Shown: positions 1-43,465 of the stretch, piece by piece | Layout of the letters: every line of letters begins with the position of its first letter | How positions within the stretch are numbered: position 1 is the stretch's first letter | Source: a virus | Lineage: Duplodnaviria > Heunggongvirae > Uroviricota > Caudoviricetes | Length of the DNA stretch: 43,465 nt | Virus record (IMG/VR): IMGVR_UViG_2563366823_000003 | Direction: 5' to 3' (one strand) | The notes under the pieces: model-generated | The model's database searches: none | Told to the model about the DNA's origin: nothing | What the model saw: the letters and a program-made list of their open reading frames with translations, nothing else | Made by a program: the position numbers and the translations under genes

Positions 1-84
1 ATGGCGGGTTATTTGTCCGGGTTATTCCCCCGTTGTAAAATCTCTCCTAAACTTAACGGTACGGCACCACACTTCGGGGATGAA

Positions 85-276
85 ATGTTCGCGCTGGTAC
101 TTTTTGTTTGCTACCTGGATGGCGGTTGTGAAGACATTGTTGTGGATATCTACAACACGGAACAGCAGTGTCTTTATTCTATGAGCGATCAACGGATCCG
201 CCATGGCGGTTGTTTTCCGATTGAGGATTTTATAGATGGTTTCTGGCGACCTGCACAGGAGTACGGTGATTTTTAA
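85..276 (+). CDS. yebW: small conserved host protein, 63 aa (YebW-like); the ORF is also open in frame from nt 1
   Basis: ATG at 85 with GGGGA 4-5 nt upstream; 63-codon ORF convergent with pphA, in the position and of the size recalled for K-12 yebW (not searched). Confidence 0.5.
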   Translation: MFALVLFVCYLDGGCEDIVVDIYNTEQQCLYSMSDQRIRHGGCFPIEDFIDGFWRPAQEYGDF

Positions 277-936
277 TTATTGCAATTGCACAAGAGTCAG
301 TTCTCCCCCAAAGACAGCACCGGTATCAATATAATGCAGGTTGCCAATATCCACGCGATGGCGCAAAGGTGTATGACCAAACCAGAAATGATCAGCACCT
401 GCAATTCCCTGCCCTTTTTGGCGTTCACCTAATCGCGAGCGGCTCCACAAGACCTGATGCAAATCGACGTCCTTTTGCCATTCATAGACATCATCTGGAT
501 AATCGGCATGAGCAATAACATGTTTGCCGGTGCGACTGTGTAATTCAAGAATAAAGGGCAAATGCTGACATTTTTCCAGCGCCGTTTTCGCTTGTTTCTG
601 TTGATTATCTGCCAGCGCAATAAACCAGTCGCCGCCATTTATCAACCATAAAGACATCTGCCGGGATGCCAGCGCATCCATCGCCATCTGTTCATGATTG
701 CCTCTTACCGCACGAACCCAATGTTGTTCCAGTAACTGCAGGCAACGTAAACTTTGCGGCCCACGATCGATAACGTCTCCCACTGAGATAAGTAAATCTC
801 GCCACGGATCAAAACGACAATGCCATAATTTGCGGCGCAACTGCTCAAGACAACCGTGTATATCGCCTGAAAGCCAGATATGTCGCCATTGATGACCCGC
901 AATTCTCTGATAAACGGGCGCAGGCTGTTTCATCAA
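277..936 (-). CDS. pphA: serine/threonine protein phosphatase 1 (calcineurin-like metallophosphoesterase)
   Basis: 218-aa product with GDIHG, GDVIDRG and GNHE metallophosphatase motifs; near-identical to E. coli PphA/PrpA as recalled. Confidence 0.9.
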   Translation of the reverse strand: MMKQPAPVYQRIAGHQWRHIWLSGDIHGCLEQLRRKLWHCRFDPWRDLLISVGDVIDRGPQSLRCLQLLEQHWVRAVRGNHEQMAMDALASRQMSLWLINGGDWFIALADNQQKQAKTALEKCQHLPFILELHSRTGKHVIAHADYPDDVYEWQKDVDLHQVLWSRSRLGERQKGQGIAGADHFWFGHTPLRHRVDIGNLHYIDTGAVFGGELTLVQLQ

Positions 937-1067
937 TATTTTCCTCCCGCGCTAAAGATCACATAATCTTAACAAGAATGTTAAAAAACGCTGGACTCAG
1001 ACAGTAGAGTGTGTGTTATGGTTGACTATAAAGTCAGCGAAGGGAATGCTTCTGGCTTTTAACAGAT

Positions 1068-1098
1068 AAAAAGAGACCGAACACGATTCCTGTTTTCG
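1068..1098. repeat. attL: left copy of the att core (3'-terminal segment of sdsR)
   Basis: aaaaagagaccgaacacgattcctgttttcg repeats 42864-42898 with 2 mismatches and one indel; host-type end ggtctcttttt retained on the minus strand. Confidence 0.7.
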
Positions 1099-1397
1099 TC
1101 AACAAACAACAAAATCTTTTAGAATTAATGTGTTAAATAAATTTATGCTCATCTTTTAATCCCTAACACATACCATTACATATTAATACATTCAATTAGT
1201 TACCATTTTTTTCGAGTTTTTTAGAGAAATTTTCGGGAATATTTCAGATCAATCCATGCATACACAAGCAATTCCTGTATTGAATAATTCCGTAGCAATT
1301 ATGTAAAATCACCTCCGGCTGATTTTCATTCAAACTCGCGCTATCGAACGTCCATCAGCCAGCCGTGGCACGTTCTTGCATACGACGTGCTACGGTT

Positions 1398-1527
1398 TCA
1401 TTTATCTCCGACCGGAAACTTCTTATACAAAGTCGATACGCCAACATCATAGATGATCGCCACCTTCTGGCGAGAAACTCCTGATGCAATTAGTCGTCCA
1501 GCCTGCGCCCATTGCTCCGGCGTGAGA
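1398..1527 (-). pseudogene. pin: 3' remnant of a Pin/Gin/Hin-family DNA invertase (C-terminal HTH only)
   Basis: Minus-strand translation LTPEQWAQAGRLIASGVSRQKVAIIYDVGVSTLYKKFPVGDK* matches the recalled C-terminus of E. coli Pin; no N-terminal resolvase domain upstream. Confidence 0.7.
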
Positions 1528-1610
1528 GTAAGACAGTAAACTGTAGAAAAATCTCATTAAACTTAATATAATAATAAGTTACAGAATTATCTTTACTGAA
1601 TAATAGATAT

Positions 1611-2156
1611 ATGAACATTAGTGAACTTAAAAACTGTATACACTATGAAGTAATAGGTTATAAACGCCCTTTCTCCTGGCGAAAAGCAATTGTTCGCGCA
1701 ATAAAACACAGAAGATTACGTTATTTATTTTGGTGGCGCATAGCAAAATATCTTTTTGATAAAGGCGGATACCGGCGAAAGGTTGCAGGAAAAATAGAAC
1801 GCTTCATTCTTGATAAATACAATGTAACCGTTCCCTTAACTGTAAATATTGGTAAAGGGTTCGACATATCTTATCTCAATGGCGTTGTTATCGGTCACAA
1901 AGTTACAATAGGTGAAAATTGTTCAATTAAGCCTGGAGTAACTATTGGACTTCGCGGTGAATTTAATGATATGGATATTGTCATAGGAAATAATGTAACC
2001 ATCGGCTGTAACGCCACCATCCTTGGTGGCAAAGTGCATATAGGGAATAATGTAAAAATAGGAGCTCATGCATTAGTACTGCATGACATTCCTGATGACT
2101 CCACATTCATTACTAAATTTCACTCTGAAATTATTTATAACTCATCTCACACATAA
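1611..2156 (+). CDS. hexapeptide-repeat (left-handed beta-helix) acyl/acetyltransferase; low-GC cargo gene
   Basis: 181 aa with repeated [LIV]G-x-x-x-x hexapeptide units (VIGHKVTIGENCSIKPGVTIG, VIGNNVTIGCNATILGGKVHIGNNVKIG); AT-rich relative to flanking phage genes. Confidence 0.75.
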   Translation: MNISELKNCIHYEVIGYKRPFSWRKAIVRAIKHRRLRYLFWWRIAKYLFDKGGYRRKVAGKIERFILDKYNVTVPLTVNIGKGFDISYLNGVVIGHKVTIGENCSIKPGVTIGLRGEFNDMDIVIGNNVTIGCNATILGGKVHIGNNVKIGAHALVLHDIPDDSTFITKFHSEIIYNSSHT

Positions 2157-2238
2157 TTCCGTTTAATCACAGCTCTGGCCATACGATATCCGGGGCTGTA
2201 TTTATATCAATCCGACTCACTAATACCCGGTATTTTTT

Positions 2239-2739
2239 CTAGGAAGATAGCATCGAGACTTCCTCATCAGTTGCCATTTCAAAATTAACAGCATCCTGCA
2301 GAATTGTTATGTTATCAGTCGCTTCCTGGATTAATCTTGCCTTTTTCTCTTCCGCCTCCCGGATCCGGAACAGTTTTTCTGCTTCTGCATCTTTCACCCA
2401 AGCTGTGCCGTTCCACTTCTGAAACTCCCCATCCGGCGACAACCAGGTGACATTTTCCGGTAATGGGCCAAGTTCAGAAATAAATAACGCGTCCCCTGAT
2501 GCCACGTCATAAACCGTTTTACCCCGATGGTCTTCAACGAGATGCCACGATGCCTCATCACTGTTGAAAACAGCCACAAAGCCAGCCGGAATATCTGGCG
2601 GTGCAATATCGGTACTGTTTGCAGGCAGACCTGTATGAGGCGGAATATATGCGTCACCTTCACCAATAAATTCATTAGTTCCGGCCAGCAGGTTATAAAT
2701 TTTTATGGTCCGTGCTTGTTCACTCATTCTGAATGCCAT
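2239..2739 (-). CDS. tfa: tail fibre assembly protein (lambda Tfa family)
   Basis: N-terminus [57 protein letters not shown] closely matches recalled lambda Tfa; ATG overlaps the stop of the upstream fibre gene. Confidence 0.85.
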
Positions 2740-3836
2740 TATGCGAGCCTCACAATATAGTTAAATGCGATGTTTTTGACGGTGTTTTCCGCGTTACCAG
2801 CAGCGTTAACGGTGATGGTGTGTCCATGTGAACCAATCGCAACAGAGTGCGTATGTGCACCAATAGCGACAGTATGTGTATGCGCCCCAGCACTTGCTGC
2901 AGTACCTGATACTGAGTGGGTATGCGCGCCAGCAGAATTCGTTGCACCTAAGTGAGTTTGAGCAGAGTTCGACGAAGCTACTCTACCGGAGCTAACGTTA
3001 GCATTATCCCCCTGAGATATCGGATGCGTATGTGCACCTGCTGAAGCTGCTGTTCCGCTAACGCTATGGGTATGCGCACCAGTGTTATTCGTAGATTTAG
3101 TTCCATAATCAAACGATGATGTGTTTTTTGTCCCTAAATCTGTATTGGAAGCACTGGCGCTGTGGGTGTGCGATTTAATGCCGTCCTGTTCCTGGCTAAG
3201 AACATCACGTCCACTTGCAGGCTTACCTTTGATTGTCCAGCCACGCATATCAGGGATCACGCCTGACGGATAAGCGGCTGCAAGTTTCGGGTATGCAGAC
3301 TTGTCAAAAGTCTGTCCCTGCATCAGAGCATAACCAGATGGAACTGTATCTGATGGCCACGGGATCGGGGCACCTACAGGAAAGGTCGAATTATTTTCCA
3401 AACCAAGATATTTAAGGACATCAGCAACAGAGCTTTTTGCCAAAATATCTCGCCCAACCTGTGTCAGGTCAGCCAAATTAGCGGTATCTTGATTGGTAAA
3501 ATACGGTAATTTGTTTTCGGATGCTGAAAGATTAGCAAGTGCGGTAAGTATGGCATTAATTCTCTGATAGTTCTTATCTAATGCAGACGACATTTTTGCG
3601 ATAAATCCGGCCTGATCGCCATCGTCCTGTACATCCAGTCCACTTTCATTTGCTGTATATTGTGCCATTGCAGATGCAATAAAGCTGGCCTGCCGAATAA
3701 CCTTATTGACTTGCGCACTGGATGCTTTCCCTGCTGTAAATCCGGATAAAAGCGCAGGTAATGCTTCCCATTCCTCCTGCGACATAACATTGGCATTCCG
3801 ATCAGTTGCAAACGCTTTAAAGTCATTTTTCGCCAT
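2739..3836 (-). CDS. side tail fibre protein with His-rich C-terminal repeats (GAHTHS x5)
   Basis: 365-aa ORF immediately upstream of tfa; repeated [15 protein letters not shown] units; start placed at ATG 3836 overlapping the upstream stop (TGATG). Confidence 0.8.
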
Positions 3837-4516
3837 CAGAGTAATACTCCCCATGCCCCTACATCAAAACCACTGATAAATTCGTTATCCATATCAAAAC
3901 CAAAAAATTTTGAGCCTTCCGATGGAGTTTCCACCGAAGGTGTTTCAATGCCACCCGCCCACACCCCGGCGGCTTTTACTGTGAGATATCCCTGTTTAAT
4001 TGCAGCAATTAACTCACGCGATACATCTGAAATATCAGTATCAGGAAAGACCCAGACCGATATCGTCATGTCCTGGTTATCGACAATCTGCATTCGCAGC
4101 CCGGATCCTGCTGTCGCCGCGTCAAGAATTGCTGGAAGCGAATCATTCCGTCCGTCCCAGTTATTAATCGCAATCTTCGCTTTAAGGATGGCACGATAAG
4201 TTTCATCGCTGAGGTACATGTATCCGGAATCAGGATCGTATGGTCCCTGCCATACACCCTGATCATATCCAAGCCCGTCGGTATCCCAGCTGAAATAGAC
4301 ACCTGAGATAGGCTGGCTGACAACACGGCTACGTCCGATCCACAATCCCAGAATGTCAAGTTGCACACCAACCGCAGAGTCAATATCAAATGCAGTAATC
4401 AGCCCTCTGGTGGCAGCCGCAACATCAATAAGCGGCCGGGTCATCAGATCAACATGTGCAAGAAATTTAGGTTTGGTGGCGTGATAGTTTGTGATTAGTT
4501 CGGTGTATTTGCTCAT
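3836..4516 (-). CDS. putative tail/baseplate protein (Mu gp48-like position, YmfQ-like)
   Basis: 226-aa ORF between the baseplate J-like gene and the tail fibre gene, overlapping both; family assignment from recall only. Confidence 0.5.
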
Positions 4517-5712
4517 GACTCCACCGTTATAACGATATTTTCCGGGGTACAGGACGCAGATTCGTTATATCTGATATCAATGTTTGATGACGACAAAGCC
4601 CCCGGGGATTTCCCAATCGTCAGTTCCTGAATATCGTAATAGCGTGCATTCCCGCCACTCGCCACGCCAAGATTCGCCGGTGAGTAAATGCGACTTAAAA
4701 GGACTGAATCACCAATCGTCAGACTATTGATATAGTCGGAAATAGCCTGCTGGATCTGCTGCCCTATCTGTGAGGTATAACCCGTAAAAACTTTTAATTT
4801 AATCCGGGCATAAACAGGCACATCACTGGAACGCGAGAATTTGATTACATGGGGATTGCCGTATTTATCCGGAACCGTAACGGATGTTGTACCGTGAGTG
4901 GCTGTCCCCTGGCCTTTATTCCCTCTGATAGCCTGAGCAATATCCGTCACATCACCGCCATCCACAATTACAGCAACAGAGTGTGGCGGTAACCCGTTAC
5001 CGTCCTCCGAACCAGTATCGTTTTCATAGAGTTTGTGGCGGGTTACACCGGTAACATTAGAAACAGCACCATCCAGTGCTTCAAATGGGGTTATTGATGG
5101 CAACGCAACACTTTGCGACTGGCGGATACGTAACTCCGCGTCAGTTTCTGCCGGAGTGCCCACAGTAGCCGCAGCAGGATTAGTTACCGAAACCCAGCCA
5201 CGGGTTGGCGTATTAATTTCAGTGATAGTTCCAGCCAGCGCCGCCACTGCACCACTGACGGAACATGTTGCGGTCACCATCACTGTACCATCCACGCCGA
5301 CCACCACTGAAGCAGGCAAACGCCATATCACATTATTACTGTCTTTCACGCTGCCATTAATGATGGTTGTTCCGGCAGTTCCTGTAAGAAGCAAATCAAC
5401 CGTAGAATTCGTCGCGCCTTTACGTGAAATACCATTTATTTTCACGTTACTGGTCAGTGCGGCCCCATAGCCGGTTGCTGGTGAAAAACAGTTGTAGACA
5501 GTTATCGCCATATTATTGGCATCATGAATCGCCAGCGCTATCAGAGCCACCATCTGACCGTCTTTACTGTCCGGTTCGAGGTAGGCATCACTACCATAAA
5601 TCTGCTGAAAATAGCTAATCAGGGTGCTGAGTATCGTCTGATAATCAGGCGCACTGATCCCCTCCGCGGTTACCTTTGCAGATAAACCGAGAGAATCAAG
5701 GTTCAGAGCCAT
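4513..5712 (-). CDS. baseplate J-like protein (Mu gp47 / P2 gpJ family)
   Basis: 399-aa ORF in conserved baseplate gene order; size and position typical of baseplate J. Confidence 0.6.
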   Translation of the reverse strand: MALNLDSLGLSAKVTAEGISAPDYQTILSTLISYFQQIYGSDAYLEPDSKDGQMVALIALAIHDANNMAITVYNCFSPATGYGAALTSNVKINGISRKGATNSTVDLLLTGTAGTTIINGSVKDSNNVIWRLPASVVVGVDGTVMVTATCSVSGAVAALAGTITEINTPTRGWVSVTNPAAATVGTPAETDAELRIRQSQSVALPSITPFEALDGAVSNVTGVTRHKLYENDTGSEDGNGLPPHSVAVIVDGGDVTDIAQAIRGNKGQGTATHGTTSVTVPDKYGNPHVIKFSRSSDVPVYARIKLKVFTGYTSQIGQQIQQAISDYINSLTIGDSVLLSRIYSPANLGVASGGNARYYDIQELTIGKSPGALSSSNIDIRYNESASCTPENIVITVES

Positions 5713-6065
5713 TACGCCTCCGATGTAACAGTCGTTATTCCATAGAGAGTGTCGATTTCAGCGGAAAACATGACACGTCGGGTCGTGGTATCCACCGTCG
5801 TATTGAAAGAGAGGATTGATTTAACGCCCCGCGTTTCGAGGATGCGCTTACGGATCGCCAGGTTGTAGGTTTCCGGCTTCTGCTTACCGAGCACGGACTG
5901 GATCCACGGAGTCCCTTCGGTGGTGTCGAGAAACCATTGCCCATACCACAATTCGAATCGCGTTTTCACAGCCTGTGCTACGGCCTCAGGCGAGTTAATC
6001 AGCCAGGTGTCATCACCGCTGCCAAAGGTGTAATCGCCATCGGCGTCTTCACGTCTGTATCGCAT
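5712..6065 (-). CDS. putative baseplate protein (Mu gp46-like position)
   Basis: 117-aa ORF translationally coupled to flanking baseplate genes. Confidence 0.45.
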   Translation of the reverse strand: MRYRREDADGDYTFGSGDDTWLINSPEAVAQAVKTRFELWYGQWFLDTTEGTPWIQSVLGKQKPETYNLAIRKRILETRGVKSILSFNTTVDTTTRRVMFSAEIDTLYGITTVTSEA

Positions 6066-6817
6066 CAGTTTACCCCATCGGTATTGCTTCCACCGCGCTG
6101 AACACCACCATGAGTGTGCGTATCATCGATTGGCTTGCCGTTAGCCTTCACGCTCCCCAAAAACTCAACAGCACCAGTGATTTTTGAAGCCACACCAGAA
6201 ACCACAGACCCCACCATGCCCCCCAACCAGGTTAACAGGCCATGAATGGTTACTTTCTCAGAAAAATCAGCCAGAGGGGCAACCACATCAAGACCACCCG
6301 GAGCGACAATTTTAATTTTCCCGGTATCAGGATTAAGCTCAAAATAGGTGCTGCCATCGTCACTACGCAACTGTGTGGCACTGGTATTAATACCGCTAAT
6401 CTTCCTAGCCTGCGACTGGGGACCGACAATACAAAACGCATCCGATAAATCATGCATTCTGTCATCAACAGGCTCCTGTATCCCGCCGTTCTGCCACCAG
6501 AAATCAATACAACGATCGGCAAAAACGACAAGACACTCATCCCCAGCTTTTACCGGAAAAGTCAACGTACAGCCTCCGCCGCGCGGGAATACCACTGGCA
6601 CATCCACCAGCAATGGGTAATTTTTGGTAATGCGGTTACCGTAGTTATCCTTTTCAACCGAACGGATAGCTGGCTGCACAACCGCCGTCACCGCGTCAGG
6701 ATCGAATGACTGAATAATGCCAGGCAAGGCGACGCGGATCTGGTTCTTTGTTGTTTCCCGCTCGGACTTGAATGTTTCGGCAAGGTCACCGCTACGAGTC
6801 TGGTCTGATATGGCCAT
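6065..6817 (-). CDS. putative baseplate spike/hub protein (Mu gp45-like position)
   Basis: ORF with AGGAG 8 nt upstream of ATG 6817; the track start at 6850 is less likely. Confidence 0.45.
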   Translation of the reverse strand: MAISDQTRSGDLAETFKSERETTKNQIRVALPGIIQSFDPDAVTAVVQPAIRSVEKDNYGNRITKNYPLLVDVPVVFPRGGGCTLTFPVKAGDECLVVFADRCIDFWWQNGGIQEPVDDRMHDLSDAFCIVGPQSQARKISGINTSATQLRSDDGSTYFELNPDTGKIKIVAPGGLDVVAPLADFSEKVTIHGLLTWLGGMVGSVVSGVASKITGAVEFLGSVKANGKPIDDTHTHGGVQRGGSNTDGVN

Positions 6818-6830
6818 TTGATAAACTCCT

Positions 6831-6858
6831 GAAAACAAAAAACCCGCCAAGTGGCGGG
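6831..6858 (-). terminator. rho-independent terminator closing the inserted moron
   Basis: Perfect 7-bp stem acccgcc/ggcgggt with 4-nt loop, followed on the minus strand by TTTTTTGTTTT. Confidence 0.6.
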
Positions 6859-6878
6859 TCTACAGGAACAACTCTAAG

Positions 6879-7050
6879 TTTATTTTTTCTGTTTAAAATT
6901 GTCCAACTCAGGTTCTTTAACGCTTTCTGTCATGTAATCCAATCCATCAAAAGGTACTTCAAGCATTATACTGCTTTCATAATCAGCCATGGATTGCTCT
7001 GCTTGCGTTGGCTTACTTTGCTGTGAGTTGTCATTATTTGATGTTGTCAT
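6879..7050 (-). CDS. small acidic hypothetical protein (56 aa), distal gene of the moron
   Basis: ORF MTTSNNDNSQQSKPTQAEQSMADYESSIMLEVPFDGLDYMTESVKEPELDNFKQKK, below the track size cutoff; starts 3 nt after the upstream stop and is followed by the terminator. Confidence 0.35.
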
Positions 7051-7053
7051 CAA

Positions 7054-7608
7054 CTATGCCTTATTTATCAAAAGAAAAGTAACCGATAATATGAAAAAAC
7101 CGAAAGATAACGCAATTCCTTCAAAAAGATAACGAGCATAAACTGCCTTTTCTTTATGAAGACTTTCGATCAATTCAACAGCTTTACCATACTGAAACAT
7201 ATGGTATCTAAGCGTTTTAATTTTATCACCGTAAAGTAAAAAATCATGCTCTTCTTTTCGCTTATGAATAGGCATTTTTGGTATATCTTTCAGTCCCCAA
7301 GTACGCCATAGGAAAAAAAAGCACATAACAATACAAACAAAGCACAGATATGCACAAAGTATAGATAATGTTAAAAACCAATTACTCTTTAGCCCACTTT
7401 TGAAATCAACAGTCCCAAATACAGCCAGTAGAGCAGAGGTTTCTACAGCTAAAATAGCAAGAAGGTAGTTAACTTTGTCCTCAAGACGACGATATGTTGA
7501 TTTTGCTTCCTCATATCTATCTTTATAATATGACGAAATAAAATCAGCGCCTATAGTCTCAATTGCCTTTTGTTCTTCTGTTGTATCTATTGGCGAACGC
7601 TTGCTCAT
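7054..7608 (-). CDS. hypothetical integral membrane protein (2-3 predicted TM helices); low-GC moron
   Basis: 184 aa with hydrophobic stretches LLAILAVETSALLAVFG, FLTLSILCAYLCFVCIVMCFFFLW and IALSFGFFILSVTFLLI; markedly AT-rich compared with flanking baseplate genes. Confidence 0.6.
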   Translation of the reverse strand: MSKRSPIDTTEEQKAIETIGADFISSYYKDRYEEAKSTYRRLEDKVNYLLAILAVETSALLAVFGTVDFKSGLKSNWFLTLSILCAYLCFVCIVMCFFFLWRTWGLKDIPKMPIHKRKEEHDFLLYGDKIKTLRYHMFQYGKAVELIESLHKEKAVYARYLFEGIALSFGFFILSVTFLLINKA

Positions 7609-7615
7609 TTCTTAA

Positions 7616-7963
7616 TCAACCAACAACTTTCTTACACGGGAAAGAGCCAATAATTTTCGGAGCATCCATGCTGTTCTGCAACAACTGGACGTTCAGGAAA
7701 CGCGTTTTAGTGCCCGGTCGATGGATATACTCGAACCCATAATTGTTGCCATCTTTGGCAGGCATCAGCTCCATTTTGATCTGCATGCCTGTACCGTCTT
7801 TACCCAACATTTTTACTTTTTGGGACGTTACTGTTTCGCCATTGATTTTAAATAATGAGTCAGGGATCGCATCCATACGAAAGTTGCCGCATTGCATCGT
7901 TATGGTGTTTGCACTTACACCAACAGACACTAACGCCAGCAATGAAAATATCCATCGTTTCAT
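7616..7963 (-). CDS. hypothetical secreted/periplasmic protein (115 aa) with Sec signal peptide
   Basis: Start at ATG 7963 (GAGAGGA upstream) gives MKRWIFSLLALVSVGVSA signal peptide; two Cys in the mature part; the track's longer N-terminus is unlikely. Confidence 0.55.
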   Translation of the reverse strand: MKRWIFSLLALVSVGVSANTITMQCGNFRMDAIPDSLFKINGETVTSQKVKMLGKDGTGMQIKMELMPAKDGNNYGFEYIHRPGTKTRFLNVQLLQNSMDAPKIIGSFPCKKVVG

Positions 7964-7965
7964 TT

Positions 7966-9030
7966 CTATAATCCTCTCTGCAAAGCAGTGCTGGATGGCA
8001 TATCCTGCGCACCGCGCGCTTCGCACATCATATCCATGTACCACGCCTGGCCCCTTGTGTCGCCAGTGTACATAATCCCGCGCACAATATAAACGCCATC
8101 CGTTGCGATGCTGGCAGGCTGCGATGTGGTGCCGCTTAGCGTGATATTTCCATCCGTGTTCTGGTCGGTGATCTGACCACCAGCCATCGCAATATCGTTG
8201 TTCGACAACGCGGTACGATACACTGAAACCTGATCCAGCTGAATGAGTCCGTTAACCCGGATGTTCGGATTAATAAGCGCGCGGACGTTTACGCCGTTAC
8301 CGATAGTCTGCTGCGGCATGCCAATAAGCCCGGTAGCGCTGTTGAGCACAATCGCTTCATGAACATATTCGTTATTCGCCACCATCTGGCGCTGGCCGTC
8401 CACGAATTGCCATGTTGCGCCACATTGCCCGGCTACGTTATCCATTAGATGCCGCGTCATGCCAAAGAGTACCCGCCCCCGGGGGAATACAGTAGCAGGC
8501 ATTTCAGGCGTCAGGCCTTCGGTCGCGCCTTTGGCTTCGAAGTCTTTCATCAGCGCACGGCTCACATCAGCGACCGTGTAACCGGCAGCCAGCGTCTGTG
8601 AGGTTATACTGGTGGCAAAAGCCAGATCTGTATCGGCTGCCTGAATCAGGACGTAGGTATCAACCGGACTGTCTTTTCCTGTGACCGAGTAGCGAATTTC
8701 ACCGCTGAAAATCAGTCCGTAGTTGCGGCCATCACTCTGGCCCACGTCCGCCGCGTCAACTTCCCGCACTGTCCCGACGTCGCTTGCCGACACCTCCGGC
8801 GCGATACCGTCGTAACCCGCAATCAGACGCACTTTCGAAAACTCCTGCCCGGTGATTCGGTTCACAGTATCTGCCGAGAGGTTATAAATTTTGATAGTCC
8901 CTACCCGGGACGCGCTGCTGATGTTGAACCAGTCGATCGTAAAGGTGACTTTAAAATCACTTAGCTCAATTCCCTGACCGTTCCCGTCCACAAGCTGCAG
9001 CTCGAAATGTCTCATCCAGTTCTGTGACAT
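7966..9030 (-). CDS. putative baseplate hub protein (Mu gp44-like position)
   Basis: ORF in the tail module; ATG 9030 preceded by GGAG, immediately after the upstream stop. Confidence 0.5.
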   Translation of the reverse strand: MSQNWMRHFELQLVDGNGQGIELSDFKVTFTIDWFNISSASRVGTIKIYNLSADTVNRITGQEFSKVRLIAGYDGIAPEVSASDVGTVREVDAADVGQSDGRNYGLIFSGEIRYSVTGKDSPVDTYVLIQAADTDLAFATSITSQTLAAGYTVADVSRALMKDFEAKGATEGLTPEMPATVFPRGRVLFGMTRHLMDNVAGQCGATWQFVDGQRQMVANNEYVHEAIVLNSATGLIGMPQQTIGNGVNVRALINPNIRVNGLIQLDQVSVYRTALSNNDIAMAGGQITDQNTDGNITLSGTTSQPASIATDGVYIVRGIMYTGDTRGQAWYMDMMCEARGAQDMPSSTALQRGL

Positions 9031-9032
9031 GC

Positions 9033-9335
9033 TTACTCCGTTGATACCAGTAAATGACTGCAACCGCCCAAGTCAGTTTTCGTGGGATAATCCTGTGTGT
9101 TGTCATCGCAGACCACCACCAGCTTAAAACCAAGCCCCATACAGGCGTACTGCGCCAGCAAGTCAGCACCAGTGACGAGAGGAATACCGGAGATTACCGG
9201 CTCCCCTCTGTCGTTCTGCAGGTCCATAATCCAGTAAAGATCGCGCCATATGATGCTAATCCGCCAGGTGACACCACCCAGGACGATGCTGAACTGCTGA
9301 TTGTCCGCTGTCAGCGGAATTTCCTGAATTGTCAT
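9033..9335 (-). CDS. hypothetical tail protein
   Basis: 100-aa ORF coupled between tail genes. Confidence 0.4.
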   Translation of the reverse strand: MTIQEIPLTADNQQFSIVLGGVTWRISIIWRDLYWIMDLQNDRGEPVISGIPLVTGADLLAQYACMGLGFKLVVVCDDNTQDYPTKTDLGGCSHLLVSTE

Positions 9336-9922
9336 TATCCGCCTCCCAGTAATGACGCCACGTTACCCGTGATGCTTTTCAGCAGTGAAGTATCTGGAGG
9401 CTTTGTGGTTTTGTTGCCGCTATTCTGTACCGCCGACGTGCTGGCCCCTTCCTTCATGTTGGTTTTATCCGCGACGGTAATCTGCTGTGTCCGGGAGATA
9501 AGGACCTCCCTCAGGGTGAGGACGGCGGACAGGACGTTTTCGGTTGTCTTGTCCGTCGTCACTTCCAGCGCCCGGATCAACATGTTGCTGTACAGTCGTT
9601 TACCGGTTACCACATCGAAGGGGATACGGCTTTCCTGCAGATCCAGTAGCTCCTGATACGTCTGCTGAGGACTCAGGCCGAGCAGGCTGGTAGCCGTCAG
9701 GTTACTGGCAAAATCCAGCAATGTGCCGCCACCGGCGAAACCAACCTCCATCACCACTTCTGACGGTTTTTTATAGGCATGATCAGCGACAGCAGCCCCG
9801 ACCTCTACCGGATGCTCGGTTATTTCAAGCATATCTGTATGCTTCTCTGAAATAACAACACCGGGAACAATCATTCCTATTTTTCTGCTCTGCTGATGAA
9901 AAAGTGTAGAGAGAATATCCAC
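9335..9922 (-). CDS. hypothetical tail protein (immediately downstream of tape measure)
   Basis: 195-aa ORF; its start abuts the tape-measure stop. Confidence 0.4.
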   Translation of the reverse strand: MDILSTLFHQQSRKIGMIVPGVVISEKHTDMLEITEHPVEVGAAVADHAYKKPSEVVMEVGFAGGGTLLDFASNLTATSLLGLSPQQTYQELLDLQESRIPFDVVTGKRLYSNMLIRALEVTTDKTTENVLSAVLTLREVLISRTQQITVADKTNMKEGASTSAVQNSGNKTTKPPDTSLLKSITGNVASLLGGG

Positions 9923-11910
9923 TAACCCACCCTCACCTGATTACTTCGCATGACCTGAGCATTTGCAGACTGTTGCCGACGTGCAACCTCATTACCGACA
10001 GCGTGCGGATCTCCGCCACCGTAAATGTGGTAGGTATTTTGCTGGTTAACCTCTGTCACTTTGCCACTAATTCCTGCCACGGCAGCCTTATTAATCAGCT
10101 CTCGGGAATAGATATTTCTTCCATTTTCATGCTGGATAATACTGCTCATCAATGCTGACATGGTTTGCGGATCGCTCATATTCAGGGCAGCCCGGGGATC
10201 CACTCCCAGTCGTTGCGATACAGCCCTGATATACGCAGTTGTGTTGTTATTATCAGACGCAGGTGCCCAGGTAGAGATAATTTTCTCCACACTGTTTATT
10301 CCCCGTCCGGCGTACAGCATTAACTGACGAGCAAGAGCCCGTAATCCATCAAAGGCAGTTTCAAATCTGGCAAATCGCCCGCCCGGGCGTTCAAGAGAAG
10401 CCCCTGCCTGACCAGCAAAATTAAGGTTTCCCGGATTGTTATTCCGTTCTCCTCGTTTCGTAGCCTGTGCATGTTGTTCCGGCTCATCATCACCAAACCA
10501 GCTGCGTACCGTCCGGCCCACGCTACGGGGCTCGAATCCCCAGTGCTCTTTAATCCAGTCGGCAGTACTGTTAGCGCTGTCTGTAACCATCGGCATCGCT
10601 GACGGATTTTCGCTGCCCTGATTAAGTATCTGTTTGCCGATGCTGACGGCATCATCCCAGCGGCCATCTTTGATAGCGTTGAGCAGGTCGGCGATCATGT
10701 TCAGCATTTTGCTGAATTCGCCCATCTGGTCGATGAAGTTGCTGAAATCCCACTTCAGGGACCATGATTTGGGGTCAATATTGAGTAGTTTCGCCAGCGC
10801 TTTCGCCAGGTCGTTAACGGTTGTTTTAAGGTCACGAACCATCTTCAACGCGGCATCGACCTCCGGTTTCCACTTGCCCCAGTCAATCAGGCTGTCGCCG
10901 CCTTCCTTCCAGGTCTGATAGTCCTCCCACAGAAGGGCAATCCCCGCCGCCAGCGCAGTAATGAGGCCAACCGGCGACATCCAGAACGTACTGTTCAGAA
11001 TGCGCAGCGCAATCGTCAGTGCGCCAAACAGCGAGATCAACTCCCGCGTTTGCTTATCCAGCGATTGCCACCAGGTGATGAGGCCTGATGTTCCTTCAAT
11101 CAGTCTGAAGAACAGCCGCCCGATAATATCCCCGAGCGCCAGAATGCCTTTTATGGCTTTCGTCAGGGTCTGCTCGATACGAGGGAAGTTGTCCAGGATA
11201 TGGCGGCGCAGGGTGTCCAGCGAACCCGCAAGCCCACCCGCAAGATTAGAGCCGATTTTGTCACGGGCCATGCCTGCCATCGCGCTAAACTCACGCAGGG
11301 AGGTCATAAATTTGTTGGAGCTTCTGGCCGCCTCGTCAGCATTGAAGCCGATAGCTTTCGCCATTGCGCTGTACTGCCCGGAGAAACCACCCACACCCCG
11401 ACGCATCGCCATAAGGGTATTTTCGTCAATGCCCAGCATCTGCGCATACTGGTTAGCCCGGTAATACGGCATACCGCTGAGCTTCTGGCCTACACCTGTA
11501 AAAATAGCGGCCATGTCACGCATGTTACCGCTGGCATCCCGTGTCTGTACCCCCAGACGATTCAGAAATCCCTCAGCCCCGGGGTTATTACGGATAAAAC
11601 GGGCAAGGCTCTCCAGTGACCCGCGCGCAGCGTCTGCACTGCCGCCAACCTGCGAAACCGCATAGCCAATAGACTGAATTCCATGGACCGTCGCGCCGGT
11701 GCGCTGTGACGCCCAGTAAAGATTATCCAGACCGGAGGCGATCTTAGCCGTGAAGGCCACCACGGACAGTGCAGTTCCTTCAACGGCCAGCCCCATTTTG
11801 ATGACATTTGCAGTTGTACCGGCGAGGACAGAACCGAACTTTTTCGCTCCTGCATCATCCACACTGAAGCCAAGCGAGACGAGGAAATCTTTAATAGTTT
11901 CAGCGTTCAT
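9922..11910 (-). CDS. tail tape measure protein
   Basis: ~663 aa, Ala/Gly-rich with predicted helical and TM-like central region, downstream of tube and chaperone genes; ATG 11910 with GGAGAGAGGA upstream. Confidence 0.8.
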   Translation of the reverse strand: MNAETIKDFLVSLGFSVDDAGAKKFGSVLAGTTANVIKMGLAVEGTALSVVAFTAKIASGLDNLYWASQRTGATVHGIQSIGYAVSQVGGSADAARGSLESLARFIRNNPGAEGFLNRLGVQTRDASGNMRDMAAIFTGVGQKLSGMPYYRANQYAQMLGIDENTLMAMRRGVGGFSGQYSAMAKAIGFNADEAARSSNKFMTSLREFSAMAGMARDKIGSNLAGGLAGSLDTLRRHILDNFPRIEQTLTKAIKGILALGDIIGRLFFRLIEGTSGLITWWQSLDKQTRELISLFGALTIALRILNSTFWMSPVGLITALAAGIALLWEDYQTWKEGGDSLIDWGKWKPEVDAALKMVRDLKTTVNDLAKALAKLLNIDPKSWSLKWDFSNFIDQMGEFSKMLNMIADLLNAIKDGRWDDAVSIGKQILNQGSENPSAMPMVTDSANSTADWIKEHWGFEPRSVGRTVRSWFGDDEPEQHAQATKRGERNNNPGNLNFAGQAGASLERPGGRFARFETAFDGLRALARQLMLYAGRGINSVEKIISTWAPASDNNNTTAYIRAVSQRLGVDPRAALNMSDPQTMSALMSSIIQHENGRNIYSRELINKAAVAGISGKVTEVNQQNTYHIYGGGDPHAVGNEVARRQQSANAQVMRSNQVRVG

Positions 11911-12142
11911 TATCCTCTCTCCATTTCTCAATGCGCCGCTGGTTATCCGCTTTTACCGCCAGATGGTCATTCAAAAGAGCAATATCGTACAAATCGACAG
12001 AGCCATCTTTAAGTGCTGTATAAGGAATTAACCCGGCGTCAACCGGATTGAGAAGGTAGGACAGCCCGTCCGGCAGGCTGTTAAACGTCAGCCCTGTTGC
12101 AGGCTCTGCGTCGTGCTGGTAAGGGGTGTAGGCAAAAAATTT
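11900..12142 (-). CDS. -1 frame extension of the tail assembly chaperone (G-T-like product)
   Basis: Heptamer A-AAT-TTT at 12136-12142 in the zero frame; the -1 frame stays open ~75 codons and stops at TGA overlapping the tape-measure start. Confidence 0.5.
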   Translation of the reverse strand, partial: KFFAYTPYQHDAEPATGLTFNSLPDGLSYLLNPVDAGLIPYTALKDGSVDLYDIALLNDHLAVKADNQRRIEKWREDNER

Positions 12143-12540
12143 CCCAGCGAATCGGCGACCACCCGCGCCACCAGATGAAGCATGACCAGCAGGTCAATAT
12201 CATCAAACATCAGTTCGCCCCGGGTAAATACCGGCACCCATCCGTCCATATGACGCCGCGACACCACCGCAAGACAGGGATGAATAATCGCATCGGTGTC
12301 ATCTTCGGTCAGGGAAGACAGTTCCTCAGCGATACGCGGGAGCATGGTTTCAAACACCGGTTTTAACTGCTCAAATTTCACGGTGTCGATTTTGCCGTCA
12401 GCAGGCAAACGGGAGCGAATGCTCCCGAAATCTGACATCATTCCCGCCAGTACCGGCAGAAGTTTGCGGGTCACTTTCAGCTGGTCAAAAACGCTGAGTT
12501 TTGCCACGCGATATTTCACGCCTTTGATTTCGAATTCCAT
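12088..12540 (-). CDS. tail assembly chaperone (lambda G-like)
   Basis: 150-aa ORF between tube and tape-measure genes with a slippery site near its 3' end. Confidence 0.6.
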   Translation of the reverse strand: MEFEIKGVKYRVAKLSVFDQLKVTRKLLPVLAGMMSDFGSIRSRLPADGKIDTVKFEQLKPVFETMLPRIAEELSSLTEDDTDAIIHPCLAVVSRRHMDGWVPVFTRGELMFDDIDLLVMLHLVARVVADSLGNFLPTPLTSTTQSLQQG

Positions 12541-12543
12541 GTA

Positions 12544-12984
12544 TTAAAACTCCCCGAGAACCTGGTCAATCTTGCCGCAGTCAAACACCCACGGCATCGT
12601 ATTACCGGTTTTAGCGTTGGCGTTATCCGGTTGTTTCTGGAACGCAACACTGCGTGCCGTGATGATGTCGCCGCTGACCTTGTTGCGGATCACGATAACG
12701 TTATTCCCCCATGTGGCAGAAGACTGGCTCTGTGCGTTATACGCCAGCGACAATTTTTTATTTGTCGGTGATGTCTTCAGAAGGTTAACGGTAATCGTCC
12801 CGCTTTTATCTGCATGGAGACTGTGCATCACTTCGCCATCAGCACCGATGGTCATGGTGTTTTTAGGACCGCCCATCGCAACCACAATCCCCTCTTCAGA
12901 ACTTGCCGAACCGTACCCGAGGTCAATCGAACCGGTCGGCCCGGTCAGCGTCGCAGTGACATCCATAAAAGAATAGGTAGACAT
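12544..12984 (-). CDS. tail tube protein
   Basis: 146-aa ORF directly downstream of the sheath gene. Confidence 0.55.
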   Translation of the reverse strand: MSTYSFMDVTATLTGPTGSIDLGYGSASSEEGIVVAMGGPKNTMTIGADGEVMHSLHADKSGTITVNLLKTSPTNKKLSLAYNAQSQSSATWGNNVIVIRNKVSGDIITARSVAFQKQPDNANAKTGNTMPWVFDCGKIDQVLGEF

Positions 12985-12994
12985 TCACTTCCCC

Positions 12995-14140
12995 TTAGCG
13001 AACAACGTTAATCAGTACGTCAGCGTAATGAACCGCGCCTGCAAGTTTTATTGCAGCCTGAATCACCGGGGCCTTACGGGCTTCACGTTCTGATTGTGCC
13101 TGTTCATCCAGCGGCTGGGCGTATACGTAATAACCTTTGGGCAGTGTGTCACCTGATGACAACTGACCAAGGTCGCCCCCGTTCCATACGCCCGGAGCAA
13201 TCAGTCCATTCTGAACGGCCTGATCCAGTGATTTTTCAACATTTGATAACAGTCGGGTAATACCGGCTTCAGTCTGGGGAACTTTCGTGGTGCTGGTATA
13301 AAGCAGGTTATAGAGGTTGGTCTGCACATAATTCTGTAACCAGTCCAGGCCGTGGCGTTCATCAAAGAAATCGCCGTTAGCCATCACTCCCTGCTGGAGG
13401 ATAGCTGTATCATTCTGGTAGTACACGAACACATTGCAGTTTTTTGCATCAAGTGCCGATGCCTGGCTGACTGTCAGTGTTTCATACCCGACACCCGGCT
13501 CCTGCTTAAACTTGAGCGTAATCGCGGTATTACTGCCATTGAAATTAACCGTGAATGCCCGGCCAAATGCAGATAACGCAGCGTATTTATTACCCGATGA
13601 ATACTGAATAAAACTGCGTGAATATCCGGCGGTTTTCAGTTTTGATGCCAAATCATCGCTGGATGCAGTCTGCAGGCATTTCTCATCGCTTGTCGTAATC
13701 GCCAGAATACGGCTTACAGAAGAGGATTCGATCGCCGCAGCCACTTTCAGCCAGTCTGCATCCGGAATATCTTCATCGTCTGCAATCCCCAGCCCATACC
13801 ATGAAGTATAATCGAGCATGGCATTCACAGCCTGCTCCAGCGTCTCAGGCGTGGCCTGTTCGCTGTCTCCCTTCGTTTTCACCCAACGACCAACAAAAAC
13901 CTCCTGAGGTTTCGGTGATTGTGAGAAAAACACCTGCGCAGCCTTATATTCTGGTGATTCCACGCCAAAATCTTTTCCAATATCTTCCGCGGCAGAATAA
14001 CGACGAATGCGCTCACTTACCGGAATGATTGTGGACGGGCCGAGAATGAGTAATGCACCAAAATTTCGCCCTGATGCTGCACGCGGCGACATGATCACAT
14101 CAACATTAACAACGTTTGATACAGGCAAGCCCTGTGCCAT
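12995..14140 (-). CDS. tail sheath protein
   Basis: 381-aa ORF upstream of the tube gene in a contractile-tail cluster. Confidence 0.6.
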
Positions 14141-14143
14141 AGC

Positions 14144-14752
14144 TTAATCTCCGAAAAAGATGACTGGTGCTTCCACCAGCGATTTAATACCGTACTCGCG
14201 CACAACCTTTCGGCGCAGACGCACCGTCATATCGTAGCGGCGGACCCATTGCTGATTAATAAGTTCAGGGAAGGGAGTCAGACCTGTGTAATCGCCAAGA
14301 GACAGCCCCAGCGCATTCAGTGCTGCGTTGTTCTGCGGTACAGATATACCGTCACGAAACCGGGACGCATACACCATCCCCGCCGGACCATAAAACGAAG
14401 CCATACACTCAATCGTTTCATGCCGCCAGAGCTGAGAGCCATCATCGGTCTGTCTGGTGAATGCCGGACTGTCATCACCTGACCATCCGATAACCCCAAA
14501 CGCACACCAGTTCGTTTCAGCCGGTAGCAGTGGCGGCTGCTCTTTCTGCCAGCGCGGGCGAACCATCCCGGCAGACAGACCGGAAACGTTACGCATCCAC
14601 TGGCTTAACAGCCTGTCGAGCGCTTCGTCATAATCCGGATCGCCACTGGTTGGTATCAGCCATCCGCGCTCTGTGCTGGTGTTATTGCTCAACCGGAATT
14701 CCCCCATCAAACGGCAGCAACTCACAATGCGCCTGAACGAATCCGGCACCAT
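14144..14752 (-). CDS. hypothetical virion protein (tail completion/neck?)
   Basis: ORF between head-tail joining genes and sheath; start uncertain (ATG at 14752 or 14707, neither with a clear SD). Confidence 0.4.
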   Translation of the reverse strand: MVPDSFRRIVSCCRLMGEFRLSNNTSTERGWLIPTSGDPDYDEALDRLLSQWMRNVSGLSAGMVRPRWQKEQPPLLPAETNWCAFGVIGWSGDDSPAFTRQTDDGSQLWRHETIECMASFYGPAGMVYASRFRDGISVPQNNAALNALGLSLGDYTGLTPFPELINQQWVRRYDMTVRLRRKVVREYGIKSLVEAPVIFFGD

Positions 14753-15071
14753 ACGCTGTATACGGGTCGACGAAAGTCACACGATAATCACGGCCCTGAT
14801 ACGTCACGATATCGGCATCACGGCCAGTCTGTCCCTGCGTCAGTCGCTCAGTCGTCACAATCAGAATTGCACCACTGATTACCTGCCCGGCCTGCATACG
14901 ACGGTTTTCCAGAGAGCGATCAACAGTTACGACTCCGGCAAACTGCTTTTTAACTTCGCTGTCGCTGCCGATCCCGTCCTCATCCACCGTTTGCACACGG
15001 CGTGTTACCCACAAATTGAAGTCGCAAAAATCGGGGTCAAAAAGCACATCTGTTACATCAAGAGTCGGCAT
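14682..15071 (-). CDS. hypothetical head-tail joining protein
   Basis: 129-aa ORF in the connector region, overlapping its neighbours. Confidence 0.4.
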   Translation of the reverse strand: MPTLDVTDVLFDPDFCDFNLWVTRRVQTVDEDGIGSDSEVKKQFAGVVTVDRSLENRRMQAGQVISGAILIVTTERLTQGQTGRDADIVTYQGRDYRVTFVDPYTAYGAGFVQAHCELLPFDGGIPVEQ

Positions 15072-15612
15072 TTTTATCCCTCACAACATGGGTAATCGCT
15101 CTGCGATATTGCCCGGTGTCAATTAATGGTTTCGCCAGTTCGGTTCCCGGGGATTCGCCAGCAGCACGCCGGGCAAGTTCCAGTGTTGCCCCCTTGCGCC
15201 CCCGACGAGCCCGGGCTTCAACAGTACTGTCAGCAAGCGGCGTAAAGCCGGTAATGGTCATGTAACGCCTGACGCCATTAGCGGCCAGTGTTCCGGCACG
15301 GTTGAGTGCGCTTTCTGCTCCCGCAGCATTACCATCAAGAGCAGCCTGCGCCGCGGCTTTGAGCTGCGGCACCGTCTGCTCTTCTGCCGATTTAACGCCG
15401 GGGACCAGGTGAGGTCGTGGCGGGATGTTCTGCTCTGGTGAGCCGTATTCGTTGAGGTAACCGATGCCCGCATTACCAAACGGAACATCATCCCGCCCGC
15501 TGTCTTCCGAAGGGATGCCGACCAGCACATCTTTTTTGGTTAACGACCTGAGCGCATCCAGAATGGCCTTAGCGTTATCCACCCTCGTTGTTACACCGCT
15601 TTTGAAACTCAT
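15058..15612 (-). CDS. hypothetical head-tail joining protein
   Basis: 184-aa ORF in the connector region. Confidence 0.4.
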
Positions 15613-16016
15613 AGCTGGCGACCACCTGCACCGAACATCGTGATCAACTGATAAAATTCAGCGCCATATCGGGTGTTATTCCAGAAACCTGCATCAGGAT
15701 TCAGCGTCGCGCTGGTGTCATAGCTGACGCTTACCTTATCAACGGACTTTGAGGACTGAACACCATTGGTTGAACCGCCCGGACCACCAGCCAGAATAGC
15801 CCGGCTGTCTGCCGCCCAGAGCGTCATGTAATGCGCAACGAACAACCCGGCAAAGTACGGAAACAACTTTTTGCCGGTGACATTTTCGCTCAGCAGTTCA
15901 TCGGCCAGATTCAGACGGAACCCGATTTGGGCGTCGGGATATTTTGCCGGGTCAGCAAACTGCGGGAAGTCGCGGCGAAAATCACTTACCGCTGGCAGAC
16001 TTTGATTCTTTGGCAT
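15609..16016 (-). CDS. hypothetical head completion protein
   Basis: Start re-placed at ATG 16016 (MPKNQSLP...); the track N-terminus looks non-coding. Confidence 0.4.
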
Positions 16017-16350
16017 CTTTAGCCCCATTACCGCCAGTCCGGGCGGCAGTAATCTGCGCCTGCAGGCTATCGTTCTGCTCCTGCAGTTTGAGCAATGCAT
16101 CTTTCAAATCGGCAATCAGCTTATCTTTGTCGGCAATCTGCGCTTGCAGGCCGTCGATAATGGGTTGCAGATCATCGGTGTCGCTAATCACGCTTTCGGA
16201 AATTTCAGAGTGCGCCTGGGTGAACCAGTGCGACGCGACCTCTTCCGGTACGTTATGTCGTCCCCGGCCAAACTCCTGTTTTGACTGATCGCCGAGCGTC
16301 AGCGTAAACGGGGTGTGAACATGGATGGTAACCAGTTTTTCTTTCGCCAT
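15982..16350 (-). CDS. hypothetical head protein with C-terminal coiled coil
   Basis: Start re-placed at ATG 16350 ([10 protein letters not shown]...) with AGGAAA upstream; the track N-terminus is Cys/Arg-rich and unlikely coding. Confidence 0.45.
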
Positions 16351-16390
16351 TTCAGTTTCCTTCAGGCCCCTTTCGGGGCCATTCTGGTTA

Positions 16391-17332
16391 TCAGATACCG
16401 TCCACATAGGACAGAGTTTCTTTATACACTGGCTCGACTGCACCCAGCTTGCCGTAGTAAGTGACGATCTGATACAGACCGCGATACTGCACCGGCACGC
16501 TCTGAAGCGGAACCAGCGGGTAACGGACGTATTTTTTATCGTTGGTGTACGCAATCATGCGATCCTTATTCCCCACACCACGGCCTTTCAGCCATTTAAC
16601 CGCGCGGATATTCAGCGGAACACCGTTCTGGTGATAGCTGATGGTGTTGGTCTGAAGGTACGTCAACAGGGACTGGTTACCCGCAGATGAAACGATGATG
16701 CTGGACAACAGAGCAAACTGCTCAGGCGGGATCAGCAAATCACGCGGAACCACAGAGTAACCAGAAGCGGCCCACGCATCAGACAGCACCTGGTTAATAC
16801 TTGCGCGGATTTCGTCCGGTGTTGAGGTTGCCCACGTTTTGGCAGCGTTGTTGACAGGCACGCCGTCCAGGGTAACAAGGCCTTTCAGGTTTAATGCGGA
16901 ATCGCCAACATATACCTGTTCATCGTTATCCATCTGCCATTTCAGTTGCATACCGTCATACTTCTGCGTATCAATCGGGCGGCCGACCTGCTGAGCAGCC
17001 TGCAATTCTATGACCGTCCAGCCAAGTTCCATCCCCCACAGGTTCAGCGGGTTACCAGATTTGCCGATATCCACGTTCACGCCAGCAATAGCGGTTGAGT
17101 CTTTGCCTACCCAGTTTTTGCCATTCGGATTTGCACCAGTACCCGCAGCGGCGAAGCTGGTATTCGTCCAGCTGGAAATGTCATCTGCGATGGAGACATC
17201 TTCACGCAGTTGGATATCGCGGGTCCAGGTGTACCCCACCAGTGGCAGGTTCAGCGTCTGGTCGAGTCGCTCCAGCTCCCCGATGAGAAAGGCACCAGAG
17301 CTGTCAACGGTTGCCTGATCAAAAGTAATCAT
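16391..17332 (-). CDS. major capsid protein
   Basis: 313-aa ORF downstream of the protease/scaffold gene, at the major-head position. Confidence 0.6.
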   Translation of the reverse strand: MITFDQATVDSSGAFLIGELERLDQTLNLPLVGYTWTRDIQLREDVSIADDISSWTNTSFAAAGTGANPNGKNWVGKDSTAIAGVNVDIGKSGNPLNLWGMELGWTVIELQAAQQVGRPIDTQKYDGMQLKWQMDNDEQVYVGDSALNLKGLVTLDGVPVNNAAKTWATSTPDEIRASINQVLSDAWAASGYSVVPRDLLIPPEQFALLSSIIVSSAGNQSLLTYLQTNTISYHQNGVPLNIRAVKWLKGRGVGNKDRMIAYTNDKKYVRYPLVPLQSVPVQYRGLYQIVTYYGKLGAVEPVYKETLSYVDGI

Positions 17333-17343
17333 TCGTCTGTTCC

Positions 17344-17850
17344 TTAAATCTTCCAGGAAATTTCTGCATTGCCGTCAGCATCACCGGCACCTGTGAATTC
17401 AGCGTTGGTCAGCACCACGTTTTTGCCACTGACTGACGTGGCCATGAATCCACCCAGCGGCACTTTGATGGATTCATCAGTGGAGACGACAACGTATACC
17501 GGGTCGCCTTTTTTGATGGTGCTGGCATCAAAATCAGAACCGAGGTTAACGGTCACGTAGCCACGCTTCATGGCGTCGCCCGGGAAGTTCTTGCCACTCC
17601 CCACCTGGCGAACCATGTCCGGCTGCGACGTGGTAGGATAAGGGCGCACGTAGATCCCCTTCACCTTGTCTGCGGTATCACCATCTGCCAGCGGCACGAA
17701 AAAACCGTCATCATCGTATTTACCAGCCAGCCCATAGGCAGCGAAGGCGTTATCGGATTTAAGGACCACCGGTTCGACGGTTAAGTCCTGCGGGCGAGAG
17801 ACAGCCCCGGCAATGCCAACAGGCATCCGGTACAGAAATACATTATTCAT
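17344..17850 (-). CDS. hypothetical head protein (decoration/accessory?)
   Basis: 168-aa ORF between the scaffold and capsid genes. Confidence 0.4.
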   Translation of the reverse strand: MNNVFLYRMPVGIAGAVSRPQDLTVEPVVLKSDNAFAAYGLAGKYDDDGFFVPLADGDTADKVKGIYVRPYPTTSQPDMVRQVGSGKNFPGDAMKRGYVTVNLGSDFDASTIKKGDPVYVVVSTDESIKVPLGGFMATSVSGKNVVLTNAEFTGAGDADGNAEISWKI

Positions 17851-17853
17851 TTT

Positions 17854-19074
17854 TTACCCTTTACGGTTTGCCCAGAATTCAGCGTTTTGTTTGTTCAGGG
17901 AAGCGATACTGGTCATGCCCATGTTTAGGCGCTGTGCATCGCCGGTGGTGGCGCGGGTGTTTCGCCCTTTGGCAATCTCAGACACGGCATTAAACGCCAT
18001 GTCGACCGATTGTTTCGGCAATTTGCGGATATCCGCATCACCGACTATCTGGCGAACCAGCGTTTTGTCAGCAGAAGCCAGAACCTCGCGTTTGAACGCG
18101 GTCGGTTTCATCTTACGGCTCAGATCGATACCCGGAACGATAACTTCGGCACGCCAGGCTGAGTCACCAGTAATCGTGGTTTCCTCTTCATCGTCCTCGC
18201 CGTCACCGGCCGGATTATCGTCAGGCTTATTGCCGTTATCGCCCGTCACATTTCCTTCCAGCTTAGCCAGCAGGGCTTTCAGTAATGTTTTGAGGTCATC
18301 ATCACTGTCACCGGTTGGACCTCCGCCCATCTCTGGTGCTTTGTCCGGTAGCGGTTGCTGCGGGGACAGGTTGATGTTGAGATTAACGCCCTGCGGCAAA
18401 TCCCCCTCATCTCCTGTAACCGATGCGGGAGCCGATTCCACCAGTTCGTTCATGGTGTCAGCGTCACCCGTTTTGATGGCCGTGCGCATGCGGGTCCACC
18501 AGCTTTTCTTTTGATTTGCCATTGTGTCTCTGTCTCCAATTGCACAACGATTTCCGGCTCTGCCTTTAGGGACAAGAGCCACATGGTTTCCGGTAATATC
18601 GACCTGCTGAGCCTTACCCGGCTCAGCCTGTTTATATTCCGCGTCATAGCCACACGACACTTCGCGCAGGCCATCTTCGATCAGCTGAATGGCGTTTTCG
18701 TCTTTGACGATAAGGTCAGCCAGCATCAAATCAGACTGCACACCCGTCCCGCGCCGGACATTCTGAAGATGCCCGACCGCGAGCTCTTTCCAGTTCTCTG
18801 GATTCACCAGCCGTACATCCCCGTTTTCATCCTCGGGATGCAACACCGTGATACTCATTCCTTCGAATGAGGCAAGCGTGGCGGGATGGAATACCTGCTC
18901 AGGAGAACGCGTGACGACTATTTCACCGAACTTATCGGGTTTCAGTTTTGGCAGGTCATCAGCACCATAGAGCTGCTTACCTGTTCGTCCTATCGGCACG
19001 TCTTTGCACAGCAACGAGCCGTCAGCCAGCTGATAGCGGGTTTCCCCCAGCCGGGTATTGAAAAAATAATTCAT
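17854..19074 (-). CDS. head maturation protease with probable nested scaffold (Mu gpI/gpZ-like)
   Basis: 406-aa ORF; in-frame internal Met (MANQKKSWW...) followed by an acidic/helical C-terminal half suggests a nested scaffold. Confidence 0.55.
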   Translation of the reverse strand: MNYFFNTRLGETRYQLADGSLLCKDVPIGRTGKQLYGADDLPKLKPDKFGEIVVTRSPEQVFHPATLASFEGMSITVLHPEDENGDVRLVNPENWKELAVGHLQNVRRGTGVQSDLMLADLIVKDENAIQLIEDGLREVSCGYDAEYKQAEPGKAQQVDITGNHVALVPKGRAGNRCAIGDRDTMANQKKSWWTRMRTAIKTGDADTMNELVESAPASVTGDEGDLPQGVNLNINLSPQQPLPDKAPEMGGGPTGDSDDDLKTLLKALLAKLEGNVTGDNGNKPDDNPAGDGEDDEEETTITGDSAWRAEVIVPGIDLSRKMKPTAFKREVLASADKTLVRQIVGDADIRKLPKQSVDMAFNAVSEIAKGRNTRATTGDAQRLNMGMTSIASLNKQNAEFWANRKG

Positions 19075-19088
19075 GTGTTACCTGCGAT

Positions 19089-19862
19089 TCAGGCGGGATA
19101 AGAATGGAAGGTGGGAAAAACGATTTCTTTATAACAACGACAATTCGGGAGCTCGCCAGCATGACCGGTCATGCCGTCAAGCGTTGGAGGTTTGCCCCAT
19201 TCGACAAATTTACCTTCCATTTCCTGATGAGAATGCCTGACATCACCATCTTCGGCTGTACGCCAGATATAACCATTCGAACCAATTGACAGCGCACGCG
19301 CCTGATCCAGCGCGCCGGTTGCACGTCCAAGTTCAGTACGGGCAATCAGGTCAGCTCTGGACTTTGCTATATCACCCGATGCGGCTATTTCTTTAGCAAA
19401 ATGTTCCGCTCTCCCACCAGTAACAACAGCTTCTGTCGCCCGATTCTGGATGTCGTACACCCTGTCAGCCGCCTCGAGGGGGAGCGATTTGATGTACTTA
19501 ACCTGTTCAGCAACGATGGATTTCATCACCTGCCCTGGAGGGGCACTGTTTACCAGATTGCGTAGCTCACGGCTGATGGTTTTGCTGTGTTTACGCCACT
19601 GATCATCATTCTTGCGCACAATGTCGGCGGTAAAGTTTTCCGCGACCTTTGTCGCCCAGGGGGTGATTATTTCACTGTAGCGTTCCAGCGCCTCAATAAT
19701 TTCCGTGATACTGTCATTTGAACCATCGTAGTGACCATTTACGATGTCCCCGACCGCCCGCGCTATCCTGCGTAGGCTGGTTCGATACCGGATTTCCGCC
19801 TGACGGTTCCTGCGGTTCGTCATCAGGTTCGCCGATGCCGGGCGGCGCTTCGTCTTCGGCAT
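19089..19862 (-). CDS. head morphogenesis protein (Mu gpF / SPP1 gp7 family)
   Basis: 257 aa, downstream of portal; overlaps the portal 3' end by ~150 nt so the true start may be an internal Met. Confidence 0.6.
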   Translation of the reverse strand: MPKTKRRPASANLMTNRRNRQAEIRYRTSLRRIARAVGDIVNGHYDGSNDSITEIIEALERYSEIITPWATKVAENFTADIVRKNDDQWRKHSKTISRELRNLVNSAPPGQVMKSIVAEQVKYIKSLPLEAADRVYDIQNRATEAVVTGGRAEHFAKEIAASGDIAKSRADLIARTELGRATGALDQARALSIGSNGYIWRTAEDGDVRHSHQEMEGKFVEWGKPPTLDGMTGHAGELPNCRCYKEIVFPTFHSYPA

Positions 19863-21180
19863 TCTCGATGTCCTCGTCGGTAATGGATGCCCCGATGCCG
19901 GTTACGTCAGAATTTTCGCGCAAATCAGTCATAGCGGCTTTCAGTGTCATCAGACCATCACCCAGCGCAGTACTGATTGCGTTGGTGGTGTTTAACGCCA
20001 CCGTTGAGCGATCGACATCAGACATTTGCCAGAGCGGGTTAAACTCAAACGTGAAATCGTCCGGTAGCGGCTTGCCAAGTTCCGAACGATGCATGATGTC
20101 CAGTATCCGCCGCACCGGAAGACGTAAACGTCTCTCCTGCAGCGAGCTTACCCGATCGTAATAGTTGGCAAGGTCTGCATCGCCGGTAGAAAATCCTTTC
20201 GGGGACTGTCCGAACAACCGCACCAGTGGGATACCAACAGCGCCACTAATCTGTTCTGCAAACTGCGAAAGGATGTCATCCAGACCACTGAAGCTGTACT
20301 GATGGGTTTCAAACTTATCCCGCGAGTCCATGAGCGTCATGCCTTCATTGCTCTGGAACTGTCGAATCAGGTCGATATTCTTCAGCAACGCTTCATACGC
20401 AGGACCACCAAGTGCGATAAGCTCGCGTAGCTTCTCCACGCTGTAGGTACGCAAATGCGCCTTGTAGACCAGCTGCGCCGCGCCGACAGTAGCGCTGTCG
20501 AACGCGGTAAGACGATCCCAGATACGCTCTACAACCGACATTTCCCATTCGTTCTCGGTCATCTTCTGCTGGAATGGCAGCGTGACGCCATCAAAGCGAA
20601 TCAGACGACTGTGATGAATGCGCCAGGCAGGAATTCCCGTTGCTGTGGTCACCACATCGTAAAACTCAGGTTTACCCAGGTCCGGCCCCATATCTTTAAT
20701 GCGGCGGGTCAGCACTGGGTTAATCATCCAGCGGTCGAGCGGGAGAATGCCCTTAAACTTGCCTTCTCCAATGGTTTCGAGCCGCAGCGGGGTCATTGGT
20801 GCCTGCCCCTCAATCATGATGAAACCCACCGCGCCGCCATAGAGGCGCGACCATTTCAGCACGTCATTCAGCGCATCCCAGATTTGCAACTCATCCAGTT
20901 GTGATTCGAGAATGCCGCGATCTTTTGCATCAATTTCCGAAGTGATGCGAATGCCTTTGCGGGTCATATCATCCGGGATAGCATCGACCGCTTCGCCGAT
21001 GATCCAGGACGAACGATAGGACCATTCCACCAGCATGCGGTTACGACTGGTGAAATTAGCCCGGTAGGTGGATGCTGAGTGCTGGTTAGGTGTCTGCATC
21101 CCTACGCGGGCAATAAAATTCTCATAACCATCAGCTGTGGCCTGCGCAGTTCGCCGCAGGGCTTGTTTGTTTCGTGCCAT
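19714..21180 (-). CDS. portal protein
   Basis: 488-aa ORF immediately downstream of terminase large subunit; acidic C-terminus. Confidence 0.65.
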   Translation of the reverse strand: MARNKQALRRTAQATADGYENFIARVGMQTPNQHSASTYRANFTSRNRMLVEWSYRSSWIIGEAVDAIPDDMTRKGIRITSEIDAKDRGILESQLDELQIWDALNDVLKWSRLYGGAVGFIMIEGQAPMTPLRLETIGEGKFKGILPLDRWMINPVLTRRIKDMGPDLGKPEFYDVVTTATGIPAWRIHHSRLIRFDGVTLPFQQKMTENEWEMSVVERIWDRLTAFDSATVGAAQLVYKAHLRTYSVEKLRELIALGGPAYEALLKNIDLIRQFQSNEGMTLMDSRDKFETHQYSFSGLDDILSQFAEQISGAVGIPLVRLFGQSPKGFSTGDADLANYYDRVSSLQERRLRLPVRRILDIMHRSELGKPLPDDFTFEFNPLWQMSDVDRSTVALNTTNAISTALGDGLMTLKAAMTDLRENSDVTGIGASITDEDIENAEDEAPPGIGEPDDEPQEPSGGNPVSNQPTQDSAGGRGHRKWSLRWFK

Positions 21181-22583
21181 CAGGCCTGTCTCCCCAGCTG
21201 TTCCCAGATATCCAGCGATGTATCAATTGGCGCGAAGGCCATAATGAATGCGTCAGCAACGTTTGGTGACGGTATCTCGCGTTTTGCGAGGTCTTTTTTA
21301 CTTTCGACCATCACACGTCCGTTACGGTCAAAATCGCGATGAGGTGTTGTCAGTTCCAGTTTCAGCTTTTCAAGCAACGGACAACTAGAATCTATGCTGA
21401 TCAGCTCATCCACAGGATACTTTTCTCCGTTGTTAATGGCGTTAAACGTATTTCTGAAACGGTCAGCCACCAGCCACCATGCCTGAGCCTTAAGATTTGC
21501 GAAAAAGTCTTTGTTGGGGATGCCGTTGTATTCGTCATCTGGCTCATGCACACCAGCACCGGCGTTAAACCTCTGGTAATTCACACGTCGCGCGTATGCA
21601 TTCTCGCTCTTCCGGTCAGCGTTAATTTCAGAGAATTTAGCACCGGCAGACGCACCAACACCGATAGAGTCGTAAACAATATCTGCTTCACGCTCCAGCG
21701 CCGCCTGATAAGTACGCTGGCAGCTCTTCAGTAATTCATCTTCTTTGGCCTTCCATTCGTCGGCCCAGAAAACAACGGATCCGTGACGGTAAACGTTAGC
21801 GCACTTATCTGTACCACTGTCAGCCACGTCAAAGCCAATACGCTTTCTTCCACTGGGTTCGAAATTTAACGTTTTGTGCGCATCCACTGCGGCTTCTATC
21901 CAGGACAGTTTGATGATTGCCGCATCATCATCAGACTCCGGAACGCCCTCATACACATGCTTAAAACCATCCGGATCACGGCGTCGCGCCGCGTCGATAA
22001 CCTTAAGCATGGTGTCAGACAGAAACGGATTTTCGTCGTAGTTAATTTTGCGGATGAGAGTACCTTCGGGCGGATCAACAACGAAGTTGCGCCAGACGAA
22101 ATCAGTAACAAGTCCGGGGTTGAATATGAACCAGCATTCCGAACCCTCTTTACGGATCGTTGGCTCCAGAATTTTCCACTGGTATTCCGTCAGTGCGTGG
22201 GCTTCTTCCAGCCACAACACATCGATCCCCTCCAGTGACTTAATTTCTTCGATGTTGCGCCATAATCCATAAAAAACAAATTCCGAGCCAGTAACCCGGT
22301 TAATGATTTTGTTGTTCAGAATACGGAAACGGTGCCGCAGGCCAAACCTGTCTATCTGAATTTTGAGCAGGGTATACACCGACTCTTCGATTTTATTCTG
22401 GATCTGACGGGCACAACAAAAACGCAGGGTGTATTTATTCGACAGAAATATGGCAATGCCAGCGGCATCCCATGATTTTGACGATGACCGGCCACCATAA
22501 AGCACTTTGTTACGTGCCCGCGTAGTCCAGAAACTACGTAAAGCCGGATTAAGCGTCGGTTTGGATGTCAGAGTAGAAGTCAT
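21180..22583 (-). CDS. terminase large subunit
   Basis: Walker A-like GGRSSSKSWD and nuclease-domain acidic residues; start placed at ATG 22583, the track's earlier start overlaps the small subunit more. Confidence 0.8.
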   Translation of the reverse strand: MTSTLTSKPTLNPALRSFWTTRARNKVLYGGRSSSKSWDAAGIAIFLSNKYTLRFCCARQIQNKIEESVYTLLKIQIDRFGLRHRFRILNNKIINRVTGSEFVFYGLWRNIEEIKSLEGIDVLWLEEAHALTEYQWKILEPTIRKEGSECWFIFNPGLVTDFVWRNFVVDPPEGTLIRKINYDENPFLSDTMLKVIDAARRRDPDGFKHVYEGVPESDDDAAIIKLSWIEAAVDAHKTLNFEPSGRKRIGFDVADSGTDKCANVYRHGSVVFWADEWKAKEDELLKSCQRTYQAALEREADIVYDSIGVGASAGAKFSEINADRKSENAYARRVNYQRFNAGAGVHEPDDEYNGIPNKDFFANLKAQAWWLVADRFRNTFNAINNGEKYPVDELISIDSSCPLLEKLKLELTTPHRDFDRNGRVMVESKKDLAKREIPSPNVADAFIMAFAPIDTSLDIWEQLGRQA

Positions 22584-23298
22584 TGAGGTCACGCTCTCCA
22601 TTGCCATCATCAATACCTGCATCACGGCGAAGACGATCAGCCTCCAGAGACACCTTATCAGTGGCGGCCTTGCGGTAGGCTGTATCAGCAAATATTTTTC
22701 CTACCGTCGCAAGCGTGCCAACGATGGACTCAATACGAACTGTATTGCGCATCATTGCTTTCTCGGCGGCGCTGATATTTTCCATCAGCATCTTCCTTTC
22801 CTGGTCCCCATTAGCATCTTCCAGCGACACCAACCACCGACCAATATTCTCTGCAGCGACAAGGTTGTTAGCACGAAGGCGAAATAATTCGTCCTCGAGC
22901 GTCAACGCTTTAGCATCCTCTATCACCTCATCTTTGAGCAGAAGGCGACGGGCATAACCACCGTGTTTTAATGCCTGCTGGTTACCGGGTTGGAATGGGT
23001 TAGTCGGGGGATCGGTACGCATTCCGCGTATCGGTTTCGTATCCGGTGTAGGTTCTGTTTTTGGTTGCGTACCTTTTTGTGTAAGGTCAGTAATGGCAGG
23101 CTTTCTGCTGGTACGCACTTTTCTTTTTTGCGTACCATTTTTGCAAACCTGCGTACCGCCACTGCGTACCCAACCAAGCTTTTTAGCCCTCTTCCTGATA
23201 GCCCCTTCTGTTACGCCGTATTTCTCGCCTATATCACGGAGGCTAAGGACTCCGGCCCGGTATGCCGATTCGATGGCCTCCCAGTCCGGTTTTGCCAT
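22549..23298 (-). CDS. terminase small subunit (HTH DNA-binding)
   Basis: 249 aa with N-terminal HTH-like LSLRDIGEKYGVTEGAIRKRAKKLGW, upstream of the large subunit. Confidence 0.6.
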   Translation of the reverse strand: MAKPDWEAIESAYRAGVLSLRDIGEKYGVTEGAIRKRAKKLGWVRSGGTQVCKNGTQKRKVRTSRKPAITDLTQKGTQPKTEPTPDTKPIRGMRTDPPTNPFQPGNQQALKHGGYARRLLLKDEVIEDAKALTLEDELFRLRANNLVAAENIGRWLVSLEDANGDQERKMLMENISAAEKAMMRNTVRIESIVGTLATVGKIFADTAYRKAATDKVSLEADRLRRDAGIDDGNGERDLNDFYSDIQTDA

Positions 23299-23355
23299 GA
23301 ATTTTTCCTCTTAGTGACATTATCGAAGCCCCTTATCAAAGGAGCTTCTGTAATG

Positions 23356-23541
23356 TCAGTCCCGAACGAACGTAACCTTCGTGTTTGTCGCTCGCCTTAC
23401 AAGGCGCGCCGCTTCGCGTTGCATTTCATCGATAACTTTTGGCGTCATCGGCTGATGCGCATATTTACGTTCAATCTCTGCAAAAATCCCGTTCATCGTT
23501 TCGCTGTCTGGTGGGATAACTTCAACGTTTAATCGTGCCAT
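23356..23541 (-). CDS. small hypothetical protein (~61 aa)
   Basis: ORF between lysis and terminase genes; start at internal ATG (MARLNVEV...). Confidence 0.3.
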   Translation of the reverse strand: MARLNVEVIPPDSETMNGIFAEIERKYAHQPMTPKVIDEMQREAARLVRRATNTKVTFVRD

Positions 23542-23800
23542 TGGTTTGTGCTGCCCTGTTTTTCTCAAAAGTCCTGATATCGGCCTTATCCCTGTTGCAC
23601 TGTGCTAACGCTGACAGCAACGCAACATTCAGGTTAAGGCTGGCTCCCCACGTAAACGGGTCGGGTAAATCTGGCTGGGGTGTTTCATCCGTCAGACTGG
23701 CTGGCAACGGAACGACCGGCACCGACACGTATACCGTTCGCGTATTCGTGCAACCGCTTAACTGCGCCAGAAGGAACGATACGAACAGCGCAATCATCAT
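23522..23800 (-). CDS. Rz1-like outer-membrane spanin lipoprotein
   Basis: Alternate-frame ORF overlapping the 3' end of the Rz-like gene; lipobox LSGC after a hydrophobic signal; Pro-rich mature region. Confidence 0.5.
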   Translation of the reverse strand: MMIALFVSFLLAQLSGCTNTRTVYVSVPVVPLPASLTDETPQPDLPDPFTWGASLNLNVALLSALAQCNRDKADIRTFEKNRAAQTNGTIKR

Positions 23801-24077
23801 CCGCAACAGCCACTTTGATATCTTCCTGGGTTCTCTGTGACTCCAGTGCGATCTGCTGTTTTGCATGCTGGTTAGCCTCTATAACTGTATTGATGATTTG
23901 CAGTGATTGCAGGACGTTACTGGTAATGGCTGTTGCAGATTCAGCATTTCGTACAGCCTCATCAGCACGCTCCTTTTCGTGCTGATATTTGCTGTAGTAA
24001 TGCCCGGCAGACCAGATGAAAGAACCGATGACGGTAACAAAGGAGGCAACAATAACCAGCTTATATCTCGGCTTCAT
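23685..24077 (-). CDS. Rz-like inner-membrane spanin
   Basis: 130 aa with N-terminal TM helix and coiled-coil body, directly downstream of and overlapping the endolysin. Confidence 0.6.
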   Translation of the reverse strand: MKPRYKLVIVASFVTVIGSFIWSAGHYYSKYQHEKERADEAVRNAESATAITSNVLQSLQIINTVIEANQHAKQQIALESQRTQEDIKVAVADDDCAVRIVPSGAVKRLHEYANGIRVGAGRSVASQSDG

Positions 24078-24537
24078 TTACCACCCCACCAGCTTCTTTA
24101 AATCGGGCAATCAGGTCACCGACTCTATGTTCATACTGACCGTAACCAGCACCCGGCAACGAAGCCCAGATATTGCTGCAACGGTCGATTGCCTGATGGA
24201 TATCGCCGCGGTCAATCATCGGTAAAGCACCACGCTCTTTAATCTGCTGCAATGCCACTGCGTCCTGGCTTTTCGGAGAGAAGTCTTTCAGCCCAAGCTG
24301 CTTACGGTAGGCATCCCACCAACGGGAAAGAAGCTGGTAACGTCCGGCAGCTGTTGATTTGAGTTTCGGATTTAGCATGACAAGTTTGCGGGGGTGATCG
24401 GAGTAATCAGTGAACAGTTCGCCACCGACAATAACATCATAACCGTGATTTCTGGTTTTCTGCCGTCTGTTATCTGTTCCTTCTGACCACGCCACCATAT
24501 CAAGGAAAGCTTTACGCTGGGAATTAAGTGTCTGCAT
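24061..24537 (-). CDS. R: endolysin, lambda R-type lytic transglycosylase
   Basis: 158 aa; NSQRKAFLDM.AWSEGTDN.RQKTRNHGYDVIVGGELFTDYSDHPRK matches recalled lambda R along its length. Confidence 0.9.
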   Translation of the reverse strand: MQTLNSQRKAFLDMVAWSEGTDNRRQKTRNHGYDVIVGGELFTDYSDHPRKLVMLNPKLKSTAAGRYQLLSRWWDAYRKQLGLKDFSPKSQDAVALQQIKERGALPMIDRGDIHQAIDRCSNIWASLPGAGYGQYEHRVGDLIARFKEAGGVVNEAEI

Positions 24538-24540
24538 TAA

Positions 24541-24876
24541 TTACTCCTTATGGGCACCGAACTTGTTACCGATGACCCTCATTGCTGCACCACGAATAGC
24601 ATCAACACCAATCAGCCCCACCCCACCACCAATGGCAACAGAAAGTGATTTAGGCCATCCGACATACTCAAGCGCGGATGCAAAGGTCAGCGTCAGGGCA
24701 CCACAGAGCAAAATCTCAAGCGTTTTTCGTTTCCAGCCCCCATCACCGCCAAAATAGGCGATGCGCAAACCAGCCATAACGATCGACATAATCACTGCGC
24801 CCAGCGGAGTGTCTCCACGCCACCAGCTCTGAAACAACTCCAGCCAGTCCGGCCAGGTATTTGGGTTATGAGGCAT
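24541..24876 (-). CDS. holin
   Basis: Small membrane protein upstream of the endolysin with hydrophobic segments; two in-frame starts (24900 and 24876). Confidence 0.6.
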   Translation of the reverse strand: MPHNPNTWPDWLELFQSWWRGDTPLGAVIMSIVMAGLRIAYFGGDGGWKRKTLEILLCGALTLTFASALEYVGWPKSLSVAIGGGVGLIGVDAIRGAAMRVIGNKFGAHKE

Positions 24877-25240
24877 TTCATCATCTCTCACCTCGCACAT
24901 ATCGCGGGTGCAAATTGAGGGAATAAAAAATCCCCGAATATTCCAGGAGCGGAAACGGGGAAAGGCGTTGCACTAAATGGGCCTGTCTGCGGCCTTAAAT
25001 AAAAAACCCCGGCAAATGCCGAGGTCAGTTAATCGTTGCCGCTGTGAGTGCCGCGGCGCACTATCTCTTTATCAGGCCACTTACGCGTTAAACCGGGTGC
25101 CAACCGTAACTCAGTGATGCTTTACGCTTCCTCTCCCTCACTACGTCGCCATGGGAGCCCGACCAGATTAACGCTGTCGTCGCGTTGCCAATATTTGGCA
25201 TCCAATGCATTCTTTTTATTTAGCTATTTCATTTTTCTAT

Positions 25241-25276
25241 CCGTCAGAAACAACAAAACCCGCTCAATGGCGGGTT
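25241..25276 (-). terminator. tR'-like terminator downstream of Q
   Basis: 7-bp stem aacccgc/gcgggtt followed on the minus strand by TTTTGTTGTTTCTG, ~90 nt downstream of the Q stop. Confidence 0.5.
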
Positions 25277-25359
25277 CTGGTAAAGTTCATGCGCTTGGTT
25301 CGCCTCGCGATACAGCTTTGCGAAGCATACCGGAATTGAAGCAGTTTATGCGTAAAAAA

Positions 25360-25902
25360 TCAAGCTATTTTTTGAGCAAATGATTCTCGCATGGGAATAT
25401 ATAGGGCATACTCAGCAACAGCCAACCAATTAGCAATTCGCTTTTCGCATGTGCTAAAACACCACTCAGGATGTGCATCATTTAGCAATTCAGCCATTTT
25501 GCGCTTAGCCATCCCCCGTCCTTCATACCGTTGCCGGAGGACACTAATCAATCCAGGATGCTCTGCCAGCACCTCACTTATGACTCTATCAATACATAAC
25601 GCCTCTGCATCAGTACAATGCGCCAGCCAGGTCTTTTGCTTGCCATTGATCATCTCTCGCAAAAACGCTTCCAGCTCAGGTTTCTCTATTCCCGCTTTTT
25701 TCATCCTGCGCAGGGCTTCATTGACGGCTGTTTTCGTCAATTTTTGGGATGCCAGCAACTGGTTAAACATATTTCCCGTCTTACCGCCGCCAATATACGA
25801 CCAGCGCCCCCACATGCGCAGTTTTCCCTGAATCCAGACACTTTCCAGCGTGGTGAGACGAAGGTGTTCCCCGCTTTTGCCTGTATTTGTTGGGTAAATC
25901 AT
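25360..25902 (-). CDS. late-gene antiterminator Q
   Basis: ORF upstream of the lysis cassette; ATG 25902 with AAGGAAGG upstream and ATGA overlap with the preceding gene; family from recall. Confidence 0.6.
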   Translation of the reverse strand: MIYPTNTGKSGEHLRLTTLESVWIQGKLRMWGRWSYIGGGKTGNMFNQLLASQKLTKTAVNEALRRMKKAGIEKPELEAFLREMINGKQKTWLAHCTDAEALCIDRVISEVLAEHPGLISVLRQRYEGRGMAKRKMAELLNDAHPEWCFSTCEKRIANWLAVAEYALYIPMRESFAQKIA

Positions 25903-26189
25903 AAATAACCTTCCTTTCTCCAGATTTCTTGTGTGCGAAAAACACCTTCTGCATGCATCAGGCGTAATTCTTCTTTGGTGTAATCGCTGTTTTTTACCCG
26001 CCCGTCGATTAAATCGTGGCATGAGCTACAGGCAATCGCTGCCTGCATATCGTGTGGTTTTGTCGCTGTTCCGCACGTCCCCGCCAGCCTGTAATGCGCC
26101 AGCACAGATGTTTCGGGATTGTGATTGCAGTAGCCAGGAATTCTGACGGTGCACATCTGCCCCCGCGCCGCTTTACGTAAATCCACCAT
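25899..26189 (-). CDS. YbcO-like protein (DUF1364), putative Zn-binding nuclease
   Basis: 96 aa; MVDLRKAARG...RIPGYCNHNPETSVLAH...KPHDMQAAIACSSCHD resembles recalled DLP12 YbcO. Confidence 0.6.
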   Translation of the reverse strand: MVDLRKAARGQMCTVRIPGYCNHNPETSVLAHYRLAGTCGTATKPHDMQAAIACSSCHDLIDGRVKNSDYTKEELRLMHAEGVFRTQEIWRKEGYL

Positions 26190-26788
26190 TACGCAAACTC
26201 CAGTAACTGCGCGGCCACATTTTCGACTTCCTCCGGAGAGGAAAATTTACGGAACAGTATCCAGTTCCACAGCACATTCAGTACAGATTTATAAACCTGC
26301 TGAAACTCGGTTTCGTCCATGTTCGCAAATGCGATAGATTTTGCCCTGCGCCCACGACTACCGTCCGGATAAAAATGTTCGGTGTAAAATCCGGCCTGAA
26401 TGGTTACCCATTCGCGAAAAGCGTCAAAGGACTTGAGTAAGGCCGTATCCCGGGTTCTGCAAGTCGCAACGGTGTTAAGGTATTGCTCTGCGGCATCACT
26501 CAGGGCTGGCGTATGTTCCCGACCTACTGATTCGCACAGGAAATCAACGAAACCGGACACCAGTTCTCGTTCGCGAGGCGTGATCGCCCCACCGACCGGA
26601 GTCCAGTAATCGAATCCCAGTTGCAGGAGTTTGAAAAAACGCTTGTGGAATGCGTAGTTACGCACTCGCTTAAATTCCGCGTGTATCCACTCACCTATTT
26701 TGATTTGATGTAAAAAATCGCAACTCTCCGGCGTCGCCGGGAGAAGTAATCCAGAAGAGGTTTGTTTGACCAGTTGTATATGCGCCAT
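26189..26788 (-). CDS. phage protein of the nin region (DUF1367-like)
   Basis: 199-aa ORF upstream of the ybcO-like gene; family by recall only. Confidence 0.45.
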   Translation of the reverse strand: MAHIQLVKQTSSGLLLPATPESCDFLHQIKIGEWIHAEFKRVRNYAFHKRFFKLLQLGFDYWTPVGGAITPRERELVSGFVDFLCESVGREHTPALSDAAEQYLNTVATCRTRDTALLKSFDAFREWVTIQAGFYTEHFYPDGSRGRRAKSIAFANMDETEFQQVYKSVLNVLWNWILFRKFSSPEEVENVAAQLLEFA

Positions 26789-26859
26789 CGTAGTTCTCCG
26801 CTGGCGCAGTAGAATGGGTGTTCAGCCCGTTATGTAGTATACCAGAATTAATGCCAATA

Positions 26860-27111
26860 CTAACAGGATGCTCTGACTCGCAATTCATCCTGCAGTTTAT
26901 CATTTCCCATAATGTCACTTACCCTCATCGGTAAAAAAATTGCCTTTCGACCATTACGATACATCATTGATTTTTTGGTTTCAGGGAAGTAATCCATTTC
27001 GACTATAACTGACAGGTCATCACGACGTATGACTGCATATTTGCTACTAAATGGTTTCTTTATTTTTTCCACGATGCCTCCAGGTTTATAAGTACAAACG
27101 GTTATATCCAC
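26860..27111 (-). CDS. hypothetical protein (83 aa), AT-rich
   Basis: ORF in the low-GC region next to hokD; no recognisable motifs. Confidence 0.35.
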   Translation of the reverse strand: MDITVCTYKPGGIVEKIKKPFSSKYAVIRRDDLSVIVEMDYFPETKKSMMYRNGRKAIFLPMRVSDIMGNDKLQDELRVRASC

Positions 27112-27379
27112 ATAGAGACAAAAATATTAATCTGAAAAATATTTATTTCACGTCGTATATTTGATTATTTAATGTGCAGGTGCAATGACTTTTATTTTTT
27201 GTTGTGTATATAATCAAATATATGGTTATTTTTCACCCTGCGCATTCAGCGCGCAACAAAAAACCCGCCGAAGCGCTGAGGGATCCCCATAAATCAGCGC
27301 TGAAGCGGGTTAAGTGCGGGTGCGTTGAGGATGCCTGACTCATCAGAGGTGGCGAGGGATTTCTCCCTCGCCTGGTCTC

Positions 27380-27535
27380 TTACTCCTCAGGTTCGTAAGC
27401 TGTGAAGACAGCGACCTCCGTCTGGCCGGTTCGGATTCGTACCTCGCAGAGGTCTTTCCTCGTTACCAGTGCCGTCACTATGACGGTTAAACAGATGACG
27501 ATCAGGGCGATTAACATCGCCTTTTGCTGCTTCAT
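27380..27535 (-). CDS. hokD: Hok/Gef-family membrane toxin (type I toxin-antitoxin)
   Basis: 51 aa MKQQKAMLIALIVICLTVIVTALVTRKDLCEVRIRTGQTEVAVFTAYEPEE matches recalled HokD/RelF; hairpin-rich 3' UTR and in-frame upstream extension. Confidence 0.8.
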   Translation of the reverse strand: MKQQKAMLIALIVICLTVIVTALVTRKDLCEVRIRTGQTEVAVFTAYEPEE

Positions 27536-27677
27536 AGCCTGCTTCTCCTTGCCTTTCGGCACGTAAGAGGCTAACCTACATGTGCAAAGCATGAAATTGG
27601 CCTCAGATTAATGTTAAGCGTCTTGCCGGACGCGTAATGTTAACTGGGGCTTTTCTCTATCTGCCTTTGGTGTTCGT

Positions 27678-27717
27678 GCCCGAGGCAGATAGCCTCAAGC
27701 ACCCGCCGTGATTCTAC
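27678..27717. repeat. left copy of a ~40-bp imperfect direct repeat flanking the AT-rich cargo island
   Basis: gcccgaggcagatagcctcaagcacccgccgtgattctac versus gcctgagacagacaacctcaagcacccgcagcaattctac at 29698-29737, ~82% identity. Confidence 0.6.
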
Positions 27718-27942
27718 AAAAACATTACCCACCTTTCCAGCAATTCACAACAACTCCATGCAAATAGTAAGTAGAATAATAAGTTATTAGTATTAGCAAT
27801 TTACTTAGTTTCTAATTTGTGCCAATGATTTTCATTTTTGCATGAAAAATACCTTAACATTTTATATTTACTTACTATTTGTAAGCCCCATCAGTTCTTT
27901 CTGATGGCGGCTGGTATTTCAGTTCCAGATATAGTATATGCT

Positions 27943-28971
27943 TTACGCCTTAATAGGGTTAATCACATTTCCGCTATCCGTACCATAGTATTTTTTTGTA
28001 GTCATGCCTTGTTTATAATAATCATTTAACAGTTTGAGAAAGTTTCTTCCTTGCCTCTCATCTTCTATGACTAATTTACCATGCTCATTGGTCTTAAACT
28101 CTTCGTTCTGAAACATTTTTAACACATCATTCATAGCTTGAACATCATTCTTTTCCAGAGCCGTATGGTTACCTTTCTCAGCGATATGAGTGAGAATTTT
28201 TCTCAGTGATGGCTTATGAAGAATAGCTTGTTCAATAACATCTAAACCTTCAATAAGATCAAGTTCTTTAATTGTATTTAATGTTTTTTGTGCAGCTTCT
28301 GTAAACTCAACCTCCAAGCCTACAATAGCCTCAAAACTTTTCTTATGAAATACATAAAATTGATCTTTTATATAAATACAATCGATTTTGTCATCAAAAT
28401 TGACTGCGCTGCCATCAAATGATCTTAACTCTTTATCTGTTTTATCAAACAAAGCGAATACGCGCTGAGTCATATTTTGTGGTTCATTTGTTGTGACTTT
28501 CCCCCTGCTGATTTTTCGGAAAGAATAAGTGACGTCAGCCCCCTTTTGGACTTTAATACAATAGGCCCACAAATCATTCTGAACCTCAGCAAGAGAGGTA
28601 AGTACAACTGGTTTATCATTCTTTATATCGTTATTAATAACTTTTGAAAACGATATCGCGTTATTCATAGCATAGGCATAAATCTTATTGTCAATATCAT
28701 CATCAATAACAGTATACTTTTTCATCACAATATCATCTTTCGAAGCATGAGAAATAATCTGGTTTGATAAAGTATACTTAAAAAATTTAGCAATATCTGG
28801 AGCGATAGGAGCTTTAATGATTTTAAAATCGAATTTATCAACAACTCTTGCGGTTCTACTCATACCCGCTTTAAGATGTCTAGTAATGAAATACAACGAT
28901 ATTTTCGCCGCATCATCATCCTTAAGTTGCTCAGCATACTCTAATAATTCTTCAAGCTTTAACATTTTCAT
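27943..28971 (-). CDS. 342-aa soluble hypothetical protein; candidate defence effector (KwaB-like?)
   Basis: Very AT-rich ORF; its ATG overlaps the stop of the upstream membrane ORF (ATGA); Kiwa assignment is hypothesis only. Confidence 0.55.
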   Translation of the reverse strand: MKMLKLEELLEYAEQLKDDDAAKISLYFITRHLKAGMSRTARVVDKFDFKIIKAPIAPDIAKFFKYTLSNQIISHASKDDIVMKKYTVIDDDIDNKIYAYAMNNAISFSKVINNDIKNDKPVVLTSLAEVQNDLWAYCIKVQKGADVTYSFRKISRGKVTTNEPQNMTQRVFALFDKTDKELRSFDGSAVNFDDKIDCIYIKDQFYVFHKKSFEAIVGLEVEFTEAAQKTLNTIKELDLIEGLDVIEQAILHKPSLRKILTHIAEKGNHTALEKNDVQAMNDVLKMFQNEEFKTNEHGKLVIEDERQGRNFLKLLNDYYKQGMTTKKYYGTDSGNVINPIKA

Positions 28972-29583
28972 TCCTTATGGGATTCAGCATAAAAAAGTTT
29001 TGGGCCCACGTCCTCAACATCAAGAAGATCATCTTCCTCCAAATACTTGGATTTAGTCAAAACCATACCAGTGCGTTTTTTGTCGCTTTCTAAATCCAAA
29101 TATGTAACTTGATATAAAGTATAATTAATACTTATTGTAGGATTTATAAGTATCATGCTTGAATTAATATATATTAAAGCCGTTACCGTTAACAATATTG
29201 CTATAGGTATAACATTAGTTAAATGTGGATAGGTCCTGAAATACAAACGGAATTATATATGTAAAAAGATAGCTTATTGATTCATTGTTTTTATTTTCAA
29301 TATCTATAACTCTTACAGTTCTACCACTAGTGGCGCATCGACGTTTTATATTTTTTAAAAAAATTGTTAATCCTACAATACCAAATAATGATAATACACC
29401 AATGACACTGACCGCGCCAAAGTATTTAAAGAAAATAGTTAATGATTCAACACTTATACCTTTCCAATTTAAATAGCTTCTATAAGTATACAATTGCACA
29501 AAACACATGATAAAGAATAGGGGAAGGTATGACACTATAAATAGCGAAACTCTAGCACCTAAATGTAGTTTATTTACTCTCAT
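28968..29583 (-). CDS. multi-pass membrane protein (~205 aa, 4 TM) apparently split by a frameshift; KwaA-like?
   Basis: Two overlapping ORFs (29215-29583 and 28968-29252) each with two hydrophobic helices; second frame has no ATG at its head (TTG). Confidence 0.45.
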
Positions 29584-29697
29584 AACTACCCCACAGCCTA
29601 CACGTCTAGTATTTTATGTTATTTCGAATAATTATGCATCAGATTACCATCCTACAATTGTGCATAAAACGAGCATTTTGCTGATTTTTCTGCGGAT

Positions 29698-29737
29698 GCC
29701 TGAGACAGACAACCTCAAGCACCCGCAGCAATTCTAC
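29698..29737. repeat. right copy of the direct repeat flanking the cargo island
   Basis: See the left copy at 27678-27717. Confidence 0.6.
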
Positions 29738-29845
29738 TTAACTCTCCTTTTCCCGCAAACCGTTTTTATCCCCAGCGGCAAATCGAATACACCACCAGCG
29801 CCACCGCCATCGCAATTCCTACCGTGGTGAATGCTTCAGGCCAGG

Positions 29846-30361
29846 TCATCGCAAAACATCCTCCGCGCTTATCAGTTCGTTCCGCTTCAGGTAGTCCATC
29901 GCCTTCTCCGGTAATTTGCAGTCCGGCTTAGCTTTTTCCAGTTGGCTGGCCAGTCGTTTAACCCACATTGTTAATTCGCTAACCTGATTGCCGGATGCTG
30001 ATGGATTGTCGGCTTTACCCAAAATGGCAGCACAGCAGACCTCTTTGAGCACCCAGTCAATGGCGTCTTTCCATGCTCCGGTTTCAACTGGCGGATTCTC
30101 ACGCCGTACCTGTTCATAAAAGCGCACAGCTTTAACCAGTCCTTCTGATGTCACCGGGGCTGGCGGGGCCGTGAATAACGCCTGAATTTCATAGTTTGGT
30201 CTGTCGTTACAATCTTCTTTTGTCGGGACATATTTCCAGTCACCAGCCCACTGCTTCCCCTGAAAGTCTGTAACGTCTTTTTTCACGTAGCGATATCGCC
30301 ATGCAACTGGTTTTGCCTGCCCTGCCGTTTCATGCCCTTCCTGATAATTAATCTCGCTCAT
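29846..30361 (-). CDS. hypothetical phage early protein (171 aa)
   Basis: ORF with ATGA start/stop overlap to the upstream small gene. Confidence 0.5.
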   Translation of the reverse strand: MSEINYQEGHETAGQAKPVAWRYRYVKKDVTDFQGKQWAGDWKYVPTKEDCNDRPNYEIQALFTAPPAPVTSEGLVKAVRFYEQVRRENPPVETGAWKDAIDWVLKEVCCAAILGKADNPSASGNQVSELTMWVKRLASQLEKAKPDCKLPEKAMDYLKRNELISAEDVLR

Positions 30362-30534
30362 TCATCGCCCCACTCATCACAATATGCTTCTACCGGAGTT
30401 TTTCCTGCTTCGTAGTCATCACTCCAGGCTTCAGCATCAGCAGCACTTCCACCACGTAACTCTGCATAGTTCATTAACAGTTCATGCCATTCTTCAAAAC
30501 TGACGTTGTATTTAGTTGAACCAAAATCAGCCAT
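30358..30534 (-). CDS. small hypothetical protein (58 aa)
   Basis: MADFGSTKYNVSFEEWHELLMNYAELRGGSAADAEAWSDDYEAGKTPVEAYCDEWGDE; below track cutoff; coupled to both neighbours. Confidence 0.4.
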   Translation of the reverse strand: MADFGSTKYNVSFEEWHELLMNYAELRGGSAADAEAWSDDYEAGKTPVEAYCDEWGDE

Positions 30535-30709
30535 TTTGTTCTTCCTCTTCGTCTTTTATTTCGTGATATGAATAATTGCAGTAGTTAAAGAAAATTTCTT
30601 TTGCTTCGTCATGAATTTCATCAGGTGTTGCGTCATCGTCCACTTCGAATACATCCTCAAAATCTCCACCAGCTATTCCCGTTTCAATAATTATTTTGAA
30701 CTTTCGCAT
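30527..30709 (-). CDS. small acidic hypothetical protein (60 aa)
   Basis: ORF in a chain of coupled small early genes. Confidence 0.35.
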   Translation of the reverse strand: MRKFKIIIETGIAGGDFEDVFEVDDDATPDEIHDEAKEIFFNYCNYSYHEIKDEEEEQNG

Positions 30710-30799
30710 TTCACTACCGCCATTTCGAACGGCCTCCTGATGTTTTGAGGGTGCAGAAATCCCTCCGGTTAAGGATTATATTTTCAATAATAATGTTGA

Positions 30800-31213
30800 T
30801 TATTCGGGGCCAAGTTTTGTCGCCCTGCGTATCCGCGCTTTCACATTACGCTCAATCTGAATTAGCTTTTCTATATTTTTACGTCTTTCCCGCTCCTCCT
30901 GACGCAATTGTTTTACATCATCTGCCAGTCTGGTTTCTCTTTTCGCCACAGAGAGCATCCAGTCAAATGGCTCCACAACTGCGCCACATATTTTGCAGCG
31001 GACCTGACGCTCTTTTTCATCAACCCTGACAGAAGCGTGATGGCAATATGGTTTCTCCGATGGCTCATAAAGAAAATTAACCTGATTACGTGGGTCATCA
31101 TCTTTTACCGGAAATAAAACAATATTCCCGGACTCATCTTCTGGGGTTATTTCCACGTCACTCTCCTTTGATGCGAATGCCAGCGGCAATTGAAGCCTGA
31201 TAGCTGATTTCAC
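30800..31213 (-). CDS. hypothetical protein (137 aa) with Cys/His cluster
   Basis: ORF with C-H-H...C-x2-C arrangement suggesting a small Zn-binding module. Confidence 0.45.
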   Translation of the reverse strand: MKSAIRLQLPLAFASKESDVEITPEDESGNIVLFPVKDDDPRNQVNFLYEPSEKPYCHHASVRVDEKERQVRCKICGAVVEPFDWMLSVAKRETRLADDVKQLRQEERERRKNIEKLIQIERNVKARIRRATKLGPE

Positions 31214-31636
31214 TCACAGCACCACCTCCTGAAAATTCCCCTGATAAAACGCCAGCACGCGCTGCATAACTTCGCTCTTCCGGCACTCGCTACAGATTAT
31301 GTTCTGACGCCTGTCATAACGACGTATTTCTCCGTCTGGCAATGACCAGATTAGGTTTGGATCTACCACAACCGGTTTCTTCACCTTTGCCCTCGATAGC
31401 TTTTTGCGGGCGTTTTGCCAGTCTTTACGAGCCTGTTCAGAGGGAAATAACCCGTAGCCAGAGTTGTATACATCACCACTAGCAACCAGCTCTCTGGCGA
31501 GAACACTCATCAGATATCTTGTCGCACCTGTTTTCGCTTCCAGTTGCCGTAACGTCTCGCGACCGCTCAGACGTACAAGTTCAACAACCTGCCCTTTAAT
31601 TTTTTCCCGCTCTTCTGGTGTAAATACTTTTGCCAT
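31214..31636 (-). CDS. hypothetical phage protein (140 aa)
   Basis: ORF adjacent to the upstream gene (ATG follows its stop). Confidence 0.45.
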   Translation of the reverse strand: MAKVFTPEEREKIKGQVVELVRLSGRETLRQLEAKTGATRYLMSVLARELVASGDVYNSGYGLFPSEQARKDWQNARKKLSRAKVKKPVVVDPNLIWSLPDGEIRRYDRRQNIICSECRKSEVMQRVLAFYQGNFQEVVL

Positions 31637-31651
31637 AGGTGCCTCCGATAA

Positions 31652-32464
31652 TCACTTTTCCGACACAATACGACTGGAGGAATCGACAATCTGTCGGACA
31701 ATATCCCGGTGCTTGTTCAGCTCCCGCAGCGCGGCGCAGACTCGCTCCCACTTCTGGACATGATTTTTCGCCCGACGAAGTTCGCGGTTTGCCATTTGCA
31801 GCGATGGTAAAATCAGGTCATCCGCTTGCGTTTCGGTGAACGATGGCAGCGACTGCACAATGTCCGCCACAGTTTCTGTTTTAATATCTTCCTGTGTTGC
31901 AGCTTCCTGTACTGGTAACGCAACACATGCAGGCTGAGGAAAGGCTTTACCATCAGTTTCCGCTACCGATGCCGCTTTCGGCTCTGCTGGTAAATTATCG
32001 CCCGGCATGCAGTAACGAAATTTACCGTTCTGATTAACGCGAATCAGACGACCTTTGCTGATTGCCATTGCCAGCGTTGAAGCCACTTTGCGGGATGTTG
32101 TACCGAACAGCGTAGCCAGTTCATCCGCCGTTTGTGGTCCGCGTTGTTCAATCGTCGCGGTTAAATCGCACTCTGAGATTTTCGCTACTGTCGCCGTGGT
32201 GGTTTCTTCCGGCTGTTCTTCTGGCGCTGGCTGTTCCTGCTGAACGTTGTTATCAGCCACACGCCAGGTGTATACGCTTTTATCAACGCAGCCAGCCTTT
32301 TTCAGTTCCCACAGCTCGTTCAGTACTTCTTCACGACTGATATCAAGTCGCGCAGCCAGCTCTACCGACGTGGCTTTTCCCATCGCTTTCAGTGCGTCAA
32401 AAACAGTCTCCATTAAAATTTCCTCCCGGTAAAAATCACTTCGCAATTCCTTGCTGGACGACAT
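31652..32464 (-). CDS. hypothetical protein with two winged-helix-like segments (270 aa)
   Basis: Track ORF; start uncertain (internal Met 18 METVFDALK... would remove the overlap with the DnaC-like gene). Confidence 0.4.
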
Positions 32465-33182
32465 TCGGACGCCAGCTCTCCCAGTTAAAATTCACCCATC
32501 GCCCGCCGTTCATGGTCATGCGATCCATAATCCGCTCGCCGAGCAATGTTTTCATGGCCTCATAGTTCAGGTTTGTCAGCATCCCCACGCTGCGCATCGA
32601 CGCTGTCCGGCGATCAACAATCTGGTGCAGCACCACCTGCTCGTTTTTCGTCTCGCGCTGAATGCCAATTTCATCAAGAACCAGCAGATCCACTTCGCAC
32701 AGCTCCCGCAAAAATTTTTCGCCTGACTGCCCGTCGTCATAGCTGGCGTGCAGGGCGCTCATAACATCAGCCACGGTAACCACAATCACTGTCTGACCGT
32801 CTTTCAGCAGGCGATTCCCGATAGCTGCCGCTAAGTGATTCTTCCCGGTACCAGGTTTTCCGCTGAACGCAAAATTTGTACACCCGGTCATCAGTTCATC
32901 GGCGATGGATTTCGCCTGGCTTAACGCGTACCGCTGGCCGTCGTTCTGCACCTGGTAATTCGCAAACGAGCATTTACGGTGCAACGGCTGGATGCCTGAA
33001 CGATTCAGAATTTTTTCCACCCGCAACTGGCGATTCAGGCGGTTGATCTCCTCGCTACGTTTCTGGCCTTCAGCAAGTTGCCACTCGCGCCACTCCGCTA
33101 CCGTTCTGAATGGGGCGGTTACATGTGGCGGGGTCAGTCGGCGGATGCGTTCCAGAACGCCGCCTGTCGCAATATTTTTCAT
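32436..33182 (-). CDS. DnaC-like helicase loader (IstB-like AAA+ ATPase)
   Basis: Walker [16 protein letters not shown] and Walker B LLVLDEIG; downstream of the O-like initiator. Confidence 0.8.
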
Positions 33183-33188
33183 GGTCCA

Positions 33189-33983
33189 TTACCCCCTGAA
33201 GCCTGGCGGGATCGCACTGTCCGGCAACGAGACAGTGTTAACCTGTCGGAGCAACGTCTCAGGCCGAACACCTTTCGGCGCGAACAGGCCCTGGTATTCA
33301 TTGGCGATGCTGTGTCGAATCACCTGCTCAGGTGTAAAACCCTGCTGACGGAATTTTTCCAGCTCCCGTATCGCCCCGTTAGCGCCCTGCTCCGTTCGAA
33401 TCGGTTTTCGCAATGCCTGCCTGAACTTAACCCACTCATGCCAGAGTGTTTCCGGCAACCAGTCAGGCAGCTCGATAGCCTCCGGCTCGAATTTTTTAGA
33501 CGCTCGTTTTTGGCGAGGGGGATTTAGGGGGAGATCAGTATTTATATCTTCCTCTTCCTCTTCCTCTTCCTCTGGTAACGCTTTTTGATCCGTTTGTGTA
33601 ACGCTGCCAGCGTTACCTTTTCGTTTCAGTTCGCGTATTTTTGTAACTCGCTCGTTTGTAACCGCCCGTTTTTTAGAGCTTTTTCCGTTATGACGTTCAA
33701 AGTTAGGTAGAGAAAGCCCACCGTCATTTTCGACCAGCCATCCAACCTGAATTAACGCATCAGCAAAACCAGCCATAAAAGTGATGCGGTCTATTGCACT
33801 TTTTGTAACGCCGCGAGCGTTACAATCTGCATTACCGTCTATCATTTGTTGATCCGCCCATGCCCAGAAGCGAATAACCTTCCCTAATGCGGCATCTGGA
33901 TCAATATTCAGAATCTCAGCAAGCCTGAATATTTCCGGCTTATCCGGCGTAATAACCTCGAGCTTTATCCAGTTTGAAGCCAT
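33189..33983 (-). CDS. replication initiator, O-like (YdaU/DUF1376-like)
   Basis: 264 aa with central poly-Glu linker, upstream of the DnaC-like gene; carries inverted-repeat motifs. Confidence 0.6.
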   Translation of the reverse strand: MASNWIKLEVITPDKPEIFRLAEILNIDPDAALGKVIRFWAWADQQMIDGNADCNARGVTKSAIDRITFMAGFADALIQVGWLVENDGGLSLPNFERHNGKSSKKRAVTNERVTKIRELKRKGNAGSVTQTDQKALPEEEEEEEEDINTDLPLNPPRQKRASKKFEPEAIELPDWLPETLWHEWVKFRQALRKPIRTEQGANGAIRELEKFRQQGFTPEQVIRHSIANEYQGLFAPKGVRPETLLRQVNTVSLPDSAIPPGFRG

Positions 33984-34060
33984 TTGTTTTCACCTTGTAA
34001 CGCTCGCAGCGTTACATTTAACTGATACCGAACAAAACAATCCGGCACGATTAATTTCAA

Positions 34061-34483
34061 TCAATGCACTACGACAGAATCGCCGGGCGACCCACCACCG
34101 CTGAAATGTGCTTTCCGGTAAACGGCCTGGACTGCATCATCATGCGCATCAATTGCCGTACTCAATGCTTCCTGCGCCGCCAGTAATGCACGGCGTTCCA
34201 GGGTATCGAAGATACAGAGTCGGTGACGCAGCTCGCGCGGAAGAATTGCCAGAACCGCAGGGATCAGTTTCTGAATTTTTTCCCTTTGCGCTTTCGTTTC
34301 ACCTTTCAACCAACGGTGATAGATATTCTGCTGATTGTTCCAGTCCTTGCCTGGTACAAGGGGCAATTCGCCGCCCCCCTGGCGCAGATATTCTTCAGTA
34401 ATTGCGTTAGCGACCCACGCCTGCCCTTTTTCGGCTGCCAGGGCCAACAACACTGATTCGATATGCTCATGCCTGATTTTCAT
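34061..34483 (-). CDS. YdaT-like protein (CII-position regulator)
   Basis: 140-aa ORF immediately downstream of the cro-like gene, same size and position as Rac ydaT (recalled). Confidence 0.5.
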   Translation of the reverse strand: MKIRHEHIESVLLALAAEKGQAWVANAITEEYLRQGGGELPLVPGKDWNNQQNIYHRWLKGETKAQREKIQKLIPAVLAILPRELRHRLCIFDTLERRALLAAQEALSTAIDAHDDAVQAVYRKAHFSGGGSPGDSVVVH

Positions 34484-34722
34484 GAATCAACCGCTCCTAT
34501 GCTGTTTTCGCTATGCTTACCGTCTGGGGGGAATACATCGTCAAGTCCACAATGAGCGCCAAGCCGATTAAGGGTAGAAACAATTTTTCTGCACTCCTCT
34601 AGCCCAGGGGTACGAAAATTTGCTTCGTAATTTGCCAGTCGGCTTTGTATCCACCCTAACTGAACAGCGAGTTGTCTTTGAGACAACCCAAGCTGTTTTC
34701 GATATGTTGAAATTTTGTTCAT
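34480..34722 (-). CDS. Cro/YdaS-like HTH regulator
   Basis: 80 aa with HTH LGLSQRQLAVQLGWIQSRLANYE; divergent from the repressor gene. Confidence 0.6.
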   Translation of the reverse strand: MNKISTYRKQLGLSQRQLAVQLGWIQSRLANYEANFRTPGLEECRKIVSTLNRLGAHCGLDDVFPPDGKHSENSIGAVDS

Positions 34723-34818
34723 TGAAAACCTCCGATGACAATTTTAAACACACATTGTGTTATATTGTCAAGCTATTTTGTGTTTTATGTAAATCACGAT
34801 TCGTGATACAAGGATGCA
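34723..34818. promoter_or_regulatory. divergent promoter/operator region between repressor and cro-like gene
   Basis: Palindromes aacacaCATtgtgtt (about 34746-34760) and atcacgaTtcgtgat (34791-34805) in a 96-bp intergenic region. Confidence 0.55.
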
Positions 34819-35238
34819 ATGGAAAAAGAAAACGAAAAAATTGCCGCTAGTAGGCTCAATGACAAAATTGCAATGCGTCTTAAAGAGCGCAGGCAGAAGC
34901 TTGGTTTATCTCAAGGAAAACTTGCTGAAATCTGCGGATGGACGCAATCGCGTATAGGTAACTATGAGGCGGGCAGCAGAAATGTTGGAGTGCATGACGC
35001 TGTCGTATTGGGAAAGGCTCTTGGCATATCTCCTCCTGAGCTCCTCTTTGGAGAACAGGAATCTTCTGAATTGTGGTTAAATGAATCCCAACGAAAACTT
35101 CTTGAGTTGTTTAACCAGCTACCGGGCTCAGAACAACAACGAATGATTGAGCTATTTGAAGTCCGGCTAAAAGAAATCGATGAGTATGTAGAAAAATATT
35201 TGAGAGGCAGGCTTAAAGATAATCCCCCACCGGAGTAA
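34819..35238 (+). CDS. prophage repressor, RacR-like (XRE-family HTH)
   Basis: 139 aa with HTH LGLSQGKLAEICGWTQSRIGNYE; no peptidase domain; divergent from cro-like gene. Confidence 0.7.
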   Translation: MEKENEKIAASRLNDKIAMRLKERRQKLGLSQGKLAEICGWTQSRIGNYEAGSRNVGVHDAVVLGKALGISPPELLFGEQESSELWLNESQRKLLELFNQLPGSEQQRMIELFEVRLKEIDEYVEKYLRGRLKDNPPPE

Positions 35239-35268
35239 TGATCTTGCTATCACAGTAATATGCCAATC

Positions 35269-35293
35269 AGCCCGCTATCAGCGGGCTTTTTTG
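35269..35293 (+). terminator. rho-independent terminator after the repressor gene
   Basis: Stem agcccgc/gcgggct with 5-nt loop followed by TTTTTT. Confidence 0.65.
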
Positions 35294-35543
35294 TACCATC
35301 ATCATATGACACCCACCACAAAACACATTTCGTGTTGACACAAGAAAACGCATTGTGTTTAATAAGCATATCCAAACAACGCCCCACCAGAGAACGGCAG
35401 GACAATACCTCGAGTTATCCAGCCACTGAACAGGGCTAAGTAGCCAGCCTGAGGCATACGAACATGACGGCAGTTGTTGATTGATACAAAGCGCAGTAGA
35501 TAAAACGTTCCGCCACCCGGCGTTAAGGGGAAATGAGGTCAAC

Positions 35544-35699
35544 ATGGATACTATCGATCTTGGCAACAACGAATCTCTGGTATGTGGCGTGTTTCCCAAT
35601 CAGGACGGCACATTCACCGCCATGACATATACCAAAAGCAAAACGTTTAAAACCGAAGCTGGCGCACGTCGTTGGTTGGGAAGACATTCAGGTGAGTAA
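35544..35699 (+). CDS. small hypothetical protein (51 aa)
   Basis: ATG-initiated ORF MDTIDLGNNESLV... downstream of operator-like palindromes. Confidence 0.4.
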   Translation: MDTIDLGNNESLVCGVFPNQDGTFTAMTYTKSKTFKTEAGARRWLGRHSGE

Positions 35700-35700
35700 A

Positions 35701-35904
35701 ATGAACGAGACAGAATTAAAACACGTTATCGCTCTACTCCTAGAAGATGCAAAACGCCTCCAGCAACTGGAGCCAAATGCAGGCACTGGGGCACGCATCT
35801 GGCTGGCTAAAGAAGCGCTGGAATCTGGCGATTATGATAGCGAAGAAGCCTTCTACAAAGCAGAAGGCCGTGCAGGATATTCACCGGGTCTTGGCGGGGT
35901 ATAA
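35701..35904 (+). CDS. small hypothetical protein (67 aa)
   Basis: ATG 35701 with AGGTGAG upstream; the track start at 35692 is GTG. Confidence 0.4.
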   Translation: MNETELKHVIALLLEDAKRLQQLEPNAGTGARIWLAKEALESGDYDSEEAFYKAEGRAGYSPGLGGV

Positions 35905-35994
35905 ATACCATGCGCATTGACTGAATTCGCAAACAAAAACAGACGCGCGATATCTGGATAGTCGGTCTGCATAGTCAGATATCTGGCTGCGAAT

Positions 35995-36171
35995 TTAATA
36001 AATATCACCGCCCTTTTCGGAAACATAAGTTCCGTCCGGGAGTTGATTATACGAACCATCTCCATGGGGGATCGTTCTCCTGAATCCTAGTGAGAGCATA
36101 TATTTATGAAGCCCTTCGTAATCCTCTGGCTCAGCATTATATAGTTCTACTCTGGCGAGATACGTTGGCAT
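35995..36171 (-). CDS. small hypothetical protein (~58 aa) in the sieB-equivalent position
   Basis: Minus-strand ORF MPTYLARVELYNAEPEDYEGLHKYM... with AAGGAA upstream of ATG 36171; only opposite-strand gene in the early-left operon. Confidence 0.4.
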   Translation of the reverse strand: MPTYLARVELYNAEPEDYEGLHKYMLSLGFRRTIPHGDGSYNQLPDGTYVSEKGGDIY

Positions 36172-36571
36172 ATTCATTTCCTTACTGGTTGTGTGAGAAC
36201 TCCAGTAAAGATACCACCAAAGCCCGGAGGTGGTGAAATAAAACCGGGCACAACACGAAGGCGCATTTCTGGTATCCATAAAGAGTCGGTCTTGTCTGTT
36301 AAATTTAAATGGTGGGAGTGCGCCTCCGGTTGTAAATAACGACATTGCTTTGTGTAGTCTTTGGCGGCATCAGTTCTACTCCGTGGCTGCCCTGCCGCCC
36401 CTTTTTAAAGTGAATTTTGTGATGCGGTGAATGCGGCTAAGCGCACGCGGAACAGTTAAAAGCATCAGTGTTATGGGTGGATTATCCGGCGTTAATTGTT
36501 AACTGGTTAACGTCACCTGGAGGCACCAGGCACCGCATCGACAAAATTCATTTGTAAAAATGGAGATAATT

Positions 36572-36793
36572 ATGATTGCTCATCACTTCGGAACTGATGA
36601 AATACCACGTCAGTGTGTGACCCCTGGCGATTATGTTCTTCATGAAGGTCGGACATATATCGCCTCGGCAAACAATATTAAAAAGCGAAAACTTTATATT
36701 CGTAGCCTGACTACAAAAACATGCATTTCTGACTGCATGATTAGAGTCTTCCTCGGTCGTGATGGTTTACCTGTAAAGGCGGAGTCATGGTAA
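36572..36793 (+). CDS. KilR-like small protein (73 aa)
   Basis: ATG 36572 with GGAGA upstream; size and position match Rac kilR (identity not verified). Confidence 0.45.
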
Positions 36794-36963
36794 TGACTAA
36801 GAAAATAAAATGTGCTTATCACCTTTGCAATAAAGAAATTGAAGAAAGCAAAATCATTACAAGACCACTTCATTTCATGCGTGGAGTTATACCAACGACG
36901 GAAATGAAAAAATATTGTAGTGAAATCTGTGCCGAAAAAAACCAGATGGCACACGAACTTTAA
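36794..36963 (+). CDS. small Cys-rich protein (56 aa), YdaE-like
   Basis: [12 protein letters not shown]...KYCSEICAEKNQMAHEL; below track cutoff; between kilR-like and racC-like genes. Confidence 0.5.
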
Positions 36964-37037
36964 TTAACTGACTATCCGAAACTGAATTTATGCCAGCAAT
37001 GGCAGGGATTCGCTCAACCTTAATTAAGGAGAAAAAC

Positions 37038-37313
37038 ATGATTACCAGTTATGAAGCCACTGTTGTTACTACTGATGACATTGTTCACGAAGTCAGCCTG
37101 GAAGGAAAACGTATTGGCTACGTGATTAAGACAGAAAATAAAGAAACCCCATTCACTGTGGTTGATATCGACGGTCCATCAGGCAACGTTAAAACACTTA
37201 ACGATGGTGTTAAAAAAATGTGTCTGGTGCACATAGGAAAGAATCTGCCCGCAGAAAAAAAAGCCGAATTTCTGGCAACTCTGATTGCAATGAAATTAAA
37301 AGGTGAAATCTGA
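37038..37313 (+). CDS. RacC-like protein (91 aa)
   Basis: ATG 37038 with AAGGAG 7 nt upstream; size and position upstream of recE match Rac racC. Confidence 0.5.
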   Translation: MITSYEATVVTTDDIVHEVSLEGKRIGYVIKTENKETPFTVVDIDGPSGNVKTLNDGVKKMCLVHIGKNLPAEKKAEFLATLIAMKLKGEI

Positions 37314-37412
37314 AAAAAAGAAAGCCTGCACACTGTGCAGGCCTGAGTGAAGAACCTGGGACATTTATTCATCACTCGCAGTAATTTTAATCTGAGTTGA
37401 GGTTAAAAAACA

Positions 37413-40067
37413 ATGAGCACCGATAAACAAGTTTACCCACTGTATTACGAAGCAAAAAATGACAAAGTAAGAAAACGTCTCGGTATTAAAGGCGGTTTCT
37501 ACTGGGCTGAAGCGAAAAAATTATCCATTGCCATCTCCCGTGGTGCTGTTGCGATTGACGATGCTGGCTACGATGAAGATGACTTTAAAAAACCTGTTCG
37601 CGTCAATTTGCCCGTTGTTGATGACCTTCCACCAGAAGGCGTATTTGATACGGAATTCTGCAACCGTTACGAAAAAGGCGGGGAAGATGGCATCACAATG
37701 GTATTTGTCGCGCCCTCACCCTCTGCGCAGGACAAACCAGCCAGCACTGACAATACCAATGTTAATGGCGAAGACATGACGGAGATTGAGGAAAATATGC
37801 TACTCCCGATTTCCGGTCAGGAGCTGCCCATTCGCTGGCTTGCTCAACACGGCAGCGAAAAACCGGTAACGCACGTTTCACGCGACGAACTCCAGGCATT
37901 ACACATTGCACGGGCTGAAGAACTACCAGCTGTTACTGCCCTGGCTGTTTCCCACAAAACCAGCCTGCTCGACCCGCTGGAAATTCGCGATCTCCATAAA
38001 CTGGTGCGTGATACTGACAAAGTTTTCCCTAATCCAGGCAATTCAAGCCTGGGGCTGATGACTGCTTTTTTCGAAGCATACCTGGACGCAGACTACACCG
38101 ATCGCGGTCTGCTGACAAAAGAGTGGATGAAAGGAAATCGTGTTTCACGCATCACGCGCACGGCTTCCGGTGCTAATGCTGGCGGCGGGAACCTCACCGA
38201 TCGCGGCGAAGGTTTCGTTCACGATCTGACGTCACTGGCGCGCGACGTAGCCACTGGCGTACTGGCTCGTTCAATGGACGTGGACATTTATAACCTTCAT
38301 CCGGCACACGCTAAACGTGTCGAGGAAATTATCGCTGAAAATAAACCGCCCTTTTCTGTTTTCCACGACAAATTCATCACCATGCCTGGCGGGCTGGATT
38401 ATTCCCGCGCCATCGTGGTTGCTTCCGTAAAAGAAGCACCAATTGGGATCGAGGTCATCCCCGCACACGTCACTGAATATCTGAACAAAGTACTGACTGA
38501 AACCGATCATGCCAACCCTGATCCGGAAATTGTGGATATTGCCTGCGGTCGCTCCTCTGCCCCAATGCCGCAGCGTGTAACAGAAGAAGAAAAACAGGAT
38601 GATGAAGAAAAACCGCAACCATCTTGCGCAATGGCAGATGAACAGGCAACGGCTGAAACAGTGGAACCGGATGCAACTGAACATCATCAGGACACGCAGC
38701 CGCTGGATGCTCAGTCACAGGTAAATTCTGTTGATACGAAATATCAGAAACTGCGGGCAGAACTCCATGAAGCCCGGAAAAACATTCCGCCCCAAAATCC
38801 TGTCGATGCAGACAAATTACTGGCTGCCTCTCGCGGAGAATTTGTTGAAGGGATTAGCGACCCGAATGATCCGAAATGGGTTAAGGGGATCCAGACCCGC
38901 GATTCTGTGTACCAGCATCAGCCAGAAACGGAACAGAACGACCTAAAATCGGAACAAAACGGCCAAAATGCGCGACAAAATGAACCAGAAGCGCAACAGG
39001 AACTGGAAAAAGTCTGCCATGCCTGCGGTCAGTCTGATGGAGATAACTGCCCTGATTGTGGCGCGGTGATGGGCGACATCACGTATCAGGAAACCTTTAA
39101 TGAAGAAAATCTGGATGAATCTCAGGAAAAAGATCCGGAGGAAATGGAAGGCCCTGAACATCCGCACAATGAGAATGCTGGCAGCGATCCGCATCGCGAT
39201 TGCAGTGATGAAACTGGCGAAGTCGCAGATCCCGTAATCGCAGGAGACATAGAGCCTGGTATTTATTACGGAATTTCGAATGAGAATTACCACGCGGGTC
39301 CCGGTGTCAGTAAGTCTCAGCTCGACGACATTGCTGATACTCCGGCGCTGTATTTGTGGCGTAAAAATGCCCCAGTGGACACCACAAAGACAAAAACGCT
39401 CGATTTAGGAACCGCTTTCCACTGCCGTGTACTTGAACCGGAAGAATTCAGTAACCGCTTTATCGTGGCACCTGAATTTAACCGCCGTACAACCGCCGGA
39501 AAAGAAGAAGAGAAAGCGTTTCTGATGGAATGCGCAAGCACAGGAAAAACGGTTATCACTGCCGAAGAAGGCCGGAAAATTGAACTCATGTATCAGAGCG
39601 TTATGGCTTTGCCGCTGGGTCAATGGCTTGTTGAAAGCGCCGGACACGCTGAATCATCAATTTACTGGGAAGATCCTGAAACAGGAATTTTGTGTCGGTG
39701 CCGTCCGGACAAAATTATCCCTGAATTTCACTGGATCATGGACGTGAAAACCACAGCGGATATTCAACGATTCAAAACCGCTTATTACGACTACCGCTAT
39801 CACGTTCAGGATGCATTCTACAGTGATGGTTATGAAGCACAGTTTGGAGTGCAGCCAACTTTCGTTTTTCTGGTTGCCAGCACAACTATTGAATGCGGAC
39901 GTTATCCGGTTGAAATTTTCATGATGGGCGAAGAAGCAAAACTGGCAGGCCAGCAGGAATATCACCGCAATCTGAGGACCCTGGCTGACTGCCTGAATAC
40001 CGATGAATGGCCAGCTATTAAAACGTTATCACTGCCCCGCTGGGCTAAGGAGTATGCAAATGACTAA
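37413..40067 (+). CDS. recE: exonuclease VIII (RecE)
   Basis: 884 aa; C-terminal nuclease domain [22 protein letters not shown]...DVKTTADIQ...YHVQDAFY; immediately upstream of recT with ATGA overlap. Confidence 0.85.
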
Positions 40068-40869
40068 GCAACCACCTATCGCAAAAGCCGATCTGCAAAA
40101 AACCCAGGGAAACCGTGCACCAGCAGCAGTAAAAAATAACGACGTGATCAGCTTTATTAATCAGCCATCAATGAAAGAGCAACTGGCAGCAGCTCTCCCA
40201 CGCCATATGACGGCTGAACGAATGATACGTATCGCCACCACAGAAATTCGTAAGGTTCCGGCGCTAGGAAACTGTGACACCATGAGTTTTGTCAGTGCGA
40301 TCGTTCAGTGTTCACAGCTCGGCCTTGAGCCAGGTAGCGCCCTCGGCCACGCATATTTACTGCCTTTTGGTAATAAAAACGAAAAGAGCGGTAAAAAGAA
40401 CGTTCAGCTAATCATTGGTTATCGCGGCATGATTGATCTGGCTCGCCGTTCTGGTCAAATCGCCAGCCTGTCAGCCCGTGTTGTCCGTGAAGGTGACGAG
40501 TTTAGTTTTGAATTTGGCCTTGATGAAAAGTTAATACACCGCCCGGGAGAAAACGAAGATGCAGCAGTGACCCACGTCTATGCTGTCGCAAGACTGAAAG
40601 ACGGAGGGACTCAGTTTGAAGTTATGACGCGCAAACAGATTGAGCTGGTGCGCAGCCAGAGTAAGGCTGGTAATAACGGGCCGTGGGTAACTCACTGGGA
40701 AGAAATGGCAAAAAAAACGGCTATTCGTCGCCTGTTTAAATACCTGCCTGTCTCAATTGAAATCCAGCGTGCAGTATCAATGGATGAAAAGGAACCACTG
40801 ACAATCGATCCGGCGGACTCCTCTGTATTAACCGGGGAATACAGTGTAATCGATAATTCAGAAGAATAA
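40060..40869 (+). CDS. recT: single-strand annealing recombinase RecT
   Basis: 269 aa from [14 protein letters not shown]; matches recalled E. coli RecT. Confidence 0.9.
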
Positions 40870-40913
40870 TTCAGCCTGGCGGTGTAATGCACCGCCAACG
40901 TGAGACAGTTTTT

Positions 40914-41120
40914 ATGACAAAAATTATGAGATATGACGATGTTAAACCATGTCCGTTTTGTGGTTGTCCATCTGTTACGGTGAAAGCAATTTCAGGATAT
41001 TACCGGGCAAAATGCAACGGATGCGAATCCCGAACTGGCTATGGTGGAAGTGAAAAAGAAGCGCTCGAAAGATGGAATAAACGAACCACTGAAAATATTA
41101 ATGGAGGCGTTCATGTATAA
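40914..41120 (+). CDS. ralR: restriction alleviation protein Lar/RalR
   Basis: MTKIMRYDDVKPCPFCGCPSVTVKAISGYYRAKCNGCESRTGYGGSEKEALERWNKRT matches recalled Lar. Confidence 0.7.
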   Translation: MTKIMRYDDVKPCPFCGCPSVTVKAISGYYRAKCNGCESRTGYGGSEKEALERWNKRTTENINGGVHV

Positions 41121-41301
41121 AATTACTGCTACAATTGAAAAGGAAGGTGGCACTCCTACTAACTGGACAAGATATTCAAAATCTAAACTAACGAAATCAG
41201 AATGCGAAAAAATGCTCTCAGGGAAAAAAGAAGCAGGCGTTTCCAGAGAGCAGAAAGTAAAACTGATAAATTTTAATTGCGAGAAACTTCTGTCATCGTG
41301 A
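41113..41301 (+). CDS. small hypothetical protein (62 aa)
   Basis: ATG 41113 overlapping the lar stop; the track start upstream is non-ATG. Confidence 0.4.
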   Translation: MYKITATIEKEGGTPTNWTRYSKSKLTKSECEKMLSGKKEAGVSREQKVKLINFNCEKLLSS

Positions 41302-41407
41302 GTTACATCATATCCAAATTAGAACTTCATAGCTGATTATTAAAAATCAACCACACCCGCCAGTATTCTGTATATTTACTGGCGGTCATATCGTAAGAGG
41401 TATGGCA

Positions 41408-41689
41408 ATGAATCTTGTGACACTCAAAACTTGGGGAAGACTCAGATATCCGGATAACCCACCATCAATATCAACACTGAGACGATGGGCAAGGAATGGA
41501 AACATTTATCCTGCACCTGAACTACACGGGAGGAGTTACAGGGTGGTTCCGGAGGCTTTCTATATCAACCCAAATAAGGTTGATACCGATATAACACACC
41601 ACCAGCCTAATGGGCGACAAGGGAGAGACAGTCCGTTAATGGAGAAGTTAAAACATGCAGCGGAAAAAATACGATCCCAATTTGCCTAG
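41408..41689 (+). CDS. xis: excisionase (Xis-like)
   Basis: Small basic ORF overlapping the integrase start; AAGAGG 8 nt upstream of ATG 41408. Confidence 0.6.
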   Translation: MNLVTLKTWGRLRYPDNPPSISTLRRWARNGNIYPAPELHGRSYRVVPEAFYINPNKVDTDITHHQPNGRQGRDSPLMEKLKHAAEKIRSQFA

Positions 41690-42731
41690 AAACTTAACAT
41701 ATCGAAGGAGAGACAAAGCATATTACTGGCGCAACCCTCTCACGAAAGAAGAATTTACACTAGGTAAAATTTCAAGAAGAGATGCAGTAGCGCAGGCAAT
41801 TGAAGCAAATCATTATATATACAAAAACTACTCTCCTGCTGCCTTAATTGAAAAGCTGAAAGGGTTCGACTCATTTACTATGGCAGACTGGATTGAACGT
41901 TACAAAACGATTCTTATAAGGAGAAAAGTGTCCAGAAATACTTATAAAATTCGGGTAAATCAACTGGAGACAATAAAAGAAAAATTGGGAGGGATTTTAC
42001 TGACAGAAATAACCACTCGCCATATTGCTGAGTTTCTTGATTTGTGGATTGAAGGAGGGAAAAACACGATGGCAGGATCAATGCGTTCTGTGTTATCTGA
42101 TATGTTCCGCGAGGCCATTGTTGAAGGACGTATATCTCAAAATCCAGTAACGCCAACAAGAGCACCGAAAATAGTAGTTACAAGAGAACGACTGAAACTA
42201 AAGACATACAACTGCATCAGGGAGGCAGCAGATCAACTTCCGGCATGGTTCCCATTAGCTATGGATTTAGCCCTTGTAACAGGACAACGTCGCGAAGACA
42301 TAACGAATATGCGGTTCAGTGATATTTATGATGATCGTCTCCACATCAGGCAAATTAAGACAGGAATGATGATTGCTATCCCCCTGTCACTCAGACTTCC
42401 TGTCGCTGGTCTACGGCTTGGTACAGTAGTTGAACGCTGCCGCCTGGTAAGCCGGGGAGATTATCTAATCAGTGCCGGGATTAGAAAAAACAGCCCTGAC
42501 GGCAGCATTCACCCGGATGGCCTGACAAAAAAATTTGTCGCAGCCAGAAAATTAACAGGTATCCAGTTCAGTGAAAACCCACCAACTTTTCACGAGATCA
42601 GAAGTCTGGCTGGACGATTGTACAAAGAAACATGTGGAGAAGAATTTGCTCAGCGTCTACTTGGCCACACATCGGAGAAGACAACAAAAATGTATCTTGA
42701 TGAGAGAGAAAAAACGTACTTACTGCTCTGA
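41655..42731 (+). CDS. int: tyrosine integrase (lambda Int family)
   Basis: 358 aa; collinear with recalled lambda Int ([40 protein letters not shown] catalytic region); GGAGAAG upstream. Confidence 0.9.
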
Positions 42732-42863
42732 TTTTAACGTAAATGGATTGTTAAATGCATTTTGGTTGTGATATAACCAAAAAAGACCGGAATACAGAAA
42801 TTCGAGTAAATTTCGGGGAATTTCGGGGGAGACGTTTGCAACTGATTGATTTTAAATACAATT

Positions 42864-42898
42864 AAAAAAAGACCGAATACGATTCCTGTATTCGGTCC
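42864..42898. repeat. attR: right copy of the att core inside the sdsR terminator stem
   Basis: aaaaaaagaccgaatacgattcctgtattcggtcc matches 1068-1098. Confidence 0.7.
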
Positions 42899-42966
42899 AG
42901 GGAAATGGCTCTTGGGAGAGAGCCGTGCGCTAAAAGTTGGCATTAATGCAGGCTTAGTTGCCTTGC
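42864..42966 (-). ncRNA. sdsR: SdsR (RyeB) small RNA; antisense RyeA/SraC overlaps on the plus strand
   Basis: Minus-strand gcaaggcaactaagcctgcattaatgccaacttttagcgcacggctctctcccaagagccatttccctggaccgaatacaggaatcgtattcggtcttttttt matches recalled SdsR incl. terminator. Confidence 0.8.
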
Positions 42967-43123
42967 TCTTTAAGAATAGATGACGACGCCAGGTTTTCCA
43001 GTTTGCGTGCAAAATGGTCAATAAAAAGCGTGGTGGTCATCAGCTTAAATGTTAAAAACCGCCCGTTCTGGTGAAAGAACTGAGGCGGTTTTTTATTGGA
43101 AATCAAAAGGCTATTTTAGGTAA

Positions 43124-43465
43124 TTAACAGAGTTTTTCAGCTCGCTCTATAAACGGTGCCAGACTCATTTTTTCGCCGGGATTGTTAGGATCATCAATCT
43201 GAATCACCGAAATGGGTTGGGCTTTAGTCTTCCCACTGGCAACTTCCTTTTGTGCGATATCGTTTAAAGGATACTGCACGAGGGTACTTGGGTTAATGAC
43301 ATACAAAGCATTACCCGGTCGGCAAGTCAGCATCACCTCTTCGCGATTAAACGCCCATTTGTCTTTACCCACTTCAAAACGGCTGACGGTAATCACCTGC
43401 GGTGCCGCCAGCGCAGCTGCAGAACTGGTGAGTAACAGAAACGCCAGAATACTTTTTCTCATCAT
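43124..43465 (-). CDS. yebY: periplasmic protein YebY (DUF2511)
   Basis: 113 aa with signal peptide [22 protein letters not shown]; near-identical to recalled K-12 YebY; start codon at the window end. Confidence 0.85.

Follow-up and report, generated by a model that had tools for sequence, protein, structure and literature searches.

Predicted repressor operators of a lambda-like immunity switch in a Rac-like Escherichia coli prophage

Results

Genes of the immunity region

The DNA analyzed here (the window) is a stretch of 43,465 nucleotides from a virus of the Caudoviricetes (IMG/VR record IMGVR_UViG_2563366823_000003). According to the annotation of a 99% identical genome, the prophage surroundings are Rac-like and include ydaT, ydaU, ydaV, kilR, recE and recT. 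Two divergent genes, both coding for helix-turn-helix (HTH_3) proteins, are separated by a gap of 96 bp: a cro-like gene that starts at 34722 on the minus strand and a repressor gene that starts at 34819 on the plus strand. The following features were identified.

34061-34483, minus strand: YdaT-like (CII-equivalent) gene, the next gene after the cro-like gene on the same strand (Pfam YdaT_toxin)
34480..34722, minus strand: Cro-like gene, 80 aa, HTH_3 (open reading frame list; Pfam HTH_3 E=6.7e-10)
34819..35238, plus strand: repressor gene, 139 aa, HTH_XRE N-terminus and conserved helical C-terminus (Pfam HTH_3 E=4.7e-13)
35269..35293, plus strand: intrinsic terminator of the repressor gene, hairpin 35269-35287 (terminator scan; 8-bp stem with 6 GC pairs, then TTTTTTG)
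35544..35699, plus strand: DUF1391 gene (ydfA/ydaF-like), the first gene of a PL-like operon (Pfam DUF1391 E=4e-29)
36349-36400, plus strand: DicF sRNA, in the PL-like operon (Rfam DicF, 63.5 bits)
37413-40067, plus strand: recE, downstream in the PL-like operon (annotation of the 99% identical genome)

A hairpin and a T-run were present at the location of the repressor terminator in relatives as well. The early-left genes (DUF1391/ydfA-like, DicF and recE) lie beyond a second cluster of palindromes, about 575 bp from the first, and have the same direction as the repressor gene.

A single family of 15-bp dyads

In an earlier sequence-only reading, two clusters of palindromes were proposed to flank the repressor gene in an OR-like and OL-like manner, the second being placed downstream of the repressor terminator. 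All four palindromes were located, at 34747 and 34793 and at 35322 and 35345, and both members of the second cluster indeed follow the hairpin at 35269-35287 and its T-run. The palindromes themselves were thus present as proposed, but their division into two types (with a 3-bp or a 1-bp center) did not hold: all sites can be assigned to a single family of 15-bp dyads, A(A/T)CAC-N5-GTG(T/A)T, and this 5-N5-5 register is the only one kept in relatives. The fourth palindrome, previously written as AAACGCATTGTGTTT at 35346-35360, has a better fit to the family one base to the left, as AAAACGCATTGTGTT. Besides, we found a degenerate fifth site, ORb, which had been missed and which lies exactly 23 bp from ORa and from ORc; the start-to-start spacing is 23 bp throughout (34747, 34770 and 34793; 35322 and 35345). 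The predicted sites, on which no strand is assigned, are as follows, with ranks from the weight matrix described below.

34747..34761: operator ORa, AACACACATTGTGTT, perfect dyad in the spacer of the PR-like promoter (rank 2)
34770..34784: operator ORb, AAGCTATTTTGTGTT, probable weak site abutting the PR -35, with a good right half-site only (score 6.1, rank 15)
34793..34807: operator ORc, ATCACGATTCGTGAT, perfect dyad beside the repressor gene (rank 3)
35322..35336: operator OLa, AACACATTTCGTGTT, perfect dyad sharing its final two bases with the start of the -35 (rank 1)
35345..35359: operator OLb, AAAACGCATTGTGTT, one mismatch, in the spacer of the PL-like promoter, 23 bp from OLa (rank 4)

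ORb, being a poor match, may not be bound alone. Viewed as hairpins or RNA elements, the dyads have A/T-rich stems of 5 bp.

Palindromes of this kind might be chance features of AT-rich promoter DNA that have no binding function, and the raw pattern count leaves some room for this explanation: with at most one mismatch, the bare pattern had 4 matches versus 1.44 expected, and 4 of 100 shuffles reached 4, a weakly significant excess. However, when a position weight matrix (PWM) trained solely on sites from other genomes was used to scan 43,451 window positions, the four sites occupied ranks 1-4, with scores of 22.0, 19.4, 15.1 and 14.9, and dinucleotide shuffles contained a mean of 0.1 sites at the same threshold. 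The conservation and joint variation of the half-sites described below also argue against chance, which we consider very improbable. One further good PWM match is located at 1080-1094, remote from the switch.

Promoters overlapping the dyads

Three promoters were predicted at the dyads.

34741..34771, minus strand: PR-like promoter of the cro-like operon, -35 TTGACA from 34771 to 34766 (read from the sequence)
34804..34819, plus strand: PRM-like promoter with an extended -10, TG-a-TACAAG, at 34804-34812, which overlaps the right half of ORc
35335..35363, plus strand: PL-like promoter, the analogue of Qin dicBp, -35 TTGACA at 35335-35340, 17-bp spacer and TTTAAT at 35358-35363

The candidate -10 elements of the PR-like promoter are TTTAAA at 17 bp (34748 to 34743) and TAAAAT at 19 bp (34746 to 34741). 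GTCAA, which is TTGAC on the minus strand, was invariant in 11 relatives, and both TTGAC and TTTAA of the PL-like promoter were conserved in 10 relatives. The two predicted promoters have the same layout, in that an invariant consensus -35 overlaps the sites alike at both, as do conserved -10-like elements that are non-canonical (TTTAAA and TTTAAT). A simple sigma-70 consensus scan did not call either of them and gave other weak candidates instead; the PR-like promoter was passed over because its -10 lacks A at position 2, and the PL-like promoter because its -10, TTTAAT, is non-canonical with T at the second position. On the repressor side, TGnTAnAAn followed after 6-7 nt by ATG was kept in all relatives examined although the sequence drifts. 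The repressor mRNA is probably leaderless, starting at the A of the ATG (34819), a feature that would be shared with lambda cI and with paaR2 of prophage CP-933P (PMC8630535).

The PL leaders of relatives contain a conserved RNA-like element. It had no match to an Rfam family, and a covariance model built for it had no matches in HK022, HK639, lambda, Qin, Rac or the window. HK639 carries an annotated putL-like RNA. The element is not identifiable as a put antiterminator, since the model matched none of these sequences, HK639 included.

Conservation of half-sites and covariation with the repressor

In 12 or more relatives from Salmonella, Citrobacter, Serratia and Klebsiella the half-sites were invariant, while N5 and the spacers drift. 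Relatives with repressors 57-84% identical to the present one (from Salmonella, Citrobacter, Dryocola, Serratia, Klebsiella, E. coli and phage Chris1) had the same motif at the same five positions, with a spacing of 23 or 24 bp. At ORa and OLa, for which 10 and 7 distinct sequences were compared, each of the 10 half-site columns was 100% conserved; the N5 columns were conserved at 40-90%. The motifs at the remaining positions were AACAC-N5-G(T/G)(T/G)TT at ORb in the Dryocola, Serratia and Klebsiella relatives, A(A/T)CAC-N5-GTG(G/A)T at ORc and AACAC-N5-(G/A)(A/G)GTT at OLb. Similar constraint was observed within E. coli. Among four variants of the module, none of 50 half-site positions varied (the half-sites of ORb were also unchanged), versus 22 of 116 elsewhere in the non-coding DNA (p=1.9e-4) and 9 of 25 within N5 (p=1.6e-5).

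Some relatives differ in the half-site, and they do so together with the recognition helix of the repressor. GW(T/A)QSR(I/V)GNYE pairs with AACAC, GWSGA(S/P)RVANYE with TTCAC, GWATASRVGNYE with GACAC and GWSGSSRIANYE with (C/T)TCAC, and where the same C-terminal domain carries an unrelated HTH, the dyad is TTTAC...GTAAA. In these five helix/half-site classes the OR-like and OL-like clusters of one locus always change together. The earlier proposal that the sites define immunity specificity gains support from this covariation of the half-sites with the repressor helix.

The covariation also bears on the possibility that a host global regulator such as CRP, and not a prophage protein, recognizes the dyads. 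CACA and TGTG strings do occur within the sites. The CRP consensus is TGTGA-N6-TCACA, in which the order of the half-sites is opposite to, and the spacing different from, that of (A/T)CAC-N5-GTG(T/A); a CRP-type site was ruled out by these two features. Promoters of cryptic prophages are sometimes under host control, as is PydaST of Rac under OxyR (PMC11879457), but a host-factor site would not shift along with the helix of a prophage repressor. We regard control by a host factor through these dyads as highly unlikely.

A closer competitor is that the Cro-like (YdaS-type) or the YdaT (CII-like) protein is the main or sole protein to bind the dyads, while the 139-aa protein acts elsewhere. The Cro-like HTH is 45% identical to that of the repressor over 42 aa, and the recognition helix, QSR[IL][GA]NYEA, is common to both, so the sequence alone cannot tell binding by one from binding by the other. 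In Rac, moreover, YdaT also binds in the racR-ydaS intergenic region (PMC11879457). However, the outer bases of the half-sites covary with the helix of the repressor and not with that of the Cro-like protein: Cro-like proteins keep QSR or QPR even where the half-site is TTCAC or CTCAC, and in Salmonella an AACAC-type Cro occurs at one locus alongside CTCAC/TTCAC operators. The YdaT recognition sequence, TTGATT-N6-AATCAA, is a different one and lies at the ydaT start codon (34473-34490), not at the dyads, and we therefore rejected the YdaT box as the identity of the dyads. Finally, in Qin as in CP-933P, the operators are shared, being bound by repressor and Cro-like protein alike (PMC10448788; PMC8630535). 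Exclusive or predominant binding by the Cro-like or YdaT protein thus appears improbable. A strict rule by which Gln reads the AA outer bases is weakened by the Cro-like proteins, as the correlation holds for repressors only.

Repressor and Cro-like proteins

The repressor is a distant homologue of DicA, with 29% identity over its full length (E=2e-15). A Pfam search of the repressor returned HTH families only and neither an S24 peptidase nor an Ala-Gly cleavage module, and its AlphaFold2 model is all-helical (pLDDT 86). This is a build of the DicA/Gifsy type, HTH_XRE plus a short helical C-terminal domain without an S24 peptidase. No solved relative of the C-terminal domain was found by Foldseek or by sequence searches of the PDB, which matched the HTH half only; the PDB matches of the repressor included none designated PaaR2. 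SinR is an architectural analogue at best. For the Cro-like protein, homology to DicC of Qin was considered and rejected, as the two are unrelated. In the window, neither a homologue of the antirepressor Rem (best E=0.28) nor an exact LexA box was found.

Comparison with known switches

The geometry of lambda OR and OL, which had been invoked for this locus, is borne out, as far as sequence can show, by the divergent genes, the three spaced dyads, the terminator and a second dyad cluster at a consensus -35. As in lambda, three dyads 23-24 bp apart lie between divergent repressor and cro genes, and past the repressor gene a second cluster accompanies an early-left promoter (predicted here) that has the direction of that gene. 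The operators are also alike. The sequence of lambda OR2, T-AACAC-CGTGC-GTGTT-G, matches AACAC-N5-GTGTT exactly, and none of the six lambda operators, which have spacings of 23/24/24/20 bp, has more than two mismatches to AWCAC-N5-GTGWT. With the 17-bp TATCACCGCCGGTGATA family of lambda, the sites have the geometry and the AWCAC half-site in common but differ in the central bases, the N5 being A/T-rich in this prophage and G/C-rich in lambda; five of the six lambda operators had PWM scores of at most 3.6. The HTH of the repressor aligns to lambda cI without gaps and retains the Gln-Ser that opens the recognition helix. In contrast, the protein has 139 aa, lacks the S24/RecA-cleavage domain and is related to cI in the HTH only (E about 2e-3). 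Other differences from lambda are two OL sites instead of three, a distance between clusters of ~575 bp instead of 2.4 kb, a YdaT-family protein in the role of CII and the absence of an N gene.

Among other systems, DicA of Qin, PaaR2 of CP-933P and cI of mEp213 are the relevant comparators. DicA is the closest characterized homologue of the repressor, with a C-terminal LF-x-LP-x-EQ domain in common, and the gene order in Qin is the same (cro-like, repressor, promoter, ydfA (DUF1391), DicF). Qin operators are reported to lie in the dicA-dicC and dicA-dicBp gaps, and the antirepressor Rem to relieve repression by DicA (PMC10448788). Those operators are nevertheless of a different kind, TTAGY...RCTAA-type dyads with PWM scores of at most 8.8.

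In CP-933P of E. coli O157:H7, the footprinted PaaR2/YdaS switch is divergent over ~97 bp. Operator repeats cover the two promoters and recur at an additional PL, which has the same -35/-10; the repressor gene is leaderless, and YdaT takes the place of CII (PMC8630535; PMC9986795). By this published description it has the same build as the switch of the present prophage. It differs in the operator consensus, which consists of 18-bp repeats, GTTTAGTAA, and in gene context: PaaR2 is the first gene of a toxin-antitoxin operon, but in the present prophage a terminator lies directly 3' of the repressor gene.

Phage mEp213 has both the HTH and the operators in common with the present prophage. The N-terminal 70 aa of its cI are 58% identical to the repressor, with an identical recognition helix (QSRIGNYE), and its OR and OL each have three dyads of the same family with a spacing of 22-24 bp (e.g., AACACATATTGTGAT and ATCACATTTCGTGTT). 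In the literature searched, we found no publication describing the mEp213 operators. The C-terminal half of mEp213 cI, however, is of the cleavable LexA/S24 type, and this phage has lambda-type cII and N genes.

Rac has the same divergent layout, with a YdaT box at the ydaT start codon. It had been suggested that its operators be compared with those of the present prophage to predict heteroimmunity, but this comparison proved uninformative: RacR has no similarity to the repressor (BLASTP E=2.0), and the racR-ydaS gap contained no site of the dyad family (best PWM score -3.2, versus 15-22 for the window sites). Because of this dissimilarity and the lack of family sites in the Rac gap, the prophage is expected to be heteroimmune to Rac; heteroimmunity to Qin is likewise predicted, as is, possibly, cross-immunity with mEp213-type phages.

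Discussion

The palindromes are almost certainly operators through which the repressor of a Rac-like E. coli prophage would shut off two early promoters. It is also very likely that the region as a whole is a lambda-like immunity switch in which the 139-aa repressor of a Rac-like lambdoid prophage acts on 15-bp dyads, a reading based on site position, spacing, conservation and covariation. Experimental precedents with the same architecture are DicA/DicC/dicBp in Qin (PMC10448788), PaaR2/YdaS with PR, PRM and PL in CP-933P (PMC8630535) and RacR in Rac (PMC11879457). The mechanism is that of an ordinary lambda-style switch, with nothing mechanistically new, whereas the immunity type is uncharacterized.

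In the mechanism that we propose, the repressor would bind the dyads as a dimer, with one HTH per half-site. ORa lies in the spacer of the predicted cro-side promoter and ORb just upstream of its -35; their occupancy would block RNA polymerase and, given this placement, silence the operon of the cro-like, YdaT and replication genes. ORc overlaps the predicted extended -10 of the repressor's own promoter, which suggests negative autoregulation at high repressor levels. On the left, OLa lies over the -35 and OLb in the spacer of the predicted early-left promoter, and bound repressor would keep the operon of DUF1391, DicF and recE silent. With sites 23 bp apart (~2.2 helical turns, like those of lambda), neighboring dimers may bind cooperatively, and the Cro-like protein, having the same recognition helix, presumably competes for the repressor's sites. 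As the repressor has no peptidase domain, its release would be expected to occur through an antirepressor or by stochastic switching, as with DicA and the Gifsy repressors, instead of by RecA-stimulated cleavage.

The same mechanism could serve another role. If the prophage is defective, the left cluster might mainly silence a domesticated toxic module (DicF sRNA, cell-division inhibitors) and not confer superinfection immunity. DicF and the ydfA-like gene are within the operon, a truncated gene is found just downstream in a 99% identical copy from another strain, and this is exactly the role of DicA at Qin dicBp (PMC10448788). On the other hand, the same module is present in a sequenced phage, Citrobacter phage Chris1, and mEp213 shares the DNA-binding domain and operators only. 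Silencing of a toxic module as the main role is therefore a possibility that we hold as doubtful, and the two roles are not mutually exclusive. Within the immunity switch favored here, the OL-controlled promoter is predicted to drive DicF and recE/recT-type genes, and the sites would therefore define the silencing of a potentially toxic early-left operon.

The occurrence of the QSRIGNYE head and of AACAC-N5-GTGTT operators (lambda OR2 included) with both the cleavable cI of mEp213 and a non-cleavable repressor of the DicA type raises the tentative idea that domain swapping has separated the specificity of immunity from the mechanism of induction. If such heads cross-recognize each other's operators, the prophage could provide SOS-proof immunity against phages of the mEp213 group, or those phages could repress the prophage in trans. 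In the event of such cross-recognition, the AA, TT, GA and CT variants of the outer bases would constitute a natural operator-code series for the reading of the outer half-site by an HTH. The switch is a further clean example of the lambda paradigm and offers a useful natural series of repressor/operator variants. Predicted operator and promoter coordinates are now available at base level for an immunity module that has relatives across Enterobacterales and was found in 153 of 5,426 complete E. coli genomes (~3%), in which it is annotated only as 'helix-turn-helix protein'.

Probable operator sites on both sides of the repressor gene

The window is a Rac-like lambdoid prophage of E. coli, and the 2 kb surrounding the operators showed 99% identity with E. 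coli COL60J, where the neighboring genes are annotated as ydaV, ydaU, ydaT, two 'helix-turn-helix' genes, DUF1391, kilR, ydaE, recE and recT. The main features of the region are:

34061-34483 (-), YdaT-family gene, after the cro-like gene and followed by replication genes
34480-34722 (-), cro-like gene, 80 aa, HTH_3 domain
34819-35238 (+), repressor gene, 139 aa, HTH_3 domain
35269-35287, terminator-like hairpin, upstream of OLa and OLb
35544-35699 (+), DUF1391 (ydfA/ydaF-like) gene, first past the downstream palindromes
36349-36400 (+), DicF sRNA, upstream of recE on the same strand (Rfam RF00039, 63.5 bits; gathering score 48)

The sequence-only reading had described four palindromes flanking the repressor gene in two clusters. 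All four were present at their positions, two in the 96-bp gap between the repressor and cro-like genes and two past the terminator-like hairpin; the register of the fourth was 1 base off, and one further site was added. The motif AACAC-N5-GTGTT was matched exactly at 34747-34761 (ORa) and 35322-35336 (OLa), and with one mismatch at 35345-35359 (OLb, 1 base left of the earlier register). ORc (34793-34807) is an A(T)CAC...GTG(A)T variant, and ORb (34770-34784) is a degenerate fifth site, AAGCTATTTTGTGTT, exactly 23 bp from each neighbor. Thus, three sites follow at 23-bp steps in the gap and two lie 23 bp apart after the hairpin. A repeat finder assigned three of the palindromes to a single 16-nt family, their starts being separated by 575 and 23 bp, and tied ATCACGATTCGTG to the same family. 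Because the raw pattern count was weak evidence (4 matches observed in the window versus 1.44 expected), we derived a weight matrix from 34 sites, all from genomes other than that of the window. Among the 43,451 positions scanned, the four originally described sites ranked 1-4 (scores 22.0, 19.4, 15.1 and 14.9), whereas 30 dinucleotide-shuffled sequences had on average 0.1 sites reaching 14.9; ORb ranked 15. A lone operator-like site, AACACGATTCCTGTT, ranked 5 (14.6) at 1080-1094, in an AT-rich non-coding stretch ~33 kb away from the switch. The repressor may bind it as a distant target, or it may be a chance match, as ~0.1 sites with such a score are expected per window.

Conservation and specificity

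Repressor homologues form a family across Enterobacterales. We compared 20 loci from species-representative genomes, 15 places found by exact-protein look-ups and two phage genomes. Every locus whose repressor carried the helix GW(T/A)QSR(I/V)GNYE had the same dyad at the same five places: three before the repressor start, in steps of 23/24 bp, and two past the terminator 23 bp apart, the first of them fused to an invariant TTGAC. These loci were from Salmonella (84% identity) and from Citrobacter, Dryocola, Serratia, Klebsiella, a second E. coli type and Citrobacter phage Chris1 (57-66%). In anchored alignments, the ten half-site columns were 100% conserved in both ORa (10 distinct sequences) and OLa (7 distinct), while the five central columns were 40-90% conserved and spacers between sites drifted freely. 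Four closely related E. coli variants of the module (95-99% identity) gave the same picture: none of 50 half-site positions varied, whereas differences occurred at 22 of the 116 remaining non-coding positions (one-sided Fisher p=1.9e-4) and at 9 of the 25 central ones (p=1.6e-5). Two of the compared loci, L007 and L020, are the ends of one contig labelled Sphingomonas sp. (NZ_JBNNOB010000016.1, 42,471 bp), between which the repressor gene is split. Their operators match the Serratia type, and within its Sphingomonas assembly the contig resembles either a lambdoid phage of enterobacterial type that was assembled as a circle or a contaminant.

Relatives with another recognition helix had other outer half-site bases, always in both clusters of a locus. 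GWSGA(S/P)RVANYE was paired with TTCAC-N5-GTGAA (Kosakonia, K. pneumoniae), GWATASRVGNYE with GACAC-N5-GTGTC (Enterobacter, Pectobacterium), and GWSGSSRIANYE with (C/T)TCAC-N5-GTGAG (a Salmonella prophage); where the C-terminal domain was the same but the HTH unrelated, TTTAC...GTAAA dyads were present at both places. This covariation, involving both clusters together, is what is predicted if the operators define immunity specificity, as had been proposed, and supports that role. A caution on the helix/half-site reading is that Cro-like proteins of all classes retain GW-x-Q(S/P)R(L/I)(A/S)NYE, and in one Salmonella locus the operators are TTCAC/CTCAC while the Cro is of the AACAC type. It is probably the common CAC-N5-GTG core that the Cro-like protein mainly reads. 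Two Salmonella prophages (L038 and L024) have identical Cro-like proteins and differ in repressors and operators (TTCAC/CTCAC versus AACAC), with the mosaic junction exactly at the cro ribosome-binding site (~2400-2500), so that one Cro type apparently serves two immunity types.

Predicted promoters and proposed mode of action

The following promoter elements were predicted:

34771 to 34766 (-), consensus TTGACA, -35 of the PR-like promoter, then TTTAAA at 17 bp or TAAAAT at 19 bp
34804-34812, extended -10-like element TG-a-TACAAG, overlapped by ORc and ending six bases before the repressor ATG
35335-35340 (+), TTGACA, -35 of the PL-like promoter, then TTTAAT at 17 bp

ORa occupies the spacer of the predicted PR-like promoter and ORb abuts its -35; OLb occupies the spacer of the PL-like promoter and OLa overlaps its -35. 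These two units of promoter and operators nearly mirror each other, and relatives keep TTGAC and TTTAA. A consensus promoter scan did not call these promoters because their -10s are without A at position 2. Repressor bound at the PR-like and PL-like sites would keep RNA polymerase out, and at ORc it would repress its own gene. The 23-bp spacing would permit cooperative binding by adjacent dimers. Since the HTHs of the repressor and the Cro-like protein are 45% identical and have the same recognition helix, competition for the same sites is expected. The order TGnTAnAAn, 6-7 nt, ATG is retained in all relatives despite drift of the intervening bases, which argues for a leaderless repressor mRNA, as reported for lambda cI and CP-933P paaR2 (PMC8630535), and for the autorepression proposed at ORc.

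The repressor and comparison with known switches

RacR was rejected as the identity of the repressor, as no similarity was found. DicA of Qin aligned over the full length (29% identity, E=2e-15), including the C-terminal LF-x-LP-x-EQ helical domain conserved across the repressor family. The AF2 model is all-helical (pLDDT 86), solved relatives (C.AhdI, P22 c2, 434 repressor, lambda repressor and Stl) cover the HTH half only, and SinR is an architectural analogue; a domain search found no S24 peptidase domain. DicA is relieved by the antirepressor Rem (PMC10448788) and Gifsy repressors by LexA-controlled antirepressors (PMC3121763); neither a Rem homologue nor a LexA box was found in the window.

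The switch belongs to a well-known kind. Its architecture has been demonstrated in related prophages: in Qin, operators are found in both the dicA-dicC and dicA-dicBp gaps (PMC10448788), and in CP-933P, PR and PRM lie under footprints of PaaR2 and YdaS, and PL has the same operators (PMC8630535). Rac has four RacR operators (PMC11879457). The operator sequence here is unlike those of all three: in the comparison with Rac that the sequence-only reading had suggested, the operators differed (best weight-matrix score -3.2 in the Rac gap), and the best score in Qin was 8.8. The likeness to lambda OR/OL is supported as far as sequence analysis goes, the architecture being that established for lambda. 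The spacing of lambda operators (23/24/24/20 bp) is matched by the 23 bp here, the repressor HTH aligns with lambda cI without gaps and retains the Gln-Ser opening helix 3, and lambda OR2 (T-AACAC-CGTGC-GTGTT-G) unexpectedly has the same operator grammar; all six lambda operators are within 2 mismatches of AWCAC-N5-GTGWT. Phage mEp213 (L040), an inducible lambdoid phage with an S24-type cI, has three dyads each in OR and OL (2431-2492 and 3226-3286) of the AACAC/ATCAC-N5-GTGTT/GTGAT family, and the first 70 residues of its cI show 58% identity with the repressor and an identical recognition helix. Thus, one DNA-binding head/operator family occurs with two different C-terminal domains. The most interesting point of this finding is that this non-cleavable repressor and mEp213-type, even lambda OR2-type, operators could possibly cross-recognize. 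If the mRNA of mEp213 cI is leaderless, as in the other loci, its true start probably lies two codons after the annotated one.

The repressor module was found in 153 of 5,426 complete E. coli genomes, with generic annotation only, and a literature search found no publication on its operators.

Additional elements near the switch

An STnc100-like element (36390-36579, +) adjoins DicF and scored 46.2 bits, slightly below the gathering score of 47. The presence of both inside the PL-like operon suggests that this Rac-like prophage has a dicF module of the Qin type that is controlled by the studied operators. A YdaT box (TTGATT-N6-AATCAA) with 1 mismatch, CTGATTTTCATGAATCAA, straddles the ydaT start codon at 34473-34490, the same placement as in Rac and CP-933P (PMC11879457), and at the ydaT stop (34047-34064) there is a weaker copy with 2 mismatches. 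A 30-nt inverted repeat (34665-34694/34898-34927, 83% complementary) falls within both coding regions and reflects the homology between the HTH segments encoded by the two divergent genes, cro-like and repressor; it is not a regulatory element.

In most relatives, of every immunity type, a ~65-nt element with 42 invariant columns (consensus GUCAUCaAGGCAGGAnGCCCACGAAGUAGCUGCCGGCGGCAUACGAAaCACCGGAUGAGAUGAC) lies 45-60 nt downstream of the PL-like -10, for example in related loci L002 (3030-3105) and L034 (3018-3093) and about 20 others; the window has only a divergent version (35396-35462). It is present, unannotated, in 54 phage records (ST64B, SPN3UB, mEp237, mEp460, SEN34 and T5-like Providencia phages). 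No Rfam family matched it, its covariance model had no match in HK022, HK639, lambda, Qin or Rac, and it did not match the put regions of HK022 and HK639, the latter having an annotated putL-like RNA. RNAalifold gave an outer stem of 6 bp, in which 4 pairs show compensatory changes, and an inner stem, in which one pair does. The element is possibly an unrecognized early-left leader RNA that acts in antitermination or processing.

Follow-up and report, generated by a model that had tools for sequence, protein, structure and literature searches.

A probably inactivated YmfI/DUF2622-family gene in the sieB position of a Rac-like prophage

What stands in the place of the superinfection-exclusion gene in a Rac-like prophage that has no recognisable sieB? 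The window, by which we mean the whole 43,465-nt stretch of DNA analysed here (IMG/VR record IMGVR_UViG_2563366823_000003), is a Rac-like lambdoid prophage with its early-left operon on the plus strand. The operon comprises, in order, an HTH repressor gene (34819-35238), a DUF1391 (ydaF-like) gene (35544-35699), a 67-aa ORF (35701..35904), kilR (36572-36793), a YdaE homologue (36787-36963) followed by a racC-like gene, and recE (37413-40067). On the minus strand, between the 67-aa ORF and kilR, is an ORF of 58 codons from ATG to TAA (35995..36171), which the original prediction took for an unrecognised, soluble gene of about 58 aa, the only opposite-strand gene of the operon, put there in exchange for sieB. 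In the identical public scaffold GCA_000352645.1, gene calling likewise leaves it as the sole opposite-strand gene from recE to the cro-like gene.

The placement of the ORF can be read from its relatives. Comparison with Rac K-12 by blastn finds homology at 35540-35683 (ydaF) and at 36210-36880 (spacer, kilR, ydaE) and loses it over 35684-36209, where K-12 carries sieB with its leader, on the opposite strand between kilR and ydaF; phage 666R9 shows the same pattern, with sieB in the slot. The sieB gene of lambda is likewise the lone opposite-strand gene of its pL operon, between N and ral, and with flanks conserved relative to Rac K-12 the ORF does occupy the sieB position. Because homology holds on both sides and is lost across sieB, the breakpoints also support the predicted swap of the exclusion gene for a different small cargo, within a cassette that blastn and alignment delimit, relative to Rac K-12 and 666R9, at 35684..36209. 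Other phages fill the same place differently: in Rac-SA53 it holds an unrelated 77-aa gene, rac10, with homology to the window reaching through the leader and the ATG, and in 683R6 it is empty. The slot of Rac-like prophages is an exchangeable one, holding sieB, rac10, a gene of the YmfI/DUF2622 family as here, or nothing. Salmonella homologues share with the window a 350-nt module (35856-36205, 89.7% identity) that comprises the gene, 34 nt of leader and 25 nt past the stop. The leader itself (36172..36209, minus strand; placed by alignment, sequence comparison and blastn breakpoints), which includes the Shine-Dalgarno sequence AAGGA (36183-36179), is common to the Salmonella homologue and to rac10, and the exchange point lies near or at the start codon, downstream of this shared leader.

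Could the ORF simply be what is left of sieB? Position is all that speaks for a degraded fragment. SieB aligns to the 96-aa read-through of the ORF (described below) with a BLASTP E of 0.7, and tblastn of SieB over the whole window returns nothing beyond 16 residues matched by chance at a distant site; with no SieB similarity in the ORF or anywhere in the window, and with a different hydropathy and fold besides, the ORF is not a sieB fragment, and we give that reading no credence. SieB of Rac, lambda and P22 resembles the window gene in slot, opposite-strand orientation and conserved flanks, but it is a 162-aa membrane protein without sequence similarity to the window protein, which is soluble and ferredoxin-like. 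The highest 19-residue Kyte-Doolittle mean is 0.56 for the 96-aa read-through, which includes the 58-aa ORF, against 2.19 for Rac SieB, so that neither sequence similarity nor membrane segments would place the protein with SieB. On hydropathy, the 58-aa ORF is soluble, and the prediction that it is not membrane-like was right.

The ORF is also more than a chance reading frame. Its ATG (36171) follows the AAGGA by 7 nt, and its TAA is at 35995-35997, just as predicted. It matches positions 1-57 of the 94 in the PHROG 8894 profile (E 3e-22), and its closest database proteins are 95-aa Salmonella proteins named "DUF2622 domain-containing", to which it is 86-89% identical over 58 residues (E 1e-26 to 8e-28). 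These matches establish the ORF as coding, and together with a match to NCBIfam YmfI_phage they remove the label "unrecognised" as far as the family is concerned: homologues already bear the names DUF2622 or GhoS. We also considered a 116-aa form extended upstream to a start at 36345 and rejected it; the family profiles begin only at its residue 59, no such product is recorded, and its upstream half falls in the non-coding conserved spacer beside DicF. Pfam has no match for either the 58-aa or the 116-aa form.

The predicted length, by contrast with the predicted position, did not survive. Past the TAA the frame remains open for 37 codons and a stop (35881..35994, minus strand), reading IRSQISDYADRLSRYRASVFVCEFSQCAWYLYPAKTR and then TGA, and this stretch is a near residue-for-residue match to the C-terminal part of the Salmonella 95-aa proteins. 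The complete in-frame translation, which opens with MPTYLARVEL, reaches GGDIY, crosses the stop and runs on through IRSQISDYADRLSRYRASVFVCEFSQCAWYLYPAKTR to the final stop, aligns with these homologues from end to end. What was called a gene of about 58 aa is the front of a 96-codon gene (35881..36171, minus strand; terminal TGA at 35881-35883) interrupted by an in-frame TAA at codon 59, and the locus is probably a pseudogene. The premature ochre codon (35995..35997, minus strand) turns on one base: plus-strand position 35997 is A here and G, giving CAA for Gln, in all seven E. coli relatives that were fetched for the allele comparison from the 19 complete E. coli genomes carrying the gene's DNA. 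A single C>T transition from CAA to TAA at codon 59 probably inactivated the gene.

The family at large is of full length. A profile search of 1.84 billion representative proteins gave 854 clusters at E<=1e-3, nearly all of them 92-98 aa long with a match spanning the whole profile; a few representatives have only 61-77 aa. Measured against intact frames of about 92-98 aa, the window copy falls short at its TAA. In terms of the secondary-structure map of the AF2 model, its 58 codons cover only strand 1, helix 1 and the beta-hairpin/strand 3 region: the stop sits two residues into alpha2, and alpha2, beta4 and a nearly invariant Trp and Leu near the C terminus, all encoded in the 37 codons that go untranslated, are lost. 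Without helix 2 and strand 4 the product has no way to complete the fold, so it is most likely non-functional; that the window copy is indeed non-functional we consider probable, with good confidence.

This is the point at which a complete, functional cargo gene of 58 aa has to be weighed. Its good Shine-Dalgarno sequence and ATG, the calling of the exact product on four contigs and the few short family representatives would all suit such a gene, but 37 conserved codons continue the frame past the TAA, a single base sets the ORF apart from its closest relatives, in which the stop position encodes Gln, the family has 92-98 aa with a conserved C-terminal Trp and Leu, and the fold lacks helix 2 and strand 4, all of which makes such a gene quite improbable. 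The opposite reading, which blames sequencing or assembly for the TAA and has the organism carry an intact gene, appeals to the fact that a single base separates the window from its nearest relatives. We think it very improbable: the identical 58-aa product is called on four separate public contigs, one of them a 2.0-Mb scaffold, so the TAA allele is real and not a one-off error, and the gene has been disrupted independently elsewhere.

The 96-codon ORF is intact in six of the seven fetched relatives; in the seventh, PEC399 (L008 1500-1790), a TAA arose independently at codon 9 and the stop codon is gone. The intact E. coli protein (P0159 in the protein collection, with 40 member sequences) is accompanied by frameshifted or deleted variants (P0012, P0009, P0001 and P0006), the frame being shifted near residues 50 and 72 or internal segments deleted. 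A dN/dS of 0.33 between the copies of E. coli and Salmonella indicates purifying selection on the intact gene. The cargo gene is present in 19 of 5426 complete E. coli genomes, and in all 19 the RefSeq/PGAP annotation over the ORF is blank.

Independent disruptions of the family gene recur in E. coli and in Shigella, which could mean either that selection is relaxed in cryptic prophages or that the gene is costly.

Our reading, held with high confidence, is that sieB was replaced by a prophage accessory gene of the YmfI/DUF2622 family, of which the window has a recently inactivated copy. Still firmer is the assignment itself: we have little doubt that the 58-codon ORF is a truncated member of this family, which is catalogued yet uncharacterised. 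Against NCBIfam YmfI_phage (NF051477) the read-through aligns over residues 3-90 of 96 with profile positions 3-88 of 89 (E 4e-14), at a score of 52.9 bits under an equivalog cutoff of 140, and it therefore belongs to a related (sister) subfamily and is not a YmfI equivalog. Among the closest known systems is YmfI of the cryptic prophage e14 (E. coli K-12 b1143), whose homology spans the entire protein (26% identity and E 1e-9 by BLASTP; hhalign 97.7%) and whose gene is likewise a lone opposite-strand gene of the early-left operon, one gene from the repressor, converging on and overlapping the small ymfJ. YmfI differs in lacking Arg7 and His22, which the main family keeps, and so represents a different subfamily, and it differs from the window copy in that the latter is cut by a stop codon. 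In the main family Arg7, Tyr18 and His22 are invariant or nearly so. A review lists YmfI among genes with a potential SOS box (PMC6590174). The narrow family alignment matched four viral contigs. PADLOC-DB v2 gave no match at E<=10 for the 96-aa protein, two homologues or rac10, and a literature search on DUF2622, KilS and sieB-slot hotspots returned nothing relevant.

What would the intact protein do? The intact gene encodes a soluble protein, about 96 aa long, whose modelled ferredoxin-like fold (beta-alpha-beta-beta-alpha-beta) comes closest to those of the endoribonuclease GhoS and of Cas2. No other structure matches as well as GhoS, and the fold has the GhoS-like ferredoxin form. At the level of sequence the likeness is fainter. 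The 96-aa read-through has no match at E<=10 to PF11080 (GhoS), the family formerly named DUF2622, whose gathering threshold is 21 bits. The close homologues P0002 (12.3 bits) and P0004 (16.1 bits) stay below that threshold, and 23 of 70 diverse, more distant family members match at E<=0.01 (best E 2.4e-8), GhoS being the only Pfam family matched recurrently. Since distant members match PF11080 and the window protein does not, the profile link to GhoS is a transitive one. Aligned by hhalign to the GhoS sequence alone, the family gives a weak result (35% probability, E 4e-4). Searches of PDB sequences with two family profiles yielded chance matches only, and Foldseek against the viral BFVD library found nothing significant.

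GhoS cleaves RNA in a sequence-specific way and has a Cas2-like fold (PMC3997798). This type V antitoxin endoribonuclease (YjdK; PDB 2LLZ) differs from the window protein, which is about 13% identical to it and falls below the Pfam threshold, and it belongs to a chromosomal two-gene operon, whereas the window gene is phage-borne and stands alone without a ghoT partner. The small ferredoxin-fold nucleases Cas2 and VapD are unlike it as well, with no sequence-level signal and no CRISPR or VapX/VapW context. The GhoS-like fold, the weak profile similarity and the GhoS name that NCBI gives to some homologues might still suggest the antitoxin of a prophage-borne type V pair of the GhoS/GhoT kind, but such a pair is highly improbable here: tblastn of the window with a GhoT sequence finds no GhoT-like ORF, no small hydrophobic ORF lies downstream on the same strand, and the downstream neighbour is convergent or unrelated in every context examined. 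No membrane toxin gene is adjacent, and in 10 other contexts the neighbours are unrelated.

A fold shared with RNases suggests, by analogy, an RNA-directed activity of the intact protein, a possibility that we hold tentatively. The family might instead share only its fold with GhoS and Cas2 and act by binding protein, perhaps so as to inhibit one made by the host or by a phage. This we put at somewhat under an even chance. Against it, GhoS is both the best structural match and the sole recurrent Pfam family, and the (near-)invariant Arg7, Tyr18 and His22 of the main family are compatible with a nucleic-acid site.

The genomic company of the family speaks to when such a gene would be expressed. 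Its members sit in accessory positions of prophages and temperate phages: in Salmonella prophages on the opposite strand, flanked by kil/KilR and the CI repressor gene; near the C2 repressor, as the lone opposite-strand gene, in Pseudomonas phage Cruim01; between the Q antiterminator and holin genes in a Citrobacter prophage; and opposite to their neighbours in Burkholderia and in another phage contig. No conserved partner gene was seen across the contexts examined. In five lineages a small convergent ORF overlaps the 3' end of the family gene, as the 67-aa ORF does here by 24 nt. Accessory genes that are expressed in the lysogen, sieB among them, would usually be placed in this way, and by that analogy we consider it rather likely that the gene was one of them.

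One metagenomic contig (L032 3017-4294) has a family member 12 bases after the gene for a 323-aa protein on the same strand, a single case; the 323-aa protein has a faint reverse-transcriptase (RVT_1) match, and the region also holds AbiEi/AbiEii genes.

Expression in the lysogen would call for a promoter of the gene's own, for which the original prediction had pointed to 36172-36350. A consensus scan finds no site in that interval. By eye alone, a candidate can be made out at 36208..36237 on the minus strand, consisting of TTCACC (36237-36232), an 18-nt spacer, a TG (36216-36215) and TATCTT (36213-36208); the scan did not pick it up, and the motif is kept in Rac-SA53 (TATACT) and in Salmonella (TATGCT). 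The sole minus-strand hit of the scan, at 36510..36481, would give an RNA antisense to DicF.

The leader region (36179-36234, minus strand) folds into two hairpins (z = -2.3), the second of which (36211-36179) pairs with the Shine-Dalgarno sequence. Its stem is UACUGG/CCAGUA in the window and in Rac-SA53 and UGCUGG/CCAGCA in Salmonella, one compensatory pair. If the candidate promoter picked out by eye is correct, the 5' arm of the hairpin would go untranscribed, so the promoter and hairpin readings conflict.

How might the locus have come about? In the explanation that we favour, the gene entered a Rac-like prophage by cassette exchange and displaced sieB, while the spacer with the DicF/KilS sRNA, kilR and, on the other flank, the ydaF-like gene were retained. 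In the window, the change of CAA to TAA at codon 59 ends translation after 58 residues. The intact gene, like sieB, was probably transcribed in the lysogen from its own promoter, against the repressed early-left operon, and convergent early-left transcription during lytic growth would probably silence it. The intact protein may act on RNA and bind or cleave particular transcripts to the lysogen's benefit, perhaps by excluding other phages or by neutralising a toxin mRNA.

A broader proposal is that YmfI/DUF2622 proteins are orphan GhoS-like endoribonucleases, carried as lysogen-expressed cargo in exclusion slots, the sieB position among them, of temperate phages across Proteobacteria. Their targets would be specific RNAs, either from superinfecting phages or encoding toxins of the host or of phages. 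We regard this proposal as unlikely. [quoted passage not shown] For the window itself the main outcome is a corrected annotation, in which the "58-aa gene" becomes a nonsense-truncated 96-codon gene; being a truncated copy of a catalogued family gene, the 58-aa ORF is not to be pursued as a new mini-protein. The feature is real and its explanation ordinary. Whatever the family does, the window copy most likely does not do it, and any exclusion or RNase activity would reasonably be sought in the intact allele of sister strains.

Several neighbours of the gene merit mention in their own right. The spacer upstream of kilR holds a DicF-type sRNA with its terminator (36349..36400, plus strand), a full-length match to Rfam RF00039 at 63.5 bits against a gathering threshold of 48 (E 6e-13), with a terminator-like hairpin at 36383-36398. 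The spacer is conserved, and the sRNA is a neighbour of the gene and not part of it. At the homologous place Rac of K-12 has the annotated sRNA KilS; the K-12 and Rac-SA53 versions fall below the DicF threshold, and the 3' halves differ. An STnc100 (RF02076) match at 36390-36579 on the plus strand reaches 46.2 bits, with the gathering threshold at 47, and spans the 5' untranslated region of kilR. The YdaE homologue has a near-threshold match to the eukaryotic Rtr1/RPAP2 zinc-finger family (32.5 bits, threshold 33). Finally, the convergent 67-aa ORF appears chimeric: its first ~42-45 residues match the longer families PHROG 12693 and 2982, and PGAP in sister genomes treats the first ~42 codons as an incomplete pseudogene. 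Its last 16 codons (KAEGRAGYSPGLGGV) lie inside the module shared with Salmonella, where a convergent ORF of 82 aa ends in a similar KAEGRSGSSSGLGPV.

Follow-up and report, generated by a model that had tools for sequence, protein, structure and literature searches.

In phage lambda, the P′ arm of attP lies beside int and carries the sites C′-H′-P′1-P′2-P′3. Attachment sites of the lambda type combine inverted core-type sites around an overlap of ∼7 bp, identical in attP and attB, with several copies of one short motif that flank the core on either side at conserved distances, with an IHF site between these arm-type sites and the core, and with an adjacent tyrosine integrase that has an N-terminal arm-type DNA-binding domain. 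In P22 and in elements of the P4 type, which use the 3′ ends of tRNA or tmRNA genes, the phage supplies a copy of the 3′ terminus of the gene, so that the RNA gene stays intact.

The Salmonella phage PhiW104 reportedly integrates in ryeB/sdsR, as Balbontin and colleagues are said to have described in 2008. According to two papers that cite this work, its attachment site is the last ∼23 bp of ryeB, internal to ryeA (PMC7380047, PMC3333887). The same papers make no mention of arm-type sites, an IHF site or a core-like repeat of PhiW104.

Here we describe a lambdoid prophage of ∼41.8 kb whose insertion site is the 3′ end of sdsR, a small-RNA gene. It was analysed within a stretch of 43,465 nt, hereafter the window. 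Our interest is in the 132 bp from the int stop codon to the attR phage/host junction (42732–42863), for which an original prediction had proposed a second att-core-like half-site, a tandem repeat and a role of both as integrase arm-type sites.

Results

The prophage is inserted in the SdsR terminator

The features that define the locus are as follows.

277–936, minus strand: pphA
1068–1090: attL copy of the 23-mer core, with 2 mismatches
1075–1101, plus strand: attL core, with B GACCGAACAC (1075–1084), overlap GATTCCT (1085–1091) and C′ GTTTTCGTCA (1092–1101)
42864–42886: attR copy of the 23-mer core, exact
42864–42897, plus strand: attR core, with A7 (42864–42870), C half-site GACCGAATAC (42871–42880), overlap candidate GATTCCT (42881–42887) and B′ half-site GTATTCGGTC (42888–42897)
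42864–42963, minus strand: sdsR (ryeB) sRNA gene (Rfam RF00111, 118 bits)
42860–43004, plus strand: conserved body of ryeA/sraC (Rfam RF00101, 180 bits)
beyond sdsR and ryeA/sraC: yebY

The 23-mer core had been correctly recognized in the original prediction, and the attL and attR copies are its sole matches in the window at up to 3 mismatches. A tRNA or tmRNA gene was discarded as the insertion target, the window being devoid of either; the target is sdsR/ryeA. No Rfam family was found inside 42732–42859.

The attR core coincides with the SdsR terminator hairpin, of which GATTCCT forms the 7-nt loop. In a repeat search, its stem was returned as a 10-bp perfect inverted repeat (GACCGAATAC/GTATTCGGTC) with a 7-nt spacer; the two arms of the terminator stem are natural inverted core-type sites. 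To the left of the crossover block, the last ∼15 nt of sdsR (42864–42878) come from the phage.

The crossover was located by comparison with an empty and a phage-borne site. The K-12 empty site (attB) reads ...ATAAAAAGAGACCGAACACGATTCCTGTATTCGGTCC..., and attP of PP818812, a sequenced phage genome record whose Int is 98% identical, reads ...AAAAAAAGACCGAATACGATTCCTGTTTTCGTCAAC...; each of the two junctions in the window, attL and attR, is a hybrid of these sequences, the one reciprocal to the other. ACGATTCCTGT is common to attP, attB, attL and attR and is bounded by mismatches on both sides, which places strand exchange inside this block (42879–42889 and 1083–1093). From this, we infer GATTCCT as the exact 7-bp overlap. 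The core thus resembles that of a lambda-type site, with inverted core-type sites around an overlap of ∼7 bp that is identical in attP and attB.

Several further observations concern the locus and the element. PP818812.1 (L001) is named 'Actinobacillus phage vB_Apl-pPE4'; its int and attP are 98% identical to those of the window and it targets the enterobacterial sdsR core, and Actinobacillus as its stated host is doubtful. Lysogeny exchanges the 3′ end of SdsR (42864–42880 versus L003:1105–1121), from ...CGUGUUCGGUCUCUUUUU to ...CGUAUUCGGUCUUUUUUU, whereby a G·U pair becomes A-U and the U run is lengthened. It also separates sdsR by 41.8 kb from pphA, which in K-12 is partly expressed via sdsR read-through (PMC6610125). 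L081 has a (TTTCCG)x8 microsatellite where the C′ half-site would be, directly right of the overlap. Within the prophage, Rfam matches to sok, DicF and RalA (regions 27530–27704, 36349–36400 and 41119–41297) and, by reading of translations, recE/recT-like ORFs look like Rac/Qin-like modules, in an element that sits at sdsR and not at the Rac site.

The arm itself is carried by 228 complete E. coli genomes, i.e. ∼4% of those available as complete. A scan of genome contigs gave at least two close loci, and one genome labelled Shigella flexneri carries the same arm.

A lambda-family integrase gene adjoins the interval

Two recombination genes lie to the left of the interval.

41402–41689, plus strand: xis, excisionase of 95 aa (Pfam PF07825 Exc, E = 9.8e-14), overlapping the int start
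41655–42731, plus strand: int, lambda-family tyrosine integrase of 358 aa (PF09003, PF22022, PF00589)

The integrase shares 38.6% identity with lambda Int, and its residues 8–353 align with the lambda Int structures 5J0N and 1Z1B (E = 3e-72). PF09003 is recognized with 28 bits (cut-off 22), residues 8–59 align to lambda Int 10–59 in 5J0N/1Z1B, and the N-domain structure 1KJK is matched with E = 5e-4. As judged by these matches, the tyrosine integrase next to the interval has an N-terminal arm-type DNA-binding domain.

Phased repeats occur in both arms at fixed distances from the core

The candidate protein sites of the two phage arms are listed here in the order in which they are discussed.

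42798–42807, plus strand: candidate arm-type site P′3, AAATTCGAGT, with TTCGAG at 42801
42808–42818, plus strand: candidate arm-type site P′2, AAATTTCGGGG, from repetition and conservation
42819–42828, plus strand: candidate arm-type site P′1, AATTTCGGGG, from repetition and conservation
1207–1248, plus strand: P-arm repeat array of TTCGAG (1211), TTAGAG (1221), TTCGGG (1232) and TTCAGA (1243), spaced by 10–11 bp and oriented like the P′ units
42839–42851, minus strand: candidate IHF site (H′-like), AATCAATCAGTTG, an exact match to the consensus WATCAANNNNTTR

The tandem repeat TTTCGGGGAATTTCGGGGGA lies at 42811–42830, as originally described; read in register, it consists of two copies of AATTTCGGGG at 42809–42818 and 42819–42828. 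This is the sole perfect 10-mer tandem duplication (span 42809–42828) in the 43.5-kb window, where 0.025 are expected by chance on average, and such a duplication was present in 2% of 200 dinucleotide shuffles. Both units are real, but a third, degenerate unit that precedes them (AAATTCGAGT, 42798–42807) had been missed; in Salmonella-type relatives, it is replaced by a perfect third copy, AAATTCGAGG. The TTCGRG cores of the three units start at 42801, 42812 and 42822, and are thus phased at 11 and 10 bp. Five of the 28 TTCGRG copies in the window lie within ∼700 bp of the att cores, all of them on the plus strand. The original prediction had proposed a search of the attL-proximal phage arm for matching repeats, and there the motif indeed recurs at 1211–1248, in the same orientation and with the same 10–11 bp spacing.

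To the right of the P-arm repeats, ∼185 bp into the phage, we noted the 11-mer ATTCCTGTATT (1271–1281), which equals the overlap plus the start of B′. An attP module inside a split older core, as this 11-mer suggested, was rejected, for the 11-mer is absent even from pPE4. Beside it lies a truncated DNA invertase gene of the Pin/Gin type (1300–1530, minus strand; C-terminal 44 aa, PF02796 HTH_7, E = 4.6e-12).

The distribution of the motif was determined in >100 attL/attP junctions from many lineages, obtained by an IMG/VR scan with the phage-type core. In 48 non-redundant P arms, 100 motif matches fell at +130 to +159 and 15 in the remaining 370 of 400 nt, and in 36 non-redundant left arms, 30 matches fell at −70 to −41 and 7 elsewhere; here, non-redundancy means an 8-mer Jaccard index < 0.25, the motif (TTCGnG/TTCGG) was defined after the sequences were seen, and the elements are related by descent, the counts not being independent trials. 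All matches at +130 to +159 of the P arms were on the plus strand, with none on the other strand there. As in lambda-type sites, one short motif is hence repeated in both arms, outside the core and at conserved distances.

Conservation among relatives followed the same lines. Among 47 close variants (distinct IMG/VR sequences), 4 of the 31 columns of the repeats are variable, mostly through changes at the R position, compared with 8 of 10 in the adjoining 10-nt gap. Relatives with 75% Int identity and those of the Salmonella type have three-unit arrays as TTCGAGG, TTCGGAA or TTCGGAC, with TTCGAGG in relatives of 75% Int identity. The 3′ half of the motif is variable (GGGG, GAGG, GGAC or GGAA) and heterogeneous even within the arms of one phage. 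Conservation in related attP regions, whose absence, together with a lack of integrase binding, was to refute the original prediction, extends from the close variants through the 75% relatives to dozens of diverged elements with the motif at fixed core distances on both sides, and at the level of sequence it supports the arm-type reading of the repeats well.

Some relatives have two P′ units instead of three, which counts against this reading. The P′ arms concerned are of the Salmonella type (L149, L154, L119, L179 and L099), each with a clean deletion of one unit. At 42829, the window has five Gs at the end of P′1 where most relatives have four, and this 1-bp indel shifts the P′1–IHF spacing. 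The units are near-palindromic (GAAATTTC), and the arm motif has TTCGG in common with the core half-site GTATTCGGTC, so that the assignment of Int domains to sites is less clear than in lambda.

The motif was also compared with the type of integrase. A second Int type with a different C-terminus (ending in ...YVMV) contains PF09003 and uses the same arm motif; it is 63% identical to the window Int in the N-domain and 50% in the remainder. In contrast, one Int type without PF09003 was checked and had no TTCG repeats in its arm. This arrangement was seen in L096, L103, L168 and L185, where the left of the core is occupied by an Int of the PF24624 (Int_N) type, without PF09003, and by an IHF-like TAACTnATTGATTT without TTCG repeats. 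On the right side, these loci have a TTCG-type P arm, and they are probably junctions between tandem prophages at the sdsR hot spot.

Could the tandem repeats be bound by the excisionase, or by another accessory protein such as Fis, instead of the integrase N-domain? The direct repeats to which Xis of lambda binds are arranged head to tail, the prophage has a xis gene of the lambda type, and some of the four phased units of the P arm, two of them degenerate (1221 and 1243), could be Xis sites. However, the Xis sites of lambda are confined to the P arm, whereas each arm has a triplet here, spaced and offset like lambda P′1–3. Moreover, the motif accompanies both checked PF09003 Int types despite their differing C-termini, and does not accompany the type lacking PF09003. 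We consider recognition by Xis or Fis in place of Int decidedly improbable.

An IHF-like site completes an arrangement like the lambda P′ arm

The consensus WATCAANNNNTTR has a single exact match in the window, at 42839–42851, with 2.3 expected per window by chance. Among the 47 close variants, this 13-mer varies in five columns, every one of them a degenerate Y/NNNN position, and the TAA...TGA frame is kept across subfamilies. By this match, the candidate IHF site has the same place as in lambda-type arms, with the core on one side and the arm-type sites on the other.

The distances were then set against those of lambda. Counted from the overlap centre (42884), the offsets are −39 for the IHF candidate, and −60.5, −71 and −81.5 for P′1, P′2 and P′3. 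For the sites that we take, from the established literature, to be lambda H′ and P′1–P′3, the corresponding offsets from the overlap centre (position 234 of L199) are +38, +57, +67.5 and +78. The WATCAA end of the IHF sequence points toward the core both here and in lambda. Judged by these offsets, the geometry of 42732–42863 is that of the lambda P′ arm in mirror image.

Taken together, the 132-bp interval is very probably the int-proximal, P′-type arm of a lambda-family attP that is kept in attR of the sdsR prophage, with the repeats as predicted Int sites and the IHF candidate between these and the core. Building on the sequence anatomy, its conservation, the geometry and the protein family, we infer binding and mechanism as follows. 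The adjacent integrase would contact the three helically phased TTCGRG sites with its N-terminal arm-binding domain, and IHF at 42839–42851 would bend the arm, allowing arm-anchored Int protomers to reach the core. Their target there would be C (42871–42880), overlap (42881–42887) and B′ (42888–42897), i.e. the SdsR terminator hairpin. The matching sites of the other arm (1211–1248) would complete the intasome, and Xis would direct excision.

A core-like string lies beyond the last arm-type site

The outer edge of the P′ array carries a further element.

42779–42804, plus strand: core-like string AAAAAAGACCGGAATACAGAAATTCG, composed of A6-GACCGGAATAC-AGAAATTCG, one copy of a 25-nt direct repeat

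This string, described originally as a second att-core-like half-site, is present, though 2 nt to the right of the position given for it (42777–42802). Its resemblance to the core is genuine. The 11-mer AAAAAAGACCG occurs exactly twice in the window, at 42779 and 42865, within a 25-nt imperfect direct repeat; 42771–42795 and 42856–42880 are 72% identical without gaps in the repeat search, and match at ∼21 of 25 positions when aligned by hand with one gap per copy. In addition, and unnoticed in the original prediction, the right part of the string, GAATACAGAAAT (42790–42801), is 92% complementary to ATTCCTGTATTC (42882–42893), which covers overlap and B′. The string therefore joins two parts of the core, 'A-run + stem' read directly and 'stem + loop' read inverted. 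The proposal of arm-type sites in the stretch from the int stop to attR is well supported at the sequence level for the tandem repeats, by their presence in both arms, conservation, fixed distances, a PF09003 integrase and lambda-like geometry, but not for the core-like string, which by its sequence is neither an arm-type site nor a second site of crossover.

A function as second att core or secondary crossover site, for the phage's own or another integrase, is hardly credible. The A-run and GACCG(G)AATAC are common to the string and the true core; at the overlap position, however, the string reads AGAAATT and not GATTCCT, and it is a single half-site that has no inverted partner 7 bp away. 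Nor did we find a prophage/host junction at this position in the IMG/VR loci or among the matches listed for the 228 genomes, and the one deletion variant described below joins left of the extra G, outside any overlap. At the level of sequence, a second crossover site is thus refuted.

The string is conserved among relatives. At 75% Int identity, it is kept as GACCGAATACGG or GACCGGATACGG, and the homologous segment of other lineages reads AGACAGGATATGG, ACCGAATAT and similar. The mean local score for likeness to the C half-site in 17 phage-type arms is 7.2, compared with 4.1 ± 0.9 in controls, and the segment is core-like in most of these arms. Flanks with at least two TTCG repeats (n = 8) score 8.6, while 17 decayed flanks score 4.8 (background 4.1). 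Conservation where the arm repeats are intact, and not elsewhere, favours an integrase-related role. Likewise, the CCG(G)AA of the string is the reverse complement of the arm motif TTCGG, which itself recurs in GTATTCGGTC, and this favours an additional contact for Int. Tentatively, we regard the string as such a contact, placed where the P′ array ends on its outer side; it would be a core-type or an inverted TTCGG-type site. Caution is advised by the indel variants among relatives (GACCGGAATAC, GACCGAATAC and GACCGGATAC), a tolerance that is unusual for a precise protein site.

In second place, and somewhat unlikely in our view, the string may be a non-functional relic, left over from an ancient duplication or a previous att junction at this insertion hot spot, and may persist merely on account of its youth. 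It belongs to a 25-bp direct repeat shared with the true core, it tolerates point changes as well as indels, and the sdsR/ryeA locus has repeatedly received foreign DNA (PMC3333887, PMC7380047). A loss of 86 bp between the two repeats in one relative, joined left of the extra G, is likewise what homology-driven deletion predicts. Yet the string is kept at 75% Int identity, where non-coding identity is ∼70–80%, it is retained in the 228 complete E. coli genomes with the arm (among the matches listed), and, as scored above, most phage-type arms are core-like in this segment while flanks without arm repeats drop to background.

The deletion just mentioned was found in L007 (IMGVR_UViG_2728369554_000022). 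Its junction, CCAAAAAAGACCG followed by AATACGATTCC, corresponds to the exact loss of 86 bp between the two AAAAAAGACCG repeats and takes all P′ sites and the IHF site, the adjoining int being 100% identical. The 6-A run is retained and the extra G absent, which puts the join inside AAAAAAGACCG; this pattern fits homology-driven deletion rather than catalysis by Int. No deletion of this type was present in the 228 complete E. coli genomes with the arm, for which the matches listed are two-piece and, with ∼206 bp, represent the intact arm. As a singleton that does not recur in these genomes, it is a rare event or an assembly artefact.

The arm contains a promoter-like element, probably for RyeA/SraC

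Upstream of the core-like string, the interval has a sequence of the sigma-70 extended −10 type that reads toward the core.

42748–42777, plus strand: extended −10 promoter-like element, with TTGTTA (42748–42753), an 18-nt spacer, TG (42769–42770), a, and TATAAC (42772–42777)

The element has a TGn and hexamer with a −35-like sequence 18 nt upstream, is conserved, and has a mapped promoter as its homologue. The 47 close variants differ in the spacer but hardly at all in the hexamers, and TG.TATAA is invariant across diverged subfamilies. TGnTAT(GGT/AAC) was found at −101 to −61 from the core in 25 of 36 non-redundant left flanks, comprising phage arms and prophage-free relics, and gave no match in the other 270 nt of these 36 flanks. 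The positional homologue in K-12 is TGtTATGGT at −61, which has been proven to be the −10 of ryeA by a mutation that puts CTCGAG in its place and abolishes RyeA (PMC6610125, primers PM_RyeAF/R). In Salmonella and Shigella, the −10 is ∼35 bp further upstream and SraC is ∼35 nt longer (Froehlich et al., PMC3333887), which fits the position at −96 to −101 in phage-type arms. Thus, TGaTATAAC probably drives a lysogen-type RyeA/SraC through the arm.

Transcription would start at ∼42783–42785, close to where the core-like string begins, and with this predicted +1 the candidate Int and IHF sites would come to lie within the RyeA leader, at ∼+13 to +70. A simple promoter scan had missed TGaTATAAC because it requires T at the last −10 position. 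The scan reported TTTGCA-16-TACAAT (42835–42862) instead, which we ranked below TGaTATAAC: both its hexamers vary in close relatives, its −10 is absent from this place in Salmonella-type arms, and a start from it would give a RyeA shorter than that of K-12, and not a longer one. A terminator scan of 42600–43100 returned the SdsR terminator and no other intrinsic terminator. A terminator made of the core-like string and the repeats was rejected; the hairpins from the palindromic units are AU-rich, as is the mismatched minus-strand hairpin before UCUUUUUU.

These observations bear on an alternative for the whole interval, namely that it acts mainly at the level of transcription or RNA. The phage would then supply a RyeA/SraC promoter and leader, repeats and core-like string would shape a 5′ hairpin or a pairing within the RNA with its anti-SdsR region, and the repeats would not be sites for recombination proteins. 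Besides the conserved extended −10 (42769–42777) at the place of the K-12 promoter and the longer SraC, the alternative can draw on the altered 5′ portion of RyeA upon PhiW104 lysogeny (PMC7380047, citing Balbontin 2008), on a plus-strand CCGGAAU...AUUUCGG hairpin (z = −2.0) and on the complementarity of GAATACAGAAAT to the core. But this z-score is weak, and a hairpin arises automatically from palindromic units. Furthermore, the TTCGnG triplet array is present in the other arm too, which is outside RyeA, at a fixed distance in 48 lineages. There are also flanks, that of uninfected K-12 included, which keep the −10 element with fewer than two TTCG repeats, an indication that the repeats track the phage arm and not the RyeA promoter; these flanks have lost the core-like element as well. 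Since the alternative is compatible with arm-type sites, its promoter part is probably true and its 'instead of' part is not, and as a replacement for the arm-site reading we consider it improbable. An RNA-level role of the repeats may nevertheless exist, as they are near-palindromic and inside a probably transcribed leader.

The K-12 counterpart of this region has features of its own. The pphA–ryeA spacer (L003:1000–1066; window 1000–1066) resembles the 3′ end of an integrase gene, and the ryeA promoter region aligns ungapped over 64 nt with int-3′-end-type sequence of L100 (z = 11.9 versus shuffles). With one frameshift, it translates as H..LT..K / LD...VMV, where intact integrases end in ...GHKNLTMTKKYLDARGAEYVMV, and the codons Y-V-M-V fall on the proven −10, TGtTATGGT. 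The region around the native ryeA promoter of K-12 hence looks like a fossil of an integrase gene 3′ end. In the lysogen, this native promoter remains at attL (∼1045–1066) and is now aimed into the phage P arm.

Discussion

The architecture described here is textbook lambda-type, at an attachment site that was already known. Our analysis adds a site map, with three P′ sites, an IHF site, the core and a P-arm array as candidates, for a widespread family of enterobacterial prophages, and many further lineages use the same core at sdsR/ryeA. A conserved core-like half-site past the last arm site could also inform the assembly of heterobivalent integrase complexes; we know of no described counterpart in lambda.

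A second theme is the link between phage arm and antisense RNA. It is conceivable, and we put it forward as a working idea, that the P′ arm doubles in lysogens as promoter (TGaTATAAC, 42769–42777) and 5′ leader of RyeA/SraC, that the 'native' ryeA promoters of K-12 and other enterobacteria are fossils of int 3′ ends and P′ arms, and that occupancy by Int and IHF, together with the core-like site at +1, could gate SdsR/RyeA. If true, phage-derived DNA would be the template for the RNA to which the role of SdsR antitoxin has been ascribed. An arm that carries the RyeA/SraC promoter and 5′ end would account for the size and promoter position of SraC differing between species, as has been published, and for K-12 our data suggest descent of the ryeA promoter from the 3′ end of an integrase gene.

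Among described systems, the lambda P′ arm is most similar. It, too, is the int-proximal arm, and the likeness extends to three tandem, helically phased arm-type units, to a consensus IHF site between units and core in the same relative orientation, and to offsets from the overlap centre that agree within ∼4 bp. The integrase is homologous over its full length, arm-binding domain included, and xis lies upstream of int. The differences are these: the arm motif is TTCGRG here and of the CAGTCACTAT type in lambda; an sRNA gene provides the core here, through its terminator hairpin, but lambda has an intergenic core; and, unlike in lambda, TTCGG is found in both the arm motif and the core half-site, a further core-like repeat follows P′3, and the arm also has a promoter-like element reading toward the core.

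With P22 and P4-type elements, the prophage has in common that it brings a copy of the gene 3′ terminus, leaving the RNA gene intact, and that a hairpin stem provides the inverted core-type sites. In contrast to their tRNA/tmRNA targets, however, the target here is a bidirectional sRNA locus, so that insertion affects the antisense RNA as well, whose promoter and 5′ end are replaced. Among closer relatives, the window element represents an E. coli lineage with 75% Int identity to L064–L067; its P′-arm/attR stretch has 80% DNA identity to the Salmonella phage ZC-S1_prp (L002), and this P′ arm layout is common to the Salmonella-type relatives (L002 and others). PhiW104 reportedly uses the same attachment site, and its lysogeny likewise replaces the 5′ portion of ryeA.
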